From Candidatus Micrarchaeota archaeon (GTDB lineage Archaea; Micrarchaeota; Micrarchaeia; Micrarchaeales; Micrarchaeaceae), in assembly GCA_027345565.1 (NCBI GenBank), contig DAHWIF010000002.1, positions 1-54,975 on the forward strand: a stretch of DNA of 54,975 nucleotides, given 5' to 3'. Every line of letters starts with the position of its first letter. The first letter of the stretch is position 1. The position numbers and the translations under genes are program-made. This document shows, piece by piece, positions 1-54,975 of the stretch. Under the pieces are notes generated by a model. That model was not told where the DNA came from. It did not search any database and saw only the letters and a list, made by a program, of their open reading frames with translations.

Positions 1-493
1 CATAGACACGAGAGTCAGGGTCGCCGCATCGATGATTGCGAGGTATTCGCCTAAAGACGTGGTCGTAACCGCATCAAGGATTTATGCGATAGCCGCTGCA
101 GAGAGGTTCGCAGAGCTCATCGGAGCGAAGTTCATGAAGGGCAGGGTCACGCCCGGAGTGTTCACCAACCCGAACAGGGAGGACTTCACGGAGCCGAAGC
201 TTATAGTGATAAGCGACTCAAGGAACGAGAAGCAGGCGGTGAACGAGGCCAGCAAGGTCAACATGCCGATAATCGCGCTCAGCGACACGGACAACTCAAC
301 GAAGTTCATCGACCTCGTGATACCATGCAACAACCGCGGGCGCAAATCTCTCGCCTTCATATACTACCTGATGGCGAGAGAGGTACTAAAGAATAGGGGA
401 GAGATAAAGGCAGACCAGGAGTTCAACCACTCTATGGCAGAGTTCGAGGCCAAGGTGGAGGCCAAGCAGCTGAAGCAGGAGGCTGCGGCATAG
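1..493 (+). CDS. rps2: 30S ribosomal protein S2 (uS2), 5' truncated by window edge
   Basis: Frame open from position 2. Archaeal S2 motifs GRVTPGVFTNP, DTDN, DLVIPCNNRGRKSLA. Confidence 0.95.
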   Translation, partial: IDTRVRVAASMIARYSPKDVVVTASRIYAIAAAERFAELIGAKFMKGRVTPGVFTNPNREDFTEPKLIVISDSRNEKQAVNEASKVNMPIIALSDTDNSTKFIDLVIPCNNRGRKSLAFIYYLMAREVLKNRGEIKADQEFNHSMAEFEAKVEAKQLKQEAAA

Positions 494-552
494 ATACACT
501 GCGGGAAAACCGGATGCCGGCGAGCTCAGGAGCCCCTACTGATGCATATAGG

Positions 553-1422
553 TCATATGCCGGCAAACAGGATGGGCGAGACGAGATACCCCAAAAGTGC
601 GAGCCCCATCGCAGCCAGGCTTACATTCCTTGCGATCGCGTACGTTCTGTGATCTATCCTCATCATGCACGAGATAGCCACATACGCCAGAAGTGCGTCA
701 GCTGCCGCTATAGGGGCAAGGTAATACAGGTTGAACCTGAACGGGAAGATGAAGAAGAAGAGGAACACGCTTATCAGTATCGCCTCGAGATAGAGCACGA
801 ACGCGAGCTGCGCCGCCGTCACCTTGTTTATGTAGCGGAGCAGGTTCCTGCTCCCGCGCGCTTTGACATCCCCACGGTAATCGCGTATCATGCCGTGTAT
901 CTCCCTAGCAAGGCCGCTCAGGAATACGATGAAGAAGATGGCGACTATGCCTGGCCGCAGCGCATCGACCACGACGAGATTGCCGAATATGAATGGTATC
1001 GCCATCGCGAAAGCTATGTACATGTTGCCCAGCAGAAGCGTGTCCTTCAGCCTATAGCTGTAGAGGAATGCCAACGCGCCAAAGACTACAGCTATCGCGA
1101 ACGCATACGCGTTTATGAACGCGCTTGCAGCCAAGCCTATTAGCATGCATATCACCGAGATGTGAAGGGCGGATCTCCTGCTGATCTCGCCTCCGGTTAT
1201 CGGCCTGTCGAACCTCCTGTTCGCCCTGTCGGATTCCACGTCAAAATAGTCGTTTATGGCGAAGGACGACATGCTGATGAATACCGGTGCGACAAGGCTA
1301 AGCGCAAGCGCTATCGGCCCCGGCAGCCCGGAAGAGATGAGCTCAGCCGCTATCACAGCCACTACGAGCATCACGCTGTGCTCTATCCTCGTAAGCCTGA
1401 AAAATGCGCTGATCTTGCCCAT
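553..1422 (-). CDS. UbiA-family prenyltransferase, likely digeranylgeranylglyceryl phosphate synthase
   Basis: Multi-TM protein with NDYFDVESDRANR and REIHGMIRDYRGD aspartate-rich motifs and LYSYRLK. Confidence 0.85.
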   Translation of the reverse strand: MGKISAFFRLTRIEHSVMLVVAVIAAELISSGLPGPIALALSLVAPVFISMSSFAINDYFDVESDRANRRFDRPITGGEISRRSALHISVICMLIGLAASAFINAYAFAIAVVFGALAFLYSYRLKDTLLLGNMYIAFAMAIPFIFGNLVVVDALRPGIVAIFFIVFLSGLAREIHGMIRDYRGDVKARGSRNLLRYINKVTAAQLAFVLYLEAILISVFLFFFIFPFRFNLYYLAPIAAADALLAYVAISCMMRIDHRTYAIARNVSLAAMGLALLGYLVSPILFAGI

Positions 1423-1515
1423 CGGAAAACCAAATCTTTAACCCCTGGCTCAAGAAATCCCCGCATTTCAATGCGCAGATCAACAGGGCCGATACGAATC
1501 ATGTTATGTAGCAAG

Positions 1516-1523
1516 TATATAAA
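1516..1523 (+). promoter_or_regulatory. TATA box (TATATAAA)
   Basis: Consensus archaeal TATA about 22 nt before the ATG at 1546. Confidence 0.5.
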
Positions 1524-1545
1524 TATGAATCTCAATACCTGTTTT

Positions 1546-1683
1546 ATGGAATACAAATCGATAACATACCCGCAGGACAACGGCTTATTCATGATGGAGA
1601 AGAAGCTCATGGCGCAGAAACTCTTGATTGAAAGGATAGGCGGGGCGGGGATCGAACCGCACGGACTGGTGAAGGCAGGATAA
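1546..1683 (+). CDS. Small hypothetical protein (45 aa), possibly the first part of a frameshifted gene running to 1760
   Basis: ATG at leaderless spacing from the TATA box. MEYKSITYPQDNG...GLVKAG*. No recognisable family. Confidence 0.3.
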   Translation: MEYKSITYPQDNGLFMMEKKLMAQKLLIERIGGAGIEPHGLVKAG

Positions 1684-1749
1684 AGAATCTCGCGATAAAG
1701 ATGGAGGCAGGGAAGCACTACGCGATATTCACAACCGGAAGGGAGTCTT

Positions 1750-3414
1750 ATGGTGACTAGGGGCAGATTGCCTAAAAAGGACATAACCCTCAAACTGTCA
1801 TACCTGCTGCTCCTTGCGATACTCTCATTCTCCTCAGTGCTTTCGCTAGTATTTTTCCAGGGCATGAGCGTATGGGGCGACGACCCGTCCTACGCGCTGC
1901 TCATGCCAAGCATATACAACAACACCTTCAAAGAGACCGCGAACATATTCTCTGTACGGCCAGCGCTGCTGTATCCAATCGCATTTTTCTCGAAAGTGTT
2001 TGGATTCAGCGCGTTCGGCGCAGGTTTCTACGCGTTTGCAAGCTACCTCCTCTCAATAATCATCACGTTCCTCATAGGGAGAGCGCTCCACAGCAATAAG
2101 GGCGGATTGCTGGGCTCGCTCCTTTTCGCGATCTATCCTGGTATAATAAAAGCGAACAGCACCGCAGAGTCACTACTGCCGCTTGTTCTCTTCCTGAGCC
2201 TGGCCACCTTGCTGTTCATCTACGGTAAGAGGACCAAGAACAGGTGGTTCTACTTCCTCTCGGGAGCCTCAACCTTCGTCGGTGCGCTGATAAATCCTCT
2301 TGCGTATATATACGCGGTCTTTTTTGCCATTTATATAATCATGGATTTCGCCAGGTGCCTTGCCGCCAAAAATTGGAGGGCGCGCTACGGTTACCTGATG
2401 TACTTCGCCGGCTATGCCGTTGCTATACTCGCATGGGGAATCGTAAACGCCCACATCGCGTACAATGGCGGCCCGTTCTACGAGCTGACCTCAACCGGCA
2501 GCTACTTCGGCTCAGGCAGCGGGCAGATAGGAGTCTACTATCCGAATACCAGCCTTGTATATTACCCTCAGGGATTCTTCCCGTACAACTTCACAAGCGC
2601 AAGCTCGTTCTACGACCAGGCGTTCACGGAAAACGGAGCAATCATTACGTCAGGAGTAAACAATGAGGTTGGTTTCTTCGGCTATTTCGCAGTTATATTC
2701 GGGATATACCTCCTCGCGCTGCGAGACAAAAGGTATTATTTCCTGCTTGGGATGGCCGCATTCATCATCGGGTACCTCGAATTCGGTACGCAGAGCATAA
2801 CCCATTACCAGGCGATATTCAAGATCATGAGATATTCTGTGATAGCCGCCATGCCGATCGCCCTGATAACGGGCTTTGGCGTGCTGGATGCCAGTGCCAG
2901 GCTGTTCAAGAGGCGTTCTGTACTGCGGTGGGCATTCACATGGTCGATAGTCGCATTCCTGTTCGCAACCTCGCTGCCCCTCTATTATTTCTACTACATA
3001 TACAACTACAACTCGATGGTATACCCGAAAATGATAGCTGAGAGCCTGCTTGGCGCCCCTTCGCTCTCGAACTCATCGCTGTACGGGCCCATACTCACCA
3101 CCGCCTATGCCATCTACTACATGGGCTATCCGAAGATGAGGGCATTCGGCGTATACGGGACCGGTAAGAACGACACGCTTCTGCTCCAGTCATGCAGCTC
3201 CATCCCAAATGGCAGCTATGTCATCATACCAGATGCAGGCACCCTGGCAATCCTAAATTCCATAGGTCCGCTTATGATAAACGAGACTTGGGCGTACAAT
3301 CCCTCCAAGTGCAACATGACGCTATACGCCAGCCTGTATAATTACTCCAGGATTGACAGCATGGGGCTTTACGGCGAGAGCACGCTCACCGGGAACATAT
3401 ACCACAAAGGCTAG
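1750..3414 (+). CDS. GT-C membrane glycosyltransferase (ArnT/PMT, family 39-like)
   Basis: N-terminal TM followed by WGDDPSY, RP motif in the first loop, many TM segments, late RY motif, extracellular C-terminal domain. Confidence 0.75.
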   Translation: MVTRGRLPKKDITLKLSYLLLLAILSFSSVLSLVFFQGMSVWGDDPSYALLMPSIYNNTFKETANIFSVRPALLYPIAFFSKVFGFSAFGAGFYAFASYLLSIIITFLIGRALHSNKGGLLGSLLFAIYPGIIKANSTAESLLPLVLFLSLATLLFIYGKRTKNRWFYFLSGASTFVGALINPLAYIYAVFFAIYIIMDFARCLAAKNWRARYGYLMYFAGYAVAILAWGIVNAHIAYNGGPFYELTSTGSYFGSGSGQIGVYYPNTSLVYYPQGFFPYNFTSASSFYDQAFTENGAIITSGVNNEVGFFGYFAVIFGIYLLALRDKRYYFLLGMAAFIIGYLEFGTQSITHYQAIFKIMRYSVIAAMPIALITGFGVLDASARLFKRRSVLRWAFTWSIVAFLFATSLPLYYFYYIYNYNSMVYPKMIAESLLGAPSLSNSSLYGPILTTAYAIYYMGYPKMRAFGVYGTGKNDTLLLQSCSSIPNGSYVIIPDAGTLAILNSIGPLMINETWAYNPSKCNMTLYASLYNYSRIDSMGLYGESTLTGNIYHKG

Positions 3415-3423
3415 CCGCAGCAA

Positions 3424-3440
3424 ATGGCAAGGTTTGCCAT
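3424..3440. terminator. Short hairpin after the GT gene, possible terminator
   Basis: ATGGCAA-ggt-TTGCCAT perfect 7-bp stem 10 nt after the stop codon. Confidence 0.3.
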
Positions 3441-3488
3441 CGGCTCGCAGGGGATAAACTTTAATAATATGCATGTGAAGCTAGATAC

Positions 3489-6400
3489 ATGGTTCTGGCT
3501 CGCAAGGCACAGTCCGCCATAGAGTACCTCATAACCTACGGTTGGGCCATCCTGATAATACTTGTTGCTGTTTCGTTCCTGTATTATTATGTGTTGCAGC
3601 CAACCCTGCTCGCACCTGGCTCCTGCTCCTTCCAATCGCAGATATCGTGCAGGGACATAGTCCTCGCAGCCAATACTGCGACAAGCACCGCCAATATAAT
3701 AGTCATACTGACAAACGCGCAGTCATATCCGATAAAGAGCCCCGCGCTCATCGCCAACATAAACGGCACAAACACCAGCTCTGTGTCGTGCTCGCCGGGA
3801 TACGTGCCTGCTGGAGGCGCGGTGCTCTGCCAGCTCGGATTCACGCGAGCGCTCAACCTGAACTCTTTTGTTTCAGGCAAGCTCTACCTCAGCGCCTTGA
3901 ACTGCGGATTCGGCGCGAACTACACCGCAATAGCGTCCTGCGCAACATCGGTGAAGGAGACATACCTCGGGCTGTTTAGCGCCCACGCGCAGATCGTCTC
4001 GCCGAGCACCGCACTGACGCTATCGCTGACGAGCAGCAACAACGGCGGCACAGCCGGGACCAACTCCGTCGTCACGCTTTACGCGACCGTAAAGCTGCTG
4101 AACACCCCGCTCGGTGCCGCCCCGGTCAACTTCACAGAGAGCTCTGACATACCTGTGTTAAAGCCGCAGTACGCCACCACGAGCTCCACAGGCGTCGCAG
4201 TGAGCACTATAAAGAGCGCCACGCCGACATCGGTAACGGTGACAGCCAGCTCCTTCAGCGCTACGAATTCGATATCTATAGTGTTCGCAAGCACCACAAC
4301 GACCACCTTGCTGTACAGCACAACCCTTGTATCAAGCACATCCCTCACTACGATATCCGTATACACTTCGGTATCATCAACATCGCTCTCCACCACAACT
4401 ACAACCACTACGATAACTTATCTATACGTGGCAAACTACGGCAACAGCACAGCGAGCCAGGTAAACATGTCTACCGATGCGATTACCGGCACGATCGCCC
4501 ACCTATATTACCCAACAGGTATATCCTTGTCGCCAAACGAAGCCTACGCATACGTGGCAAACTACGGCAACAATACAGTTAGCATATTCAACACCTCAAC
4601 AGACACGATAATCGCTACAATCCCAGGCTTCCACACCCCATACGGCGTCGCCTTCTCTCCCACAAGCCCATACGCATACGTTACAAACTACGGCAACAGC
4701 ACGGTAAGCATAGTGCAGGCTACCACTACACCGACATTAGGAACCATTTCCAGATTCAATTACCCATACGGAGTCTCCTTCTCGCCCAACGGCGCCTACG
4801 CCTACGTAGCAAACTACAACAACAACACAGTCAGCATAGTCAGCACCTCGTCAAGATCGATAACAGGCACCATCACAGGCTTCAGCAGCCCAGCGGGAGT
4901 CTCCTTCTCGCCCAACGGCGCCTATGCATACGTTACAAACTACAACAACGACACGGTAAGCATAGTAAACACCTCAACAGATGGCAAGACAGGCACCATC
5001 ACAGGTTTCCACAACCCATGGGGAGTCTCCATCTCACCCAACGGCCTTTATGCTTATGTAGCAAACTACGGCAACAGCACAGTAAGCATAGTAAACACCA
5101 CTTCGAAGAGCATAGCCAGCGCTTTTATCACAACTGTAACAGGCACCACCGACCCATACGGAGTCTCCTTCTCGCCCAACGGCGCCTACGCCTATGTGAC
5201 TGATGGCAGCTATGATGTATATGCTTTTACACGCTGCTATACCTATAGTGGAGTTACGCGTTGCTATGATTATTACTACCACGACCCACAAATCGCTGTG
5301 GTATCAACTTCTACAAACTCCATCATAAGCACTTTCGCTATCCCAACGTCTAGCGTTACCGTCCTGCACATGTTTTACGGAGTCTCCATCGCCCCCTCCG
5401 GCGCCTACGCCTATGCGACAGATTATGACAACAGCACTGTGAGCATAATCAACACCTCATCGCAGACTGCGACAGGCACCCTCACAGGCTTCCACGATCC
5501 ATGGGGGGTCTCCATCGCCCCCTCCGGCGCCTACGCCTACGTAGCAAACTACGGCAACAGCACAGTAAGCATAGTAAACACCTCAACAGATGCCAAGACA
5601 GGCACCATCACAGGCACCTCATATCCAAACGGAGTCTCCTTCTCGCCCAACGGTGCCTACGCCTACGTAGCAAGCTACAACAACAACGAGGTCTATGTAA
5701 TTAGCACATCTACGGACTCAATTACAGCAACCCTAACAGGCTTCCACAACCCATACGGGGTCTCCTTCTCGCCCAACGGCGCCTATGCATATGTGGCAAA
5801 CTACGGCAACAGCACAGTAAGCATAGTCAACACGTCAACAGGAACCATAACAGGCACTCTCTCGGGAGTCTATTACCCATATTCGGTATCCATAGCACCT
5901 TCAGGTACCTATGCATATGTGGGAAACGCGGACTCCACACTTAGCGTAATCAAAGCTACTCCAAACGTTATAACAGGTACCATCACAGGCTTCAGCAGCC
6001 CAGCGGGAGTCTCCATCGCCCCCTCCGGCGCCTACGCCTACGTGGCAAACTATGGTGCTAGTACAGTAAGCATACTAAACACCACTTCAAGCTCGATAAC
6101 AGGCACCATTACGGGCGTCAGCAATCCATACGGAGTCTCCATCTCGCCCAACGGCGCCTACGCCTACGTCGATTACTATTACGATGAAATATTCAAAGTC
6201 AACACCACTTCTAAATCTGTTGTAGCAACCATATCGCATCCAAACTACCCATACGGAGTCTCCATCGCCCCCTCCGGCGCCTACGCCTACGTAGCAAACT
6301 ACGGCAACAGCACAGTCAGTGTCCTAAACACATCTACAGATACGATAGTAGGCCCAATCATAGGCACCATCACAGGCTTCTACTACCCATCTGGAGTCTC

Positions 6401-6878
6401 CATCGCCCCATCCGGTTCCTATGCATATGTGACAAACTTAGGCAACGGCACAATCAGCATAGTCAGCACCTCAACAGATACTAAGACGGGCACCATCACA
6501 GGCTTCGACAGCCCATACGGAGTCTCCTTCTCGCCCAACGGCGCCTACGCCTATGTTACCGATGGCAGCTATGATGTATACGTTAGTAGGACGTGCTATA
6601 CCTATAGTGGAGTTTTGCATTGCTATTATAATTACTACTACTATCCACAAATCTCTGTTGTGTCAACGTCCACAGATGCATACAATACTTACTACATCCC
6701 AACGTCTAGCGTTGACGTCCAGCACATGTTTTACGGAGTCTCCATCGCCCCCTCCGGCGCCTACGCCTACGCGACAGATTATGACAACAGCACGATGAGC
6801 ATAATCAACACCTCGTCGATGACTGCGACAGGCACCATCACAGGCTTCCACAACCCATGGGGGATAGCAACCCCGTGA
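3489..6878 (+). CDS. Pilin-like (class III signal peptide) surface protein with Ig-like domain, Ser/Thr linker and YVTN beta-propeller repeats
   Basis: RKAQSAIEYLITYGWAILII prepilin N-terminus, Big_1-like segment (VNFT...TTSSTGVA), poly-Thr/Ser linker, 18 blades of PxGVSxSPxGAYAYVxNY. TATA-like TTTAATAA at 3459-3466. Confidence 0.9.
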   Translation: MVLARKAQSAIEYLITYGWAILIILVAVSFLYYYVLQPTLLAPGSCSFQSQISCRDIVLAANTATSTANIIVILTNAQSYPIKSPALIANINGTNTSSVSCSPGYVPAGGAVLCQLGFTRALNLNSFVSGKLYLSALNCGFGANYTAIASCATSVKETYLGLFSAHAQIVSPSTALTLSLTSSNNGGTAGTNSVVTLYATVKLLNTPLGAAPVNFTESSDIPVLKPQYATTSSTGVAVSTIKSATPTSVTVTASSFSATNSISIVFASTTTTTLLYSTTLVSSTSLTTISVYTSVSSTSLSTTTTTTTITYLYVANYGNSTASQVNMSTDAITGTIAHLYYPTGISLSPNEAYAYVANYGNNTVSIFNTSTDTIIATIPGFHTPYGVAFSPTSPYAYVTNYGNSTVSIVQATTTPTLGTISRFNYPYGVSFSPNGAYAYVANYNNNTVSIVSTSSRSITGTITGFSSPAGVSFSPNGAYAYVTNYNNDTVSIVNTSTDGKTGTITGFHNPWGVSISPNGLYAYVANYGNSTVSIVNTTSKSIASAFITTVTGTTDPYGVSFSPNGAYAYVTDGSYDVYAFTRCYTYSGVTRCYDYYYHDPQIAVVSTSTNSIISTFAIPTSSVTVLHMFYGVSIAPSGAYAYATDYDNSTVSIINTSSQTATGTLTGFHDPWGVSIAPSGAYAYVANYGNSTVSIVNTSTDAKTGTITGTSYPNGVSFSPNGAYAYVASYNNNEVYVISTSTDSITATLTGFHNPYGVSFSPNGAYAYVANYGNSTVSIVNTSTGTITGTLSGVYYPYSVSIAPSGTYAYVGNADSTLSVIKATPNVITGTITGFSSPAGVSIAPSGAYAYVANYGASTVSILNTTSSSITGTITGVSNPYGVSISPNGAYAYVDYYYDEIFKVNTTSKSVVATISHPNYPYGVSIAPSGAYAYVANYGNSTVSVLNTSTDTIVGPIIGTITGFYYPSGVSIAPSGSYAYVTNLGNGTISIVSTSTDTKTGTITGFDSPYGVSFSPNGAYAYVTDGSYDVYVSRTCYTYSGVLHCYYNYYYYPQISVVSTSTDAYNTYYIPTSSVDVQHMFYGVSIAPSGAYAYATDYDNSTMSIINTSSMTATGTITGFHNPWGIATP
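4420..6875 (+). repeat. Intragenic tandem repeat array (about 126-bp units encoding YVTN blades)
   Basis: Recurrent near-identical DNA such as GGAGTCTCCTTCTCGCCCAACGGCGCCTA and GGAGTCTCCATCGCCCCCTCCGGCGCCTACGCCTA. Larger duplication about 5153-5507 vs 6512-6863. Confidence 0.9.
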
Positions 6879-6942
6879 TTTGCTGCGACCAGGTTGTTTT
6901 CGATGCTGCAGGCTGCTATTTTTCAGTGTTTCGGAGGTGCAT

Positions 6943-7035
6943 CTACAAATGGGGAGGCAGCAGCAATATCACATTCCCGAATGGCACGGCCATCACAACG
7001 CCCATGAAGCTCGGCGCAGCCAGTGGTATAGCGCT
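6943..7035 (-). pseudogene. Diverged duplicate of the 3' end of the prepilin peptidase gene
   Basis: Translates AIPLAAPSFMGVVMAVPFGNVILLLPPHL* vs PIPLAAPIFIGVVMAVLLGNLILLLLPL* at 8489-8580. A 19-bp core is identical (6984-7002 = 8527-8545). Confidence 0.8.
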
Positions 7036-7207
7036 ATTGTTCTTCAATGGCAACAAAGCTGGTTATGTATAATCAGCACCGCATGCGGCCTGTGGATACA
7101 CGGCTCCGTGGCACTGCTGCGGCGCTTATCTCTAGTGTGAGTAAGATTTAATAAAACTTACTCTTTATAAAAGAAAGATTTAAATAACTTGAGGGTAATA
7201 GGCTAGC

Positions 7208-8473
7208 ATGGCAAATGTTGAAGACCTCATGATGATAATCAAAGACCAGGAAGAGAAGATGAGAGCTGCGCTGCGCGCCAGCGATATAATCAAACGCGAG
7301 CTCGATGTTAAAAGCGCCTCCCTAAAAACCGGGGCTGCCCATATCATAACAGGGCCCAGACGCGCCGGGAAATCCGTGTTCGCATTCCAGCTCACAAGCA
7401 ATGAAAGACTCGGCTATATGAACTTTAACGATGAAAGGATCAGCATAAGCTCTGCAGAGCTGAATAAGGTGCTTGAGGCGATATACCGGCTCAAAGGGGA
7501 CACGAACCTATTGGTCTTCGATGAAATACAGGAAGTGCCTGGATGGGAGAGGTTTGTATCCGGGCTTGTCGATTCAAAAAGGGTAGTCATAACCGGCAGC
7601 AACGCCAGGATGATGAGCAGGGAGCTCGCGACTTATCTTACAGGCAGGCATGTAGACCATGTTCTGCTCCCTTTCAGCTTTAAGGAGTTTCTTTCTTATA
7701 AAGGCGTGAATGCAGAAACCAGCCCCTCCACTACGGAAAAGGCCAGAATACTGTCGATGTTAGATGAATATATGCGCATAGGAGGCTTCCCTCTAGCCAT
7801 AAAGAACGGCGACCAGTTTCTTGTCGATCTTTACAAGGATATCATCGAACGTGATGTGGCGCAGAGATATCGCATAAAGCTTACATCGAAACTGGCAGAC
7901 GCCGCAAGATACCTGATGACCAGTATCTCTAATGAGACTAGTTACAACAAACTAAGCAAAATGCTAGAGATAAGGGGCAAGCGTACGGTGCAAAACTGGA
8001 TCGGCTATATGGAAAGTGCGTATCTGCTGTTCAAGCTGGAGAGATTCTCTTTCAAGCTGAAAGAGGCGGTTATGGCACCGAAGAAGGTATACGCCATTGA
8101 TACTGGGATGGCTAGCACCATAGCCATGCGCGTCCCTAAAAGCGCGCTTATGGAGAACGCCGTTGCGATAGAGCTGCTGCGAAGGAAGAGCTATTACAAG
8201 AGAACGATGGAGATAAATTACTGGAAGGACCATTCGCAGAGAGAGGTGGATTTTGTGCTTAGGAACGGGGGCGAGGTGGCCGGGCTAATCCAGGTCACCT
8301 ACGCTTCGGAAAAATCAGAACTAAGGGAAAGGGAGACAAAATCGCTCATTGCTGCGAGCCACGAGCTTAAGTGCAATGACCTGCTGGTTATAACGTGGGA
8401 CTATGAAGGCGAGATAAAGGAAGCCGGTAAGAAAATAAAGCTCACTCCCATGTGGAAGTGGCTTTTAGGGTAG
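7208..8473 (+). CDS. AAA+ ATPase, COG1373 type (AAA_14 + DUF4143)
   Basis: Walker A GPRRAGKS, Walker B VFDEIQ, TGS, LTGR, GGFP, PKKVYAIDTG, EVDF. Promoter AAGATTTAAATA at 7175-7186. Confidence 0.9.
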   Translation: MANVEDLMMIIKDQEEKMRAALRASDIIKRELDVKSASLKTGAAHIITGPRRAGKSVFAFQLTSNERLGYMNFNDERISISSAELNKVLEAIYRLKGDTNLLVFDEIQEVPGWERFVSGLVDSKRVVITGSNARMMSRELATYLTGRHVDHVLLPFSFKEFLSYKGVNAETSPSTTEKARILSMLDEYMRIGGFPLAIKNGDQFLVDLYKDIIERDVAQRYRIKLTSKLADAARYLMTSISNETSYNKLSKMLEIRGKRTVQNWIGYMESAYLLFKLERFSFKLKEAVMAPKKVYAIDTGMASTIAMRVPKSALMENAVAIELLRRKSYYKRTMEINYWKDHSQREVDFVLRNGGEVAGLIQVTYASEKSELRERETKSLIAASHELKCNDLLVITWDYEGEIKEAGKKIKLTPMWKWLLG

Positions 8474-8488
8474 CGGCCTCCCGCCAAA

Positions 8489-9367
8489 TCATAAAGGAAG
8501 AAGAAGCAATATAAGGTTGCCGAGCAGCACGGCCATCACAACGCCTATGAAAATCGGCGCAGCCAAAGGTATCGGGTTCTTGTACACCGGGACCTTCTCC
8601 TTCACCCTTTTCCTTTTCAGCTCCGCTATCAGCTTTTTTGTGACGAGCCTGTCGAATCCAGGCACCCTGCTCTTTATCCTGTTTATCTGCCTTTGCTTCA
8701 TCAGGTTCCAGGCTATTATGTCCCCTTCCTCGAAGTCACCCGCAGCCAAGTACCTAACCATCGACAGGGTTATGGGCTTCTCGAAAAGCACTACAGTGAA
8801 GGAGCTGAAGGCTATCACGCATACGATAATCAATCCCTCCAGGCTGGTGCCGACCACCATCACAAGGAAGCCGAGGAAAACAAGGTATACCGCGCCAACG
8901 AGCATGGCCTTTGCCGCATCCCGCCTGGCTGCAAGGCTGCTTATCGGCTTTTTCAGCACCTTTGACGCTAGCGGTATGTAATATAGCGGTACAGCGACCA
9001 GTGCGGCTATGCCGCTGTCGACGAAGAGCGACACTATGAACGGCAGGCCTAGCTGCGGGATGTTCACCGCGATAGGCAGCGACTGGAATGGGAACATCAG
9101 CGAGAGCGCGGCGAACTCGAGCACGTCGCCCGCACCGAGCATCCCAGCCCTGTAGACCGCGTAGCCTACCCCGAGCACCACGATGGCTATGAGCAGGCTT
9201 ATTGATATTGACGCGACGTTGAAGTAGAGCAGCGTCAATACCGCTCCGTAAGCAAGGCTCGCGTACGCGAACACGCTGGGTATGTTCCTCTTGTTGAAGA
9301 TGTCGAATAGCATGTACACTAATGCGATAGCGATGAGGCTGCCAACACGCACAAAAACGAGCTCCAT
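8489..9367 (-). CDS. Prepilin/prearchaellin peptidase (A24, FlaK/PibD-like)
   Basis: First catalytic Asp in MLFDIFNKRNIP, GAGD motif, multi-TM, C-terminal IPLAAPIFIG. Confidence 0.8.
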   Translation of the reverse strand: MELVFVRVGSLIAIALVYMLFDIFNKRNIPSVFAYASLAYGAVLTLLYFNVASISISLLIAIVVLGVGYAVYRAGMLGAGDVLEFAALSLMFPFQSLPIAVNIPQLGLPFIVSLFVDSGIAALVAVPLYYIPLASKVLKKPISSLAARRDAAKAMLVGAVYLVFLGFLVMVVGTSLEGLIIVCVIAFSSFTVVLFEKPITLSMVRYLAAGDFEEGDIIAWNLMKQRQINRIKSRVPGFDRLVTKKLIAELKRKRVKEKVPVYKNPIPLAAPIFIGVVMAVLLGNLILLLLPL

Positions 9368-9453
9368 AGCAGAGATAATGCCGAAACAAGATATATATCT
9401 TTGCTCCCAATGAAAAGTAGATAGCCTAGTTGCAATTAACCAAGAATGATCCT

Positions 9454-12285
9454 ATGTTGGAATACGGAGAGCTGGAAAAGAGATGGCAGAAAGCGTGGGT
9501 GGAGTCAAAAGTCTACGAGCCTGAACCTAACGACAAGGAGGGTTTCCTGGTAACTTTCGCATTCCCGTATGTGAATTCGCCCATGCATGCCGGGCACATG
9601 AAGACCTACAGCCTTACCGATTCGTACGCCAGGTACATGCGCATGAAGGGGTTCAACGTACTGTTACCGATGAGTTTCCACATGACGGGCACTCCTATAC
9701 TCGGCATGGCGAAGAGGCTGGCGAAGGGCGACAAGGAGCTTATCGACGATTTCAGGAACATCTACAAGGTGCCAGACGGCGAGATAGCAAAAATGTCAGA
9801 CCCGCTGTACCTCGCAAACTACTTCGCGGCCGACACAGAAGCGGGGATGCGGGAAGCAGGCCTCGGGATAGACTGGAGAAGGAAGTTCAACACGGTAGAC
9901 CAGAGGTTCAGCAAGTTCATTGAGTGGCAGTTTCTCAGGATGAAGGAGAAAGGGCTGCTCACCCAGGGGACCCACCCGGTCAGCTGGTGCACCGCAGACA
10001 ACAGCGCCGTAGGAGGGCACGATACAAAGGGCGATGTCCAACCGAAGATAGAGGAGCTTACCGTGATAAAATTCAAGGATACCGCGGAAAATGTCTACTT
10101 CCCCTGCAGCACGTACAGGCCCGAGACCATATACGGGGTAACTAACATATTCGTAGATGGTAGTGCGAAGTACGTAGTGGCTGAAATCGAAGGCGTGCGG
10201 TACTACCTCTCGAATGAGGCTGTCGCAATGCTCGGCAACCAGCTCGCGATAAAGAGCGTGGGAGAGATAGCAGGAAAGGAGCTGCTGCAAAGGAAGGCGA
10301 TAAACCCGCTTACCGGAGAGGAGGTGCCTGTCCTGCCTGGTTTCTTCATAAAGCTCGATGTGGGGACCGGCGTAGTGATGAGCGTCCCTGCGCACGCGCC
10401 GTTCGATTACGTTGCGCTAGAGCGCCTCAAGGCCAGCGGGTACAAGATGCCAGATATGGAGTATAAGAGGGTGTTGGATATGCCACGGACAGGCGGCCCA
10501 GGCGACGAGATACCCGCCCTCGCATACTTGAAGCTTTTCGATGCCGACGCCAGCTCCGTAGACGAACTCATCGAGAGGGCGACAAAGGCGATATACAAGG
10601 ATGAATCCAGGCATGGCGTGATGACTGCGGGCAAGTATTCCGGAAAGCCGGAGACGGAAGCAAGGGAAGCCATAAAGAACGACCTGCTCAGTAGCAAGGA
10701 CGCGATACTCATATACGTGCTTGCTAATGAGGAGCCAGTCTACTGCAGGGACGGCACCCGCGTAACTGTGAAGATGGTATCCGACCAATGGTTCATAAAC
10801 TATGGCGACAAGGGCTGGAAGGAGCAGGTGAGGGCGGCATTGCCTTCAATAAAAATACTGCCAGAGAAACTGAGGCCCACTGTCGACTACCTGGTAGACT
10901 GGCTTGACCTGCGCGCCGTGGAAAGGGCGCAGGGGCTCGGCACACGCTTCCCTTTCAACCCGTCGCATATCATAGAGTCCCTGTCCGATTCGACCATCTA
11001 TATGGTATTCTACACGTTTGTCGATATACTGGATGCATACAAGGTCGCCCCAGAGCAGCTGAAGCCTGGGTTCTTCGACTTCGTGGTGAACTCCAAGGGC
11101 GACGCAGGGTCGGTTGCGGACGCGACTGGCATAGACAGGCTTGTAGTCCAGAAGTGTAGGGACAGCTTCGAGTACTGGTACAGGAACACGTCGAACCATT
11201 CTGGCTCCGACCTGCTGAACAACCATTTCATAATGTACATATTCTCGCACGTTGCCATGCTGGACAAGAGGCACTGCCCGAAACAGATAGTGCCGAACGG
11301 CCTGCTGCTCTTCGAGGGGCAGAAGATGAGCAAGAGCATAGGCAACACCATGCCAGCCAGGGGGATAATAGCGAAGCACGGGTCTGATCCGGTCAGGTTC
11401 TCCATCATCGCCACGGCAGACCTCGACAGCGAGACCAACTACGAGGACGCGACAATAGCTAGCGTGAAGCAGAAGAACGCATTCCTTGTCAGCATGGTTG
11501 AGATGCTCGACGAGCTGTCCGCCACAGAGCTGAGCCATATAGACTACTGGCTTTACTCGAAACTCAACTCGAAGATAGGGAGGGCTACCGAGCTCATGGA
11601 CACGATATCGTTCAGGAGCGCATACAATGAGATATACTACAATTCCATAACAGAGCTGAAATGGTATTTTGAGAGGGGAGGCAAGAACGAGCTCGTGGTA
11701 AGGGACTTCCTAGAGAAGGTGACGCTAATGCTGGGGCCTGTTATGCCCCATTTTGCAGAGGAGCTCTGGCACATGCTGGGCAAAAGCACCCTTGTGGCTA
11801 AGGAGAGATGGCCTGCCCACGATGCAAGCATGATAAACCCCGAAGCAGAGTCGATAGAGCGGATGATAGCCAACACCATCGACGACATAGCAAGCGTGGT
11901 AGAGCTAACCGCGAAGATGCCCGCCAACAAGGGCAAAAAGGTAAGCGCCGTAAACATAATAGTTGCTGATGACTGGAAAACAAGAGCATACAATGCGCTT
12001 GCCGAAAGCAAGAACATATCGCAAGTGATGTCCGGATGGCCGAACAAGGATGAAAAGGAGAAGATATCGAAGTTCCTATCCCAGTTTGCCAGCAAGACAA
12101 GGACTCTAGAAAAGGTGCCGGATGTAAGCGCAGACCAGACATTATCCGCGTTCAGCCAAGCGAAAGACTACATCTCAAAAAGGTTGGGCGCGGCCGTTTC
12201 CGTAGAGCTGGAACCGCAGTCCAAATCGCAGCGCGCGCAGCGTGCGCTTCCAGGCAGGCCTAGCATAGAAGTGATATGGTCATGA
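9454..12285 (+). CDS. leuS: Leucine--tRNA ligase
   Basis: FPYVNSPMHAGH, STYRPETIYG, GTGVVMSVPAHAPFD editing motif, IIESLSDSTIY, KMSKS. ATG 9454 preferred over TTG 9430. Confidence 0.97.
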   Translation: MLEYGELEKRWQKAWVESKVYEPEPNDKEGFLVTFAFPYVNSPMHAGHMKTYSLTDSYARYMRMKGFNVLLPMSFHMTGTPILGMAKRLAKGDKELIDDFRNIYKVPDGEIAKMSDPLYLANYFAADTEAGMREAGLGIDWRRKFNTVDQRFSKFIEWQFLRMKEKGLLTQGTHPVSWCTADNSAVGGHDTKGDVQPKIEELTVIKFKDTAENVYFPCSTYRPETIYGVTNIFVDGSAKYVVAEIEGVRYYLSNEAVAMLGNQLAIKSVGEIAGKELLQRKAINPLTGEEVPVLPGFFIKLDVGTGVVMSVPAHAPFDYVALERLKASGYKMPDMEYKRVLDMPRTGGPGDEIPALAYLKLFDADASSVDELIERATKAIYKDESRHGVMTAGKYSGKPETEAREAIKNDLLSSKDAILIYVLANEEPVYCRDGTRVTVKMVSDQWFINYGDKGWKEQVRAALPSIKILPEKLRPTVDYLVDWLDLRAVERAQGLGTRFPFNPSHIIESLSDSTIYMVFYTFVDILDAYKVAPEQLKPGFFDFVVNSKGDAGSVADATGIDRLVVQKCRDSFEYWYRNTSNHSGSDLLNNHFIMYIFSHVAMLDKRHCPKQIVPNGLLLFEGQKMSKSIGNTMPARGIIAKHGSDPVRFSIIATADLDSETNYEDATIASVKQKNAFLVSMVEMLDELSATELSHIDYWLYSKLNSKIGRATELMDTISFRSAYNEIYYNSITELKWYFERGGKNELVVRDFLEKVTLMLGPVMPHFAEELWHMLGKSTLVAKERWPAHDASMINPEAESIERMIANTIDDIASVVELTAKMPANKGKKVSAVNIIVADDWKTRAYNALAESKNISQVMSGWPNKDEKEKISKFLSQFASKTRTLEKVPDVSADQTLSAFSQAKDYISKRLGAAVSVELEPQSKSQRAQRALPGRPSIEVIWS

Positions 12286-12947
12286 CCCGCCTTCTTAGGA
12301 GGTACGACACCTTCATATTCGACTGGGACGGAACGCTCGTAGTCGGCAATCCACTCCTCAGGCTTAACGAGATGATAAACCCTGGTTGGGCCTACCGGAA
12401 GATGAGGAGCGAAGAGATGATAGATGAGTACTCTGTGCGAATGCAGAAAGCCGGAACACTTGCCGGAGACGCGATACGGAAGCACATAAGGGAGAGCGAG
12501 AGGAATAAAGGGGCGTACACGAGGCTGCTCGATGTCGTTTTCTATCTCACTAAACCAAGGCTGCATAATTACTCTGCGGAAGTGCTTGGCAAGCTCAGGG
12601 AAAGGAATGCAAAGATAGCGCTCTTCACCAACGGCGCAGCATATCGCGTCATCAAAGGTCTGGTGCACCTCAAGATAGAGGAGTATTTCGAGGTGATAGC
12701 AAGCGCCCAGGACCTGGGCGCGCTGAAACCGAACCCTCTTGGATTGAATGTGCTTATAAGCAGCATGCATTCCAGGAAGAGCAGGTGCATCTACATAGGC
12801 GATATGGTCAGCGACGTTGAGACAGCCAAGTATGCTGGAATAAGCTCATGCGCTATAGCGAAAGGCTTCTCCACTTACGCCCAGCTAGATGGCGCACGCC
12901 CCACCTACCTATTCAGGAGCATGGAATCCTTTGCCAAGGCCCTTTGA
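12276..12947 (+). CDS. HAD-superfamily hydrolase (phosphoglycolate phosphatase-like)
   Basis: FDWDGTL motif I, FTNG, KPNP, YIGDMVSD. Confidence 0.85.
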   Translation: MVMTRLLRRYDTFIFDWDGTLVVGNPLLRLNEMINPGWAYRKMRSEEMIDEYSVRMQKAGTLAGDAIRKHIRESERNKGAYTRLLDVVFYLTKPRLHNYSAEVLGKLRERNAKIALFTNGAAYRVIKGLVHLKIEEYFEVIASAQDLGALKPNPLGLNVLISSMHSRKSRCIYIGDMVSDVETAKYAGISSCAIAKGFSTYAQLDGARPTYLFRSMESFAKAL

Positions 12948-13043
12948 TGAATAACACAAAAGCTTATAAATGCAAAATCCAATGTAATATCACAAATACG
13001 GAGTAAGGCGGAAAGCGCTAATTCTACGTATGAGACAGATGCA

Positions 13044-13322
13044 ATGGCAGACGAATTTGGAGAAGAGGAAGGAGGAAGAGAAGAGAGAAGAGGAAGAAGA
13101 GAAGGAGGAATGAGCATAAAGTCCAACTACTTCTTGCCGAAACCTGTGAAGGTCGGCGATGAGGTGGAAGTGACAGTCGAGGCTGTAGCCTCGAAAGGTG
13201 ACGGAATCGCGAAGAAGGATGGTTTCGTTATCTTCATCAAGGGCGCCAAGGAGGGCGACAAGCTGAAGGTGAGGATAACGGACGTCAAGGCAAGGTTCGC
13301 GATCGGAGAAATAATGTCATAA
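13044..13322 (+). CDS. Single TRAM-domain RNA-binding protein
   Basis: PVKVGDEVEVTVEAVASKGDGIAKKDGFVIFI...VRITDVKARFAIGE with a charged low-complexity N-tail. TATA TTATAAA at 12964-12970. Confidence 0.9.
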   Translation: MADEFGEEEGGREERRGRREGGMSIKSNYFLPKPVKVGDEVEVTVEAVASKGDGIAKKDGFVIFIKGAKEGDKLKVRITDVKARFAIGEIMS

Positions 13323-13380
13323 CGCTAGACTTTTAGCTTTTGGCTGGCATCTTTTGCTGTTAGCGCGAGCAGGTAATGCA

Positions 13381-15831
13381 ATGCCGGATGATATCTATAC
13401 GCAGGATATGCACAAGAAGTGGATGTCGTACTGGGAGGAGCACGGGACCTTCCGTTTCGATGAGAAGGACCAAAACAAGCAGCTGTTCGTCATAGACACC
13501 CCGCCGCCGTTCACGAACGGGAGCCTGCACATGGGCCAGGTATTCTGGGTATGCTACATAGACGCTATAGCGAGGTACAAGAGGCTGAAGGGCTTCAACG
13601 TCCTGTATCCGCAGGGGTGGGACACCCACGGGTTCCCGACAGAGATAGCCGTAGAGAACAAGTACGGGAAGCTCCCAAGGGACGAATTCTACAAGAGGTG
13701 CGCCGAGCTCTCCGCGTCCAACATAAGTCGCATGCGCGACAAGATGCTCCAGCTCGGATCGACGTTCGACGACCATTATGAGTATACAACTACATCAAAG
13801 GACTATGTTGCAAAGGTGCAGTACTCTATGCTGCTGATGCACGAGAAGGGCATGGTCTACATAGGCTCCCACCCCGTCGAATGGTGCGTGAGGTGCGGCA
13901 GCGGCGTTTCTCGTGAGGAGGCTGAGGAGAAGGAGGAGGAGACAGACCTTGTGTATATAAACTTCGATATCGCAGGGGCGCAGCCAGGGAAGCGAAGCAT
14001 AACTATCGCAACTACCAGGCCGGAACTGCTGCACGCGTGCGTTGCTATAGCTGTAAACCCTAACGACGAGAGGTACAAGGGCGTCATCGGAAAGAAGGCA
14101 GAGACTCCGCTCTTCGGGAAAAAGGTGAGCGTGGTAGCCGATGATGTAGTTGACAAGGATTACGGCACCGGCGCTGAGATGGTCTGCACATTCGGCGACA
14201 AACGCGACATACTGCTTTACTATAAGCATAAGCTCAATCTTGTCGAACCCATTGACAAGGACGGCAAGCTTATGAATGCCGGGCAGTTCACGGGCGAGAG
14301 CATAAAAGGGGCGCGCGCAAAAGTGATAAGCGCCCTGGAGCGGGAAAAGCGAGTGGCCAAGACCGAGAGGATAAAGCACACAATAAAAGTGCACGATAGG
14401 GATTCATCGCCGCTGGAATTCCTATCCTCAAAGCAGTGGTTTGTTAAGATAAAGGAATACGCAGAGACAATCAAGAGCACCGCTAAAGGTATAGCGTGGA
14501 TACCTGAATCAGTAGCGCAGAGGCTAGATGACTGGGCGAACTTCATAGAGTGGGACTGGAACATATCCAGAAATAGAGTCTTCGGCACGCCGATACCGTT
14601 TTGGAGGTGTGCTAAGTGCGACCATATAGTCCCGCCATCGAGGGACGACCTGCCGATAGACACATCTGTGGCGAAGCCCCCTACGCCAAAGTGCCCAGAG
14701 TGCGGAGGCAAGGTCGTAGGGACAGAGGAGACATTAGATGTCTGGATAGACTCATCGATAACCCCGCTGATAATATCCGGGTGGCCTGACAACAAGAAGC
14801 TGCACAGCAGGGCATTCCCTGCCTCGGTGAGAATACAAGGCACCGATATAGTCCGCACATGGGCGTTCTACACGATGTTCAGGACGGTTGCCATAACCGG
14901 CGATAAGCCGTTCGATAGCATAATAGTGCACAACATGATACTCGGATCCGACGGAAGGGAGATGCACAAGAGGTTCGGGAACGGAATAGCTCTTGAGGAC
15001 CTTGTGCCGAAGTACCCGGTTGACGCTGTGAGGCTGTGGGTTGCCCTGAGCGGCGCGATAGGCAAGGACAAGGCGTTCTCATACAAGGAGCTCGATTACG
15101 CAAAGAGCTTCCTGACAAAGCTGTACAACACCGCCAAGTTCGTGAAGGCGGCGATGTCGGAAGGCAAGCTGCCGAAGAGCGAGCCGCACGATCATCTCAA
15201 TGTCTTCGACTTATGGATACTCGGCAGGCTGAACCGGACGATAAAAGAGGTGACCGACGGTTATGATGGCATGTCTCTCTACGCCGCGCTATCGAAGGCC
15301 GTGAACTTCTACTGGCACGAGTTCGCTGACTATTATATAGAGAACGTGAAGCACAGGGTCTATTCTGATAGCAAGAGCATGCAGCACAGCAAGGAGGCCG
15401 CCCTCTTCACGCTCAGATATGTGCTGGAAGCCTCGCTGCGCATATTCGCGCCAGTGATACCTTTCACATGCGAGGAGATACACCAAATGTTCGACAAGGG
15501 AAGCCTTTTCGAGGAGCCCTTCCCGATTTATACGGAGAGGCCGGAACCCGCCGACTACATACTCAACGGGCTGGTGTTCAGCAGCGTCACAGTGCAGGCA
15601 GACCCAGAAAACCTTGGCGCTGTGCTCAACGACATAATCTCGCAGGTGAGGAAGGCGAAAGCGACGCAGAAGCTGGCGCTGAACAAGGAGATAGCATCAA
15701 TAAATATAAATGTTCCTGGAGAATACTATTCTGCTGTGGTAGCATCACAGGATGAGCTCAAGCTTATTCTAAAGGCGCGCAGCATAAAAGTAAGCAAGGG
15801 AAAGGAGCTCACGGCCTCTATAAAGACATGA
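13381..15831 (+). CDS. valS: Valine--tRNA ligase
   Basis: IDTPPPFTNGSLHMG, GWDTHGFPTE, ATTRPELL, GTGAEMVCTFGD, WDWNISRNRVFGTPIP, DVWIDSS. Confidence 0.95.
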   Translation: MPDDIYTQDMHKKWMSYWEEHGTFRFDEKDQNKQLFVIDTPPPFTNGSLHMGQVFWVCYIDAIARYKRLKGFNVLYPQGWDTHGFPTEIAVENKYGKLPRDEFYKRCAELSASNISRMRDKMLQLGSTFDDHYEYTTTSKDYVAKVQYSMLLMHEKGMVYIGSHPVEWCVRCGSGVSREEAEEKEEETDLVYINFDIAGAQPGKRSITIATTRPELLHACVAIAVNPNDERYKGVIGKKAETPLFGKKVSVVADDVVDKDYGTGAEMVCTFGDKRDILLYYKHKLNLVEPIDKDGKLMNAGQFTGESIKGARAKVISALEREKRVAKTERIKHTIKVHDRDSSPLEFLSSKQWFVKIKEYAETIKSTAKGIAWIPESVAQRLDDWANFIEWDWNISRNRVFGTPIPFWRCAKCDHIVPPSRDDLPIDTSVAKPPTPKCPECGGKVVGTEETLDVWIDSSITPLIISGWPDNKKLHSRAFPASVRIQGTDIVRTWAFYTMFRTVAITGDKPFDSIIVHNMILGSDGREMHKRFGNGIALEDLVPKYPVDAVRLWVALSGAIGKDKAFSYKELDYAKSFLTKLYNTAKFVKAAMSEGKLPKSEPHDHLNVFDLWILGRLNRTIKEVTDGYDGMSLYAALSKAVNFYWHEFADYYIENVKHRVYSDSKSMQHSKEAALFTLRYVLEASLRIFAPVIPFTCEEIHQMFDKGSLFEEPFPIYTERPEPADYILNGLVFSSVTVQADPENLGAVLNDIISQVRKAKATQKLALNKEIASININVPGEYYSAVVASQDELKLILKARSIKVSKGKELTASIKT

Positions 15832-16304
15832 GTGAATCAATGGCAAGAATGCACACTAAAAAGAAAGGCAAATCGGCGTCGTTAAAGCCGCTTTTCGAGA
15901 GCGCCAGCTACGATGGCGAGATGACGAAGGAGCAGATAGAGGACACTATAGCTTCGTATTCCAGGCAGGGGATGGACCCGGCGCTAATCGGCGAGACAAT
16001 GAAAAGGGAGCACAAAGTCCCCTATATAAAGAAGGCAACCGGAAAGAGCATGCTGCAGATACTTGAAGAGAAGAAGCTCGCCGGAGAGGTGCCGTCCGAT
16101 ATGCTGCAACTCATAAAGAAAGCGGTCGGGATGAGGGCGCACCTCGCCGCCAACAAGAGGGATACCCACAGCATGACGAGGCTCAGCAGGGTCGAATCTA
16201 AAATATGGAGGCTTACGAAGTATTACAAACGCGAAGGCAGGCTGCCAAAGGACTGGAGATATGACCCGCAGACTGCAGAGCTCCTGATCAAAGGGAGGGC
16301 ATGA
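15828..16304 (+). CDS. rps15: 30S ribosomal protein S15 (uS15)
   Basis: MARMHTKKKGKS and VESKIWRLTKYYKREGRLPKDWRY. True start may be 15840. Confidence 0.95.
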   Translation: MSESMARMHTKKKGKSASLKPLFESASYDGEMTKEQIEDTIASYSRQGMDPALIGETMKREHKVPYIKKATGKSMLQILEEKKLAGEVPSDMLQLIKKAVGMRAHLAANKRDTHSMTRLSRVESKIWRLTKYYKREGRLPKDWRYDPQTAELLIKGRA

Positions 16305-16873
16305 CAATGGCATTGCAAAGAACTGCAGACAAGTGGCGCATGAAGCACTGGTTCAGGGTGCAGGCTCCGAAGCTCTTCAATGAGGAGACGATATGCGAGA
16401 TGCCGGCCGATGACGAGAAAATGGTTGTCGGCAGGAAGCTGAGGGTGAGCCTTGAGCAGCTGACCCACAACCCGCAGAACTCGTTCAGCAACGCTGTGGT
16501 CAGGGCAATAAGCGTGAACGGGGACGCTGTCCGCACGCAGCTGATCTCAATAGAGCAGCCGCACAGCTACATACGGTCGCTTATAAGGAGATACCGGAGC
16601 GTAGTGTCGATAATAGCGCCGGTCACGTCAAAGGACGGTGCGAGGATGGTCCTGAAGATAGTCGCTATAACGAGGGAAAGGACCGCGCACACGAAGCTGA
16701 AGGGAATAAGGAAGGAGATAACCGACTTCGTGGAAGCTTATGCTAAGGAGAATGCAGCAGATGCGATAACGTCAGCGGTGATAGAGGGCAGAATGCAGGC
16801 GGAGATGGCCTCAAAGGTATCCCACATAACATCGATGAGCAAGGTGGAGGTAAAGAAGCTGGAGCTGCACTGA
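16301..16873 (+). CDS. rps3ae: 30S ribosomal protein S3Ae (eS1)
   Basis: DKWRMKHWFRVQAPKLF, YIRSLIRR, KVEVKKLEL; located after rps15. Confidence 0.9.
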   Translation: MTMALQRTADKWRMKHWFRVQAPKLFNEETICEMPADDEKMVVGRKLRVSLEQLTHNPQNSFSNAVVRAISVNGDAVRTQLISIEQPHSYIRSLIRRYRSVVSIIAPVTSKDGARMVLKIVAITRERTAHTKLKGIRKEITDFVEAYAKENAADAITSAVIEGRMQAEMASKVSHITSMSKVEVKKLELH

Positions 16874-17203
16874 TCAGCTTGTCCCTATTAGGATAACCCC
16901 TATCGTTATCACTATGACGCCGACCCACCTGAGCAGAGGTATATCCTCCATCAGTACGAGATAGGCTAACACGGTTGTGAAGATGTAGCTCAAGCCGCCT
17001 ATGCCGTACGCCCACGAGAGGTGCACCCTGCTGAGGACGTAGAAATAGGCCACTGTGGATACCCCATAAGCGACCACGCCAAGGGCAAGCCATCCGGCCA
17101 CGAAGCTGCTTGTGAAAGAATACTTGAACAGGAGCTGGCCTACCGCAGCGAAGAACGTCGAACCCCCAAGGAGCGTCAGGTTCCTCCTTTTGCCACCATC
17201 CAT
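16874..17203 (-). CDS. Small EamA/SMR-like 4-TM transporter subunit
   Basis: GQLLFK, LSRVHLSWAY, LMEDIPLLRWVGVIVITIGV. Confidence 0.75.
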   Translation of the reverse strand: MDGGKRRNLTLLGGSTFFAAVGQLLFKYSFTSSFVAGWLALGVVAYGVSTVAYFYVLSRVHLSWAYGIGGLSYIFTTVLAYLVLMEDIPLLRWVGVIVITIGVILIGTS

Positions 17204-17207
17204 TGAA

Positions 17208-17564
17208 TCACAAAGTTGCAGCAACTATCAGTATGCCTGCGAATATCACCGCCATCCCCAAGACGCGCTTTGGCCCTACCCTCTCCTTGAGTATCAGCAC
17301 AGACATGATGGTTATGAATATGAAGGTGCTCGCGAAAGTCGGGTAGACGACGGAGAGCGGCGCCTTGGAGAGTGCGAAAAGGTACACCACCAGGCTTACC
17401 ACGTAGCCACCGAGGCCGAGAAGTACCAGCTTTTTAGTCGCCATCCTAAGCACATCGCGTATTCCGTTGAGCTGCCTCGTCATCGCCTTTTTGTAGAGCG
17501 TCTGGGAGAAAGAGGCTATCAGCGCTGCAAGAAGTGTTATAAATATGACTAGATAGATATTCAT
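17208..17564 (-). CDS. Small EamA/SMR-like 4-TM transporter subunit
   Basis: SQTLYK, LSKAPLSVVYP, LKERVGPKRVLG; tandem paralog of the neighbouring gene. Confidence 0.8.
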   Translation of the reverse strand: MNIYLVIFITLLAALIASFSQTLYKKAMTRQLNGIRDVLRMATKKLVLLGLGGYVVSLVVYLFALSKAPLSVVYPTFASTFIFITIMSVLILKERVGPKRVLGMAVIFAGILIVAATL

Positions 17565-17585
17565 CAAACTACCAATTGGTGCTTC

Positions 17586-17834
17586 ATGTTGATTGACAGG
17601 CTGCAAATGCCCGCATTCCTGCTCTCGGCCATCACGGTTGTGCTTTTTATAATTGCGCTAATCGTATTTATAAAGTATGGTGCGGGGACGGTCTTCTACA
17701 TCGTAGTGGTGGTCGCCCTAGCTGCAGGTTTCCTGAATGCATGGGCGATCTCCAAGATGGAAGCTAACCGCGCAGCGTATGCTTCGCAGCGGCCGCGGCC
17801 GATGCGCTCTGCAAGAAGGCGCAGAAGGAAGTGA
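17586..17834 (+). CDS. Small two-TM hypothetical membrane protein with basic tail
   Basis: Two hydrophobic segments and an RRRRK end; 4-nt gap before topA. Start could be 17607. Confidence 0.6.
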   Translation: MLIDRLQMPAFLLSAITVVLFIIALIVFIKYGAGTVFYIVVVVALAAGFLNAWAISKMEANRAAYASQRPRPMRSARRRRRK

Positions 17835-17838
17835 AGCG

Positions 17839-20001
17839 ATGGACACTTTGATAATAGCAGAGAAGCCTAGCGTTGCGCTTCGCATAGCGTCTGCGCTCGG
17901 CAATGGGAAGCAGGAGCAGAGGCAAACCGACGAGAGGATCAGCTACTACGAGATAAAAGGGGCGAAGGAGAGCACATATGTAGCGGCTGCGGTAGGTCAC
18001 CTGTTCACGATAAGGCAGAAGGACAAGACGAGAGGCTACCCAGTCATTGAGATAGAGTGGGCGCCGTCGTATGCGGTCAGCTCGTTCTCCGAATACACCA
18101 AAAAGTATCTGGACGCTCTCGTATACCTCTCAAAAAGATGCGACAAGTTCATAAACGCGTGCGACTACGACACGGAAGGCACGGTGATAGGCACCAACAT
18201 AATAAAGTTCCTGAATAGGGGAAGGCTGGATGAGCGGGCGAAACGCATGAAGTTCTCGACCACCACGACCGACGACCTGCTTGACGCCTATAGGCACCTG
18301 ACCCCGCTTGACATTCATAACTTCCAGGCGGGCGAGGTGCGCCATATGCTGGACTGGCTCTGGGGGATAAATCTGAGCAGGGCGCTCACCCACGCGCTCT
18401 CCGGCAGGAGCTTCGGTGGAAAGCCGCTGAGCATAGGCAGGGTGCAAGGGCCAAGCCTGGCACTGCTCGCAAGGCACGAGATCAGCATAGCCAAGTTCGT
18501 GCCAAAGCCGTTCTGGAGGATAACCGCGATGATAAGCGGCACGGAGTTCTCTAACACAAAGGGCGACATCTTCAGCAAAGAGGCCGCAAAGTCTTCATAT
18601 GAGAAAACCCGGCAGCATTCATCAAGCGGGGCGATAGAGAGCGTCGAATCGACAGAGCGCAAGGTGAATCCATACCCGCCGTTCGACCTTACCGGCCTGC
18701 AGATGGAAGCTAACCGTGCGCTTAGGATGGATCCGACAAGGACCCTCGCCGTAGCGCAGTCCCTCTACGAAAGGTCGTTCATATCGTACCCGAGGACGTC
18801 GTCGCAGAAGCTGCCGCCGACCCTGGGGTTGCAGAGGATAATATCGGACATGGCGAAGGATCCGAAGTACGCTGATCTTGCAAATAAGCTTATAAAGCAG
18901 AAGAGGTTCACCCCCAAGGAAGGCGCGAAGACTGATGAGGCGCACCCCTCAATATTTCCTACTGGCGTAACGCCCACGGGCCTGACCCAGGAGGAAAGCA
19001 GGCTGTACGACCTGATAGCGAAGAGGTTCCTCTCGCTGTTTGCCGATCCGGCTACGGTAGCGAGGGTGAGGGTCGTGGCCGATTTCGGCGGAGAGAAATA
19101 CGCGGCAAATGGGGCTAGGGTGATCAGCAAGGGCTGGCTCGAGTTCTACGACTACACGAAGCTGGAGGAGAAGGAGCTGCCACGATTCAGCAAAGGAGCG
19201 CGTGTGCAATCGAGCAAAGTTGATATGAATGAGATGCAGACGCAGCCTCCAAAGAGGTACTCTAAAGCGACGCTGATATCCGAGCTTGAGAAGAGAAACC
19301 TCGGTACGAAAGCAACACGCGCCGCCATAATAGATACTCTGTTCAAGCGCGGCTACTTGGAGGGCACCAGCATAACGGTCACAAAGTTCGGCATGAGCGT
19401 GTATGAAGCCCTGGAGAAGAGCGCCAGGATGATAGTCGACGAGACGACGACAAGGAGGCTCGAGGAGGACATGGAGAGCATAGCTGCCGGCAAGAAGACC
19501 GAATCGGAAGTGTTGGATGAGGGCAAGGAGATGCTCCTCCAAGCTCTTAAGAGCTTCGACGAGCACAAGGACAAGATAGCTGCCGAGATGAAGAAGGCGC
19601 AGTACCAGAGCATGATACTGGGCAAATGCCCGAAGGATGGCGGCGACCTTGTTATAAGAAGGTCGAGGGCCGGAAAGACGTTCGCCGCCTGCGCCAATTA
19701 CCCAAAATGTACAAACACGTACTCGCTGCCGCAGAACTCGCTGATACAACCAACAGGAAGGACGTGCGAGCACTGCCATACTCCTATAATAAAGGTGATA
19801 AGGAAGGGCAGGCGTCCGTTCGAGATGGATCTAGACCCGCAGTGCATAACAAAGAAAGACTGGTCGCCTTTCGGTGAGCCAAAGAAGGTAGAGGTGATAC
19901 ACGCCGAGAAGGAGGCAAAGCCGAAGAAGCAGAAGAAAACGGTAAAGCGCGTGGCAAAACGTGCAAAGGGAACGACGGTGAAAAAAGATGAAGGAATCTA
20001 A
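17839..20001 (+). CDS. topA: DNA topoisomerase I (type IA)
   Basis: IIAEKPS, ACDYDTEG (TOPRIM), SIGRVQGP, ISYPRT catalytic Tyr, LGTKATRA, C-terminal Zn-ribbons. Confidence 0.97.
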   Translation: MDTLIIAEKPSVALRIASALGNGKQEQRQTDERISYYEIKGAKESTYVAAAVGHLFTIRQKDKTRGYPVIEIEWAPSYAVSSFSEYTKKYLDALVYLSKRCDKFINACDYDTEGTVIGTNIIKFLNRGRLDERAKRMKFSTTTTDDLLDAYRHLTPLDIHNFQAGEVRHMLDWLWGINLSRALTHALSGRSFGGKPLSIGRVQGPSLALLARHEISIAKFVPKPFWRITAMISGTEFSNTKGDIFSKEAAKSSYEKTRQHSSSGAIESVESTERKVNPYPPFDLTGLQMEANRALRMDPTRTLAVAQSLYERSFISYPRTSSQKLPPTLGLQRIISDMAKDPKYADLANKLIKQKRFTPKEGAKTDEAHPSIFPTGVTPTGLTQEESRLYDLIAKRFLSLFADPATVARVRVVADFGGEKYAANGARVISKGWLEFYDYTKLEEKELPRFSKGARVQSSKVDMNEMQTQPPKRYSKATLISELEKRNLGTKATRAAIIDTLFKRGYLEGTSITVTKFGMSVYEALEKSARMIVDETTTRRLEEDMESIAAGKKTESEVLDEGKEMLLQALKSFDEHKDKIAAEMKKAQYQSMILGKCPKDGGDLVIRRSRAGKTFAACANYPKCTNTYSLPQNSLIQPTGRTCEHCHTPIIKVIRKGRRPFEMDLDPQCITKKDWSPFGEPKKVEVIHAEKEAKPKKQKKTVKRVAKRAKGTTVKKDEGI

Positions 20002-20566
20002 CGATGTGCTTGTGCCGCAGCACTTCAAAAGGCTTAAGCGCGGCCCGCAGGTGATCCTACCGAAGGATATAGGCATGATAATAGCATATACCGGCATAGG
20101 CAAGGAGAGCACGTGCGTAGACGCTGGCACCGGCAGCGGCTGGCTCGCGATAGCCCTTGCAAGAATAGCAAAGGCGGTGACCACATACGATAACCGCGAT
20201 GAGTTCCTCAGAATAGCCGAAAGGAACAAGGAGATTGAGGGGCTTGGCAACCTTACAATAAAGAAGGGTGACGTGACGAAAGGCATAGACGAGAGCGACG
20301 TAGACCTCGTAACGCTCGACATGCCCGATTCAGACAAAGCTCTAAGGAATGCAAAGAAGGCTCTAAAGGCTGGCGGCCATGTAGTCGGCTACCTGCCCCA
20401 CACCGAGCAGGTGAGGAAGTTCGTAGAGACGCTCGAGAAGCTGAAGTTTTGCAACATACTTACGGTAGAGACAATAGTGCGCGATATCCTGGTCAGGGCG
20501 CAGGGTGTGAGGCCGTCGACAAAAGGGGTATGGCATACTGGATATCTTGTTTTTGCGCAGAAATAG
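19988..20566 (+). CDS. trmI: tRNA (adenine-N1)-methyltransferase TrmI, short form
   Basis: RGPQVILPKD, DAGTGSG, LDMPD, YLPHTEQV, RPSTKGVWHTGYLVFA. Confidence 0.9.
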   Translation: MKESNDVLVPQHFKRLKRGPQVILPKDIGMIIAYTGIGKESTCVDAGTGSGWLAIALARIAKAVTTYDNRDEFLRIAERNKEIEGLGNLTIKKGDVTKGIDESDVDLVTLDMPDSDKALRNAKKALKAGGHVVGYLPHTEQVRKFVETLEKLKFCNILTVETIVRDILVRAQGVRPSTKGVWHTGYLVFAQK

Positions 20567-20569
20567 GTC

Positions 20570-20695
20570 AATTTGTTTAGTGGATTGAGCTCGCGCTCAA
20601 CGGTTAATGGTCGGGCGTATGCAATGCATACGCCACGGGTGGATGAGAATAGGGTTGTTGCAGAATACGCATAATGTATTGTCTGAAACAAGATG
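20570..20695 (-). ncRNA. Candidate structured small RNA
   Basis: Orphan promoter AAGATTTAAATA (20728-20717) upstream; perfect stems at 20614-20634 and 20585-20600. Confidence 0.25.
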
Positions 20696-20786
20696 TAGTG
20701 TATTCGCTCAGTAGTATATTTAAATCTTACGGATTGTACCATTTATTTAGATAAATGACGTAGTTAACCGCATATTCTATAAAAGG

Positions 20787-21101
20787 CTACCTGCCCCTTG
20801 CGCCGTTCTTGTATCTCTTTATTAGGTCAATTGCGTGGTTTATCGCTTTCCTGACATCTGCCGTTGTCCTCGCCCCTGTGCATATGATCTTGCCGTTCTT
20901 GAAGAGGAGCAGGGCGGCTTTTGGGTCATGCACCTTGAGTATGGCGCCTGGGAACTGCTCCGGCTCGTAGTCGACGTCCCTCGAGAGTTTTGCGAGCCCG
21001 TATAAGTCCAAGTCGGTATTGAGCGCAGTGTTCGCCACTATGTTGACTATAGTATAGGTGGGTTTGAGTACAACTGGTCTTTTTGGGGCATGTCCGGTCA
21101 T
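20787..21101 (-). CDS. Single-repeat TATA-binding-protein-like protein (half TBP)
   Basis: One TBP repeat: IVNIVA, LDL, YEPEQFPG, LLLFKNGKIICTGA. 104 aa; no second repeat seen in the downstream sequence. Confidence 0.85.
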   Translation of the reverse strand: MTGHAPKRPVVLKPTYTIVNIVANTALNTDLDLYGLAKLSRDVDYEPEQFPGAILKVHDPKAALLLFKNGKIICTGARTTADVRKAINHAIDLIKRYKNGARGR

Positions 21102-21169
21102 GTAATGCAGGATAAGTTCTATCTAAAGGTATAAATACATTCACGGCAAATGAGCCTAGATGTGAGTTT

Positions 21170-21454
21170 ATGTCAAAAAGGTCTCAGGGACTCCTTGTAG
21201 GAAAAACGAGGCATCTGGCAAGGCATCACAAGCCGTCGACGCTAAATACGAACGCAATAATAAAGCAGTTCTCAATAGGCGATAAGGTGTACATAGTGCC
21301 GAAGGGCGGCATGCACAACATACCCCATCCAAGGTATAAGGGTAGGACCGGCACTGTGGTGGAAAAAAGGGGATCCGCTTATGTGGTGAAGGTCAGGATA
21401 ATGAATGCAGAACGCACGCTCATAGTGCCGTCGCTGCATCTTGATAAGGCCTAG
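21170..21454 (+). CDS. rpl21e: 50S ribosomal protein L21e
   Basis: FSIGDKVYI, PHPRYKGRTGTVVEKRGSAYVV, LIVPSLHL. Confidence 0.95.
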   Translation: MSKRSQGLLVGKTRHLARHHKPSTLNTNAIIKQFSIGDKVYIVPKGGMHNIPHPRYKGRTGTVVEKRGSAYVVKVRIMNAERTLIVPSLHLDKA

Positions 21455-22023
21455 TACCTGCCCTCTCTCTTCACATATGGCTTCGTGAACATGTAGAAGC
21501 GCTCGTTGCCCTGCAGCTCCAGCATTATGCGTTCTATTATCAGCTTCCTCGGCTCCTGCAGCAGAGACACGCGCTTGTTTATGTCGTCGAAGCTCTCGAA
21601 CCTCTTCTCCTCCCTTGCCTTGAGTATCGCTGCGAGATGCTTCTTCCCTACACCAGGAAGCAGCTCGAGCGAATGCTGCCTTATGTTCAGCGGCCCGGCG
21701 TTGTTGAACACATCTACGAATCTCTTCTCGTTAGCGTCCATTATCTGCAATATGACCTTCTGCAGGCCGTTCTTAGCCGTCTGTGTAAGGTCCCCGTACG
21801 ATATCCTCGCCTTTATAAGCGCAACCTTGTCGCGCTCTTCTCTGCCTATATAGACCCTCTCGCCGAGCGACATGGTTACGCCAGGCTTTGGCGTAACCTC
21901 CAAGAGGGTGAACCACTCCTCCCCGATAAGCTGCGCTATCGGTTCGGACCTTGTAGAAAAGGACTTCCCAGTAGACATGAAGTCAAGCACGTATGCGTAC
22001 TCCTCACGTCTTTCCTCTTGCAT
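21451..22023 (-). CDS. DUF655 family HhH nucleic-acid-binding protein
   Basis: EEYAYVLDF, GEEWFTLLE, HSLELLPGVGKK, FESFDDI; follows rpoF as is usual in archaea. Confidence 0.9.
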   Translation of the reverse strand: MQEERREEYAYVLDFMSTGKSFSTRSEPIAQLIGEEWFTLLEVTPKPGVTMSLGERVYIGREERDKVALIKARISYGDLTQTAKNGLQKVILQIMDANEKRFVDVFNNAGPLNIRQHSLELLPGVGKKHLAAILKAREEKRFESFDDINKRVSLLQEPRKLIIERIMLELQGNERFYMFTKPYVKREGRY

Positions 22024-22049
22024 ATTGGCATTACCCCTACCATTCAAAC

Positions 22050-22379
22050 CTACTTCGGATTCACTATAGACATAATCTTCTTTATCTCTGCGTCCGTGAA
22101 GGCTTTCTTCTCTCCGACGAGTATCTGCTTGAGAAGCGTCTCGCTCTTCGGCATCGTGTTCAGTATAGCAAGCACTGTCCGCTGCGATAGTGTGCCGAGC
22201 TCCTCCAGCGCCTTCCTCGTCTTCTGCTCCGAGCTCTTTGAGGTAGCGAATTTCGACGCATGCTCCAGGGCTATCTGCTGCTCATAGGTAAGCTCGCGCT
22301 CCTTCTTCCGCGCCTCAAGTATCTCAAGCGCCTCGTTGAGAGAAACGTGTCCTGTGTTCTTCGACTCTTTGCCTATCAT
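22050..22379 (-). CDS. rpoF: RNA polymerase subunit F (Rpo4)
   Basis: VSLNEALEIL, ELTYEQQIALEHASKF, NTMPKS; adjacent to DUF655. Confidence 0.9.
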   Translation of the reverse strand: MIGKESKNTGHVSLNEALEILEARKKERELTYEQQIALEHASKFATSKSSEQKTRKALEELGTLSQRTVLAILNTMPKSETLLKQILVGEKKAFTDAEIKKIMSIVNPK

Positions 22380-22468
22380 ACCCACCACAGCACTAAGTAT
22401 TTAGTAATTGATACCGATACCTACAAGATAATAATCATTCCGTTGATTGGGTATAAAAAGGTTTGTCC

Positions 22469-23377
22469 ATGGATCCAAAAGCCGCCTATAACGCCGTATA
22501 CGATGAGGTGAAAAAGCATATAGCCGGCAAGGAGGATACGATAAAACTAATCTTCACCGCTCTGATTGCGAATGGCCACATCCTGCTTGAGGGCGTGCCG
22601 GGAGTGGCCAAGACGACGATGACCAAGACGATTGCCGATACGATAGACGCGAGCTTCGGCAGGATCCAGGGGATGCCCGACCTTGAGATAAAGGACATAA
22701 TCGGGTTCACTTACATTGACGAGAACAAGAACATAGCGCTGAAGAAAGGACCGATATTCAACAACATACTGCTCGTAGACGAGCTCAACAGGGCTCCGCC
22801 GAAGACGACCACAGCGCTCCTCGAGGCGCTGGAGGAGAGGCAGGTGACGGTATCTGACACTACCGTGCCGCTCGAGAAGCCGTTCATGGCCCTGGCGACG
22901 CAGAACCCCCTCAACATAGAGGGCACGTCGCCGCTGCCCAAGGTGCTTGCAGACAGGTTCCTCATGAGGATAGAGGTGACATATCCGAGCATGGATGAGG
23001 AGGAGGAGATGCTGCGCCTGAAGGAGAGGGAGGACAAGGTAATTGTTAAGAGGGTGCTTAGCAAGGACGACGTGCTCCAGATGCAGTCGATGGTGAACGG
23101 GATAAAGATGCCTGATGACGTTGAGAAATACATAACTAGGCTCGTCGATGCGACAAGGACAGAGATACACACCGTAATGGGCGGGAGCCCCAGGGCGGAG
23201 ATAAGCTTCATGAAGTGCGCAAAGGCGAAGGCGCTGATAGACGGAAGGGACAGCATAACGACAGATGATGTTAAGTACCTGGCGAGGCCTGTGCTCAGCC
23301 ACAGGATAGTGGCGAGAGCTACCGGAGGAATAGGTGTCAATGGCATAATAGACGGGATAGTTGCTACGCTGCACTGA
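22469..23377 (+). CDS. MoxR-family AAA+ ATPase
   Basis: GHILLEGVPGVAKT, GPIF, VDELNRAPPK, LLEALEERQVT, ATQNP, DRF, SPRA, VLSHRI. Confidence 0.92.
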   Translation: MDPKAAYNAVYDEVKKHIAGKEDTIKLIFTALIANGHILLEGVPGVAKTTMTKTIADTIDASFGRIQGMPDLEIKDIIGFTYIDENKNIALKKGPIFNNILLVDELNRAPPKTTTALLEALEERQVTVSDTTVPLEKPFMALATQNPLNIEGTSPLPKVLADRFLMRIEVTYPSMDEEEEMLRLKEREDKVIVKRVLSKDDVLQMQSMVNGIKMPDDVEKYITRLVDATRTEIHTVMGGSPRAEISFMKCAKAKALIDGRDSITTDDVKYLARPVLSHRIVARATGGIGVNGIIDGIVATLH

Positions 23378-23387
23378 ATGCGATTGG

Positions 23388-23867
23388 ATGGGAAACGTAA
23401 AAGCACAATCCGCACTGGAGTACATGATTACCTACGGGTGGATGATACTGGTAGTAGCGATAGTGCTCGCCGCGCTTTATTTCCTTGGCGTGTTCAACTC
23501 CAGCGCGCTTATAAGCGATACCTGCACGATGCCGATCGGCTTTACCTGTACCGGAACGGTGCTGACTTCATCAGGGTCGCTTAGCCTTAGCATGGAGCAG
23601 GGTACATCATCGCAGATAAATGTAACCGCCATAGGCTGCAACACTAACGTGACAACCGCAAACATGCAGCAGGAGAGCCCGCAGGTTAGCATATTTGCAG
23701 GAAGCAGCTACACCTTCAACTCTGTACAGTGTTATGCGGGAGCATCGGCCTTCAGCGGGGCGATAGGCTCGGTCTACCGAGGCTACCTGATCATGAATTA
23801 TACGGATATTGCGTCAGGGCTGTCGCACACTATCACTGGCAGCGTGCTGTTGAAGGTCAAGAAATAG
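23388..23867 (+). CDS. Type IV pilin-like protein (class III signal peptide)
   Basis: KAQSALEYMITYGWMILVVAIVLAALYFLGVF, paired Cys; same family as the N-terminus of 3489-6878. Confidence 0.85.
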   Translation: MGNVKAQSALEYMITYGWMILVVAIVLAALYFLGVFNSSALISDTCTMPIGFTCTGTVLTSSGSLSLSMEQGTSSQINVTAIGCNTNVTTANMQQESPQVSIFAGSSYTFNSVQCYAGASAFSGAIGSVYRGYLIMNYTDIASGLSHTITGSVLLKVKK

Positions 23868-25790
23868 TCATTCAAGTCTGAACCTGCTCAATGTCCTCTT
23901 CCTGGAGCTCTTGAATGGCCTGAAGGGGATCCCATTGCCGGTGTAGAATTTCGAGAAGAACTCCACGTAGATGAGCCTTGCGCCTTGTATGCCCGCTTCG
24001 AAAAGCGCTATTATAAGGTTGAATACCTGGCCAACGACAAGTATGATTATGCCAACTATGGCAAGGAGCAGCGAATGCGTCACTCCGTGCAGGAATATGA
24101 GGTCTATTATACCAGCGAGTATGACCGAAGTTAGCAATATGCCGACAAGCCTGACATAAGAGAGTATATGGCTCACTATCGATGGAAGCTCCATCAGCGA
24201 GCCGAAGCCCTCGCCGTACAAGACCGTAGCGATTCCGCCGACCAGCATTGCGTACGCCGCGATTACCAGCGGGTTAGATATCCCCAACGGCGCCTTGTGG
24301 AGCACAGACAACCCGAATATCACAACACCAAGCGCGGCGAAGAACCAGCCCAGCTTTGCTATCGCGTGCTTTTTCTCGTGGTGCGCCACCTTGTTTATGA
24401 ACCCCAGTATGAATCCGAACTCGACCATCGCCACACCCATGTAGCCGGCTATCACAAGCAGCGTTGGCAGCCCGACAAGCACGTTGAACGGTGCGGTATA
24501 CGGCAGCTGGAATCCCAGGTATTCGTTGAACAGCACGCCCAGCACCATCGCGATAACCGAACCGGGTATTATCGCCTTCGCTATGGTCATAAGCCCGTCA
24601 GGACCGACTATCATCGTGACGAACCTGGTCAGCGGCCTCGGCAGCCTGCTACTCTTCACCGGATGCTTGAGCCTGTGGATGAGCCAGAGCGAGCCAAGCA
24701 GCATCACCAGCCCGTATCCGAAATCTCCCACCATGAATCCGAAGAATATCGGGAAGACGACAACGAATATCATTGTCGGGTCTATCTCATCGCTCCTCGG
24801 CAGCGAATAGAAGCGTATGAAGAACTCGAAGAACCTGGTGATCGCCGGGTTGTCCAGCTGCGTGGGAGGCAATTCCTTTGTCTTTATACTCTCAAGCATG
24901 AAGTGCCCGCCAGACATCCTATCCGCAGCTCTTCTTATCCTGTGCACGTCTGAGTGCCTGGCCCACCCCTCCATTACTACCACGTCCTTTCCGACGCCTA
25001 TCCTGTTTGTTATCTCCTGCTTCTCCATCTCTATGTCGAGCTGTTCCCTTATCGCGCTCACCAGCGGGTACCATCTCTCAGATATCACGCGCAGCTCATC
25101 TTCATGTGCTTTCCTTCTCGCATTCAGGCGTGTGAGCCTGCCCTTCGCGCTTTCAGCCAGTGCATCCACCTTGCCGTGCAGCTCCGGCACAGCCTCGAGT
25201 TCTACATTGTACCTCTCTGCAAGTAATCCGAAGTCCTTCTCAATGGCTTTGCTGATGCTGACAATAACGGATCCATCTAGCTCCACTACGAAAGAGTCGG
25301 GTATCTCGCGTTTCACCGCAGCGCAAAGCTGCCTAAGCTCCTTTCCGGTCGCTACAAATGACCTTATGTTGCTCGAATGCAGCACGCTCAGGTCCCTTCC
25401 GAATCCTTTCAGCTTGGCCGCCAGCTTCAGTTCGGTGTCACATTCCTTCATCTGCGCGGCTATTGCGTCGAGCTCTCTCTTTATCGCGCTCACCCTGCCG
25501 TCTATCTTGACTGATTCGCATTCATGGAATAGCTGTTGCATGCTCTCGAAGACGAGCTTCTTGTCATCATGTATGGGATATAGCAGGCTACTCAGGCCCC
25601 TGAACCTCTGCGCCATGTCTGATATCTCCTTGTAGCTCGCGACCTCGCCGCCTCCGATGAGCTTCATCGCCTCATCTCCTGCGACGTCTATCTGCATGAC
25701 GCCAAGGTCGTGGAGCGCAGACAGCACCTCGCTGTAGAACTCCCTAGATATTACGAGCCTTATTTTCGTCATCCTGGATGGTTTCAGCAT
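23868..25790 (-). CDS. atpI: A/V-type ATP synthase subunit I (a)
   Basis: PPTQLDN, EIDPT, FFGFMVGDFGYG, SHILSYVRL essential Arg, RLIYVEFFSKFY. Confidence 0.96.
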   Translation of the reverse strand: MLKPSRMTKIRLVISREFYSEVLSALHDLGVMQIDVAGDEAMKLIGGGEVASYKEISDMAQRFRGLSSLLYPIHDDKKLVFESMQQLFHECESVKIDGRVSAIKRELDAIAAQMKECDTELKLAAKLKGFGRDLSVLHSSNIRSFVATGKELRQLCAAVKREIPDSFVVELDGSVIVSISKAIEKDFGLLAERYNVELEAVPELHGKVDALAESAKGRLTRLNARRKAHEDELRVISERWYPLVSAIREQLDIEMEKQEITNRIGVGKDVVVMEGWARHSDVHRIRRAADRMSGGHFMLESIKTKELPPTQLDNPAITRFFEFFIRFYSLPRSDEIDPTMIFVVVFPIFFGFMVGDFGYGLVMLLGSLWLIHRLKHPVKSSRLPRPLTRFVTMIVGPDGLMTIAKAIIPGSVIAMVLGVLFNEYLGFQLPYTAPFNVLVGLPTLLVIAGYMGVAMVEFGFILGFINKVAHHEKKHAIAKLGWFFAALGVVIFGLSVLHKAPLGISNPLVIAAYAMLVGGIATVLYGEGFGSLMELPSIVSHILSYVRLVGILLTSVILAGIIDLIFLHGVTHSLLLAIVGIIILVVGQVFNLIIALFEAGIQGARLIYVEFFSKFYTGNGIPFRPFKSSRKRTLSRFRLE

Positions 25791-26113
25791 TACCTCACGC
25801 CGAACCTTTTCATAATCAGCTTTCTGAAGATTCCATAAGCGGTTTTGCTGTCCACGCCCTTTATTCCGCCGGTTTTCGACTTCGCTTCGTCAAGTACCCT
25901 CCCATGCTCTTCTTGCGCAGCAGTGCGGGCGCGCTCGATCTCATCTTCGTATGACTTCTGCGCCTCGACCTCTGCCTCTTCGGTTATGTGCTTCGCCTCG
26001 TCGTTTGCTTTCTCTACAAGACTTTTTGACTCCTTCTCAGCGCGCTCGACCCTCTTGGCTGCGCTCTCTTCCGCTTTTTTTATCTTTTCGAGTGCCTCAA
26101 GGTCGCTCTTCAT
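25790..26113 (-). CDS. atpH: A/V-type ATP synthase subunit H (G-like peripheral stalk)
   Basis: LEKIKKAEESA...AEVEA coiled coil directly before atpI. Confidence 0.8.
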   Translation of the reverse strand: MKSDLEALEKIKKAEESAAKRVERAEKESKSLVEKANDEAKHITEEAEVEAQKSYEDEIERARTAAQEEHGRVLDEAKSKTGGIKGVDSKTAYGIFRKLIMKRFGVR

Positions 26114-26223
26114 AAGAACACCACGAATATCAGCGCGATTAGCGCTATAGCCAGCGCTATGTTCGCCACCATGAAGAGCGTCCATATGGCCCTGAACTCT
26201 TTCAATTTCCTATTATCAGCCAT
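26110..26223 (-). CDS. 37-aa single-TM microprotein inside the ATP synthase operon
   Basis: MADNRKLKEFRAIWTLFMVANIALAIALIALIFVVFL*. Start overlaps the atpD stop and its stop overlaps the atpH start (ATGA); fills the gap exactly. Confidence 0.75.
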   Translation of the reverse strand: MADNRKLKEFRAIWTLFMVANIALAIALIALIFVVFL

Positions 26224-26836
26224 CCATCTTCCTCTTTATGAACTTCAGCGAGACTACCTGGTCTCTCTCAAGGTCCTCCAGCCTCTGCCTTATATACGAT
26301 ATCCTTGCCTGCATGCCAGGTATCACGACGTTCTCTATTGCATTCGCCCTCCTGTTTAGCTTCTCTATCTCGTATAGCAGCTTCCTGAGCGAATTCTCCT
26401 TCTCTGCTATCTCTATCAGAAGGCTGAACAGCGATCTGTAGCTTTTCCGCGCATCCTCTACGGCGGTCGGCACCGATATAAGCTCGTAGCCGAGGCTGAA
26501 CTGCGTTCCTGATTCTATGCTCAGATTCGGTATCCTGACGCCCATCACGTTCCTTGCGTTCACGCCGACGAGCATTGTCGCCTGCTCCGCGGCTATCCTC
26601 TCAACATTAATCCTGCCGGTCTGTATGTCAGCTATCTTTGTGCTGTCCATCGCTGTCTGCACGCTGCTGCCGAGGTTAGCCCTGAGCAGCTCTATCTGCC
26701 TGGCGAGGCTGAAGAACTCCAGGACGAGGCTCGCCCTTTTCATCTTCAGCAGCGACAGCCCCTTCGTGGCTACCTTTACCCTCGCCTTTGTCCTTATCAG
26801 CTCGATCCTTGTTGTCTTTATTATCCCTATCGCCAT
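26216..26836 (-). CDS. atpD: A/V-type ATP synthase subunit D
   Basis: TTRIEL, GLSLLKMKR, NVMGVRIP, RRANAIENVVIP. Confidence 0.96.
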   Translation of the reverse strand: MAIGIIKTTRIELIRTKARVKVATKGLSLLKMKRASLVLEFFSLARQIELLRANLGSSVQTAMDSTKIADIQTGRINVERIAAEQATMLVGVNARNVMGVRIPNLSIESGTQFSLGYELISVPTAVEDARKSYRSLFSLLIEIAEKENSLRKLLYEIEKLNRRANAIENVVIPGMQARISYIRQRLEDLERDQVVSLKFIKRKMDG

Positions 26837-28216
26837 CTAATCCTTCCATTTGCCGTACTTCGCGATGAACTCATCCTTCACGCGCTTTATCTCCCTTTTA
26901 TCCAGGTTGCTGAAGAGATCCCAGCCGAGGTCGAGGCTCTGCTCGATGCTCCTGTCCTCGTAGTAACCTTGGTTTACGAATTTATTCTCGAACAGGTCGG
27001 CGAACCTGAGCGATCTCTTGTCGCTCTCGCTCAGCGCCTCCTCGCCCACTATCTCGGTGAGGCTCCTGAGGTCCTTGCCAGAAGCGTATGCCGAATAGAG
27101 CTGATCTGACACTCCTCTGTGGTCCTCCCTCGTCCGGCCCTTGCCTATGCCCTGATTCATAAGTCTTGACAGGGAAACCAGCACGTCTATGTTCGGATAG
27201 ATGCCGCGCCTGTGCAGGTCCCTGCTGAGGACCACCTGCCCCTCGGTTATGTAGCCCGTCAGGTCTGGAATCGGGTGCGTTATGTCGTCACCAGGCATTG
27301 TCAATATCGGGATCTGTGTTATCGACCCCTTCCTGTTGTTTATCTTTCCAGCCCTCTCGTATATCGTCGACAGGTCTGTGTACATGTAACCCGGGTAGCC
27401 CCTTCTTCCAGGGACCTCTTCGCGCGCAGCCGATACCTCCCTGAGCGATTCTGCGTAGTTCGTCATGTCGGTGAGTATAACGAGCACGTGCATGTCCTGC
27501 TTGTACGCAAGGAACTCTGCAGTTGTGAGAGCGAGCCTCGGCAATATTATCCTTTCCATGGATGGCTCTGAGGAGAGGTTCAGGAAGATCACGGACCTGC
27601 CGAGCGCGCCGGTCTCTTCCAGCTCCCTCCTGAAGAAGTTCGCCTCCTCGCTATTTATCCCGATCCCGCCAAACACCACGGAGAACTCCTCCCCAGCCCC
27701 GAGTATCTTGGCCTGCCTCGCTATCTGAGCCGCAATCTTGTTGTGCGGAAGCCCCGACCCGGAAAATATCGGCAGCTTCTGCCCCCTTACCAATGTATTC
27801 ATGCAGTCTATCGTTGATATACCTGTCTGGATGAACTCCGACGGCTCCTCTCTCGCAGTCGGGTTTATGGCCTCCCCATTTATGTCGACCTGCTCGTTGC
27901 TGTATATCGGAGGACCGCCGTCTCTAGGCCTGCCTGTACCGTCGAATATCCTGCCGAGCATGTCTGTACTGACGGAAAGCTTTGCTGTTTCGCCACGGAA
28001 CCTAGCCTTTGTGCCCTCAAGGTTCATTCCCTGCGTCTCACCGAACGACTGCACTATCGCCAACCCGTCCCTGCTGTCCAGCACCTGGCCGGTTACGCTT
28101 TTTCCGTTGTCGAGCGATATGTCGACCAGCTCGCCGTACGCAGCGTCCCTAACTCCATCAACGAACAGCAGAACGCTTGTTATCTGCTTCACTGTCTTGT
28201 AGAATACATCACTCAT
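26837..28216 (-). CDS. atpB: A/V-type ATP synthase subunit B
   Basis: [53 protein letters not shown]. Confidence 0.98.
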
Positions 28217-28217
28217 C

Positions 28218-31200
28218 TTATCCCTTCTTGGCTTTTGACTCCATCGCCGCTATGCCGCCTATCGCTCTCTTGAGTTCATCGAAGTAGCCCAGGATGCCCT
28301 CCTCCTTCATGAACTTCATCCTGGCGAGCTTCTGTTTCGCATCTGTCTGCTGCAGTTGATCGACGGTCACGCCCCTCTCTATCGCGCTCTTTTCCGCAGC
28401 ATCAAGCAGCAGGATTGACTTGAGCATGAGGTGCTGCTTCTTCGTCGAGCTGTACGTATCTACCTCATCGTATGCGCTCTGCTGCAGGTAGTCCTCCCGT
28501 ATCACCTTCGCTATGTCGAGCACCTCCTTCTCCTTCTCCGGCAGCGCATCGTACCCAACCAGCTGGACCACCTCGTTTATCTCCGCCTCCTTCTGCAGTA
28601 TCGCCATGGTAGCGGAGCGCATTTCGTTCCACTCCTTGTCTATGTTCGCGTCGTACCACTTAGCAAGGTCGTCGATGTACAGCGAATAGCTGTTGAGCCA
28701 GTTTATCGACGGGAAATGTCTCCTGTTAGCGAGCGACGCGTCTAGCGCCCAGAACACTCTAGTTACCCTGAGCGTATTCTGGGACACCGGCTCGGATGTA
28801 TCCCCTCCAGGAGGTGAAACCGCCCCAATAGCGGTAACCGATCCGACAGCGCCGTTGAGCACATGCACCCTGCCTGCGCGTTCATAGAACTCAGCCACCT
28901 TCCTCCCAAGATAGGCGGGATATCCCTCCTCTCCAGGCATCTCCTCCAGCCTTCCGGATATCTCCCTCAGGGCTTCGGCCCATCTCGATGTGCTGTCTGC
29001 CATTAGCGCGACATTGTATCCCATATCCCTGTAGTACTCTGCCAGTGTTATTCCAGTGTATATGCTTGATTCCCTAGCAGCAACAGGCATGTTTGACGTA
29101 TTAGCGATTAGGATTGTCCTATCCATAAGCGGCAACCCGCTTTTTGGATCCTTTAACTGCGGGAAAGTGGTCAGTATTTCAGCCATCTCATTTGACCTCT
29201 CTCCACAACCTATGTATACTATGACCTCTGCGTCTGACCATTTGGCTAGCTGATGCTGTATAACTGTATTATGCAGCAATAACGGGCCGTGCCCGCCTAC
29301 AAAATTGTGGAGTTCGGGTATCTCTACGTCGAATACGTCTTTTGGCATGTTCGACTGCTCGATCGCCTTGACCTCGTCAAAGAATAAACTTCCAGAGAAT
29401 TCGCGCAGCGACAGCAGTTCTTCAGGCACCTCCATCCAGCGAGATAGCCTTTCAATAATCTTGGCCAGGGTAGTAATGCATATCCTGCTGTTGTCCTTCA
29501 GGTAGCGCTCAGTATACACGCCGGTCCGCATCAGTCTGTTTTGGATTCCTCTCATCTTAAGAATGCTCTTAAGCGCGCCAGGGACTGGTATCGCATCATT
29601 GTTAGAGTACCTTGTTTTTTGACTTTCTACGATTTTTAGGAAACGTGCGGATTTTGCTCCGCGGATAGCCGCACCCAATTTATGCGCCTCTTTTACACCC
29701 CCAACCTTTACAGATATCCTTGATGTCCCGTCTTTTCTGGTTTTACCGATTGATGACACCAAGCCAAGGCGCAGAAGCACGAAGCTGAACTGCTCTATAA
29801 TTTTGCGGCTTTTTGATGTTATCTCTACCCTGCCGCCGTTGACATCCACGCTTCCATCGCATGCTATGTATGACCCTATGAAGGCGGTAAGAGACGCATC
29901 GCTGGACTTCAGAAGCAGCTCTGGTATGCTGGCGTTGCCTGCCTTGCCCTTATACGGGATACCAAGCGAGACAAGGAAATCAAATAATGCTTTGCAATCA
30001 ATTTGTGCAACCATCGATGTGTGCGTCTTAGGGTGCCTGTATATATATGGATCAACGCTGAACAGGCTCCTGGCAAGATATGCATATCTGTCCAGTATCT
30101 CTTTTGATGTGTTGTAGAACCTTATCGAGTAGCTCCCGTTTTTCAGGTTTCCATCAGCTATAATGTAGCCAAGATATTCGGCCAGTTCCGGACTCATGAT
30201 TCTTGGCACCTTTATCCTCTTGCCGTGGTAAGAGATTATTGTATCTGGGTCCGGCGAGGACTCTCCAAAAATCATATGGATGAGCTCCAATGGCACTTGT
30301 CTCCTGATTCTTAGGTACTGGTTGAATTTTGACGGGATTCTCCCTTTCTTTATTGCCGATTTCAGTAGCACCCTGAACCTCGCGTTTAGATTTTCATCTG
30401 CGCTGAAAAGCTTTTTGGAATGCAAAAGCGAAATTAAGCGTATTTTCTGGTCCGAAAGTTCCAAACTTACCTTTCGCGGGCATGCAAGATAATCCCCCTT
30501 TTGTATCGTTCCGGCTTCCTTCTCAACAATCGTGCAATCAGATAGGGTGAAGAGTCTATGAATCGGCGTGACCTCCACCTTCTTACCGGATTTTGTGAGC
30601 ACTTTTATTGTGGAGTCGGTTTTGCCGCGATAGACGTGTTTTGGCTCACGTATGTCAAATTTATTTCCGTTAAGAGATAACGCACTGGGGTTTCCCAGGC
30701 CCGACACATCGTATAGCTCCTCGTTATCATTCTTATATACAAGTTTGCCCTTTGCTCTGCCCTCCCTGTACACCTCCTCAATACTCACTATTCTTCCATT
30801 TCCCATCATCAGCAGAGTGTCCTTGTCCACGCACTTGCCACTTCCGAACGGCCCAGGAACAGCAGCAGTACCTCCCTTTGCCACTGGGAAAAGAGTATCG
30901 ATTATCCTTTGGCCGGTTATCAATGGCACATCCGGCGGCAGCTTATCTATCACCGGTCGCGCTACCCTGACTGGCCACTTCTGCATCAGTGAGATATCGA
31001 AAGAAGAACCTCCATCGCTAACCGAAGCAATGCTCTCAGTTACGCTATATTTTCCGTCTGAAATGTGCGTTATCTTCCCAGAAATTCCATTTGGTACAAG
31101 TACCCTATGGGTGACCAAACCGGTTTCCTTCACCTCACCCATTATGTCGCCAGGTTTAACTTTATCTCCGGCTTTCTTTGTTGGGATGAATTCCCATTTC

Positions 31201-31547
31201 TTCTTTGGATCCAACGAGTCAACATTGACGCCTCTCCCAATAAAGTCGCCGCTTTTTATCCTTATCTTGTCTAGCGGCCTTTGGATTCCATCGTATATTG
31301 ACCCGATAAGTCCAGGGCCCAGGCTTACCGATAGTTGAGAGCCTGTATCCTCTACTGGAGCGCCCGGCTTGAGCCCCGAGGTGTCCTCGTATACCTGGAT
31401 GGTCGCCCTGCCGGAGTTGAGCCTTATTATCTCGCCCACAAGCTCCTCTTCCCCCACCTTGACCACGTTGTACATCTTCGGGTCTTTAAGGTTCTCCGCC
31501 GTCACTACCGGCCCAGAGATCCTGAATATCCTTCCTTTGTCTCCCAT
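28218..31547 (-). CDS. atpA: A/V-type ATP synthase subunit A, intein-containing precursor (587 aa after splicing)
   Basis: PGPFGSGK|intein|[48 protein letters not shown]. Confidence 0.97.
29268..30833 (-). mobile_element. Intein (522 aa) with LAGLIDADG homing endonuclease, inserted in the atpA P-loop (VMA-b type site)
   Basis: Starts with Cys (CVDKDT), block B TPIHRLF, LAGLIDADG blocks YLGYIIADG and [10 protein letters not shown], block F VFDVEI, ends HN followed by Thr. Confidence 0.95.
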
Positions 31548-31880
31548 CTAAGCACCCTTCAAAGATTTGATGTCGACGCCGAGTATCCTTTTCGCTAACG
31601 TTTCGACCGATTCCTGGGCAGCGCCGCTCCCTGGCACCGGAATGAATATGACAATAGGTTTCAGCGACGTCTCCGCCGTCCTCAGTACGCTGCTGTCCAT
31701 CTGCTCCCTAAGGCTTTCCGACACCAGCACGAGATTGTACTGCTTTGCGTTGAGGAGCTCTGTGAACTTTGCGACTGCTGCGCTGCCCGAGCTCATAAAG
31801 ACATCTTGGATGCCAATGAGCTTAAAGCCGAGCGCAAGTTCGCGCTCTCCCACTACCGCAATCCTCTCGAAATCCATCAT
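31548..31880 (-). CDS. atpF: A/V-type ATP synthase subunit F
   Basis: RIAVVGERELALGFKLIGI, LAKRILGVDI. Confidence 0.93.
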   Translation of the reverse strand: MMDFERIAVVGERELALGFKLIGIQDVFMSSGSAAVAKFTELLNAKQYNLVLVSESLREQMDSSVLRTAETSLKPIVIFIPVPGSGAAQESVETLAKRILGVDIKSLKGA

Positions 31881-32929
31881 ACCACATATTTGAGTATCCT
31901 CATGTGCTCTATCCTTTCCTTGCTTACTTTGTAATACTTGCCCATCCATATCCCCCTTAGCTCATCCCTCTCGATTTCGCTCCTAAGCATGAATCCCACT
32001 ATCTGGGCTGCGGATATGCCAGACTCGTTGAAGAGCTTCAGGTACTTTTTGTAGAGCTCCCTCCTCAGCGCCGCCTCGAAGTAGCTGGCGAACTGGTCGT
32101 TTTTGTAGAGCTCGAACGCATCGTCGATCTTGAATGGCATGTACTGCGCGAGAGCCTCGACCTTCCTCTGCGACATCTCTACCAATCTCGGCTCCTGCAT
32201 GTCACCACCCTTTATTATGAAGCTTTTGACGTCTTTGCCGCCAAGCTCTATGTCTTTTATTACCGTCATTATATTCTTTATGTCTATCAGGCCCTTTATG
32301 AAACTTAGCAGGATGCCTTCGTTGCCGACGTAGAACCTGAATGCGTCGAGCAACCTTGTGTAGTAGTAGAGGTCAAGCGCCATGAGCATGTTGGATATGT
32401 CACCCCTGCGGGCCTCGTCAAGATGCTTGAGCAACGGCGTTCCGTATCCTAACCTGACTAGGTAGTTGACCACGCCCTCTACATCCTTCTGCGCCACTAT
32501 GTTGGTATACTCCTCCCTGCTTATCAGCCCTGCGAACACGCCTACCGGTATGTTGCGCTGCACGGTGAGGAACGCCTCCGTCTGCTCCACGCTGTAGCCC
32601 AGCTTCTTCGAAGAGAGTATGGTCTTTATGTTCTCTATGTCATACCTGCCTATGAAAGCGGCGACTATGTTGCGCGCCAAAGGTGGTATCGCGAATGCCG
32701 AATTCCTGCTCATCCTCATCATGTGCGCGTTTATCACAACCTCAAGCAGGTCCGGCTCCTTGTAGAGCGCAGAGAGCTCGTCTATCTCCTTCCTATATCC
32801 GGTTGCGCTGAGCGCCTTCACAAACTCATCGATGTCCTTCTGCTCCAGCTGGCTTATGAAGCCCGGAGAAAGGAATTCCTGCCTGAGGCCCTTGAGCCTC
32901 CCATAAGCCCCCGTGTATGTAGAATCCAT
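31877..32929 (-). CDS. atpC: A/V-type ATP synthase subunit C (d)
   Basis: YDIENIKTIL, LDLYYY, IDIKNI; operon position. Confidence 0.92.
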   Translation of the reverse strand: MDSTYTGAYGRLKGLRQEFLSPGFISQLEQKDIDEFVKALSATGYRKEIDELSALYKEPDLLEVVINAHMMRMSRNSAFAIPPLARNIVAAFIGRYDIENIKTILSSKKLGYSVEQTEAFLTVQRNIPVGVFAGLISREEYTNIVAQKDVEGVVNYLVRLGYGTPLLKHLDEARRGDISNMLMALDLYYYTRLLDAFRFYVGNEGILLSFIKGLIDIKNIMTVIKDIELGGKDVKSFIIKGGDMQEPRLVEMSQRKVEALAQYMPFKIDDAFELYKNDQFASYFEAALRRELYKKYLKLFNESGISAAQIVGFMLRSEIERDELRGIWMGKYYKVSKERIEHMRILKYVV

Positions 32930-32933
32930 GAAA

Positions 32934-33494
32934 TCATTTTATAAGCTTCATTACCTCCACTGCAACCGCATCGCTGATGCTTGACAGTAGCGCGCCAAGC
33001 GTGTAGTCGACGTATTTCAGACCATCCCCAGACACCGCGCGCAGGCCACCGGTAGATCCGTCTGACAATTCCGATATCGTGAACCCGGCAGGCTTTATCT
33101 TTCCTACGTCTTCCCTCCTCACATATATGGTGCAGTTATCTCCAAGCTCGCTGGCAGCCTTGGATGCGAGCTTCTGCAGCAGCTTTGTATATTCCTCGCT
33201 TTTTGTATACTCTGGAAATGCCGCCTTTATTGATTCTATAGACTTAACTACTTGATCATTTAGCCGCTCCTGATACATCTGCGCTGCCTCTGTTGCAGCC
33301 TTGCTGCTCTCCCTTGTCATTATAACCTTGGAATCCGCGGCTGCCTTTGCCCGCGCCTGTGAGAGCCTATCCAGCGCTTTCGCCTTCGCGTCTCCTGTTA
33401 TCTTATCGGCTTCGGTCTTTGCCCCTTCCATTATAAGGCGTACCTTCGCCTCCGTGTCGCTCTCTATCTTTCCAATAATCTCGTCAAGTCCCAT
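32934..33494 (-). CDS. atpE: A/V-type ATP synthase subunit E
   Basis: MGLDEIIGKI, coiled coil, GGLRAVSGDG...VDYTL. Confidence 0.9.
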   Translation of the reverse strand: MGLDEIIGKIESDTEAKVRLIMEGAKTEADKITGDAKAKALDRLSQARAKAAADSKVIMTRESSKAATEAAQMYQERLNDQVVKSIESIKAAFPEYTKSEEYTKLLQKLASKAASELGDNCTIYVRREDVGKIKPAGFTISELSDGSTGGLRAVSGDGLKYVDYTLGALLSSISDAVAVEVMKLIK

Positions 33495-33514
33495 GCTAAC
33501 CTGCTTCCTTACTA

Positions 33515-33739
33515 TCAGAGTATCTGCAATAGCAGTATGAGACCAAGGACGAATCCGATTATCCACAGCGTCTCAGGTATTACGAAGAAGAACAGCACCT
33601 GGCCGAACTTCTCCGGCCTCTCTGCTATTATACCCATTCCGGCGGCTCCTATCCCTTGCTGTGCCATTCCTGTGCCAATCAATCCGCCCGCTATCGCAAT
33701 AGCCGCGGCGATTGCATACTCTGGGTTTGCTGTTACCAT
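33515..33739 (-). CDS. atpK: A/V-type ATP synthase proteolipid subunit K (c), single hairpin
   Basis: GMAQQGIGAAGMG and IPETLWIIG with the ion-binding Glu; GGTGA RBS upstream. Confidence 0.95.
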   Translation of the reverse strand: MVTANPEYAIAAAIAIAGGLIGTGMAQQGIGAAGMGIIAERPEKFGQVLFFFVIPETLWIIGFVLGLILLLQIL

Positions 33740-33817
33740 CCGTTTCACCGTTTAAGTAGGATAAATCCGATAAGTGTTTGTGTGCTAATATATAAAAACG
33801 TCACTGAACCAGCGGCA

Positions 33818-35245
33818 TCATCCCTTTGTGACTCCAATGGGGACCATCTTCGCGACGATGTTCGATATTTTTGCGCTCTCTATCGTCGCGACGACGTCAT
33901 CGACGTTCTTGTACGCCCATTCGGCCTCTTCGCTCACGAGCTTCCTGCTCCTTACCCTTATCTCTATATTCTTGCTCTTCATTGCGCTAAACGTTTTAGA
34001 TGAAGGTATCTCGCGCAGGGCCTGGTGCCTTGACATCACTCTCCCCGCCCCGTGGCACGATGACCCGAATGTCTCTCTCATGCTCTCCTCTCTACCAGCC
34101 AGCACGTAGCTTGCTGTGCCCATGCTGCCTGGTATGAGCACAGGCTGGCCATAATCCCTATATATGCGTGTTATCTCCTTCCTGTCTGGACCGAAAGCCC
34201 TTGTCGCACCCTTCCTGTGCACGTAGAGCTTCATACGTCTCCCATCAACGTCGTGCTCTTCAAGCTTCGCTATATTGTGTGAGAGGTCGTAAAGCAGATC
34301 CATGCCAAGCGCATCGGCGCTTTTCTTGAAGGTATCGGCAAAGCTCTTCCTTATGAAATGCATCATTATCTGCCTGTTAACGAAAGCGAAGTTCACCGCT
34401 GCTCTCATGGCACCGAGGTAATCCGCAGCTTCCTTCGCCCCAACGTGCGCGTATGCGAGCTCGGGGTCCGGCATTACAATATTATTCCTTTTCTGGTAAT
34501 CCGCCAGTGTCCTAAGGTAGTCACTGCACACCTGGTGGCCGTACCCTCTTGACCCGCTGTGCAGCATCACGACCACCTGGCCTTTGAAGAGGCCGAAAGC
34601 CTTCGCTATCCTCTCATCCTTTATCTCTGCGACCTTCTGCACCTCGGCGAAGTGGTTGCCCGCTCCAAGGGTGCCCAACTGCTTTATACCACGCTGCTTT
34701 GCGAGCTCGCTCACTTTGTCTGTCATTGCGCCTTCAATGCAGCCGCCCTCCTCAGTCCTTTCCGCGTCATCTGCAAAGCCGTATCCCTTTTCGAGTATGT
34801 ATCTTACGCCATCTGCTGCTATCCTCTCAAGGTCTTTCTGCGTGAAACCTAGCTTGCTCTCGCTGCCCACGCCGCTAGGCACATTCCTGAACATCGCATC
34901 CATAAGATTGCCGAGTACGGGGCGGATTTCCTTCTCAGTAAGGTTGGTTTTTATCACGCGTATGCCACAATTTATGTCGAAACCGACAAAGCCCGGTGAT
35001 ATGATGCCGGTGTTTGCATCAAATGCTGCAACGCCGCCTATCGGAGAGCCGTATCCCTCGTGGCCGTCCGGCATAACAAGCATGTTCTTCGTTATAGAGG
35101 GAAGCCGAGCGGCGTTTGTCGCCTGCATCAGCGTCCTATCCCTCTTCATGTTCTCTATCAACGCATGGTTTGCATATACCCTGACTGGGACCGCCATGTC
35201 CCCTTCCTTTGGGATTTCCCACAAGTAATCATTTATCTTTTCCAT
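33818..35245 (-). CDS. rtcB: tRNA-splicing ligase RtcB
   Basis: MPDGHEGYG, GFDINCG, GNHFAE, HSGSRG, HRKGAT, SCHGAGR. Confidence 0.97.
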   Translation of the reverse strand: MEKINDYLWEIPKEGDMAVPVRVYANHALIENMKRDRTLMQATNAARLPSITKNMLVMPDGHEGYGSPIGGVAAFDANTGIISPGFVGFDINCGIRVIKTNLTEKEIRPVLGNLMDAMFRNVPSGVGSESKLGFTQKDLERIAADGVRYILEKGYGFADDAERTEEGGCIEGAMTDKVSELAKQRGIKQLGTLGAGNHFAEVQKVAEIKDERIAKAFGLFKGQVVVMLHSGSRGYGHQVCSDYLRTLADYQKRNNIVMPDPELAYAHVGAKEAADYLGAMRAAVNFAFVNRQIMMHFIRKSFADTFKKSADALGMDLLYDLSHNIAKLEEHDVDGRRMKLYVHRKGATRAFGPDRKEITRIYRDYGQPVLIPGSMGTASYVLAGREESMRETFGSSCHGAGRVMSRHQALREIPSSKTFSAMKSKNIEIRVRSRKLVSEEAEWAYKNVDDVVATIESAKISNIVAKMVPIGVTKG

Positions 35246-35783
35246 TCAAATCCACAGCACTCAGAAGACGCTTGAAGTCGCTATTATTCACCCATTCCAC
35301 CTTTAAATATTCTACCGTCTCCTTTCTGCTCATACCTATCCTCTTGGCTTCCTTTACGGCTTCTTTGTACGCCTCTATCTCGGTTGGACGGTCCACATAC
35401 TCATACGTCTCGTCAAACAGCTTCCTGCCGTCCATGCGCTGCTTTATGTGGACCAGTTCGTGTATCACATCCAGGTATACGTCCCTCTTTCTCCCTGTTT
35501 TTAGGTAATGGAGGTTGACGACCAGCGCCCCTTTTTTGTCGTCAATCCAAAGGTACCCTCCCCATCTGCTTGAGTAGAGGAGAACCCTAAGCCTTGATAG
35601 CACCCGATTGGTGTTTTTCCCAAATAGTCTCCTGACGGCCTCCACTTTGTTAAAGCCCTTGAAAACCTTCGTAAAGGGATATGACGGAAGCTCCAGGCTT
35701 TTGTTTATCCATATGTCAGACGGGCCGTAGCTTTTCTTATTCTGCATCGTAGCGACCTTTTTCGGAAGATAAATCCTACGCAT
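35229..35783 (-). CDS. Hypothetical protein with HExxH (zincin-like) motif
   Basis: VIHELVHIKQ followed by EIEAY; overlaps the rtcB start by 17 bp. Start may be 35747. Confidence 0.7.
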   Translation of the reverse strand: MRRIYLPKKVATMQNKKSYGPSDIWINKSLELPSYPFTKVFKGFNKVEAVRRLFGKNTNRVLSRLRVLLYSSRWGGYLWIDDKKGALVVNLHYLKTGRKRDVYLDVIHELVHIKQRMDGRKLFDETYEYVDRPTEIEAYKEAVKEAKRIGMSRKETVEYLKVEWVNNSDFKRLLSAVDLNGKDK

Positions 35784-35948
35784 GTGCTATTATATGCTGC
35801 GGTATGGCATGGCATCGCATGGATGCGGCCTGCATAATGACAAGTGGCTTCTGGAACGCCCTGCCACCTTCTTTCTAACACCACAGTCAGTAAAAAACCT
35901 GGCCGTGAGGGTATTCATTCCTATAGGTAAGGCCTTCCCAAAGAAGAA

Positions 35949-36022
35949 CGCCCTTGCCGGGATTTGAACCCGGATCACAGGCTCCGCAAGCCCGTGTTCT
36001 ATCCAAGTTATACTACAAGGGC
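35949..36022 (-). tRNA. tRNA-Arg(GCG)
   Basis: Acceptor GCCCTTG/CAAGGGC+G, anticodon arm CGGGC-TTGCGGA-GCCTG, T-arm CCGGG-TTCAAAT-CCCGG; no encoded CCA. Confidence 0.95.
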
Positions 36023-36080
36023 GACAATAAGCTTTAATAGCTATCAATTATTAGTTTCTTATTACTTGCTTAGTGGGCCC

Positions 36081-37121
36081 ATGGTTCATACCTATCTAAC
36101 GATAATCGTACCTGCAATAGTCGCGTTCCTGGTAGCGCTCGCAGCTACGCGGTTCCTCATGGGCTACATGTACGAATCAGGTGTGACTACGCCGGACCAC
36201 AACAAGAAGGGCAAGCCCACCCTGCCGTCGGGCGTCGGCCTTGCCGCTGCAATAGGATTCGTGATAGGTGCACTTGTGTATGTGTTCGGCGCAAGCTTCG
36301 CGCTTTACATACCGGTTGCCTCCCTCGAATACCTGCTTGCTACATTGCTCGCTGTCATGCTTATATCGATTGTAGGGCTGCTCGATGACATAAACGTCAA
36401 GCGCAGCCTCACCGAAAGCACCGGGATGATGGACACAAGGAAGGGGCTGAAGCAGTGGTACAAGCCGCTGCTGACATTCATGGGAGCGATACCGCTGATG
36501 GCCATCAACGCAGGCGTCTCCACTGTCGAGATACCGTTCATAGGATTCGTCAACTTCGGTATATTCTATCCGTTGGTGATAATACCCCTCGCTGTAATAT
36601 TTGCGGCAAACGCCTTCAACCTGCTGGGCGGCTTCGATGGCATACTCACCGGCACCGGCACCGTGCTCGTATTCGGCATGGTCGTATACAGCCTGTTCTT
36701 CGGCACTTACATCGGACTCCTGCTCTCAGCGTTGCTGCTCGCTGTTCTGATAGTCATGCTTGTGTTTAACCTTTATCCGGCGAGGATGGTGCCTGGCGAT
36801 AGCTTCGCCTATTTCGCAGGGACCGGAATAGTTGCGTCTATGATATTGGGCAACATGGAGGCATTCGGGGTCATAATATCGATACCTTTCATAATAGAGT
36901 TCCTGCTGCATGCCTCCAGGAAATTCAACGTGACAGATCTGGGGAAGCTCAAGCCCGACGGCACAATGCAGCCGCCGTACGGAAAGAGAATCTACAGCTG
37001 GTGCCACCTCATAATGAACATGAAGAGATGCAGGGAGTGGGAGGTATCGCTCTACATGTGGATCATAGAAGCGGCGTTCGTGGTGCTTGCGCTTGGCCTC
37101 AAGGCGCTTGCTGTGCTCTGA
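36081..37121 (+). CDS. MraY/GPT (glycosyltransferase family 4) polyprenyl-phosphate GlcNAc-1-P transferase, AglH-like
   Basis: GLLDD, ANAFNLLGGFDG, FNLYPARMVPGDS; multi-TM. Confidence 0.88.
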   Translation: MVHTYLTIIVPAIVAFLVALAATRFLMGYMYESGVTTPDHNKKGKPTLPSGVGLAAAIGFVIGALVYVFGASFALYIPVASLEYLLATLLAVMLISIVGLLDDINVKRSLTESTGMMDTRKGLKQWYKPLLTFMGAIPLMAINAGVSTVEIPFIGFVNFGIFYPLVIIPLAVIFAANAFNLLGGFDGILTGTGTVLVFGMVVYSLFFGTYIGLLLSALLLAVLIVMLVFNLYPARMVPGDSFAYFAGTGIVASMILGNMEAFGVIISIPFIIEFLLHASRKFNVTDLGKLKPDGTMQPPYGKRIYSWCHLIMNMKRCREWEVSLYMWIIEAAFVVLALGLKALAVL

Positions 37122-37434
37122 CCTTGAGAGGGAAGCCCCTGTATCTCTCATATGTGCTTAGCCTCCTCCTCGCTTTCCTGTGGCTCGTTGCGCTGCTTTT
37201 TGATACGATGGCGACCCTGCCTACTGATTTCGCGACAAAGTCCACGTCAGAATTCGTTATAGTATTTTGCCTGCCAGCGTAATTGGCGTACACCTTCGCC
37301 TCGTTTACGAGTTCCACGAGCGTATCCTCAAGCTCCTTCTCCAGTGTGATTACCGCGTTTTCGCTCACACGCTCGGCACCCTCCTCCTTCAGGAATTGCT
37401 CTATATCGTAAAGACTGAAGGCACGCCTTACCAA
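37099..37434 (-). CDS. Archaeal histone-fold protein with basic C-terminal extension (111 aa, TTG start)
   Basis: Aligns to HMf-type histones: LKEEGAERVSENA...EAKVYANYAGRQNTITNSDVDF. GGGTG RBS before the TTG at 37434. Confidence 0.8.
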   Translation of the reverse strand: MVRRAFSLYDIEQFLKEEGAERVSENAVITLEKELEDTLVELVNEAKVYANYAGRQNTITNSDVDFVAKSVGRVAIVSKSSATSHRKARRRLSTYERYRGFPLKVRAQQAP

Positions 37435-37544
37435 TTCAACACCCAACAGTGGAAATGCATTTCGCGGCAAGCTTTTTAAAGCAGCGCAAAATGTTTGATT
37501 AGCGGCAGTCTTATTGATTTTTGCATCAAAATTGGACTGATAAA

Positions 37545-38402
37545 TTGATAAGATTGGGCTTCCACCTCTCTGTCGCTGGAGGCGTGCATAACTCAGCTTC
37601 GGCCGCAGAGGAGCACCGCTACGGGGCATTCCAGATATTTACCAGCAACCCCAGGGCGTGGGAGCACCGCGCGATAGCAGATGATGATGCCGATCAGTTC
37701 AGAAAAATCGTAAAGCGGTCAGGTTCCATCCCGTTCGCACACGTGCCGTACCTGTGTAACCCTTCCTCATCAAGCGGAGAGATACTGAAGAAAAGCCTTG
37801 AGATGCTTATCGGTAACATGCGAAGCTGTGCGCAGCTTGGAATAGATTGCATAGTGGTGCACATGGGGTCACACCTAGGCAAAGGAGAGGAGCATGGCAG
37901 GAAGATGCTAATCAGGACGGTAAGCAGCGCGGTCGACAAGGCGCCGGGAGTGAAAGTGCTGCTGGAGAACTCATCCGGGTATCGGAACAGCGTCGGATCG
38001 AGGTTCGAAGAGATAGGCAAAGTGACGGATGAGTTCGATAGCAAGAGTGTAGGTGTCTGCCTAGACACCTGCCACGCATTCGCAGCAGGCTACGACCTGC
38101 GCACGAAGGAGAGCATAGAGAAGGTGTGCGATGAATTCGATGACCTTATAGGGTTCAAGAGGCTCTCGCTTGTCCACCTGAACGATGCGAGATATGGGCT
38201 TGGCAGCGGCCTAGACAGGCACTGGCACATAGGCCAAGGCAGCATAGGAAAGGCCGGATTCACGGAGCTTTTCAGGAACAGGCACTTCCACAGCGGGTCG
38301 TTCATAATGGAAACGCCGGTAAACGAACATGGCAACGAGGATACCAACATGAGAGCAGCAACGCAGATAGTTGGAAGCCTCGGCCTCGAGCTGTTCCGGT
38401 AG
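37545..38402 (+). CDS. nfo: Endonuclease IV
   Basis: GFHLSVAGG, FQIFTSNPR, HVPYLCN, HMGSH, LEN, CLDTCHAFAAGYD, HLND, DRHWHIGQG, METP. TTG start uncertain. Confidence 0.95.
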   Translation: MIRLGFHLSVAGGVHNSASAAEEHRYGAFQIFTSNPRAWEHRAIADDDADQFRKIVKRSGSIPFAHVPYLCNPSSSSGEILKKSLEMLIGNMRSCAQLGIDCIVVHMGSHLGKGEEHGRKMLIRTVSSAVDKAPGVKVLLENSSGYRNSVGSRFEEIGKVTDEFDSKSVGVCLDTCHAFAAGYDLRTKESIEKVCDEFDDLIGFKRLSLVHLNDARYGLGSGLDRHWHIGQGSIGKAGFTELFRNRHFHSGSFIMETPVNEHGNEDTNMRAATQIVGSLGLELFR

Positions 38403-38469
38403 GCGTAGCCCACGATTCGCCAAACAGCATATCTATTAATACATTTTGAGCGATAGGCTAGCGGTTGCG

Positions 38470-39759
38470 ATGAAAAGAACCCATTATGTATCTGAGCTCG
38501 GCGTCCAGATGGACGGCAAGGAGGTCGTCTTGGCGGGGTGGGCCCACGAGATAAGGGATACGGCAAAGATAACGTTCCTGCTGCTTCGTGACAGCACCGG
38601 CATAGTCCAGGTTGTCGGGAAGAAAGCAGAGGTCGCAGACGCGATAATCAAGGCGATGTCTGTGCCTAAAGAGAGCGTCCTGCTTGTCAAGGGGATTGTC
38701 AAAGCCAACAAGGAGGCCAAGAAGGGTTTCGAAATAGTGCCCAAAGAGGTGGAAAACCTCAATCCGCTCACCACGCAGATACCGTTCGAGGTCACCGGCA
38801 AAGTACCGGCTGATATAGATGTGCGATTGAACTACAGGTATATAGACTTAAGGAGGGCTCACACATCCTCGATATTCAAGATAGAGTCCACAGTGCTCAA
38901 TACCTTCGATTCCTTTTTCGCATCAAAGGGATTCGTCCAGATAAGGACACCAACGATAATATCGGAGGCGAGCGAAGGCGGCGCGGACCTCTTCAAGGTG
39001 GAGTATTTCGAAAGGCCCGCTTACCTTGCGCAGTCACCGCAGCTGTACAAGCAGCTAGCCATAATAGGCGGGCTTGACAAGGTGTTCATGGTCGTGCCCG
39101 TTTTCCGTGCAGAAAAGTCCAACACGGTGTATCACCTTACCGAGATAACGCAGATGGACGTAGAGCTGGCGTTCGTTGACGCTGATGGAGCGATAAAATA
39201 CCTCACCGACTCGTTTACCGCGATGCTAAAGGCTGTTAAGGAGAACAACTCCGCGGAGCTGGAGTCGCTAGGGATTAAGCTTGGCATACCGAAGGTTACG
39301 ACCGTCACATACACCGATGCGATAAAGAAGCTCAAGTCGAAAGGCTATGAGATAGAGTTCGGCCACGATTTCTCAAAGGAGCACGAGAAGGGAATCAGCG
39401 AAGTATTTGGCGATGCTGTAATAGTGAAGGACTACCCTGCGTCTGTCCGCGCTTTTTACTCAATGCCAAAGGAAGGGAACCCTGAGCTGACCGAAAGCTT
39501 CGACCTTATCTATAAAGGATTCGAGATATCGAGCGGCGCGAAAAGGATACATCTGCCTGACCTGCTGCTGAAATCTCTCTCAAGAAAAGGGATGGATGCG
39601 AAGGACTTCGAGTTCTATATAAATGCGTTCAGGTGCGGGGCTCCGCCGCACGCCGGCTGGAGCATAGGACTAGAGCGGTTCGTGATGTGCATCACTGATT
39701 CAAGCAACATAAGGGAAGCGGCGCTCTTCCCTAGAGACAGGAAAAGGATAACACCTTAG
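38470..39759 (+). CDS. aspS: Aspartate--tRNA ligase (archaeal type)
   Basis: MKRTHY, RLNYRYIDLR, AYLAQSPQLYKQ, FRAEKS, EISSGAKRIH, PPHAGWSIGLER, LFPRD. Confidence 0.95.
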   Translation: MKRTHYVSELGVQMDGKEVVLAGWAHEIRDTAKITFLLLRDSTGIVQVVGKKAEVADAIIKAMSVPKESVLLVKGIVKANKEAKKGFEIVPKEVENLNPLTTQIPFEVTGKVPADIDVRLNYRYIDLRRAHTSSIFKIESTVLNTFDSFFASKGFVQIRTPTIISEASEGGADLFKVEYFERPAYLAQSPQLYKQLAIIGGLDKVFMVVPVFRAEKSNTVYHLTEITQMDVELAFVDADGAIKYLTDSFTAMLKAVKENNSAELESLGIKLGIPKVTTVTYTDAIKKLKSKGYEIEFGHDFSKEHEKGISEVFGDAVIVKDYPASVRAFYSMPKEGNPELTESFDLIYKGFEISSGAKRIHLPDLLLKSLSRKGMDAKDFEFYINAFRCGAPPHAGWSIGLERFVMCITDSSNIREAALFPRDRKRITP

Positions 39760-39773
39760 CATTTCAGCTTTGA

Positions 39774-41072
39774 TTACGGCTTCGTCCTATTCATCATCCT
39801 TGGGAACGGTATCGCATCGCGTATGTGATCGAGGTTTAGCATCCACTTTATTACGCGCTCCATACCAACGCCGAACCCGGCATGCGGCACAGAGCCGTAC
39901 CTCCTCAGGTCTATATACCAGTTGTAGTTATCCATTTTAAGCCCGAACTCCTTCATCCGTTCTGTCAGCTCCTCAAGCTTCCAGATCCTTTCGCTCCCTC
40001 CAATTATCTCACCGTGCCCCCTAGGTGCGAGCATGTCAGCGCATGCAACTGTCCTCCCATCCTTATTGACCGGCATGTAGAACGCCTTTATCTCCTTCGG
40101 CCAGTTGTATACGAAGATTGGTTTCTCCTCGTCCTCAGTTAGCAGCCTCTCCTCCTCAACGCCGAAGTCGTCGCCCCACTTCTTCGGGGACCCCTTCTGG
40201 TTCAGCAGTTCGATCGCCTTTTCATAGGTTATCCTCTTGAATGGCGGCCTTATCTTCATCAGGTCATCCTTCTTCACGCCAAAGAAGTCCAATATATCCT
40301 CATGATTCTTCGCGAGGCTCGTGGCGATGTAGCTTATCAGCTGCTCCTGGAGCCGCATGCTCTTCGCGTTGTTGAAGTATGCCATCTCTGGCTCAAGGTG
40401 CCAGTATTCGGCAAGGTGCTTCGTGGTTCTCGACTTCTCTGCCCTGTATGAGGGCGCAAACGAATAGACCTTCTCGAGCGCATATATCATCGCCTCCGAG
40501 TAAAGCTGTGACGACTCTGTAAGGTAAACCTTCTGGTCGAAGTACTGCACCTCGAAAAGGTCCGCGCCGGTTTCGCCGCCAGACACGGTAAGAAGCGGCG
40601 GTGTTATCTCATAGAAACCCTTCCTGTCAAGGAACCTTCTTGCGCAATTGAATATGTAAGCCCTAGCCCTCATCGAGTTTATCATCCTCTGGCTCCTCAA
40701 CCAGAGGTGCCTCACGTCAAGCAGGAACTCTGGGCTCTGGTATTCCGTTATAGGGAACTGCTCCCCGCTGTGCACCACGGTCAATCCTTCTACGCTAAGC
40801 TCCACGCCTCCTGGAGCGCGTTCGTCCTTGTGCGGCACGCCTTTTATGATGACGCTAGACTCCAGATAAGCCGAATCTATCGCGTCCCACTCTTTGTCGC
40901 TTATCTTGCTCTTGTCTATGACGCACTGCACCACCCCGCTCACATCTCTGATTACGGTGAAAATCTTTCCGCCGCTGCTTCTCTTCCTGTGGATCCATCC
41001 TCTTATCGTGATGTTCTTGCCTATGCTGGCGCCTGCCTTGTCTATCGGCACCACCTTTGCGGAAAGCTTCAT
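39774..41072 (-). CDS. asnS: Asparagine--tRNA ligase
   Basis: RHLWLRS, YLTESSQLYSE, YRAEKSRTTKHLAEYWHLEPE, GEIIGGSER, WYIDLRRYGSVPHAGFG. Confidence 0.95.
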   Translation of the reverse strand: MKLSAKVVPIDKAGASIGKNITIRGWIHRKRSSGGKIFTVIRDVSGVVQCVIDKSKISDKEWDAIDSAYLESSVIIKGVPHKDERAPGGVELSVEGLTVVHSGEQFPITEYQSPEFLLDVRHLWLRSQRMINSMRARAYIFNCARRFLDRKGFYEITPPLLTVSGGETGADLFEVQYFDQKVYLTESSQLYSEAMIYALEKVYSFAPSYRAEKSRTTKHLAEYWHLEPEMAYFNNAKSMRLQEQLISYIATSLAKNHEDILDFFGVKKDDLMKIRPPFKRITYEKAIELLNQKGSPKKWGDDFGVEEERLLTEDEEKPIFVYNWPKEIKAFYMPVNKDGRTVACADMLAPRGHGEIIGGSERIWKLEELTERMKEFGLKMDNYNWYIDLRRYGSVPHAGFGVGMERVIKWMLNLDHIRDAIPFPRMMNRTKP

Positions 41073-41119
41073 AGAACCGAGATACCCTGGAATGCAAAGC
41101 TTTTATTTATTCCCTGCAG

Positions 41120-42946
41120 TCAGATCGCCGCTATCACCGCGGCCGCAACTATAAATCCCGATATGATTATTATCGGGCTCAGCACTCTAGCCCTGTCTAT
41201 GACAGCTTTTGTAATGTCGAGCATCATGTCACCGACTTCCGGCCCCCATACCGCGAACTTCCTCATTATGACCCTCTTGTGGTACAGCTTTACGGGGCCG
41301 AGGTCCCTGAGTGCAGCTACAACCGCCTTGTCTATGAGCGGCGCGAGCGCCTTGAACTTCGTGTACCTGCCCAGCACATTCTCTGCAGTGTACTCTATCG
41401 AGTTAACCGAGTGGGTGTCTGTCGTGTATACCTCGGCCTTTATCCCGTGCTTCCTCCTAATGTGCGTGATTATCTCGTTCCTGAGGGATGGAAGCATATT
41501 GTTGGAGTTGAAGTGAAGCATGGCGTACTTGAACCTGCCGAACTGGAATACCGCGACCATCATGCAGCCCCCGCCTAGGTCCTTCGGCCCTCCAAGCTCA
41601 GAGTACAGGTCAATGCTGCCTATCCCTATGGTATTGGACCGCGAGCTGTGAAGCTCCTTCACCGAGGCTATCGCCCTTATGTAATCCTTCATGGCTGCAG
41701 AATCGAACCTGACGCCATCGAGTTCCTTCTTCGGCGCGCTCTCGTATCTGGAATTGTGTGCGTCTATGATCACCGATTCGCCGAACCTGCTGTTCAGCGT
41801 CTTCCTGAACAGCGTTGCCGCGTCATAAGCTATGTCTTCGGTTACGCGCGGCGCCCTCGTGAACGTCACCATGGACCAGCCGCCGAAAGAGAGCTTCGTC
41901 ACCGCCGAGCTGCCAGAGCGCCCCTCCGAGTAGCTCATGCCATTCCGAAGCGGCGACGCCGATTCTGCTCCTTCATCCAACGCAGCCCTTACCGCGCCTA
42001 TCTGCCTAGATGATATCGGGTTCCTATCCGCTGTCACAGCCGGGTGCATTATGAACGCGTTCGTTTTGTATCTAACCTTGACGTGCCTCTCAAGTATGTG
42101 CGGGAAGTTGCTTGCGCCGAGGCTGCCAGCGGGGCCGTAGTGTATCTCCGGTATGAAGAAGAGAGCTTTTATCCGTTTGCCGCTTTTGACCAGCAGGGTA
42201 TCCGTCTCAACATCAGGCCTTATGCCCAGCTTTGTGCTGAACGGAGGGGCTATGTTTATGTTGAAAAGCCAGTTCTGCAGCATGCTGGAGAACACGTCTA
42301 TGCCCCCCATGCCAAGGTTCTTCTTCAATGGCCTGTCGAACATGTAGAGGAGCAGGTAGCTGACTATCACGAATATGAAAATGCCAGCGTAGAGCTTGAG
42401 CAGGAGTATGCTTAGCGGCCTGTCGAGCGCGAAGATGAACCTGCTCGCGACGACGAAAAGTATTATGTTCAGGGTAGGCTGCGCCACGGCGAACAGCACA
42501 GCCCTCCTCTTGAACCCAAGGACCACCTTGTTAATGAAGAACCACCAGCCGAATATGCTTGCATCGCCGACTATCACGGCTATGGTCGCCGCAGGCGGCC
42601 CGAACACTATGTGGAGCACGCTGCCGAGCAGGAAAAAGACCGCGTACGACACTGCGCCGACCAGCGCTATGAAAAGAACATGCTTAACCCGTACGCGCGT
42701 ATGGACGGCCTTTATAACCACCACGGTAAGCACTGTGGGGAGCAGTATCGCTATGCTGCCCGCAAGCGTGCCGTTCAGCAATATGGTCGGCAGTATGCCC
42801 CTGATCAACAGCCTGTAGTGCAGCAGCGCAACAGAGGTCCACCCGACCACTAGGCTCAGAAGCACGAGGGCCCCGAAGAGCGGAGCAGTGCCCGGCAGCC
42901 TTTTTGAGAATATGTCAGAATACCTAGATACGTTCTTTTCAACCAT
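41120..42946 (-). CDS. DUF2070 family membrane protein
   Basis: N-terminal TM bundle, PEIHYGP, DAHNS, NSNNM, TTDTHSVN; adjacent to uppS as in many archaea. Confidence 0.85.
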   Translation of the reverse strand: MVEKNVSRYSDIFSKRLPGTAPLFGALVLLSLVVGWTSVALLHYRLLIRGILPTILLNGTLAGSIAILLPTVLTVVVIKAVHTRVRVKHVLFIALVGAVSYAVFFLLGSVLHIVFGPPAATIAVIVGDASIFGWWFFINKVVLGFKRRAVLFAVAQPTLNIILFVVASRFIFALDRPLSILLLKLYAGIFIFVIVSYLLLYMFDRPLKKNLGMGGIDVFSSMLQNWLFNINIAPPFSTKLGIRPDVETDTLLVKSGKRIKALFFIPEIHYGPAGSLGASNFPHILERHVKVRYKTNAFIMHPAVTADRNPISSRQIGAVRAALDEGAESASPLRNGMSYSEGRSGSSAVTKLSFGGWSMVTFTRAPRVTEDIAYDAATLFRKTLNSRFGESVIIDAHNSRYESAPKKELDGVRFDSAAMKDYIRAIASVKELHSSRSNTIGIGSIDLYSELGGPKDLGGGCMMVAVFQFGRFKYAMLHFNSNNMLPSLRNEIITHIRRKHGIKAEVYTTDTHSVNSIEYTAENVLGRYTKFKALAPLIDKAVVAALRDLGPVKLYHKRVIMRKFAVWGPEVGDMMLDITKAVIDRARVLSPIIIISGFIVAAAVIAAI

Positions 42947-42961
42947 CAAAACACGGCTTGC

Positions 42962-43669
42962 TTACCTGCCGAACCTCCTTTGTCTCTTTTTGAATGTCTC
43001 TATCGCCCTCTTCAGGTCGCCCTTCCCGAAATCGGGCCAGTTCTTTCTTGCGAAGTAAAGCTCCGAGTAGTTGGATTGCCATGGCAGGAGGCCTGAGAGC
43101 CTGCGCTCACCTGACGTCCTTATTATAAGGTCTACGTCCGGCACATTTGCCGTCATAAGGTTTGAGCGTATCGAATCTGCATTCGCCCTTGCGCCGCTTG
43201 CTGCCACGCTCTTTACCGCATATTCTATGTCGTCCCTGCCGCTGTAGCTCACAAGCAGGTTTATCGAAAGGTCTTTGTACATCTTAGTCTTCCTCTCCAC
43301 CCTCTTCAGCGCCTCCCTCAGCTTGGTCGGCAGCAGGGATAGATTGCCTATTATCCTTACATTGGCTCGGTTCTCCTGCAGCAGCTTCAGTATACTGCTG
43401 TCGTTTGCAGCTTTCGTGTACAGCCTATAAAGTAGGCTCAGCTCGCCACTGCTCCTCTGCTTCACGTTCTCTGTGGATAGCGCCCAAACTGATACGGTTT
43501 TCACCCCTTGCCTCTTCGCACACATGCAGACGTCTATTATCTTGTTTATGCCTGCGCCGTAGCCCTTCGCCAGGTTCAGCCTGTTTGTCCTGGCCCACCT
43601 CCTGTTGCCATCCGGTATTATGGCTATGTGCAGTGGGACGCCGCTACCGCACTTGCTCTTCTTCGCCAT
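42962..43669 (-). CDS. uppS: cis-prenyltransferase (polyprenyl diphosphate synthase)
   Basis: HIAIIPDGNRRWA, ALSTEN, YSGRDDI, DLIIRTSGERRLSG, WPDF, RQRRFG. Confidence 0.96.
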   Translation of the reverse strand: MAKKSKCGSGVPLHIAIIPDGNRRWARTNRLNLAKGYGAGINKIIDVCMCAKRQGVKTVSVWALSTENVKQRSSGELSLLYRLYTKAANDSSILKLLQENRANVRIIGNLSLLPTKLREALKRVERKTKMYKDLSINLLVSYSGRDDIEYAVKSVAASGARANADSIRSNLMTANVPDVDLIIRTSGERRLSGLLPWQSNYSELYFARKNWPDFGKGDLKRAIETFKKRQRRFGR

Positions 43670-43763
43670 TTTAATCACATAGTTGGGACCGGCATGCCAG
43701 CCTGCCCTTTACGCACATACAATTATAAAAATACAAGACATAAAGTTATAAAGGTAATCTTTC

Positions 43764-44987
43764 ATGCCTGATTTTGATTCGACCTACGTCGACAGCATAA
43801 ATTGCATAGTCGGCAACTCCGAGCAGATAGCCTATCTTGAGAGGTTCGCATCGGACGTCGATAGGGGGGTACGACGCAAGCCCATCCTGATATACGGGCC
43901 TTCAGGCACTGGCAAGACGGCGACTGCCCACATGCTCGCAGCAGAGCACGGTTGGAATGTTGTGGAGATGAGCGCAAGCGACTACCGCGATGCCGAATCG
44001 ATAGTGAGGATGCTGTATGTATCGTCGAACACAAGGAGCCTGTTCGGCAGGACAAACCTGCTGCTCCTCGATGAGGTAGATGAGCTGTCTGGCAAGCATG
44101 ACAATGGCGCCGCAGGCGCGATAAACAAGCTGATAGGCGAGTCGAAGAGCCCGATAATACTGATAGCCAATGACATGTGGGACAGGAAGATAGCATTCCT
44201 AAGGGGAAAGACCGACAACGTGTGGTTCAAGAGGCTGCGCAACGACGAGGTTGCGGCAGTGCTCAGCAACGCGGCCAATAAGATAGGGGCAGACATAAGT
44301 CCAAATGTGATAGATGGCATAGCTCGCAGGGCGGCCGGAGATGCCAGGAGCGCGCTGAACGACATGATAGTCATGGTAGGGTCTAATGACGAGATGCTGG
44401 AATCGATAGGAATGCGCGATAGGAAGTCTGACATCTTCTCAGTGCTCGACAAGATATTCCAATCTAATACGATGGCCGTGCCGCTAAAGGCGATGGCGTC
44501 CTCAGACGTGGACAACGAGATGCTGATTAAATGGATAGATGAGAACCTGCCGCACAGGTACCTGCAAAAGGAGGACCTGCACGACGCGTACAGAATGCTC
44601 GCGATGGCGACCAGCTTTCATTCGAGGGCATCAAGGAGCCAGTACTATACGTACTGGCGCTACATGAACGTGATGATGTCCAGCGGCGTCGCGCTGTCGA
44701 AGAGCAGCTACCCTGACAGCAGAAGGAGATATTCATTTCCAAAGGTCATATCGTCGCTCAGCGGCACGAAGGAATCAAGGGGATTGCAGACAGAGTTGGC
44801 TAAGAAGCTGCAGAAAAAGGTGCACATGAGCATCAACGAGATAAAATCGAGCATACTCCCGCTGCTATCCGAGTCGGCCAAGCTGGCGGCGCAGCGAGAT
44901 GGCGATGAGCCGGTCTACGATTTTTTTGCAAGCAGGTTCGATATGACCGAAAAGGAAGTCAAGGCCATCATTGCGATCAGAGGCTAG
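43764..44987 (+). CDS. rfcL: Replication factor C large subunit
   Basis: GPSGTGKT, EMSASDYR, LLDEVD, ILIAND, GDARSALND, WIDENL, YWRY. Confidence 0.93.
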   Translation: MPDFDSTYVDSINCIVGNSEQIAYLERFASDVDRGVRRKPILIYGPSGTGKTATAHMLAAEHGWNVVEMSASDYRDAESIVRMLYVSSNTRSLFGRTNLLLLDEVDELSGKHDNGAAGAINKLIGESKSPIILIANDMWDRKIAFLRGKTDNVWFKRLRNDEVAAVLSNAANKIGADISPNVIDGIARRAAGDARSALNDMIVMVGSNDEMLESIGMRDRKSDIFSVLDKIFQSNTMAVPLKAMASSDVDNEMLIKWIDENLPHRYLQKEDLHDAYRMLAMATSFHSRASRSQYYTYWRYMNVMMSSGVALSKSSYPDSRRRYSFPKVISSLSGTKESRGLQTELAKKLQKKVHMSINEIKSSILPLLSESAKLAAQRDGDEPVYDFFASRFDMTEKEVKAIIAIRG

Positions 44988-46386
44988 CACCTATCTTCCT
45001 TAGCACGGTGTTGACAACGCCTTTGATATGCGACTTGTCCACGCGTATGCTCGCAGCCTCATTGTGCCCTCCTCCAGAAACCTCGTAATCCGACGATTTG
45101 GCAATCTCGTCTATCATCTTGAGTATGCCCACCTCCTTCGATATGGCTTTCGATATGCGCAGTGTTATGTAGCCCCCATAATGCATCAGCGTAATGGTGC
45201 GCTCCCCGTTTATTGACTCTAGCCTCTCCTGGAGCCTTGAGCTGTACCTGCCAGGCAGTGGGTACCCGGTATCGCTTTTCGGCAGCGCCTCGAACTCGAG
45301 CACGAATGCCGTTATTCCGTCTTTACACCTGTATGGTTTTACACTTTTCACTCCTAGGTCAAGCATCTCGTTCATCGTATTTGACGCGGTGTAGAATATC
45401 TCGTCAGACTTCTCCTTATTGGACAGCACAGACTCTATATATGCGGGTGTCAACCGCGATATGCTCGAATCCGACCTCCCGGCCACATTTGTTAGGTAGT
45501 CGAGTATCACCGCCATCCTCATGGCGTTATCGTCGGATCTGTCTGCGAAAGCGCTGAAATCGCTTATGAGCGACGCGCTCTTCATGTCATCTGTGCCGAC
45601 GTCGCACAAAGTCTCTGCGAAAAATGATGTCAATAGGCCGGCTGTGAAGTTTGTGTCCGATCCGTAGTCCCATGGGTTTATGTACAGGACAGAGTCCTTC
45701 GGGAACGACGCGTATGGCGGATGGTGGTCGAGCATTATCACTGTGGCCTTGCCTGATGCCTCTCCAAGCTGCTGCACGCTGCCCGGCGCTGTGCCGAAGT
45801 CGCTTATCAGTATGACCGGCCTGAACGAGCTCTCATAATTTTTCAGCTCCAGCGTATCTGCGTAGAAGGATTCCCTATCATAATCCACCCCCCTGTGCAT
45901 AACCCACGATACGCCGCGCTGCCCCACAAAAAGCTTCTCAGAGATGCGCAAGAGCGCCCTGTAAAGTGAAACGGCGCCGCTCGATCCGTCACCATCGTGG
46001 TGGAACCTTACTATGATTGGGGCGCCTGACAGATACGCGCTAGCCAGCGAGAGCGCCGCCCCCTCAAGCGCCCCGGCCATCCTATACAGAGCACCGCCGT
46101 AATCCCTTTCTTTATACTTCCCTGCAACCTTATTCGCGTTGTGCCCTATCCCCAGCTCATCCACAAGCCTGCCCAGCGTCTTTTCGGAGTCGTCGCTTGA
46201 CGCCTTCCCGACAACTTCAACAGAGGTTATCGTGCGATCCTCGAGCACCACGTCCACAATATCGTTTACCTCCATCAGCAATGCGCTCTTGGCCGAAATG
46301 GCCTTTGTTGAGACTATCGTGTACAGGCTGTCCCGCGGGTCTGTAGACCTCTTAACCGACGTTACGATTCCTCTATAATTCTGCAT
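44977..46386 (-). CDS. RecJ-like DHH/DHHA1 phosphoesterase
   Basis: HHDGDG, SDFG, LDHH, YINP, GGGHNEAAS. Confidence 0.85.
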   Translation of the reverse strand: MQNYRGIVTSVKRSTDPRDSLYTIVSTKAISAKSALLMEVNDIVDVVLEDRTITSVEVVGKASSDDSEKTLGRLVDELGIGHNANKVAGKYKERDYGGALYRMAGALEGAALSLASAYLSGAPIIVRFHHDGDGSSGAVSLYRALLRISEKLFVGQRGVSWVMHRGVDYDRESFYADTLELKNYESSFRPVILISDFGTAPGSVQQLGEASGKATVIMLDHHPPYASFPKDSVLYINPWDYGSDTNFTAGLLTSFFAETLCDVGTDDMKSASLISDFSAFADRSDDNAMRMAVILDYLTNVAGRSDSSISRLTPAYIESVLSNKEKSDEIFYTASNTMNEMLDLGVKSVKPYRCKDGITAFVLEFEALPKSDTGYPLPGRYSSRLQERLESINGERTITLMHYGGYITLRISKAISKEVGILKMIDEIAKSSDYEVSGGGHNEAASIRVDKSHIKGVVNTVLRKIGASL

Positions 46387-46396
46387 CAAAAAGCAA

Positions 46397-47482
46397 CTAC
46401 GTTGTCGTGTTTCCTGGTATAAGGCAGTCGGACATCAGGGTTGAGTTCTGTATGTAGCTGCAGTACGAGCTGTCGTTGTACGTCCTAGCCAATGAAGTGT
46501 AGCATGCTGATTGGTAGATACCAGATGATATGAGGCCGCATACCGATACATTCCTTTGCTTTACCGCTATGTATGAGTAGAGGGAATCCGAACATAGGCT
46601 TTGCACAGACGCAGGCGCATCGCTGCACAGGGCCGTCACGTTCTGCAGCGTTATTGCGTTTGATGCACCTGTAGTATAGCTGCTGCTGGTGGATAGCGTG
46701 GCATTGCACTGCGCGCTGAGCTTAGAGCCGGCCAAGCTGCAGATCGCGCTGTTGCGGCCGAGCAGCGCGACGTTGTAGTAGCAGTACTGCATCGGCGTCG
46801 TAGCGTTCAGGTATGGCAGCGTTGCCGAAGCGTTGCTCACCCCAATCACGCGTGCGCTTGCTCCCGCCATGTACGATACGAGAGTGGAGTTGAGCGCAGA
46901 CGGCAGGTCTGCGCAATAGCTTGCATTCCTGGATTTCAGTGCCTCCTCATAATAGCTCTTCGCGTCGCACTCGCCCCTCAGGCTGGAATTAGTTATGTAG
47001 CCGCACTCCGAGACGCTGCTGAAGTTGCTTGCCTCGGCGATAGTGTAAACGCAGCTTGAGAGGTAGGGTTCGGATAACGACAGGCAGTACGATGCAGTGT
47101 GGGATGACATCCCCGTAGATATTACGCATTGCGCATAGAACGATCCGTTGTAAGACAGGCTGCTGCAAAGGCTCGGGTTGCCGGAAGCGAGCGCTATCCC
47201 GGATACGCACTCTTCAGACTGCGAGCCGTGCAGGTAGCTGCATATCGATACGTTCCCTGTCGCGTTCGCGAGCCCGAGCAGGCAAGCGGACCTCTGCTGC
47301 GAGACTATTATCCTGCTGCACCTGCTCAGCGGTGTGCCTGCCGAAGCGGCAACGAGCACCACTACGGCTATGATCACAAGCGCAATGGCTATCACAGCCA
47401 GGATTATAAGGCGTTCCCTCTGCGTCATCTCTATCTTGACGTTTTTTGGCTGGGCAGTCCAGCTCTTATTGAAGGGCCACAT
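46397..47482 (-). CDS. Membrane-anchored Cys-rich repeat protein
   Basis: Single N-terminal TM followed by about 10 Cys-paired units (mostly C-x10-12-C); many N-x-S/T sequons. Confidence 0.75.
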   Translation of the reverse strand: MWPFNKSWTAQPKNVKIEMTQRERLIILAVIAIALVIIAVVVLVAASAGTPLSRCSRIIVSQQRSACLLGLANATGNVSICSYLHGSQSEECVSGIALASGNPSLCSSLSYNGSFYAQCVISTGMSSHTASYCLSLSEPYLSSCVYTIAEASNFSSVSECGYITNSSLRGECDAKSYYEEALKSRNASYCADLPSALNSTLVSYMAGASARVIGVSNASATLPYLNATTPMQYCYYNVALLGRNSAICSLAGSKLSAQCNATLSTSSSYTTGASNAITLQNVTALCSDAPASVQSLCSDSLYSYIAVKQRNVSVCGLISSGIYQSACYTSLARTYNDSSYCSYIQNSTLMSDCLIPGNTTT

Positions 47483-47497
47483 GCAAGCACCCAATTT

Positions 47498-48241
47498 TCA
47501 CATATCGCTTATCGAAAAGACTTTGAAGCCCTTGTTTGTTATCTCGTACGGCGAGAACGAGAGGCTGTGGTTCGAGCCGCGCATCTTGATTACCTCTAGG
47601 TTGAACGTCCTCTTGTTCTCCTCAATCCCCTGATACATCACTATCGTGCCGTCGAATATGAAGAATTCCGGGCTGAACTCGAGCGAGTCCCTATCGGAGT
47701 ACGGCAGCTCTATAGTAAGGAAGCTGTTCACCCCGAGCTTCCTGAGGTTCAAAGAGAGCATTAGCATGTACTTCCTGTAGAGCGCCTTGTTGTCGAACAT
47801 CAGCTTTATCAGCGATAGCGAGTCTATCGCTACGCATTTCGCGTTGTTCGACCTTATTATGCTTTCAATGCTTGATACCACATTCCCGAATGAGTATGAC
47901 TCCGAGTCGCTCCCCACGTCGACTTTCGGAGTAACCTCCTCGCCTCCTATCGTCAGCGAGTTATTAGCCACGAGATCATCTATGTCGGAAAGGTCTGGAA
48001 ATGCGCGCTTGAAGTTCTGGATCACCACGTTCTCCTGCTCTTCGAGCGATACAAAAGCTCCGGGAACCCCTTTTTTCGCGTTGTTGTAAAGGATCTCAAG
48101 GGAGAGCAGCGTCTTTCCTGCGCCAGGCCCTCCAGCTATGATAACCTGGTTGCCTGCAGGGATGCCGCCATAGAGCAGGATGTCAAGCCCATCGATTCCA
48201 GTCGCTACCCTCTCGTTCCCAACTGGAGATGCCATCGCCAT
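47498..48241 (-). CDS. KaiC/RAD55-like single-domain ATPase
   Basis: TGIDGLDILLYGGIP, GGPGAGKT, SLEE, IDSLS, FDG, LEVIKMRGSNH. Confidence 0.9.
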   Translation of the reverse strand: MAMASPVGNERVATGIDGLDILLYGGIPAGNQVIIAGGPGAGKTLLSLEILYNNAKKGVPGAFVSLEEQENVVIQNFKRAFPDLSDIDDLVANNSLTIGGEEVTPKVDVGSDSESYSFGNVVSSIESIIRSNNAKCVAIDSLSLIKLMFDNKALYRKYMLMLSLNLRKLGVNSFLTIELPYSDRDSLEFSPEFFIFDGTIVMYQGIEENKRTFNLEVIKMRGSNHSLSFSPYEITNKGFKVFSISDM

Positions 48242-48335
48242 ATAAACACTAGAGATAATTGACTGAATGATATTTAATATGTTTGCAACATATAAGGTTC
48301 TAAATACCTTTAGCGGTATACGTCTTGGGGGTTAG

Positions 48336-49118
48336 ATGAAAAAGAAGTTTATCTATATAGGGATAATACTACTTGTGGTTGCATTCGCCATGCTTGTGCT
48401 TGCTGGCAGCATGCTCAAGTCCACAGTGAACAACCTATTCACGCAGAAGAATGTCACTATCGGCCCAGCCGCATTCTCATACGAGCAGGTCCAGCTAACG
48501 CGCCAGCCAGCTATAATCGCGATGATCAGCGATGCGCCTGTGAATTTCTATGTATTCAATAGCACAGGCTTCCTCAGATGGAGCAGCTCAATGTATCCAA
48601 CTAACTCGCCTTCAGGGTACAAATCCGCGCTGTCGCTTGAAAGTGCAGGACTGGTCTATGGATATTTAGGCACGAAGTCCGCCACGGTTCCGTATTCCGC
48701 ATCTATAGACAACACGACTCCGTTCTACGAGACAAACAGCACATCGCTGGATAACGTGACAGGGACCTATTACGCTGTCATTGACAACACCAACGGAAGC
48801 GCGTCAAGCGCAAACGGCGTGAAAGCCTCCGTGTTGTACGAGTCAACATCTTCGTCTCTTTCAAGTTCGCAGGCAGCGTCAGCAATCGGGGTGCTTGCCG
48901 CAGGCGCGAGTTTCTTCGTACTGCTCATCGCGGGCATAGCTCTCGTGATATACGGGCTTGTGAAGAAGCAGCCGGTCGCTCCCGGAGCGCCATCGCCTGC
49001 GCAGCAGGCTGTGCAGAAAAGCGACATGACAGAGGAGCAGATAGACCAGCTTTATAAGAACATTAAAAAGAAGTCCCAGAGAAAGGGCAAGAAGAGCATG
49101 CAGACAAAGGCCGAATGA
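48336..49118 (+). CDS. Hypothetical membrane protein (two TMs around an extracellular beta domain)
   Basis: N-terminal TM, GTYYAVIDN strand, C-terminal TM, basic tail; overlaps the next gene (ATGA). Confidence 0.75.
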   Translation: MKKKFIYIGIILLVVAFAMLVLAGSMLKSTVNNLFTQKNVTIGPAAFSYEQVQLTRQPAIIAMISDAPVNFYVFNSTGFLRWSSSMYPTNSPSGYKSALSLESAGLVYGYLGTKSATVPYSASIDNTTPFYETNSTSLDNVTGTYYAVIDNTNGSASSANGVKASVLYESTSSSLSSSQAASAIGVLAAGASFFVLLIAGIALVIYGLVKKQPVAPGAPSPAQQAVQKSDMTEEQIDQLYKNIKKKSQRKGKKSMQTKAE

Positions 49119-49810
49119 CCATGGACGAACTCAGGGAGAAAATAGCGGGCGAGATTGCGCTGTCGGAGAGCCCAGGCAGCGCAATGAAGAAATGGCGAGA
49201 GCTCTTCGGCGTAACGCAGGTAGAGCTTGCAAAGCAAATCAAGATATCCACTTCAACGATAAGCGACTATGAGAGTAACCGTAGGATGAGCCCCGGAGTG
49301 GGCGTGATAAAGAGGTTCGTGGACGCGTTGTTCTCGATAGATGAGGAGAAGGGAAGCACTGTGGTACAGGGGCTTGAGAAGCTGTCTCCGAAGAGGACCG
49401 AGGAGAAGTTCTACACAGTCCATGATTTCGCAGCGCCGATAAGCGGCATAGACTTCAACCGCGTCATAGACGGCAAGATAATAGTCAACCCGAGCTACCT
49501 GGACTCGGTGAGGCTCTTCGGGTACACGTCAGTTGACAGCCTCAAGGTGATACTCGAGATGTCTCCATCGGAGTACCCAAAACTGTTCGGCTCTACGCTC
49601 GAGAGGGCGTTCCTCTTCGACCACGTATCGACCGGAAGGTCGCCCATGGTGGTGATAAGGGTCGCGCCGATAAAGCCGAAGCTGGTGGTGCTCCACGGCA
49701 TAACGACCATAGACAAGCTCGCGATAAAGATCGCGCAGATAGAGAAGATACCCCTCCTTACGACGAAGCTGAACATGGAGGAGATCTACGAGCGGCTTAA
49801 TAAGATATAA
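49115..49810 (+). CDS. HTH transcriptional regulator (COG1709-like)
   Basis: IAGEIALS, KKWRELFGVTQVELA, STISDYESNRR, STGRSPMVVIRV. Confidence 0.9.
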   Translation: MTMDELREKIAGEIALSESPGSAMKKWRELFGVTQVELAKQIKISTSTISDYESNRRMSPGVGVIKRFVDALFSIDEEKGSTVVQGLEKLSPKRTEEKFYTVHDFAAPISGIDFNRVIDGKIIVNPSYLDSVRLFGYTSVDSLKVILEMSPSEYPKLFGSTLERAFLFDHVSTGRSPMVVIRVAPIKPKLVVLHGITTIDKLAIKIAQIEKIPLLTTKLNMEEIYERLNKI

Positions 49811-49891
49811 ACGGTGTGAGGGTGTGACATGCCGGTACCGAAAGTCTCACGCAAGCAAAATAGATCAGCAATGCTGCTAGGCTTAAGAAGC

Positions 49892-50632
49892 TCAACCCCA
49901 AACATCCGCGCTTATTCTTTGGGGCGGAATGCCCAATGAAGCCAGCGAATCCTTCACAGCCTTCACGAAAGCGAGTGGCCCGCATATGTAGCACATCCTC
50001 TCTGCAAAGTCCGGTGTGTACTTCTGGACCATCGGCGCGTCCACGTGCCCAGTCTGACCTGTCCAGCCGTCACCCTCTATAGGTCTGGTTACCGTCACTG
50101 TCATCTTGAGCTTCAGCTGCTGCTGCAGTGCGTCCAATTCATCCTTCTTTATTATCTCTGTCGGGAACTTCACGCTGTACAGCATTATCACGTCCGTTGT
50201 TGCGTTAATTATTTTCATGTGCCTTAGCATCGACATGAACGGCGCCAGGCCTGTGCCGCCTGCGATGAACAAGACCTTCTTGTCCTTGTTTGGGTCGAAC
50301 CTGAACTGGCCGTTCGGGCCCTTCACCAGGAACGGGTCGCCTGGCTCGATATCATTAAAGTGCGACCTTCCTATGTGCTCGCCGTGCGTCGGGTTCTTTA
50401 TAACGAAGAACTCCATGTTCACGGATGAAGGGTCGGAAGCGATGGATAGCGCCCTACCAACATGCTTCTCGCCGGTCTGCTTGTCCACCCCAGAAAGCAT
50501 CATGAACATCCCAGGATCGAACGCGTTCGGCTGCCCGTCATCCGGCTTCATCCCTATTATTAGCACTTCGGGAGTCTCGTCTATCTTCTCCGTTATGGAA
50601 TACTTCCTCTCAACTATCGGGTATGTCACCAT
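49892..50632 (-). CDS. FNR-like FAD/NAD(P)-dependent oxidoreductase
   Basis: RALSIAS, GPNGQF, IAGGTGLAPFMSM, YICGP. Confidence 0.88.
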   Translation of the reverse strand: MVTYPIVERKYSITEKIDETPEVLIIGMKPDDGQPNAFDPGMFMMLSGVDKQTGEKHVGRALSIASDPSSVNMEFFVIKNPTHGEHIGRSHFNDIEPGDPFLVKGPNGQFRFDPNKDKKVLFIAGGTGLAPFMSMLRHMKIINATTDVIMLYSVKFPTEIIKKDELDALQQQLKLKMTVTVTRPIEGDGWTGQTGHVDAPMVQKYTPDFAERMCYICGPLAFVKAVKDSLASLGIPPQRISADVWG

Positions 50633-50644
50633 CTTACCACATCG

Positions 50645-52051
50645 CTAGTGCACAATCTTGTCCTCAAGCGCCTCGCGAAGCATCCGTGCATAACGCTCCG
50701 GTATCCTGTTTATGTAGAGCCTTGTTTTACTTTTGCTTATATAAGACGGAAACTTTATATTGTTATGCGAAATTATATCGCGCAGCGCCTCTGACGGTGC
50801 GGAATGTTTCGGCTTCTCTATCGAGGTGAGCCTGTCCTGGTCCAGGAATGTGATGTTGGCCTTGCCGTGGGATCTCATGAACGCCTCGGCGGAACTGCCC
50901 ATGAGCGCGCTAGGCCCGCGCACCACCGCAATCCTTTTTGCAGCGTTTTCCATGAGGAATGCGACCATCGCATCCCTGTTTGATATTCCCTGCAGCGATA
51001 GTACTGGAGGGAAACCGAGGTGGTGCAGTTCCTGCGATATCCGCTCCCTCAGCCTCTTGAGCTGCTGCCAGAGTATGTCCTCAGTCATCTCAGGGAGCCT
51101 GAATGACAGCAGCGCTATGTCTATGCCGAAATCGTTGCCCAGTTTCTTTACCAAGCCCCTTGCCCACAATTCCTGGTAGCCTCTCGTGTAGAAGGTGTTG
51201 ACACTAGGGTTATCCATGAAAGAGCGCGCCGACAGTGCGGCCTTGGCCAGCGACTCCATAGAGACGTTCGCAGCCACATTCCTGTTGCGGTCCGTCGGAT
51301 CTATCACTATAAAATCGCTGTTGAACCTTTTCGTCATCTCATCCTTGTTGCACCTCTCATTGCCCCTGTCGAGTATGTCTATAGCTTCCGGGAGACTTAG
51401 CGACGATAGGCTCTCTATGACACCGATGAATGAGCCGTAATAATACACCAGAAGCTCGCAGAGATACCCAGAAAAACCCTCTATCTTCGCCTCGGCCCCG
51501 TATATGTTGCGCGCATCAAAGAATGTCTTCAGGAGCCTTACGTCGTTCCTCTGCTTCTGCGACAGCCTCGTGTTTACGAACTGGTTGTGGAGCTGGGTCC
51601 TGTCGACGGCGCTGCCCATCTCCTCAGCCTTGCTTATCCTGAACGCAGGGACTATGTCGGCGGTGGCGGCCACGCCTTTCAGGAACATCCTGACATAAGG
51701 ATGTTCAGCGTATTTTATCTCGTAGCGCTCTCCGCCCTTCTTTATCATCTGCTTTGCTATCCTTACCCCCGCCTCCTCCATCTTCCTCTCCTCCATGGTC
51801 TTGGGGAACAGCAGGAATATGTCTATGTCTGATGTTCCGCGTATCTGCGTGCCCCTCGCCACAGAGCCCACAAGCAGTATATCTACGCCCTTTGGTGCGA
51901 CCTCCTTCAGCCTGCCCATGAGCTCGTTCGACTTCGCGTTTAGAAGCTTTATCTCGTTGGGCGTTGGCTTCACGTCAGCCAGGACCTTATGCAGCACCCG
52001 CTCTGCCATGTCCAGTTTACGTTTGCTGAATGCCTGCTTACGCCGCTCCAC
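50645..52051 (-). CDS. cca: CCA-adding tRNA nucleotidyltransferase (archaeal class I)
   Basis: VGSVARGT, DIDIF, YAEHPY, DIVPA, SAVDRT, GFSGYLCELL, IDPTD. Start is GTG 52051 or ATG 52009. Confidence 0.95.
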   Translation of the reverse strand: MERRKQAFSKRKLDMAERVLHKVLADVKPTPNEIKLLNAKSNELMGRLKEVAPKGVDILLVGSVARGTQIRGTSDIDIFLLFPKTMEERKMEEAGVRIAKQMIKKGGERYEIKYAEHPYVRMFLKGVAATADIVPAFRISKAEEMGSAVDRTQLHNQFVNTRLSQKQRNDVRLLKTFFDARNIYGAEAKIEGFSGYLCELLVYYYGSFIGVIESLSSLSLPEAIDILDRGNERCNKDEMTKRFNSDFIVIDPTDRNRNVAANVSMESLAKAALSARSFMDNPSVNTFYTRGYQELWARGLVKKLGNDFGIDIALLSFRLPEMTEDILWQQLKRLRERISQELHHLGFPPVLSLQGISNRDAMVAFLMENAAKRIAVVRGPSALMGSSAEAFMRSHGKANITFLDQDRLTSIEKPKHSAPSEALRDIISHNNIKFPSYISKSKTRLYINRIPERYARMLREALEDKIVH

Positions 52052-52090
52052 CGAATCAATAATGATAAGGCAACAACCCTTAAATAGATA

Positions 52091-53065
52091 TTACTGCTTC
52101 TTCGCCTTCTTCTGTTGCCCGCTCTCGTCAGCCTTTTTCCCGGGCCCGCCCTCATCGGGTTTCTTCCGCTGCTCTATTATCTCCTTCAAACCTGAAATGC
52201 CCATTGGCAGTGGCATGCTGAAGCCCTTCGATTCCGTGGGAATGAACACCATCACGTTCTTCCCCGCAAGGCTTATCTCGTACATCATGTTCAAGCCGCG
52301 GAGCTGCATGGCGAACGGGTCCTTTTCGTACTTGTGTGCCGCTTCCAGCATCTTGTCTGCAGCAAGAGACTCGCTCTCGGCAAGGATGACCCTGGCCTGC
52401 TTCTCCCTGTCGGAGGTAGCAACCCTCGCCATCGCATTCTGCAGTTCTGGAGGTATCGCTACGTCGCGTATCTCGACGGATATCGCCTCAACGCCCCAGC
52501 TGGTAACGCGCTCCTCTATAAGCGCCTGTATGTCCCTCCCGATCTTGTCCCTTCCGGAAAGCATCAGAGAAAGCTCGCTTTTGCCTATCACGTCGCGCAT
52601 CGCTGTTTGCGACGCAAGCAGCACAGAGTCGTAGTAAGACTGCACGTTCAGCACAGCGTTTTCCGGATTCCGAACCTGCCAGAACAGTATCGCATCGACA
52701 TCCACCGGCACGTTGTCCTTTGTCAGTGTCCTTTCCGCCTTGAACGCGGTTCTTATCACCGTGAGGTCCAGCCTTACCGGTGTCCGGTCTATCAGCGGCA
52801 CTATCAGGTACGGCCCCGGCCCTATGACCCCGACATATCTCCCAAGGCGGAAGACCGCCATCCTGTTCCACTGATTCAGCACCCTTAAGGAGAGCGCAAG
52901 CACGATGATGAGTATGAAGAAGAAGGCTATGCCTGCGGATATGACGCTGAGCGTAAGGTAGTACGCAAGCCCCGTTATTACGGCCACCACGAGGACGTCG
53001 ACAGCAGCCGCTTTGCCAAAAGCGTAGGTCCTTGCAGTCCCCACAGATGGCTTCTCGCCAGCCAT
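52091..53065 (-). CDS. SPFH/slipin (stomatin-like) membrane protein
   Basis: AVFRLGR, GPG, TKDNVPVDVDA, WGVEAISVEIRDV, AMARVA, AMQLR. Confidence 0.92.
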   Translation of the reverse strand: MAGEKPSVGTARTYAFGKAAAVDVLVVAVITGLAYYLTLSVISAGIAFFFILIIVLALSLRVLNQWNRMAVFRLGRYVGVIGPGPYLIVPLIDRTPVRLDLTVIRTAFKAERTLTKDNVPVDVDAILFWQVRNPENAVLNVQSYYDSVLLASQTAMRDVIGKSELSLMLSGRDKIGRDIQALIEERVTSWGVEAISVEIRDVAIPPELQNAMARVATSDREKQARVILAESESLAADKMLEAAHKYEKDPFAMQLRGLNMMYEISLAGKNVMVFIPTESKGFSMPLPMGISGLKEIIEQRKKPDEGGPGKKADESGQQKKAKKQ

Positions 53066-53119
53066 GACATGTAGATTGGTGCTGGAGTTTATTTAACCCT
53101 TTGCACATAATCTAAAGGA

Positions 53120-53190
53120 GGGCTCGTAGTATAGTAGTAAAACACGCTCTTCGCAAGGGCGAGTCGCGGGTGCGATTCCCGCCGAGTCCA
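53120..53190 (+). tRNA. tRNA-Ala(CGC) with atypical D/T loops
   Basis: Acceptor GGGCTCG/CGAGTCC+A with G3:U70, anticodon arm CGCTC-TTCGCAA-GGGCG, T-arm GCGGG-TGCGATT-CCCGC; TATA-like element about 25 nt upstream. Confidence 0.9.
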
Positions 53191-53193
53191 AAT

Positions 53194-53596
53194 TTACTTT
53201 TTGTTTGCATCCAATTGCCTGGCAAATCCTGCAAAATCCCACTCTTCCCAAGTTTCAGCTATCTTGTCATCTTTGATTTTTGCTATAATGATTCCATGCG
53301 TACTAATCCCCTTGTTAGTTGGTTGCCATTCGTAGAATCTGCCAGTATGAATCCCATACCATACATATCGGAAAACAATCTTATCCGCATCTTGTATTTC
53401 ATCCAGTATGTTAAAACGCTGATTCTGAAATGCATTTTTTAGTTTAGAGGCGAATTCTTTTACCTCTTCGACCCCACGTATTACTGAAGGTTGGTGTTCT
53501 CTATAGTCCTTTGTCAGTAATTCGCCCAATATTTTATTGTCTGAAAGGCCAAATTTTACCTTGAAGATATTTGTATAATAGATCTCTGCTTTCCAT
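53194..53596 (-). pseudogene. SnoaL-like ester cyclase, frameshifted
   Basis: MESRDLLYKYLQGKIW in one frame joins SDNKILGELLTKDYREH...GIHTGRF...PTNK...KIAETWEEWD in another; one extra base near 53548-53550. Confidence 0.7.
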
Positions 53597-53736
53597 ACAA
53601 TCAGCAATATGCAATTGCAAGATAAATTCATAATAATGTTTAGCGGACTGGGCTTCACAAAAGATGTACAGCGCCAAGTTGCGTGTTAGCGCCTTTTTAT
53701 TTACGTACAGTATAATAAACGTAAAGTATATAAATA

Positions 53737-53754
53737 TGTATAGTATACTATACA
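53737..53754. promoter_or_regulatory. Perfect 18-bp palindrome, candidate operator
   Basis: TGTATAGTATACTATACA lies between the TATA box (53727-53734) and the ATG at 53758. Confidence 0.55.
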
Positions 53755-53757
53755 AGT

Positions 53758-54975
53758 ATGTCTAGACTCGATGACTTTAAGTATGTGCTTACTTTCTGGA
53801 GAGAGATGGACATTCCAAAGATCATAGAAAGGAAGATCAAGCTAGATTTAGACGCAGATAAAGTAATTGTCGTTGCTGGAGTGAGACGTTCGGGTAAAAC
53901 AAGCTTAATGTTTCAGCATATTAAAGAGTTAATGAATAGAAATGTAACAAAAGATAATATTATTTATGTTAATTTTGAAAATGAGCGCCTAATAGCTATC
54001 AAAGCAACAGATATGGACGATCTCCTGGTTGCACATTCACAAATATTCAATCCTACAAGGGGAACCATATACCTGTTCTTGGATGAAATTCAGAACGTGA
54101 AGAATTGGGATAAATGGATACGGAAGGTGTATGACACAAAAAAATATAAGATTATAATAACTGGATCATCATCAGAGCTGCTTAGCAGCGAAATAGCAAC
54201 ATCGCTTGCAGGTAGGAATCTTTCTTATACTGTTTATCCATTCTCCTTTAGCGAGATGTTAAAATCAAGAGGGATGACTGCGGATATCGATAGCATAAAA
54301 TTTTCTTCAAAGAAAGGCACCGTACTAAAAATGCTAGACGAGTTTCTTGAATACGGCTCTTTTCCGGAAGTTATACTTTCAAATGATACTACGAGAAAAA
54401 TGGATCTTTTATCATCGTACTTCGATGCTATATTCTTTAGGGATATAATAAAGAGGTATAATTTGAGGGAGACCGGTGCGTTAAATATTTTCCTTAAGAT
54501 AATTGCTGGTAACTATTCAACGTATTTCAGTTCAACAAAGGCCCAGAATTATTTCAATAGTATGGGTTTTGAGATTAGTAGGGTTACAATCCTTAACTTT
54601 TTAGAATACTCTAAATCAGTATTCTTTGCTGAAATCTTAGAACAGTACTTGAAAAGCCCAAGGAAGCGCTTTGCCAGGCAGGTAAAAAGTTATATTGTTG
54701 ATATTGGATTAGCAAAATTGTTTACAGATATAGACAGAGGCAGGGCACTTGAAAATGCGGTATTCGTCGAGTTGCTAAGAAGGAAAAAGGCACCAGACAG
54801 CATTTATTATCTAAAACTGAAATCAGGTAAAGAGATTGATTTCATAGTTGGCTGGAAATCTACTAAATTAATACAAGTATGCTATGAACTTTCTAGCGAC
54901 GATGTAAAAAACAGGGAAACTTCAGCATTAGTTGAAGCTGCAAAAGCACTTAAACTTAAGGAAGGAACCATAATT
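53758..54975 (+). CDS. AAA+ ATPase, COG1373 type (AAA_14 + DUF4143), 3' truncated by window edge
   Basis: Not in the ORF track. MSRLDDFKY...GVRRSGKT, FLDEIQ, TGSSS, LAGR, YGSFPE, KSYIVDIG, ENAVF, EIDF, LIQV. Confidence 0.9.
   Translation, partial: MSRLDDFKYVLTFWREMDIPKIIERKIKLDLDADKVIVVAGVRRSGKTSLMFQHIKELMNRNVTKDNIIYVNFENERLIAIKATDMDDLLVAHSQIFNPTRGTIYLFLDEIQNVKNWDKWIRKVYDTKKYKIIITGSSSELLSSEIATSLAGRNLSYTVYPFSFSEMLKSRGMTADIDSIKFSSKKGTVLKMLDEFLEYGSFPEVILSNDTTRKMDLLSSYFDAIFFRDIIKRYNLRETGALNIFLKIIAGNYSTYFSSTKAQNYFNSMGFEISRVTILNFLEYSKSVFFAEILEQYLKSPRKRFARQVKSYIVDIGLAKLFTDIDRGRALENAVFVELLRRKKAPDSIYYLKLKSGKEIDFIVGWKSTKLIQVCYELSSDDVKNRETSALVEAAKALKLKEGTII

Follow-up and report, generated by a model that had tools for sequence, protein, structure and literature searches.

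Organization of the surface-protein locus

The window analyzed here, a stretch of 54,975 nucleotides (positions 1 to 54,975 of contig DAHWIF010000002.1), originates from a member of the Micrarchaeota (DPANN) from mine drainage, which agrees with the episymbiont presumed in an earlier sequence-only reading of this DNA. The assembly (G000) comprises 600 kb in 16 contigs and is 84% complete. One gene of the window encodes a Micrarchaeota cell-surface protein of 1129 amino acids (aa), termed the adhesin for its putative role, which consists, in this order, of a pilin-like N-terminus, an Ig-like stalk, a Ser/Thr linker and 18 YVTN blades. Table 1 lists the features of this gene and its surroundings.

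Table 1. Features of the adhesin gene and neighbouring genes (positions within the window)
Feature	Position	Strand	Characteristics
Membrane glycosyltransferase, PMT_2 family	1750..3414	+	PF13231, E 3e-7, 31.2 bits (cut-off 26.1)
Surface-protein (adhesin) gene	3489..6878	+	1129 aa; single ORF; holds both loops
Pilin-like N-terminal module	3489..4001	+	Basic first residues, ...RKA/QSAIEYL..., hydrophobic helix at residues 10-36 and a beta-rich domain containing 6 Cys
Ig-like (Big_1-like) domain	4020..4268	+	PF02369, E 5.8e-5, residues 178-260
YVTN blade array	4419..6875	+	Blade 0 (partial), blades 1-17 and, C-terminally, one additional first strand; from anchors and spacings
Two-blade unit A (blades 6, 7)	5151..5495	+	Paralogue of unit B
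Loop A	5202..5294	+	31 codons; Tyr 8/31; Cys codons 5235-5237 and 5262-5264
Post-loop-A segment (strand 3 to end of blade 6)	5295..5369	+	Old A-type sequence, not homogenised
Two-blade unit B (blades 16, 17) and terminal strand	6510..6875	+	Orthologous units in G003 (L015), L094 and P0004
Loop B	6561..6653	+	31 codons; Tyr 10/31; Cys codons 6594-6596 and 6621-6623
Prepilin (class III signal) peptidase, family A24	8489..9367	-	PF01478, E 8.5e-8

Class III signal peptides are characterized by basic N-terminal residues, a small residue at position -1 and a hydrophobic helix. A motif of this kind, ...RKA/QSAIEYLITYGWAILIIL..., can be read in the adhesin sequence and is shared with proteins P0005 and P0023. 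AlphaFold2 (AF2) places a helix at residues 10-36 and strands within residues 45-166 of this module, with block pLDDT values of 43-83. The module has no match in Pfam or NCBIfam (PF04021 is absent even at an E-value of 5) or in the PDB, and its look-alikes in the Atlas are small DPANN proteins; one Atlas cluster (score 0.91) has PF04021 in 20% of its members, which serves only as a lead. The match of the stalk to PF02369 is sub-threshold (23.6 bits, Pfam cut-off 34.9).

In the propeller part, the YVTN repeat TIGR02276 matches 15 stretches (285 bits, cut-off 27.85; E 7.9e-87), and the Pfam families YNCE and Lactonase both exceed their cut-offs. Delimited by the YAY[VA] anchor, the array comprises 17 full blades and the partial blade 0, spaced by 41-46 aa except for the insert-bearing blades 6 (73 aa) and 16 (72 aa). 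Orthologues differ in blade number (18, 13 and at least 16). The gene was detected in one of the 12 other genomes of the genus; repeats of such kind are often lost from metagenome-assembled genomes.

The proposal that the host protein of the loops is anchored like a pilin is in line with its N-terminus and with the position of the gene, which lies 1.6 kb upstream of the sole PF01478 match in the genome, the A24 peptidase; in G003 the two genes directly adjoin. The three PF00437 matches (PilB-like ATPases) are all found on other contigs, and the adhesin gene, with the prepilin peptidase as its neighbour, is located outside the pilus locus. Both a prepilin peptidase and a pilus assembly ATPase, as required by a pilin system, are thus encoded by this genome. 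Judging by gene context, the upstream PMT_2 glycosyltransferase is a possible partner in glycosylation of the adhesin.

Predicted Cys-stapled hairpins in blades 6 and 16

The positions and translations of the two inserts in blades 6 and 16 proved exact. Each insert stands in place of the usual turn between strands 2 and 3, which is six residues long in 1198 of approximately 1650 homologue blades and which usually bears an N-x-S/T sequon. There are 23 sequons in the propeller region (residues 311-1129, i.e. 819 residues), none of them in blades 6 and 16, and the only four Cys residues of this region are the two loop pairs. The core C-Y-T-Y-S-G-V-x-x-C-Y, initially described as invariant, is retained in five of the six loops available, the exception being the first loop of P0004 (CFTYSGKCY), while both Cys residues are conserved in all six. 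The window contains two copies of the 21-mer TGCTATACCTATAGTGGAGTT, against zero expected from 100 shuffles, and no further copy is present in the 600 kb assembly when up to three mismatches are allowed.

The AF2 model of residues 796-1129 (pLDDT 86.2, pTM 0.85) contains seven four-stranded blades; this ring reflects the seven consecutive repeats that were modelled, and the domain boundaries of the 18-blade array may differ. Its best Foldseek match is 1l0q_A (TMq 0.83, rmsd 1.7 Å over 323 columns). As predicted from the sequence, loop B adopts a long two-stranded hairpin in this model, formed by residues 1029-1039 and 1042-1051 (11 and 10 residues) around an S1040-G1041 turn, with pLDDT values of 70, 93 and 71 for its ten-residue blocks. 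Residue C1036 faces C1045 in the strand register, from which an S-S bond is inferred. Loop A forms a hairpin of the same register (581-586/589-594) in the full-length model, the confidence of which is low (pLDDT 42.7).

According to the model, the hairpin would protrude from the propeller, since its strands are 10-11 residues long compared with 5-6 in the blades and lie outside the 1l0q-like core. The opposed, in-register Cys pair of loop B, located in an extracellular protein, corresponds in the model to what is expected of a disulfide-stapled beta-hairpin.

Divergence of the two loops

Between loops A and B, 20 codons are identical, one differs synonymously and 10 encode a replacement. This confirms the tally on which the sequence-only reading had based its proposal of diversifying selection or targeted mutagenesis. 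However, such a raw 10:1 count is not a dN/dS, and the Nei-Gojobori method gave a dN of 0.195 and a dS of 0.276, i.e. a dN/dS of approximately 0.7.

In loop B, the comparison of G000 with G003 yielded a dN of 0.138 and a dS of 0.644 (omega 0.22), which was judged no higher than the value for the scaffold outside the loop (0.17-0.19); the predicted excess of the loops over the blades was therefore not observed. In the two deeper comparisons, dN was lower in the loop than in the scaffold: 0.141 vs 0.204 for G000 and L094 (13 codons identical, 13 synonymous, 5 replacement) and 0.136 vs 0.194 for G003 and L094 (14, 11 and 6, respectively). Instead of varying from strain to strain, as had been supposed, the loops are near-invariant across lineages, with four to six of 31 residues differing between species. 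Nor were variants found within the sample: the contigs of the single sequencing run holding this stretch pass through both loops as single unbranched pieces with 0 differences, although contigs hide rare variants. On codon-based evidence, loop B is under purifying selection between species, with the exception of a few Cys-flanking positions.

These exceptions are what might be expected if diversifying selection were still acting on the loops as hypervariable binding sites, with a few contact positions tracking variation of the host surface. Orthologues vary at loop positions 3-5, 10-11, 19 and 23, and loops A and B differ at positions 8-11, 19-20, 23-24 and 27-28; the latter overlap the orthologue-variable positions 3, 4, 10, 11, 19 and 23. 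Positions 19 (L/Q/R/L/T) and 23 (Y/D/A/N/D) vary in nearly every loop seen; across four orthologues, four different residues occur at position 23 and three at position 19. Moreover, dN between the paralogous loops exceeds the scaffold value fourfold (0.195 vs 0.046). Nevertheless, the whole-loop omega never exceeds 1, and 11-13 of the 31 codons in the two deepest comparisons differ only synonymously. Positive selection may act at individual sites, for which the four to six sequences compared are too few to support a site test. We consider diversification of this kind unlikely.

The relationship of the two-blade units offers another explanation. Nucleotide identity is 85% between blades 6 and 16 and 94% between blades 7 and 17, but 73% between blades 5 and 15. 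At the 51 sites that distinguish unit B of G000 from that of G003, unit A of G000 agrees with unit B of the same gene at 34, with G003 at 12 and with neither at five. The scaffold parts of A and B differ at 4/51 and 7/126 nucleotides, fewer than between orthologues (9/51 and 14/126). The segment following loop A behaves differently: A and B differ here at 21/72 nucleotides, whereas B and its G003 orthologue differ at 8/72, and the A-type sequence ...STFAIPT... also occurs in the first loop blade of P0004, with ...STFSIPT... in L094. Within the loops, the 11 variable codons form four clusters (permutation p 0.009), and five of them carry two or three base differences.

We attribute the 10:1 pattern to mosaic gene conversion between the two-blade units. 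The scaffold and hairpin core of units A and B were homogenised recently within the G000 genome, while four short patches and the post-loop segment retained older A-type and B-type sequence. A strong predominance of replacement over synonymous differences between internal repeats can thus stem from gene conversion, and antibody-like diversification should not be read from such repeats without a comparison of orthologues.

Diversity-generating retroelements (DGRs) occur in DPANN archaea, and the conserved frame with short variable patches bears a superficial likeness to a DGR variable region. Loops supplied by a DGR, or an expression site fed by silent cassettes, would be the forms of targeted mutagenesis to consider. 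However, no reverse transcriptase (PF00078) was detected in the 84%-complete G000 assembly, while the control search matched 3 of 14 reference genomes, and neither blastn (word size 7) nor tblastn revealed a third loop copy in the 16 contigs. There is no adenine bias either. Of the 17 differing bases, which are spread over 11 substitution types, A occurs at two in loop A and at four in loop B, and 23 A residues are invariant in both loops. Conservation of the loops between species also argues against this mechanism, which we regard as extremely improbable. A DGR target was rejected for want, in the 84%-complete assembly, of a reverse transcriptase and a template repeat, and for want of adenine-confined differences; silent-cassette antigenic variation was rejected for want of additional copies in this assembly.

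Our preferred reading, to which we assign a probability of roughly 60%, is that loops A and B represent two paralogues of one conserved hairpin with a structural and adhesive function, and not hypervariable loops.

Distribution, proposed role and comparison with known systems

The Cys-stapled, Tyr-rich hairpin is restricted to four related lineages and was not found outside this clade in 172 homologues or 93 loci scanned. A search of 5.8 billion proteins with the loop peptide returned eight candidates, of which only P0004 carries the loop. Among the 170 YVTN proteins scanned, nine others have shorter Cys-pair turns at the strand 2-3 position, in a total of 13 blades. Where looked at by eye, these short turns number roughly one per propeller.

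The codon usage of the loops is distinctive, as had been noticed from the sequence. There are 14 T-ending codons, while approximately seven are expected from the amino-acid content (p ~0.003 per loop, the two loops not being independent). T occupies the third position in 45% of the codons of each loop; its share is 13% in the remaining blades and 14.7% across 301 long ORFs from this genome, and only 0.8% of the 31-codon windows in these ORFs attain the level of the loops. Their GC content is 37-42%, versus 52% in both the other blades and the window. The conserved hairpin together with gene conversion leaves the excess of T-ending codons unaccounted for.

This composition would suit horizontal import of the insert from a donor of lower GC content, followed by its duplication; an imported cassette had indeed been suggested. 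Yet neither the protein search nor the homologue scan pointed to a donor. G003 retains the two-fold excess of T-ending codons and L094 part of it, even though synonymous sites are saturated between these lineages; this indicates that the bias is maintained and speaks against an unameliorated import. Since relatives possess a shorter Cys-pair turn at the same position, local elaboration would be enough. We therefore view import as very unlikely.

The hairpins could also be structural arms that lock neighbouring propellers together or provide oligomer or lattice contacts, without acting as ligand sites. Their strongly conserved core and purifying selection are compatible with this, the Cys-pair turns of the nine other proteins suggest a structural role for the position, and protein-protein interfaces often involve beta surfaces rich in Tyr. 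However, the hairpins are 10 blades apart in the adhesin and four in P0004, and a fixed inter-domain lock is hard to reconcile with this variation; other YVTN propellers, with their mostly six-residue turns, do without the hairpin. A purely structural function thus seems improbable.

The hairpin is most likely an adhesive finger. According to the preferred reading, a hairpin of approximately 25 residues would replace the sequon-bearing turn in two blades, the facing Cys pair next to the S-G turn would hold its strands, and tyrosines would line it. The result would be a rigid, glycan-free aromatic finger that projects from a propeller heavily decorated with sequons and may serve as the adhesion contact site. 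Its target would most likely be the surface of a wall-less Thermoplasmatales host (glycans or the membrane interface), or else the biofilm matrix; a mineral or the adhesin itself would be further candidates. Host recognition, proposed from the sequence, is a plausible candidate role. The accessible text of two publications (PMC5498576, PMC8975820) names no molecule that attaches Micrarchaeota to Thermoplasmatales hosts, and a 31-residue hairpin with two Cys is a small and well-defined candidate for such a contact element.

A more speculative extension, which we consider doubtful, is that the fingers recognize hosts through a fixed Tyr frame, with the residues near the disulfide (10-11, 19-20, 23-24 and 27-28) setting specificity. 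Loops A and B would then provide two specificities, shuffled between lineages by gene conversion and by gain or loss of blades. If true, a DPANN symbiont whose genome measures 0.6-0.8 Mb would vary its adhesin by recombination and without a DGR.

The structure of the Methanosarcina mazei surface-layer YVTN propeller (1l0q) was reportedly described by Jing and coworkers in 2002. It shares repeat family and fold with the adhesin (phmmer E 2.4e-46), and both are archaeal cell-surface proteins. However, 1l0q consists of seven plain blades with a PKD domain behind them, whereas the adhesin has its 18 blades, two of them hairpin-bearing, behind a pilin-like N-terminus.

Closer in organism and habitat are the YVTN/PKD surface proteins of Ca. 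Mancarchaeum acidiphilum Mia14, proposed to act in cell-cell interaction (Golyshina et al. 2017, PMC5498576). These YVTN/PKD/CARDB proteins are large, secreted and strain-specific, and come from an acid-mine member of the Micrarchaeota with a Thermoplasmatales host; hairpin inserts and a pilin-like N-terminus are not mentioned in the accessible part of that report.

Another aromatic-rich insert in a beta-propeller-containing adhesin is the 57-residue loop of Vibrio cholerae Bap1, which has been shown to stick non-specifically to lipids as well as to abiotic surfaces (Huang et al. 2023, PMC10102183). The Bap1 loop, rich in Trp and Lys, resides in a beta-prism domain; it has no sequence relationship to the adhesin loops, is not stapled by Cys and serves only as an analogy for a sticky Tyr finger.

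The short Cys-pair turns of archaeal YVTN proteins (P0006, P0007, P0008, P0034, P0108, P0125 and others) have the same insertion point and two Cys residues. They are 13-22 residues long, with C-x3-C or similar spacing (e.g. N-C-N-S-S-C-F-N-T-G-A-D-N), and are not Tyr-rich, whereas the adhesin loops have 31 residues, C-x8-C on opposite hairpin strands and 26-32% Tyr. DGR variable proteins resemble the adhesin as surface proteins of DPANN-type organisms with short variable patches in a conserved frame, but differ in their reverse transcriptase, template repeat and adenine pattern, and the adhesin loops are conserved between species.

In antibody complementarity-determining regions (CDRs), some hairpins are braced by a disulfide bond. 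The adhesin loops share with them a Tyr-rich hairpin with a predicted disulfide close to its tip, and a fixed frame in which a few positions vary; unlike antibodies, the adhesin shows low variation and is a propeller rather than an Ig fold, and no diversification machinery was found in its 84%-complete genome. Its hairpins are real and probably sticky, but they remain almost unchanged from species to species instead of being diversified in the manner of antibody loops.

Domain organization and genomic context of the putative adhesin

The source assembly comprises 600 kb in 16 contigs (84% complete), and the sole sequencing run holding the stretch (X1) is labelled as a mine drainage metagenome. 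The encoded putative adhesin has basic residues and then a hydrophobic helix at its N-terminus (its sequence begins MVLARKAQSAIEYLITYGWAILIIL...), an arrangement resembling an archaeal class III (prepilin-type) signal. Neither Pfam nor NCBIfam models recognised the N-terminal signal region or domain, and the domain had no sequence match in the PDB at E values up to 10. Look-alikes of this region in a protein-atlas look-up are small DPANN proteins, with PF04021 present in 20% of the members of one cluster, which serves as a lead only. The six cysteines of the pilin-like domain (residues 46, 54, 101, 114, 139 and 151) suggest three disulfides; together with the loop pairs, they leave every cysteine of the protein with a possible partner.

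The N-terminus is followed by a Cys-containing beta domain, a Big_1-like Ig domain (a weak match, E 5.8e-5, below the cut-off), a Ser/Thr-rich linker and the YVTN propeller array (TIGR02276, 15 stretches, 285 bits against a cut-off of 27.85). Splitting of the array at its YAY[VA] anchor gave a partial blade 0 and 17 full blades. The latter are 41-46 residues long, except for blade 6 (73) and blade 16 (72), where an insert takes the place of the usual strand 2-3 turn, i.e. of a connection that has six residues in 1198 of approximately 1650 homologue blades. Blade 13 contains another Tyr-rich strand 2-3 turn, VDYYYDEIFKV, conserved letter for letter at the adhesin locus (L015) of the closest relative genome, G003, and nearly so in blade 8 of the homologous protein P0004. 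This turn adds another minor aromatic element to the hairpin face.

The only family-A24 prepilin peptidase of the genome is encoded 1.6 kb downstream of the adhesin, on the other strand; three PilB-type ATPase genes are located on other contigs. In G003 the peptidase gene directly adjoins the adhesin gene; the AAA_14/DUF4143 ATPase gene that separates them here is missing at that position and may be a small insertion. A gene for a PMT_2-family glycosyltransferase lies directly upstream of the adhesin. Elsewhere in the window, an ATP synthase operon includes an A-type ATPase catalytic subunit gene in which an intein is encoded, itself containing a LAGLIDADG endonuclease domain (Intein_splicing, LAGLIDADG_3).

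Coordinates of the adhesin, its parts, neighbouring genes and contig evidence within the window
Feature	Position	Strand	Remarks
PMT_2-family glycosyltransferase gene	1750-3414
Adhesin ORF	3489-6878	+	1129 codons; contains both loops
N-terminal pilin-like domain	3489-4001		six Cys
YVTN blade array	4419-6875		18 blades
Blades with N-x-S/T sequons	4509-6875		strand 2-3 and 3-4 turns
Loop A	5202-5294		blade 6
Blade 13	6123-6245		Tyr-rich turn
Loop B	6561-6653		blade 16
Unbranched X1 contig over loop A	5170-5395
Unbranched X1 contig over loop B	6527-6751
X1 contig joint	5686-6449		skips 762 bases
X1 contig joint	5792-6526		skips 733 bases
AAA_14/DUF4143 ATPase gene	7208-8473	+
A-type ATPase catalytic subunit gene	28221-31547	-	1109 aa; intein
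ATP synthase operon	~23.9-33.6 kb

Predicted structure of the loops

Both loop translations agree exactly with those of the sequence-only reading, which had proposed disulfide-stapled beta-hairpins. The AF2 model of residues 796-1129 (38-sequence alignment; pLDDT 86.2, pTM 0.85) consists of seven four-stranded blades, and its best Foldseek match, 1l0q_A (TMq 0.83, rmsd 1.7), is a YVTN propeller from the S-layer of Methanosarcina. In this model loop B forms a two-stranded hairpin (strands 1029-1039 and 1042-1051, turn S1040-G1041; block pLDDT 70, 93 and 71), in whose register C1036 stands opposite C1045. The full-length model (11-sequence alignment, pLDDT 42.7) could be relied on only in the N-terminal domain, in blades 1-5 and for the register of the hairpins; at this low confidence it gives loop A the same register (581-586 and 589-594, with C583 opposite C592). 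No cysteines other than the four of the loops occur within residues 311-1129, and both members of the pair are retained in all six loops seen. We regard the fold family, the prediction of a hairpin and the conservation of its cysteine pair as established.

The hairpin strands are twice as long as the blade strands, so that the modelled hairpin must project from the propeller. In propellers the strand 2-3 connection generally opens on the face of the inter-blade loops, the usual binding face. The propeller region contains 23 N-x-S/T sequons, which most ordinary blades carry in the turns between strands 2 and 3 (N-S-T) and between strands 3 and 4 (N-T-S), but blades 6 and 16 have none. With a tyrosine content of 26-32%, compared with 9.8% in the other blades, the hairpin would then form a glycan-free aromatic surface on a probably glycosylated domain.

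Selection, gene conversion and variation in the loops

The same reading regarded the loops as antibody-like binding sites under diversifying selection or targeted mutagenesis; among the 31 aligned codons of loops A and B it counted 20 identical, one synonymous and 10 replacement codons. This tally is correct, but the raw 10:1 count overstates the case, since more than one base (two or three) has changed in several of the codons. By the Nei-Gojobori method the loops gave dN 0.195 and dS 0.276 (omega ~0.7), and the flank plus blade 7, compared with its counterpart, dN 0.046 and dS 0.127 (omega ~0.36). The C-terminal loop also occurs in three further lineages: P0004 (920 aa; used in protein comparisons only), G003 and the metagenome contig L094. 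Between the source genome (G000) and G003, omega was 0.22 for loop B and 0.17-0.19 for the rest. The comparison of G000 with L094 revealed 13 identical, 13 synonymous-only and 5 replacement codons in the loop, with dN of 0.141, below the 0.204 of the scaffold (the non-loop propeller sequence); that of G003 with L094 revealed 14, 11 and 6 such codons, respectively, and dN of 0.136 against 0.194. Replacements between orthologues fall at loop positions 2-5, 10-11, 19 and 23, the last being Y, D, A or N across the four orthologues. These omega values and codon counts show that loop B is under purifying selection at least as strong as that on the propeller scaffold. The loop observation itself is real; its interpretation as antibody-like diversification is not supported.

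The two loops are parts of longer paralogous units. Blades 6 and 16 (85% nucleotide identity) and blades 7 and 17 (94%) are each other's closest relatives, whereas the neighbouring blades 5 and 15 are only 73% alike. An apparent 100% identity of blades 11 and 16 was spurious, arising from free end gaps, and was discarded. As both A-type and B-type loops are present in P0004, the duplication of the unit probably predates their divergence from one another as lineages.

The distribution of differences within these units is uneven, and in G000 the two copies have lineage-specific states in common. At the 51 sites that distinguish unit B of G000 from that of G003, unit A of G000 matches its own B copy at 34, that of G003 at 12 and neither at 5. 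Paralogues differ less than orthologues in the left flank (4/51 nt versus 9/51) and in blades 7/17 (7/126 versus 14/126), but in the segment after the loop the order is reversed (21/72 versus 8/72). The 11 variable loop codons fall into 4 clusters (permutation p 0.009), and five of them differ at 2-3 bases. Such a pattern is what mosaic gene conversion leaves behind: recent events homogenised the scaffold and the core of the hairpin in the two units, whereas short loop patches and the downstream segment retain A-type or B-type sequence of greater age. In character, G000 loop A resembles the P0004 A loop at its patch residues, with a basic residue before the second Cys (R and K, respectively) and acidic residues before the closing P-x-I (D and EE). 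The replacement excess is thus a by-product, synonymous differences having been erased around old, saturated patches.

Targeted mutagenesis, proposed as a source of this variation in the form of a diversity-generating retroelement (DGR) or silent cassettes, found no counterpart in the available assembly. Reverse transcriptase (PF00078) had no match in this 84% complete sequence, although the control search did give matches among the 14 reference genomes, in 3 of them. The 21-mer loop core is present in two copies in the window (0 expected by chance) and in no further copy elsewhere in the genome with up to 3 mismatches; nor did pattern, blastn (word size 7) or tblastn searches of the assembly reveal a third loop, whether as template or cassette. 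The 17 base differences between the loops show no adenine bias, and 23 adenines are unchanged in both.

X1 is the only holder of the stretch (share 0.73), two runs of the same study having next to none of its words. Its Logan contigs are identical and unbranched across both loops, and all variant letters listed for it fall outside them, which speaks weakly against loop variants in the sample, as contigs drop rare variants. Runs X2 and X3 contained only short pieces less than 90% alike, probably from other organisms. Two X1 contig joints within the blade array, with sides of just 24 and 29 letters, may reflect population variants with fewer blades or assembly-graph artefacts caused by the repeats, and were left aside.

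The reported preference for T-ending codons was confirmed: they account for 45% of codons per loop, the corresponding values being 13% for the remaining blades and 14.7% for a set of 301 long ORFs. Given the amino acid sequence, 14 were observed against ~7 expected (p ~0.003 per loop, the loops not being independent). This two-fold excess is kept in the G003 loop and partly in that of L094 (10/31), and synonymous sites are saturated between the three lineages. It is a maintained local bias; speculatively, it may slow translation to allow folding or formation of the disulfide.

Distribution, origin and possible function of the hairpin

YVTN matches were obtained in 12 of 41 genomes (G000 and 40 relatives), including, among 12 other genomes of the same genus, only G003. 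Genome, locus and protein searches, with a hairpin scan of 93 loci and 172 proteins, located the long hairpin only in G000, G003, P0004 and L094. Among proteins of near length (15 matches) loops were found in P0004 only, with a Cys-less Tyr-rich version in P0005, another homologue; none of 7 matches among shorter proteins had the loop. In a library of 1.84 billion representatives (35,911 matches) the loop was seen only in P0004 among the best 150, and a search of longer proteins with the loop peptide yielded P0004 as the only positive of 8 candidates.

No donor of an imported loop emerged from the genome, locus and protein searches. Short Cys-pair turns, e.g. NCNSSCFNTGADN, occupy the same strand 2-3 position in a further 9 YVTN proteins, in 13 blades altogether; therefore, the long hairpin appears to have been elaborated within this lineage from a pre-existing feature, not imported. 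Blade number also varies between close orthologues: this protein has 18 and P0004 has 13, and the G003 gene, which is truncated, encodes at least 16. The spacing of the hairpin blades varies too (10 apart here, 4 in P0004), so the array grows and shrinks by unequal recombination.

The accessible literature on Micrarchaeota beta-propeller/YVTN adhesins contained nothing on this protein type beyond PMC5498576, and the words "pili", "pilin", "propeller" and "adhesion" do not occur in the available text of PMC8975820. We infer that the hairpin is an adhesive finger for a host surface or matrix. Its composition points this way, as do the way it projects from a surface protein, the fact that Micrarchaeota live as symbionts (PMC5498576, PMC8975820) and an analogy with the aromatic adhesive loop of Bap1 (PMC10102183). 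The main alternative, in which the hairpin serves as a structural arm contacting another domain or subunit, is in our view less probable. The protein as a whole is a variant of an already known archaeal surface protein type.

Follow-up and report, generated by a model that had tools for sequence, protein, structure and literature searches.

A stand-alone, one-lobe TATA-binding protein appears to be the sole TBP type of a lineage of Micrarchaeota

The genome of a Candidatus Micrarchaeota archaeon encodes a TATA-binding protein (TBP) that consists of a single lobe and most probably functions as a general TBP through the dimerization of one-lobe subunits, either with itself (A2), with a paralogous lobe (A·B), or both. 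The gene, denoted TBP-A, is located at 20787..21101, on the minus strand, of the analyzed stretch of DNA (contig DAHWIF010000002.1, 54,975 nucleotides; hereafter, the window), and its product is 104 amino acids long. Transcription initiation in archaea and eukaryotes depends on TBP, whose pseudo-symmetric build from two lobes is textbook knowledge. The usual account of the origin of TBP starts from a homodimeric one-lobe ancestor, which was duplicated and then fused; we know of no living example so far of a one-lobe protein doing the TBP job. Stand-alone TBP domains in archaea are already in print, and what is new here, as far as can be judged from sequence comparison, is the one-lobe TBP as the sole TBP type of a lineage.

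The TBP-A ORF extends from an ATG start to a TAG stop and produces a single match to the Pfam TBP profile (PF00352), in which residues 16-97 correspond to positions 2-85 of the 85 profile positions, with a score of 90.5 bits (E 6.3e-26) compared with the cut-off of 22.9 bits. The first-pass annotation, which had reported exactly one TBP repeat with a set of conserved motifs, a basic tail and a clean stop, holds in all these particulars. The NIVAN motif occupies residues 20-24, YEPEQFPG residues 45-52 and LLLFKNGKIICTG residues 64-76, both phenylalanine positions (F50 and F67) are kept, and KRYKNGARGR forms a basic C-terminal tail; the N-terminal tail is basic as well, and the pI is 9.9. Across 51 A-type sequences, F50, F67 and the complete Y45-G52 stretch are invariant, and the equivalent residues are invariant across 39 sequences of the B type (the paralog described below); the LLFKNGK-ICTG motif is invariant in both sets. 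We take the Phe pair to be the DNA-kinking residues and YEPEQFPG to be the stirrup, the roles that are familiar from the TBP literature.

The best PDB match of TBP-A is 2z8u_A (E 2.1e-35), in two aligned stretches, and the protein aligns about equally to the first and the second lobes of the solved archaeal TBPs. The AF2 monomer model, obtained with an alignment of 51 relatives, has a mean pLDDT of 82.9, with just 65-70 for residues 1-30, and matches the TBP-lobe fold (S1-H1-S2-S3-S4-S5-H2) except that S1 is not formed in the monomer. In a Foldseek search with this model, ranks 1-44 are TBP chains throughout, aligned over about 70 columns with an rmsd of 1.0-1.5 A. With the canonical archaeal TBPs (2Z8U, 1MP9, 1PCZ, 1AIS/1D3U; two-lobed, ∼180-200 amino acids), TBP-A has in common the Pfam family, the lobe fold and the DNA-contact and stirrup motifs, and it is 36-41% identical to either lobe, but the canonical proteins carry two lobes per polypeptide whereas TBP-A has one, flanked by basic tails. 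Thus, TBP-A matches the PF00352 profile, has the fold and the Phe and stirrup motifs of a TBP lobe and is orthologous to the general TBP gene, but contains one repeat instead of two in tandem, with no second repeat in any of the six frames, which puts it in the TBP domain family but outside the canonical architecture.

TBP-A is under strong purifying selection. For the A-type genes, the median dN/dS is 0.13, not near 1, and the maximum is 0.31 (77 genes; 670 pairs with dS between 0.05 and 1.5); for TBP-A and its closest relative, the value is 0.014. The relatives of TBP-A at 65-99% identity come, by their record titles, from Micrarchaeota, which places the organism in this phylum. In public records, the one-lobe proteins are called either ‘TATA-box-binding protein' or ‘hypothetical protein', so that annotation is affected, with some one-lobe TBP genes recorded as hypothetical.

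Upstream, TBP-A is separated from the divergent gene of ribosomal protein L21e (rpl21e; 21170..21454, plus strand; PF01157, E 4e-16) by a promoter spacer of 68 bp (21102..21169), the short shared promoter region that had been noticed in the first pass. This spacer contains a near-palindromic TATA box, TATAAATA (21130-21137), which lies 29-36 nt from the ATG of TBP-A and 33-40 nt from the ATG of rpl21e; this one box would be used by both genes. Next to rpl21e are a DUF655 gene (21451-22047, minus strand; PF04919, E 2e-62) and the gene for the RNA polymerase subunit Rpo4/RpoF (22050-22388, minus strand; PF03874, E 4e-7). On the other side, 220 bp (20567..20786) separate the TBP-A stop from a convergent GCD14-like methyltransferase gene. 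As had been claimed, this spacer harbors no second TBP repeat, and no remnant of one, in a six-frame HMM scan at E<=10.

The same downstream spacer includes an RNA-like element of ∼60 nt (20611-20674), which is kept in 64 of the 80 A-type loci. Searches of the TBP-A flanks, including this element, for Rfam families and tRNA yielded nothing above the threshold, and the complementarity of the element to rRNA and other targets amounts to scattered 10-11-mer matches only.

The arrangement of genes around TBP-A is widely conserved. Looking in the relatives for the same gene of about 100 codons next to rpl21e was among the checks proposed in the first pass. In 75 of the 80 A-type loci, rpl21e lies upstream of the TBP gene in divergent orientation, with two of the five exceptions cut by contig ends. 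The TBP gene is divergent from rpl21e-rpoF-DUF655 also in the single-repeat loci of the sister family from the same order (f3; the family of the window is denoted f1) and in the single-repeat loci of other families, and the two-repeat TBPs of all eight two-repeat families sampled show the same arrangement, so that the canonical TBP of sister families occupies the same genomic locus as TBP-A. In Iainarchaeota, TBP is divergent from rpl21e-rpoF-DUF655 in 8 of the 10 loci, in 7 of them directly adjacent. Given this shared context, TBP-A is a positional ortholog of the canonical TBP gene, and the rpl21e-rpoF-DUF655 block, on the evidence of gene order, appears to mark the ancestral TBP locus, which is now held by TBP-A.

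The simplest trivial explanation, namely, that TBP-A is a recent truncation, a pseudogene or an assembly break of a two-repeat gene, would draw on other families of the class, in which this locus is occupied by two-repeat TBPs. The probability of this explanation is practically negligible. All 81 A-type loci (the window and 80 others) are single-repeat, in independent assemblies, the dN/dS of 0.13 speaks against decay, the 220-bp downstream spacer lacks any repeat remnant, and the gene is covered collinearly by contigs from runs of three studies, where one of the runs may be that of the source sample. The stop codon is no artifact of the assembly. The possibility that close relatives would carry a two-repeat TBP at this locus, which had been named in advance as damaging to the single-lobe claim, came true only at a distance, in other families of the class, but within the genus, the family and the order, the locus encodes a single repeat throughout.

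The genome of the window (G000; ∼600 kb, 84% complete) contains two TBP repeats only, as judged by a six-frame HMM scan at E<=10: TBP-A and one on contig C15. The latter, paralog B, is an ORF of 116 amino acids, or 102 amino acids if translated from Met15, carries one Pfam TBP repeat (E 1.8e-25) and is 48% identical to A. It is flanked by the gene for an FAD-dependent oxidoreductase on one side and a glycosyltransferase gene on the other, so that, unlike in the case of canonical TBP, the organism possesses paralogous lobes, A and B, at unlinked loci. Paralog B is also constrained (median dN/dS of 0.093 for 203 pairs, with one outlier at 3.8), and in all 57 B loci, a stop codon follows within 1-45 residues past the core. 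The B sequences form a clade with a long stem and have invariant residues of their own, H33, A34, I99, S100, Y102 and V103; the monomer model of B, which was obtained with a shallow alignment, has a mean pLDDT of 50. No two-repeat TBP was found in the six-frame scan of the whole genome, and because that genome is 84% complete, it is mainly the closed genomes of relatives that speak for the lack of a two-lobe TBP. The genome also encodes a single, ordinary TFB, whose two cyclin repeats lie in one frame, and TFE-alpha.

The two-gene complement is typical of the family. Among 60 genomes of the order, exactly two single repeats, unlinked, were detected in 33 of the 36 f1 genomes; the exceptions are a genome with one match (G004, 57% complete), a genome with none (G026, 92% complete) and a genome with two singles and a two-repeat gene (G021). 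The absence of any TBP match in a genome that is 92% complete indicates that scans of metagenome-assembled genomes can miss genes. In a scan of 151 genomes of the phylum with completeness of at least 85%, A and B are both kept in 41 of the 45 f1 genomes (the unpublished genome G074 was counted here only as one f1 genome with two matches). The closed genome G010, from the same genus as the window organism, has A and B only, and no two-repeat TBP was found in it; similarly, the complete genome of the co-cultured Ca. Micrarchaeum A_DKE contains two single-repeat genes and no two-repeat TBP.

Across the phylum, a TBP match was obtained in 148 of the 151 genomes, and exactly one match in 41. In the 40 of these 41 that are listed, the stop-to-stop frame is 100-182 amino acids long; these 40 one-repeat genomes comprise 15 of the 25 f3 genomes and 25 genomes from ten other families, and include the single-contig genomes G044 and G047 and the 6-contig genome G064. 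Two-repeat TBPs of ∼190-220 amino acids are present in eight families (f4, f5, f6, f8, f9, f13, f19 and f21; ∼50 genomes). Within the order of the window organism, only two two-repeat genes were found, both on short contigs and both foreign in type. One (G021:C43) is 84% identical to a Thaumarchaeota TBP, and the other (G041:C77), from a contig of 3.7 kb, shares 56-58% identity with Thermoplasmata TBPs. The B clade, with a support of 99, consists of 6 f1 and 6 f3 rows, so that B is older than the split between the two families; B was lost at least twice in f3, where the A-type ortholog, A', is always kept. The one-lobe state of TBP, which most of the phylum shares, is clade-wide and old in Micrarchaeota, and is no accident.

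These distributions bear on a second explanation, under which TBP-A would be an accessory or modulating single-domain TBP-like protein that acts beside a canonical TBP missed by the assembly. The incompleteness of the window's genome (84%) leaves room for such a gene, and single-domain proteins of this kind are known from other archaea (Brindefalk et al. 2013, PMC3597702). Nevertheless, we consider this explanation barely credible, because no two-repeat TBP is found in G010, G044, G047 or A_DKE, all closed or complete, the only two-repeat genes of the order sit on short contigs and are foreign in type, TBP-A occupies what appears to be the ancestral TBP locus and, with 90 bits, is as TBP-like as real lobes. 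Coexistence with a full-length TBP, which characterizes the accessory monopartite class, is not observed in G000, G010 or A_DKE. The role of a competitor or modulator of canonical TBP, which had been offered in the first pass as an alternative to the homodimer, was accordingly given up, there being no canonical TBP in these genomes to compete with.

The single-domain proteins in print differ from TBP-A in telling ways. Halobacterium TbpA, in the account of Brindefalk et al. (2013, PMC3597702), likewise consists of one TBP domain standing alone and groups with true TBP lobes, but it closely resembles the full-length TBPs that its species has alongside it, and is non-essential; TBP-A, in contrast, occurs where no full-length TBP was found and is the positional ortholog of TBP. 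The monopartite TBP-domain proteins of Thermococcales, as given in Table 3 of the same paper (PMC3597702), are ∼82-136 amino acids long, strongly diverged and accompanied by a normal TBP; they resemble TBP-A in being small and in having the single-domain TBP fold but are diverged where TBP-A keeps every TBP motif. A further observation concerns Iainarchaeota, in which 25 of the 51 genomes encode weak TBP-like ORFs of ∼95 amino acids that score 20-32 bits with the Pfam model, compared with 90 for TBP-A; these may be of the same kind as the Thermococcales proteins. Ravarani et al. (2020, PMC7221094) may refer to proteins of the TBP-A kind, although the main text, in the portions that deal with them, names no taxa, does not describe the genomic context and does not say that such a protein is the sole TBP. 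In a comparative paper on DPANN (PMC8407392), TBP is, in the part that mentions it, merely listed as conserved. In the open-access full texts, no description was found of a lineage whose only TBP is a one-lobe protein, of the orthology of such a protein to the TBP locus, or of the size of TBP in Micrarchaeota; the supplements may list such sequences.

With one lobe per polypeptide, the saddle must be intermolecular. Two lobes would pair via their central S1 strands and C-terminal helices and thereby rebuild the ten-stranded saddle, which would bind and kink the TATA box with two Phe pairs, F50 and F67 of each subunit, each subunit also offering its YEPEQFPG stirrup. The single two-cyclin TFB would then bind one of the stirrups and the flanking DNA, and so set the direction of transcription. 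The partner lobe would be either a second A, in a homodimer, or B from contig C15, in a heterodimer, so that with two genes, up to three TBP species, A2, AB and B2, could be formed. A homodimer of TBP-A would be strictly two-fold symmetric, in contrast to the pseudo-symmetric saddle of canonical TBP. It is TFB with its recognition element, and not TBP, that orients the initiation complex in archaea, so that a strictly symmetric TBP would be mechanistically tolerable.

The claim of a genuine, selected stand-alone TBP lobe in a DPANN archaeon thus stands, with the saddle attainable only by pairing. The homodimer proposed in the first pass also remains plausible, considering that positional orthologs of TBP-A are the sole TBP-family gene in many relatives, including closed genomes, but paralog B had been missed, and the A·B pair is equally live. 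We consider the A2 homodimer probably competent, and the chances that the A·B heterodimer forms as well, the two not being mutually exclusive, about even. In favor of A2, 15 of the 25 f3 genomes have no TBP repeat other than the A-type ortholog; the losses of B in f3, at least two with A' kept, argue that an A-type lobe suffices alone. In favor of a role for A·B or B2 in f1, B is kept in nearly all genomes of this family and possesses invariant residues of its own, some of which map to the interface predicted for A·B.

The A·B complex was modeled with an own alignment for each chain, and the model has a score of 0.80 (0.81, 0.79 and 0.80 in the individual runs), compared with 0.01 for the best of 3 controls; of 80 solved complexes, 58 attain this mark, as do 2 of 110 mismatched pairs. 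At least 90% of the contacts are common to the runs, with a partner pLDDT of no less than 82. In the predicted interface, residues 10-29 of A run antiparallel to residues 13-34 of B, and the C-terminal helices of both chains join in; this S1/C-terminal-helix interface presumably corresponds to the inter-lobe packing of the solved TBPs. The B-specific invariant residues at the C-terminus (I99-S100-Y102-V103) fall in the predicted interface. Such a pass is expected from the likeness to solved two-lobe TBPs; it demonstrates this likeness, says little about the pairs that form in the cell and does not distinguish a heterodimer from a homodimer.

The strongest competitor of the preferred reading, in which A-type lobes can work as homodimers, is an obligate heterodimer, in which A and B stand in functionally for the N and C lobes of a TBP split between two genes, and A has no function in the absence of B. 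The joint retention of both genes, in 33 of the 36 and 41 of the 45 f1 genomes in the two scans, is compatible with such a division of labor, as are the purifying selection on both A and B, the long stem of the B clade and its own invariant residues, of which the C-terminal ones map to the predicted interface, and the score of the A·B model (0.80 vs 0.01 for the best control). We nevertheless judge an obligate heterodimer unlikely. The paralogs A and B originated inside the order and cluster together, apart from the N and C lobes of other archaea, B was lost at least twice in f3, leaving A' as the sole TBP repeat, 25 genomes from ten other families likewise have one repeat only, and the pass of the complex model does not discriminate between hetero- and homodimers.

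A monomeric lobe in some other role, for instance, nucleic acid binding in the manner of the RNase HIII N-domain, with initiation proceeding without a TBP saddle, was also considered. TBP-fold domains act singly in other proteins, according to the relevant part of Brindefalk et al. (PMC3597702). RNase H3 does appear in the Foldseek results for the TBP-A model, only as a weak row at rank 48 with a probability of 0.28. Against a monomer, there is full conservation of the TBP-specific DNA-contact and stirrup motifs, the genome still encodes TFB and TFE, a TATA-like signal peaks 26-40 nt upstream of the ATGs genome-wide, and S1 is unformed in the monomer model, with low pLDDT for residues 1-30, of which 10-29 make the core of the A·B interface. 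Taken with these observations, the monomeric role is highly improbable, and dimers of one-lobe subunits are the reading that we retain.

The symmetry of promoters was explored as a candidate signature of a symmetric TBP. An EM motif derived from 497 upstream regions of the window's genome, aaA..TtTAaATA..Tt, correlates with its own reverse complement at r = 0.94; the respective values are 0.89 for G044, which has one single lobe, and 0.87 for G097, which has a two-lobe TBP, and central A/T octamers are present in the short divergent spacers of all three genomes. With no contrast to the two-lobe G097 among the three DPANN genomes compared, this signature was rejected. The symmetric TATA boxes proposed in the first pass could hence not be linked to the half-TBP, the consensus being quasi-palindromic in a two-repeat relative, too.

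How the one-lobe state originated can be gleaned, with less certainty, from the repeats themselves. In the two-repeat TBPs of Micrarchaeota, the similarity of the N and C lobes is unusually high, with 51-74% identity (10 genes), and the intragenic N-C dS is 0.37-2.7; in 19 TBPs of other archaea, the identity of the lobes ranges from 35 to 57% (median, 47%). When 130 repeats were placed in a tree over 89 columns (LG+C20 PMSF, careful search, with the bootstrap not fully settled), all 76 repeats of Micrarchaeota and Iainarchaeota, be they singles, N lobes or C lobes, fall on one side of a branch supported at 100/99. On the other side, the N lobes of 27 other archaeal TBPs, among these 1 from Nanohaloarchaeota, 2 from Aenigmatarchaeota and 1 from Woesearchaeota, form one clade (96/89), and their C lobes form another (92/88). 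A single clade of all N lobes from the 36 two-repeat proteins, if enforced, lowers the log-likelihood by 61 units and does not pass the AU test (p = 0.0014); this grouping was named after a quick tree had been seen. At the columns that separate N from C lobes, there are shared residues, a D in 32 of 32 singles and in all 44 lobes of the two-lobe Micrarchaeota and Iainarchaeota proteins, and an L in 32 of 32 singles and in 41 of these 44 lobes, and the discriminating columns are mixed among the singles. As to which of the old lobes was kept, HMMs for the N lobe and the C lobe give the 32 singles nearly equal scores, with a mean difference of 0.7 bit and 15 of the 32 favoring N; the N/C scores are 94.9/89.6 for A and 96.7/97.5 for B. 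The interpretation of A and B as a split N half and C half was rejected, both clustering with the Micrarchaeota repeats, outside the N and C clades.

A tree was also built from the three short neighbor genes (403 columns, 53 genomes) and rooted on Iainarchaeota (100/99). In this tree, a single nested clade (82/79) unites the 13 two-repeat Micrarchaeota; its sister is single-repeat, and so are the other basal branches. The only single-repeat genome among the 51 of Iainarchaeota, G174, is basal in its phylum and long-branched. An ancestral one-lobe state, followed by one re-duplication of the lobe in each phylum, requires two changes on this tree, the smallest number of all, a polarity that leans on G174. 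The balance of this evidence tips slightly towards a one-lobe TBP already present in the common ancestor of Micrarchaeota and Iainarchaeota, the two-lobe forms in these phyla being independent re-duplications. Several duplications within the two-repeat clade of Micrarchaeota were considered and dropped: monophyly of the N lobes in this clade is not rejected (AU p = 0.10), and for that reason, only one duplication is claimed there.

The same repeat tree would be produced by a two-lobe ancestor, the lobes of which were homogenized by gene conversion, followed by several collapses to one lobe. The N-C dS of 0.37-1.0 in some genes is compatible with such conversion, and the case for re-duplication draws on short alignments (89 columns in the repeat tree) in which several supports are moderate. 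If, as the favored scenario of re-duplication has it, the common ancestor of the two phyla had a one-lobe TBP, this ancestral form most likely derived by the collapse of an ancient two-lobe gene.

A bolder proposition is that the one-lobe TBP of Micrarchaeota is not a collapsed gene but a direct descendant of the homodimeric ancestor that existed before the duplication, with Micrarchaeota and Iainarchaeota branching off prior to the duplication shared by the other archaea and eukaryotes, and duplicating the lobe at least twice later on. The topology of the repeat tree, with the N lobes of other archaea and their C lobes set against all repeats of Micrarchaeota and Iainarchaeota, is as this proposition predicts. 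It is, however, very unlikely, because the four TBPs from three other DPANN phyla have ordinary N and C lobes.

In summary, a whole archaeal lineage, represented among others by closed genomes and the co-cultured Ca. Micrarchaeum A_DKE, appears to run on one-lobe TBPs, with signs that TBP lost its defining duplication there and later acquired it anew. Such a lineage offers a natural test of the idea that TBP began as a dimer of identical halves. It makes accessible to experiment the behavior of a strictly symmetric TBP on TATA DNA and the manner in which TFB then sets the direction, the gain that comes from the fusion of the lobes, which sister clades seem to have re-fused, and the combinatorial use of TBPs (A2, AB and B2) in a 0.6-Mb genome with a single TFB.

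The gene for the one-lobe TATA-binding protein TBP-A and that for B, the second single-repeat TBP paralog of this genome, each belong to a short divergent gene pair, with spacers of 68 bp (window 21102-21169) and 65 bp (L002:1376-1440), respectively. The TBP-A spacer contains a single near-palindromic TATA box, TATAAATA, located approximately equidistantly from both start codons. The B spacer has a similarly placed near-palindromic box, TATTTAAA (L002:1404-1411), and a further box, TATAAATA, at L002:1422-1429; because of this second box, the true start of B may be Met15. Central A/T octamers are present in short divergent spacers in all three genomes that were checked.

Upstream of ATG codons across the genome, TATA-like hexamers are most frequent at a distance of 26-40 nt, with an example at window 21130-21137. 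The promoter consensus derived by EM motif search, aaA..TtTAaATA..Tt, is almost palindromic, correlating with its reverse complement at r = 0.94. This comparison, which spans three genomes, all of them DPANN, likewise yields self-reverse-complement correlations of 0.89 for G044, a micrarchaeal genome with one single-lobe TBP, and 0.87 for G097, which encodes a two-lobe TBP.

Just downstream of the TBP-A gene lies an RNA-like element of about 60 nt (window 20611-20674), represented by one copy in the genome. It comprises a hairpin, GGCGTATGC-loop-GCATACGCC, in which the closing pairs covary, followed by an invariant ∼30-mer that includes a C-box-like GGATGA and CAGA. The element is retained in 64 of the 80 loci that carry TBP-A or its orthologs, at 80-96% nucleotide identity, and the adjacent TBP-A protein is 65-99% identical among relatives. 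In metagenome contigs, the depth over the element is 10-40 times that of its flanks, and scans against Rfam families and for tRNA detected no match. The element is probably an unannotated small RNA.

Two-repeat TBP genes of a foreign type were found on short contigs in two Micrarchaeota bins, one 84% identical to Thaumarchaeota (G021:C43:2733-3251) and the other 56-58% identical to Thermoplasmata (G041:C77:2653-3174); both are likely to result from binning contamination. A member of the window's own family, G026 (92% complete), yields no TBP match in six frames at E<=0.001, a result that may stem from a gap in the assembly or from some true peculiarity of the genome.

In the phylum Iainarchaeota (51 genomes, G166-G220), 25 genomes encode a two-repeat TBP and, in addition, a third ORF of ∼94-155 aa that resembles TBP only weakly (20-32 bits). 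These ORFs may correspond to the diverged monopartite proteins known from Thermococcales. The sole TBP of G174, from the same phylum, is a single repeat in a 90-aa frame at the conserved locus (L428), where the TBP gene is divergent from rpl21e-rpoF-DUF655. Among related proteins from metagenomes, three repeats were identified in P0121 (283 aa, three Pfam stretches, encoded on a 989-nt contig), P0241 (272 aa) and P0279 (257 aa), and four repeats in P0243 (376 aa) and P0302 (702 aa). The number of repeats seems to be labile in this protein family.
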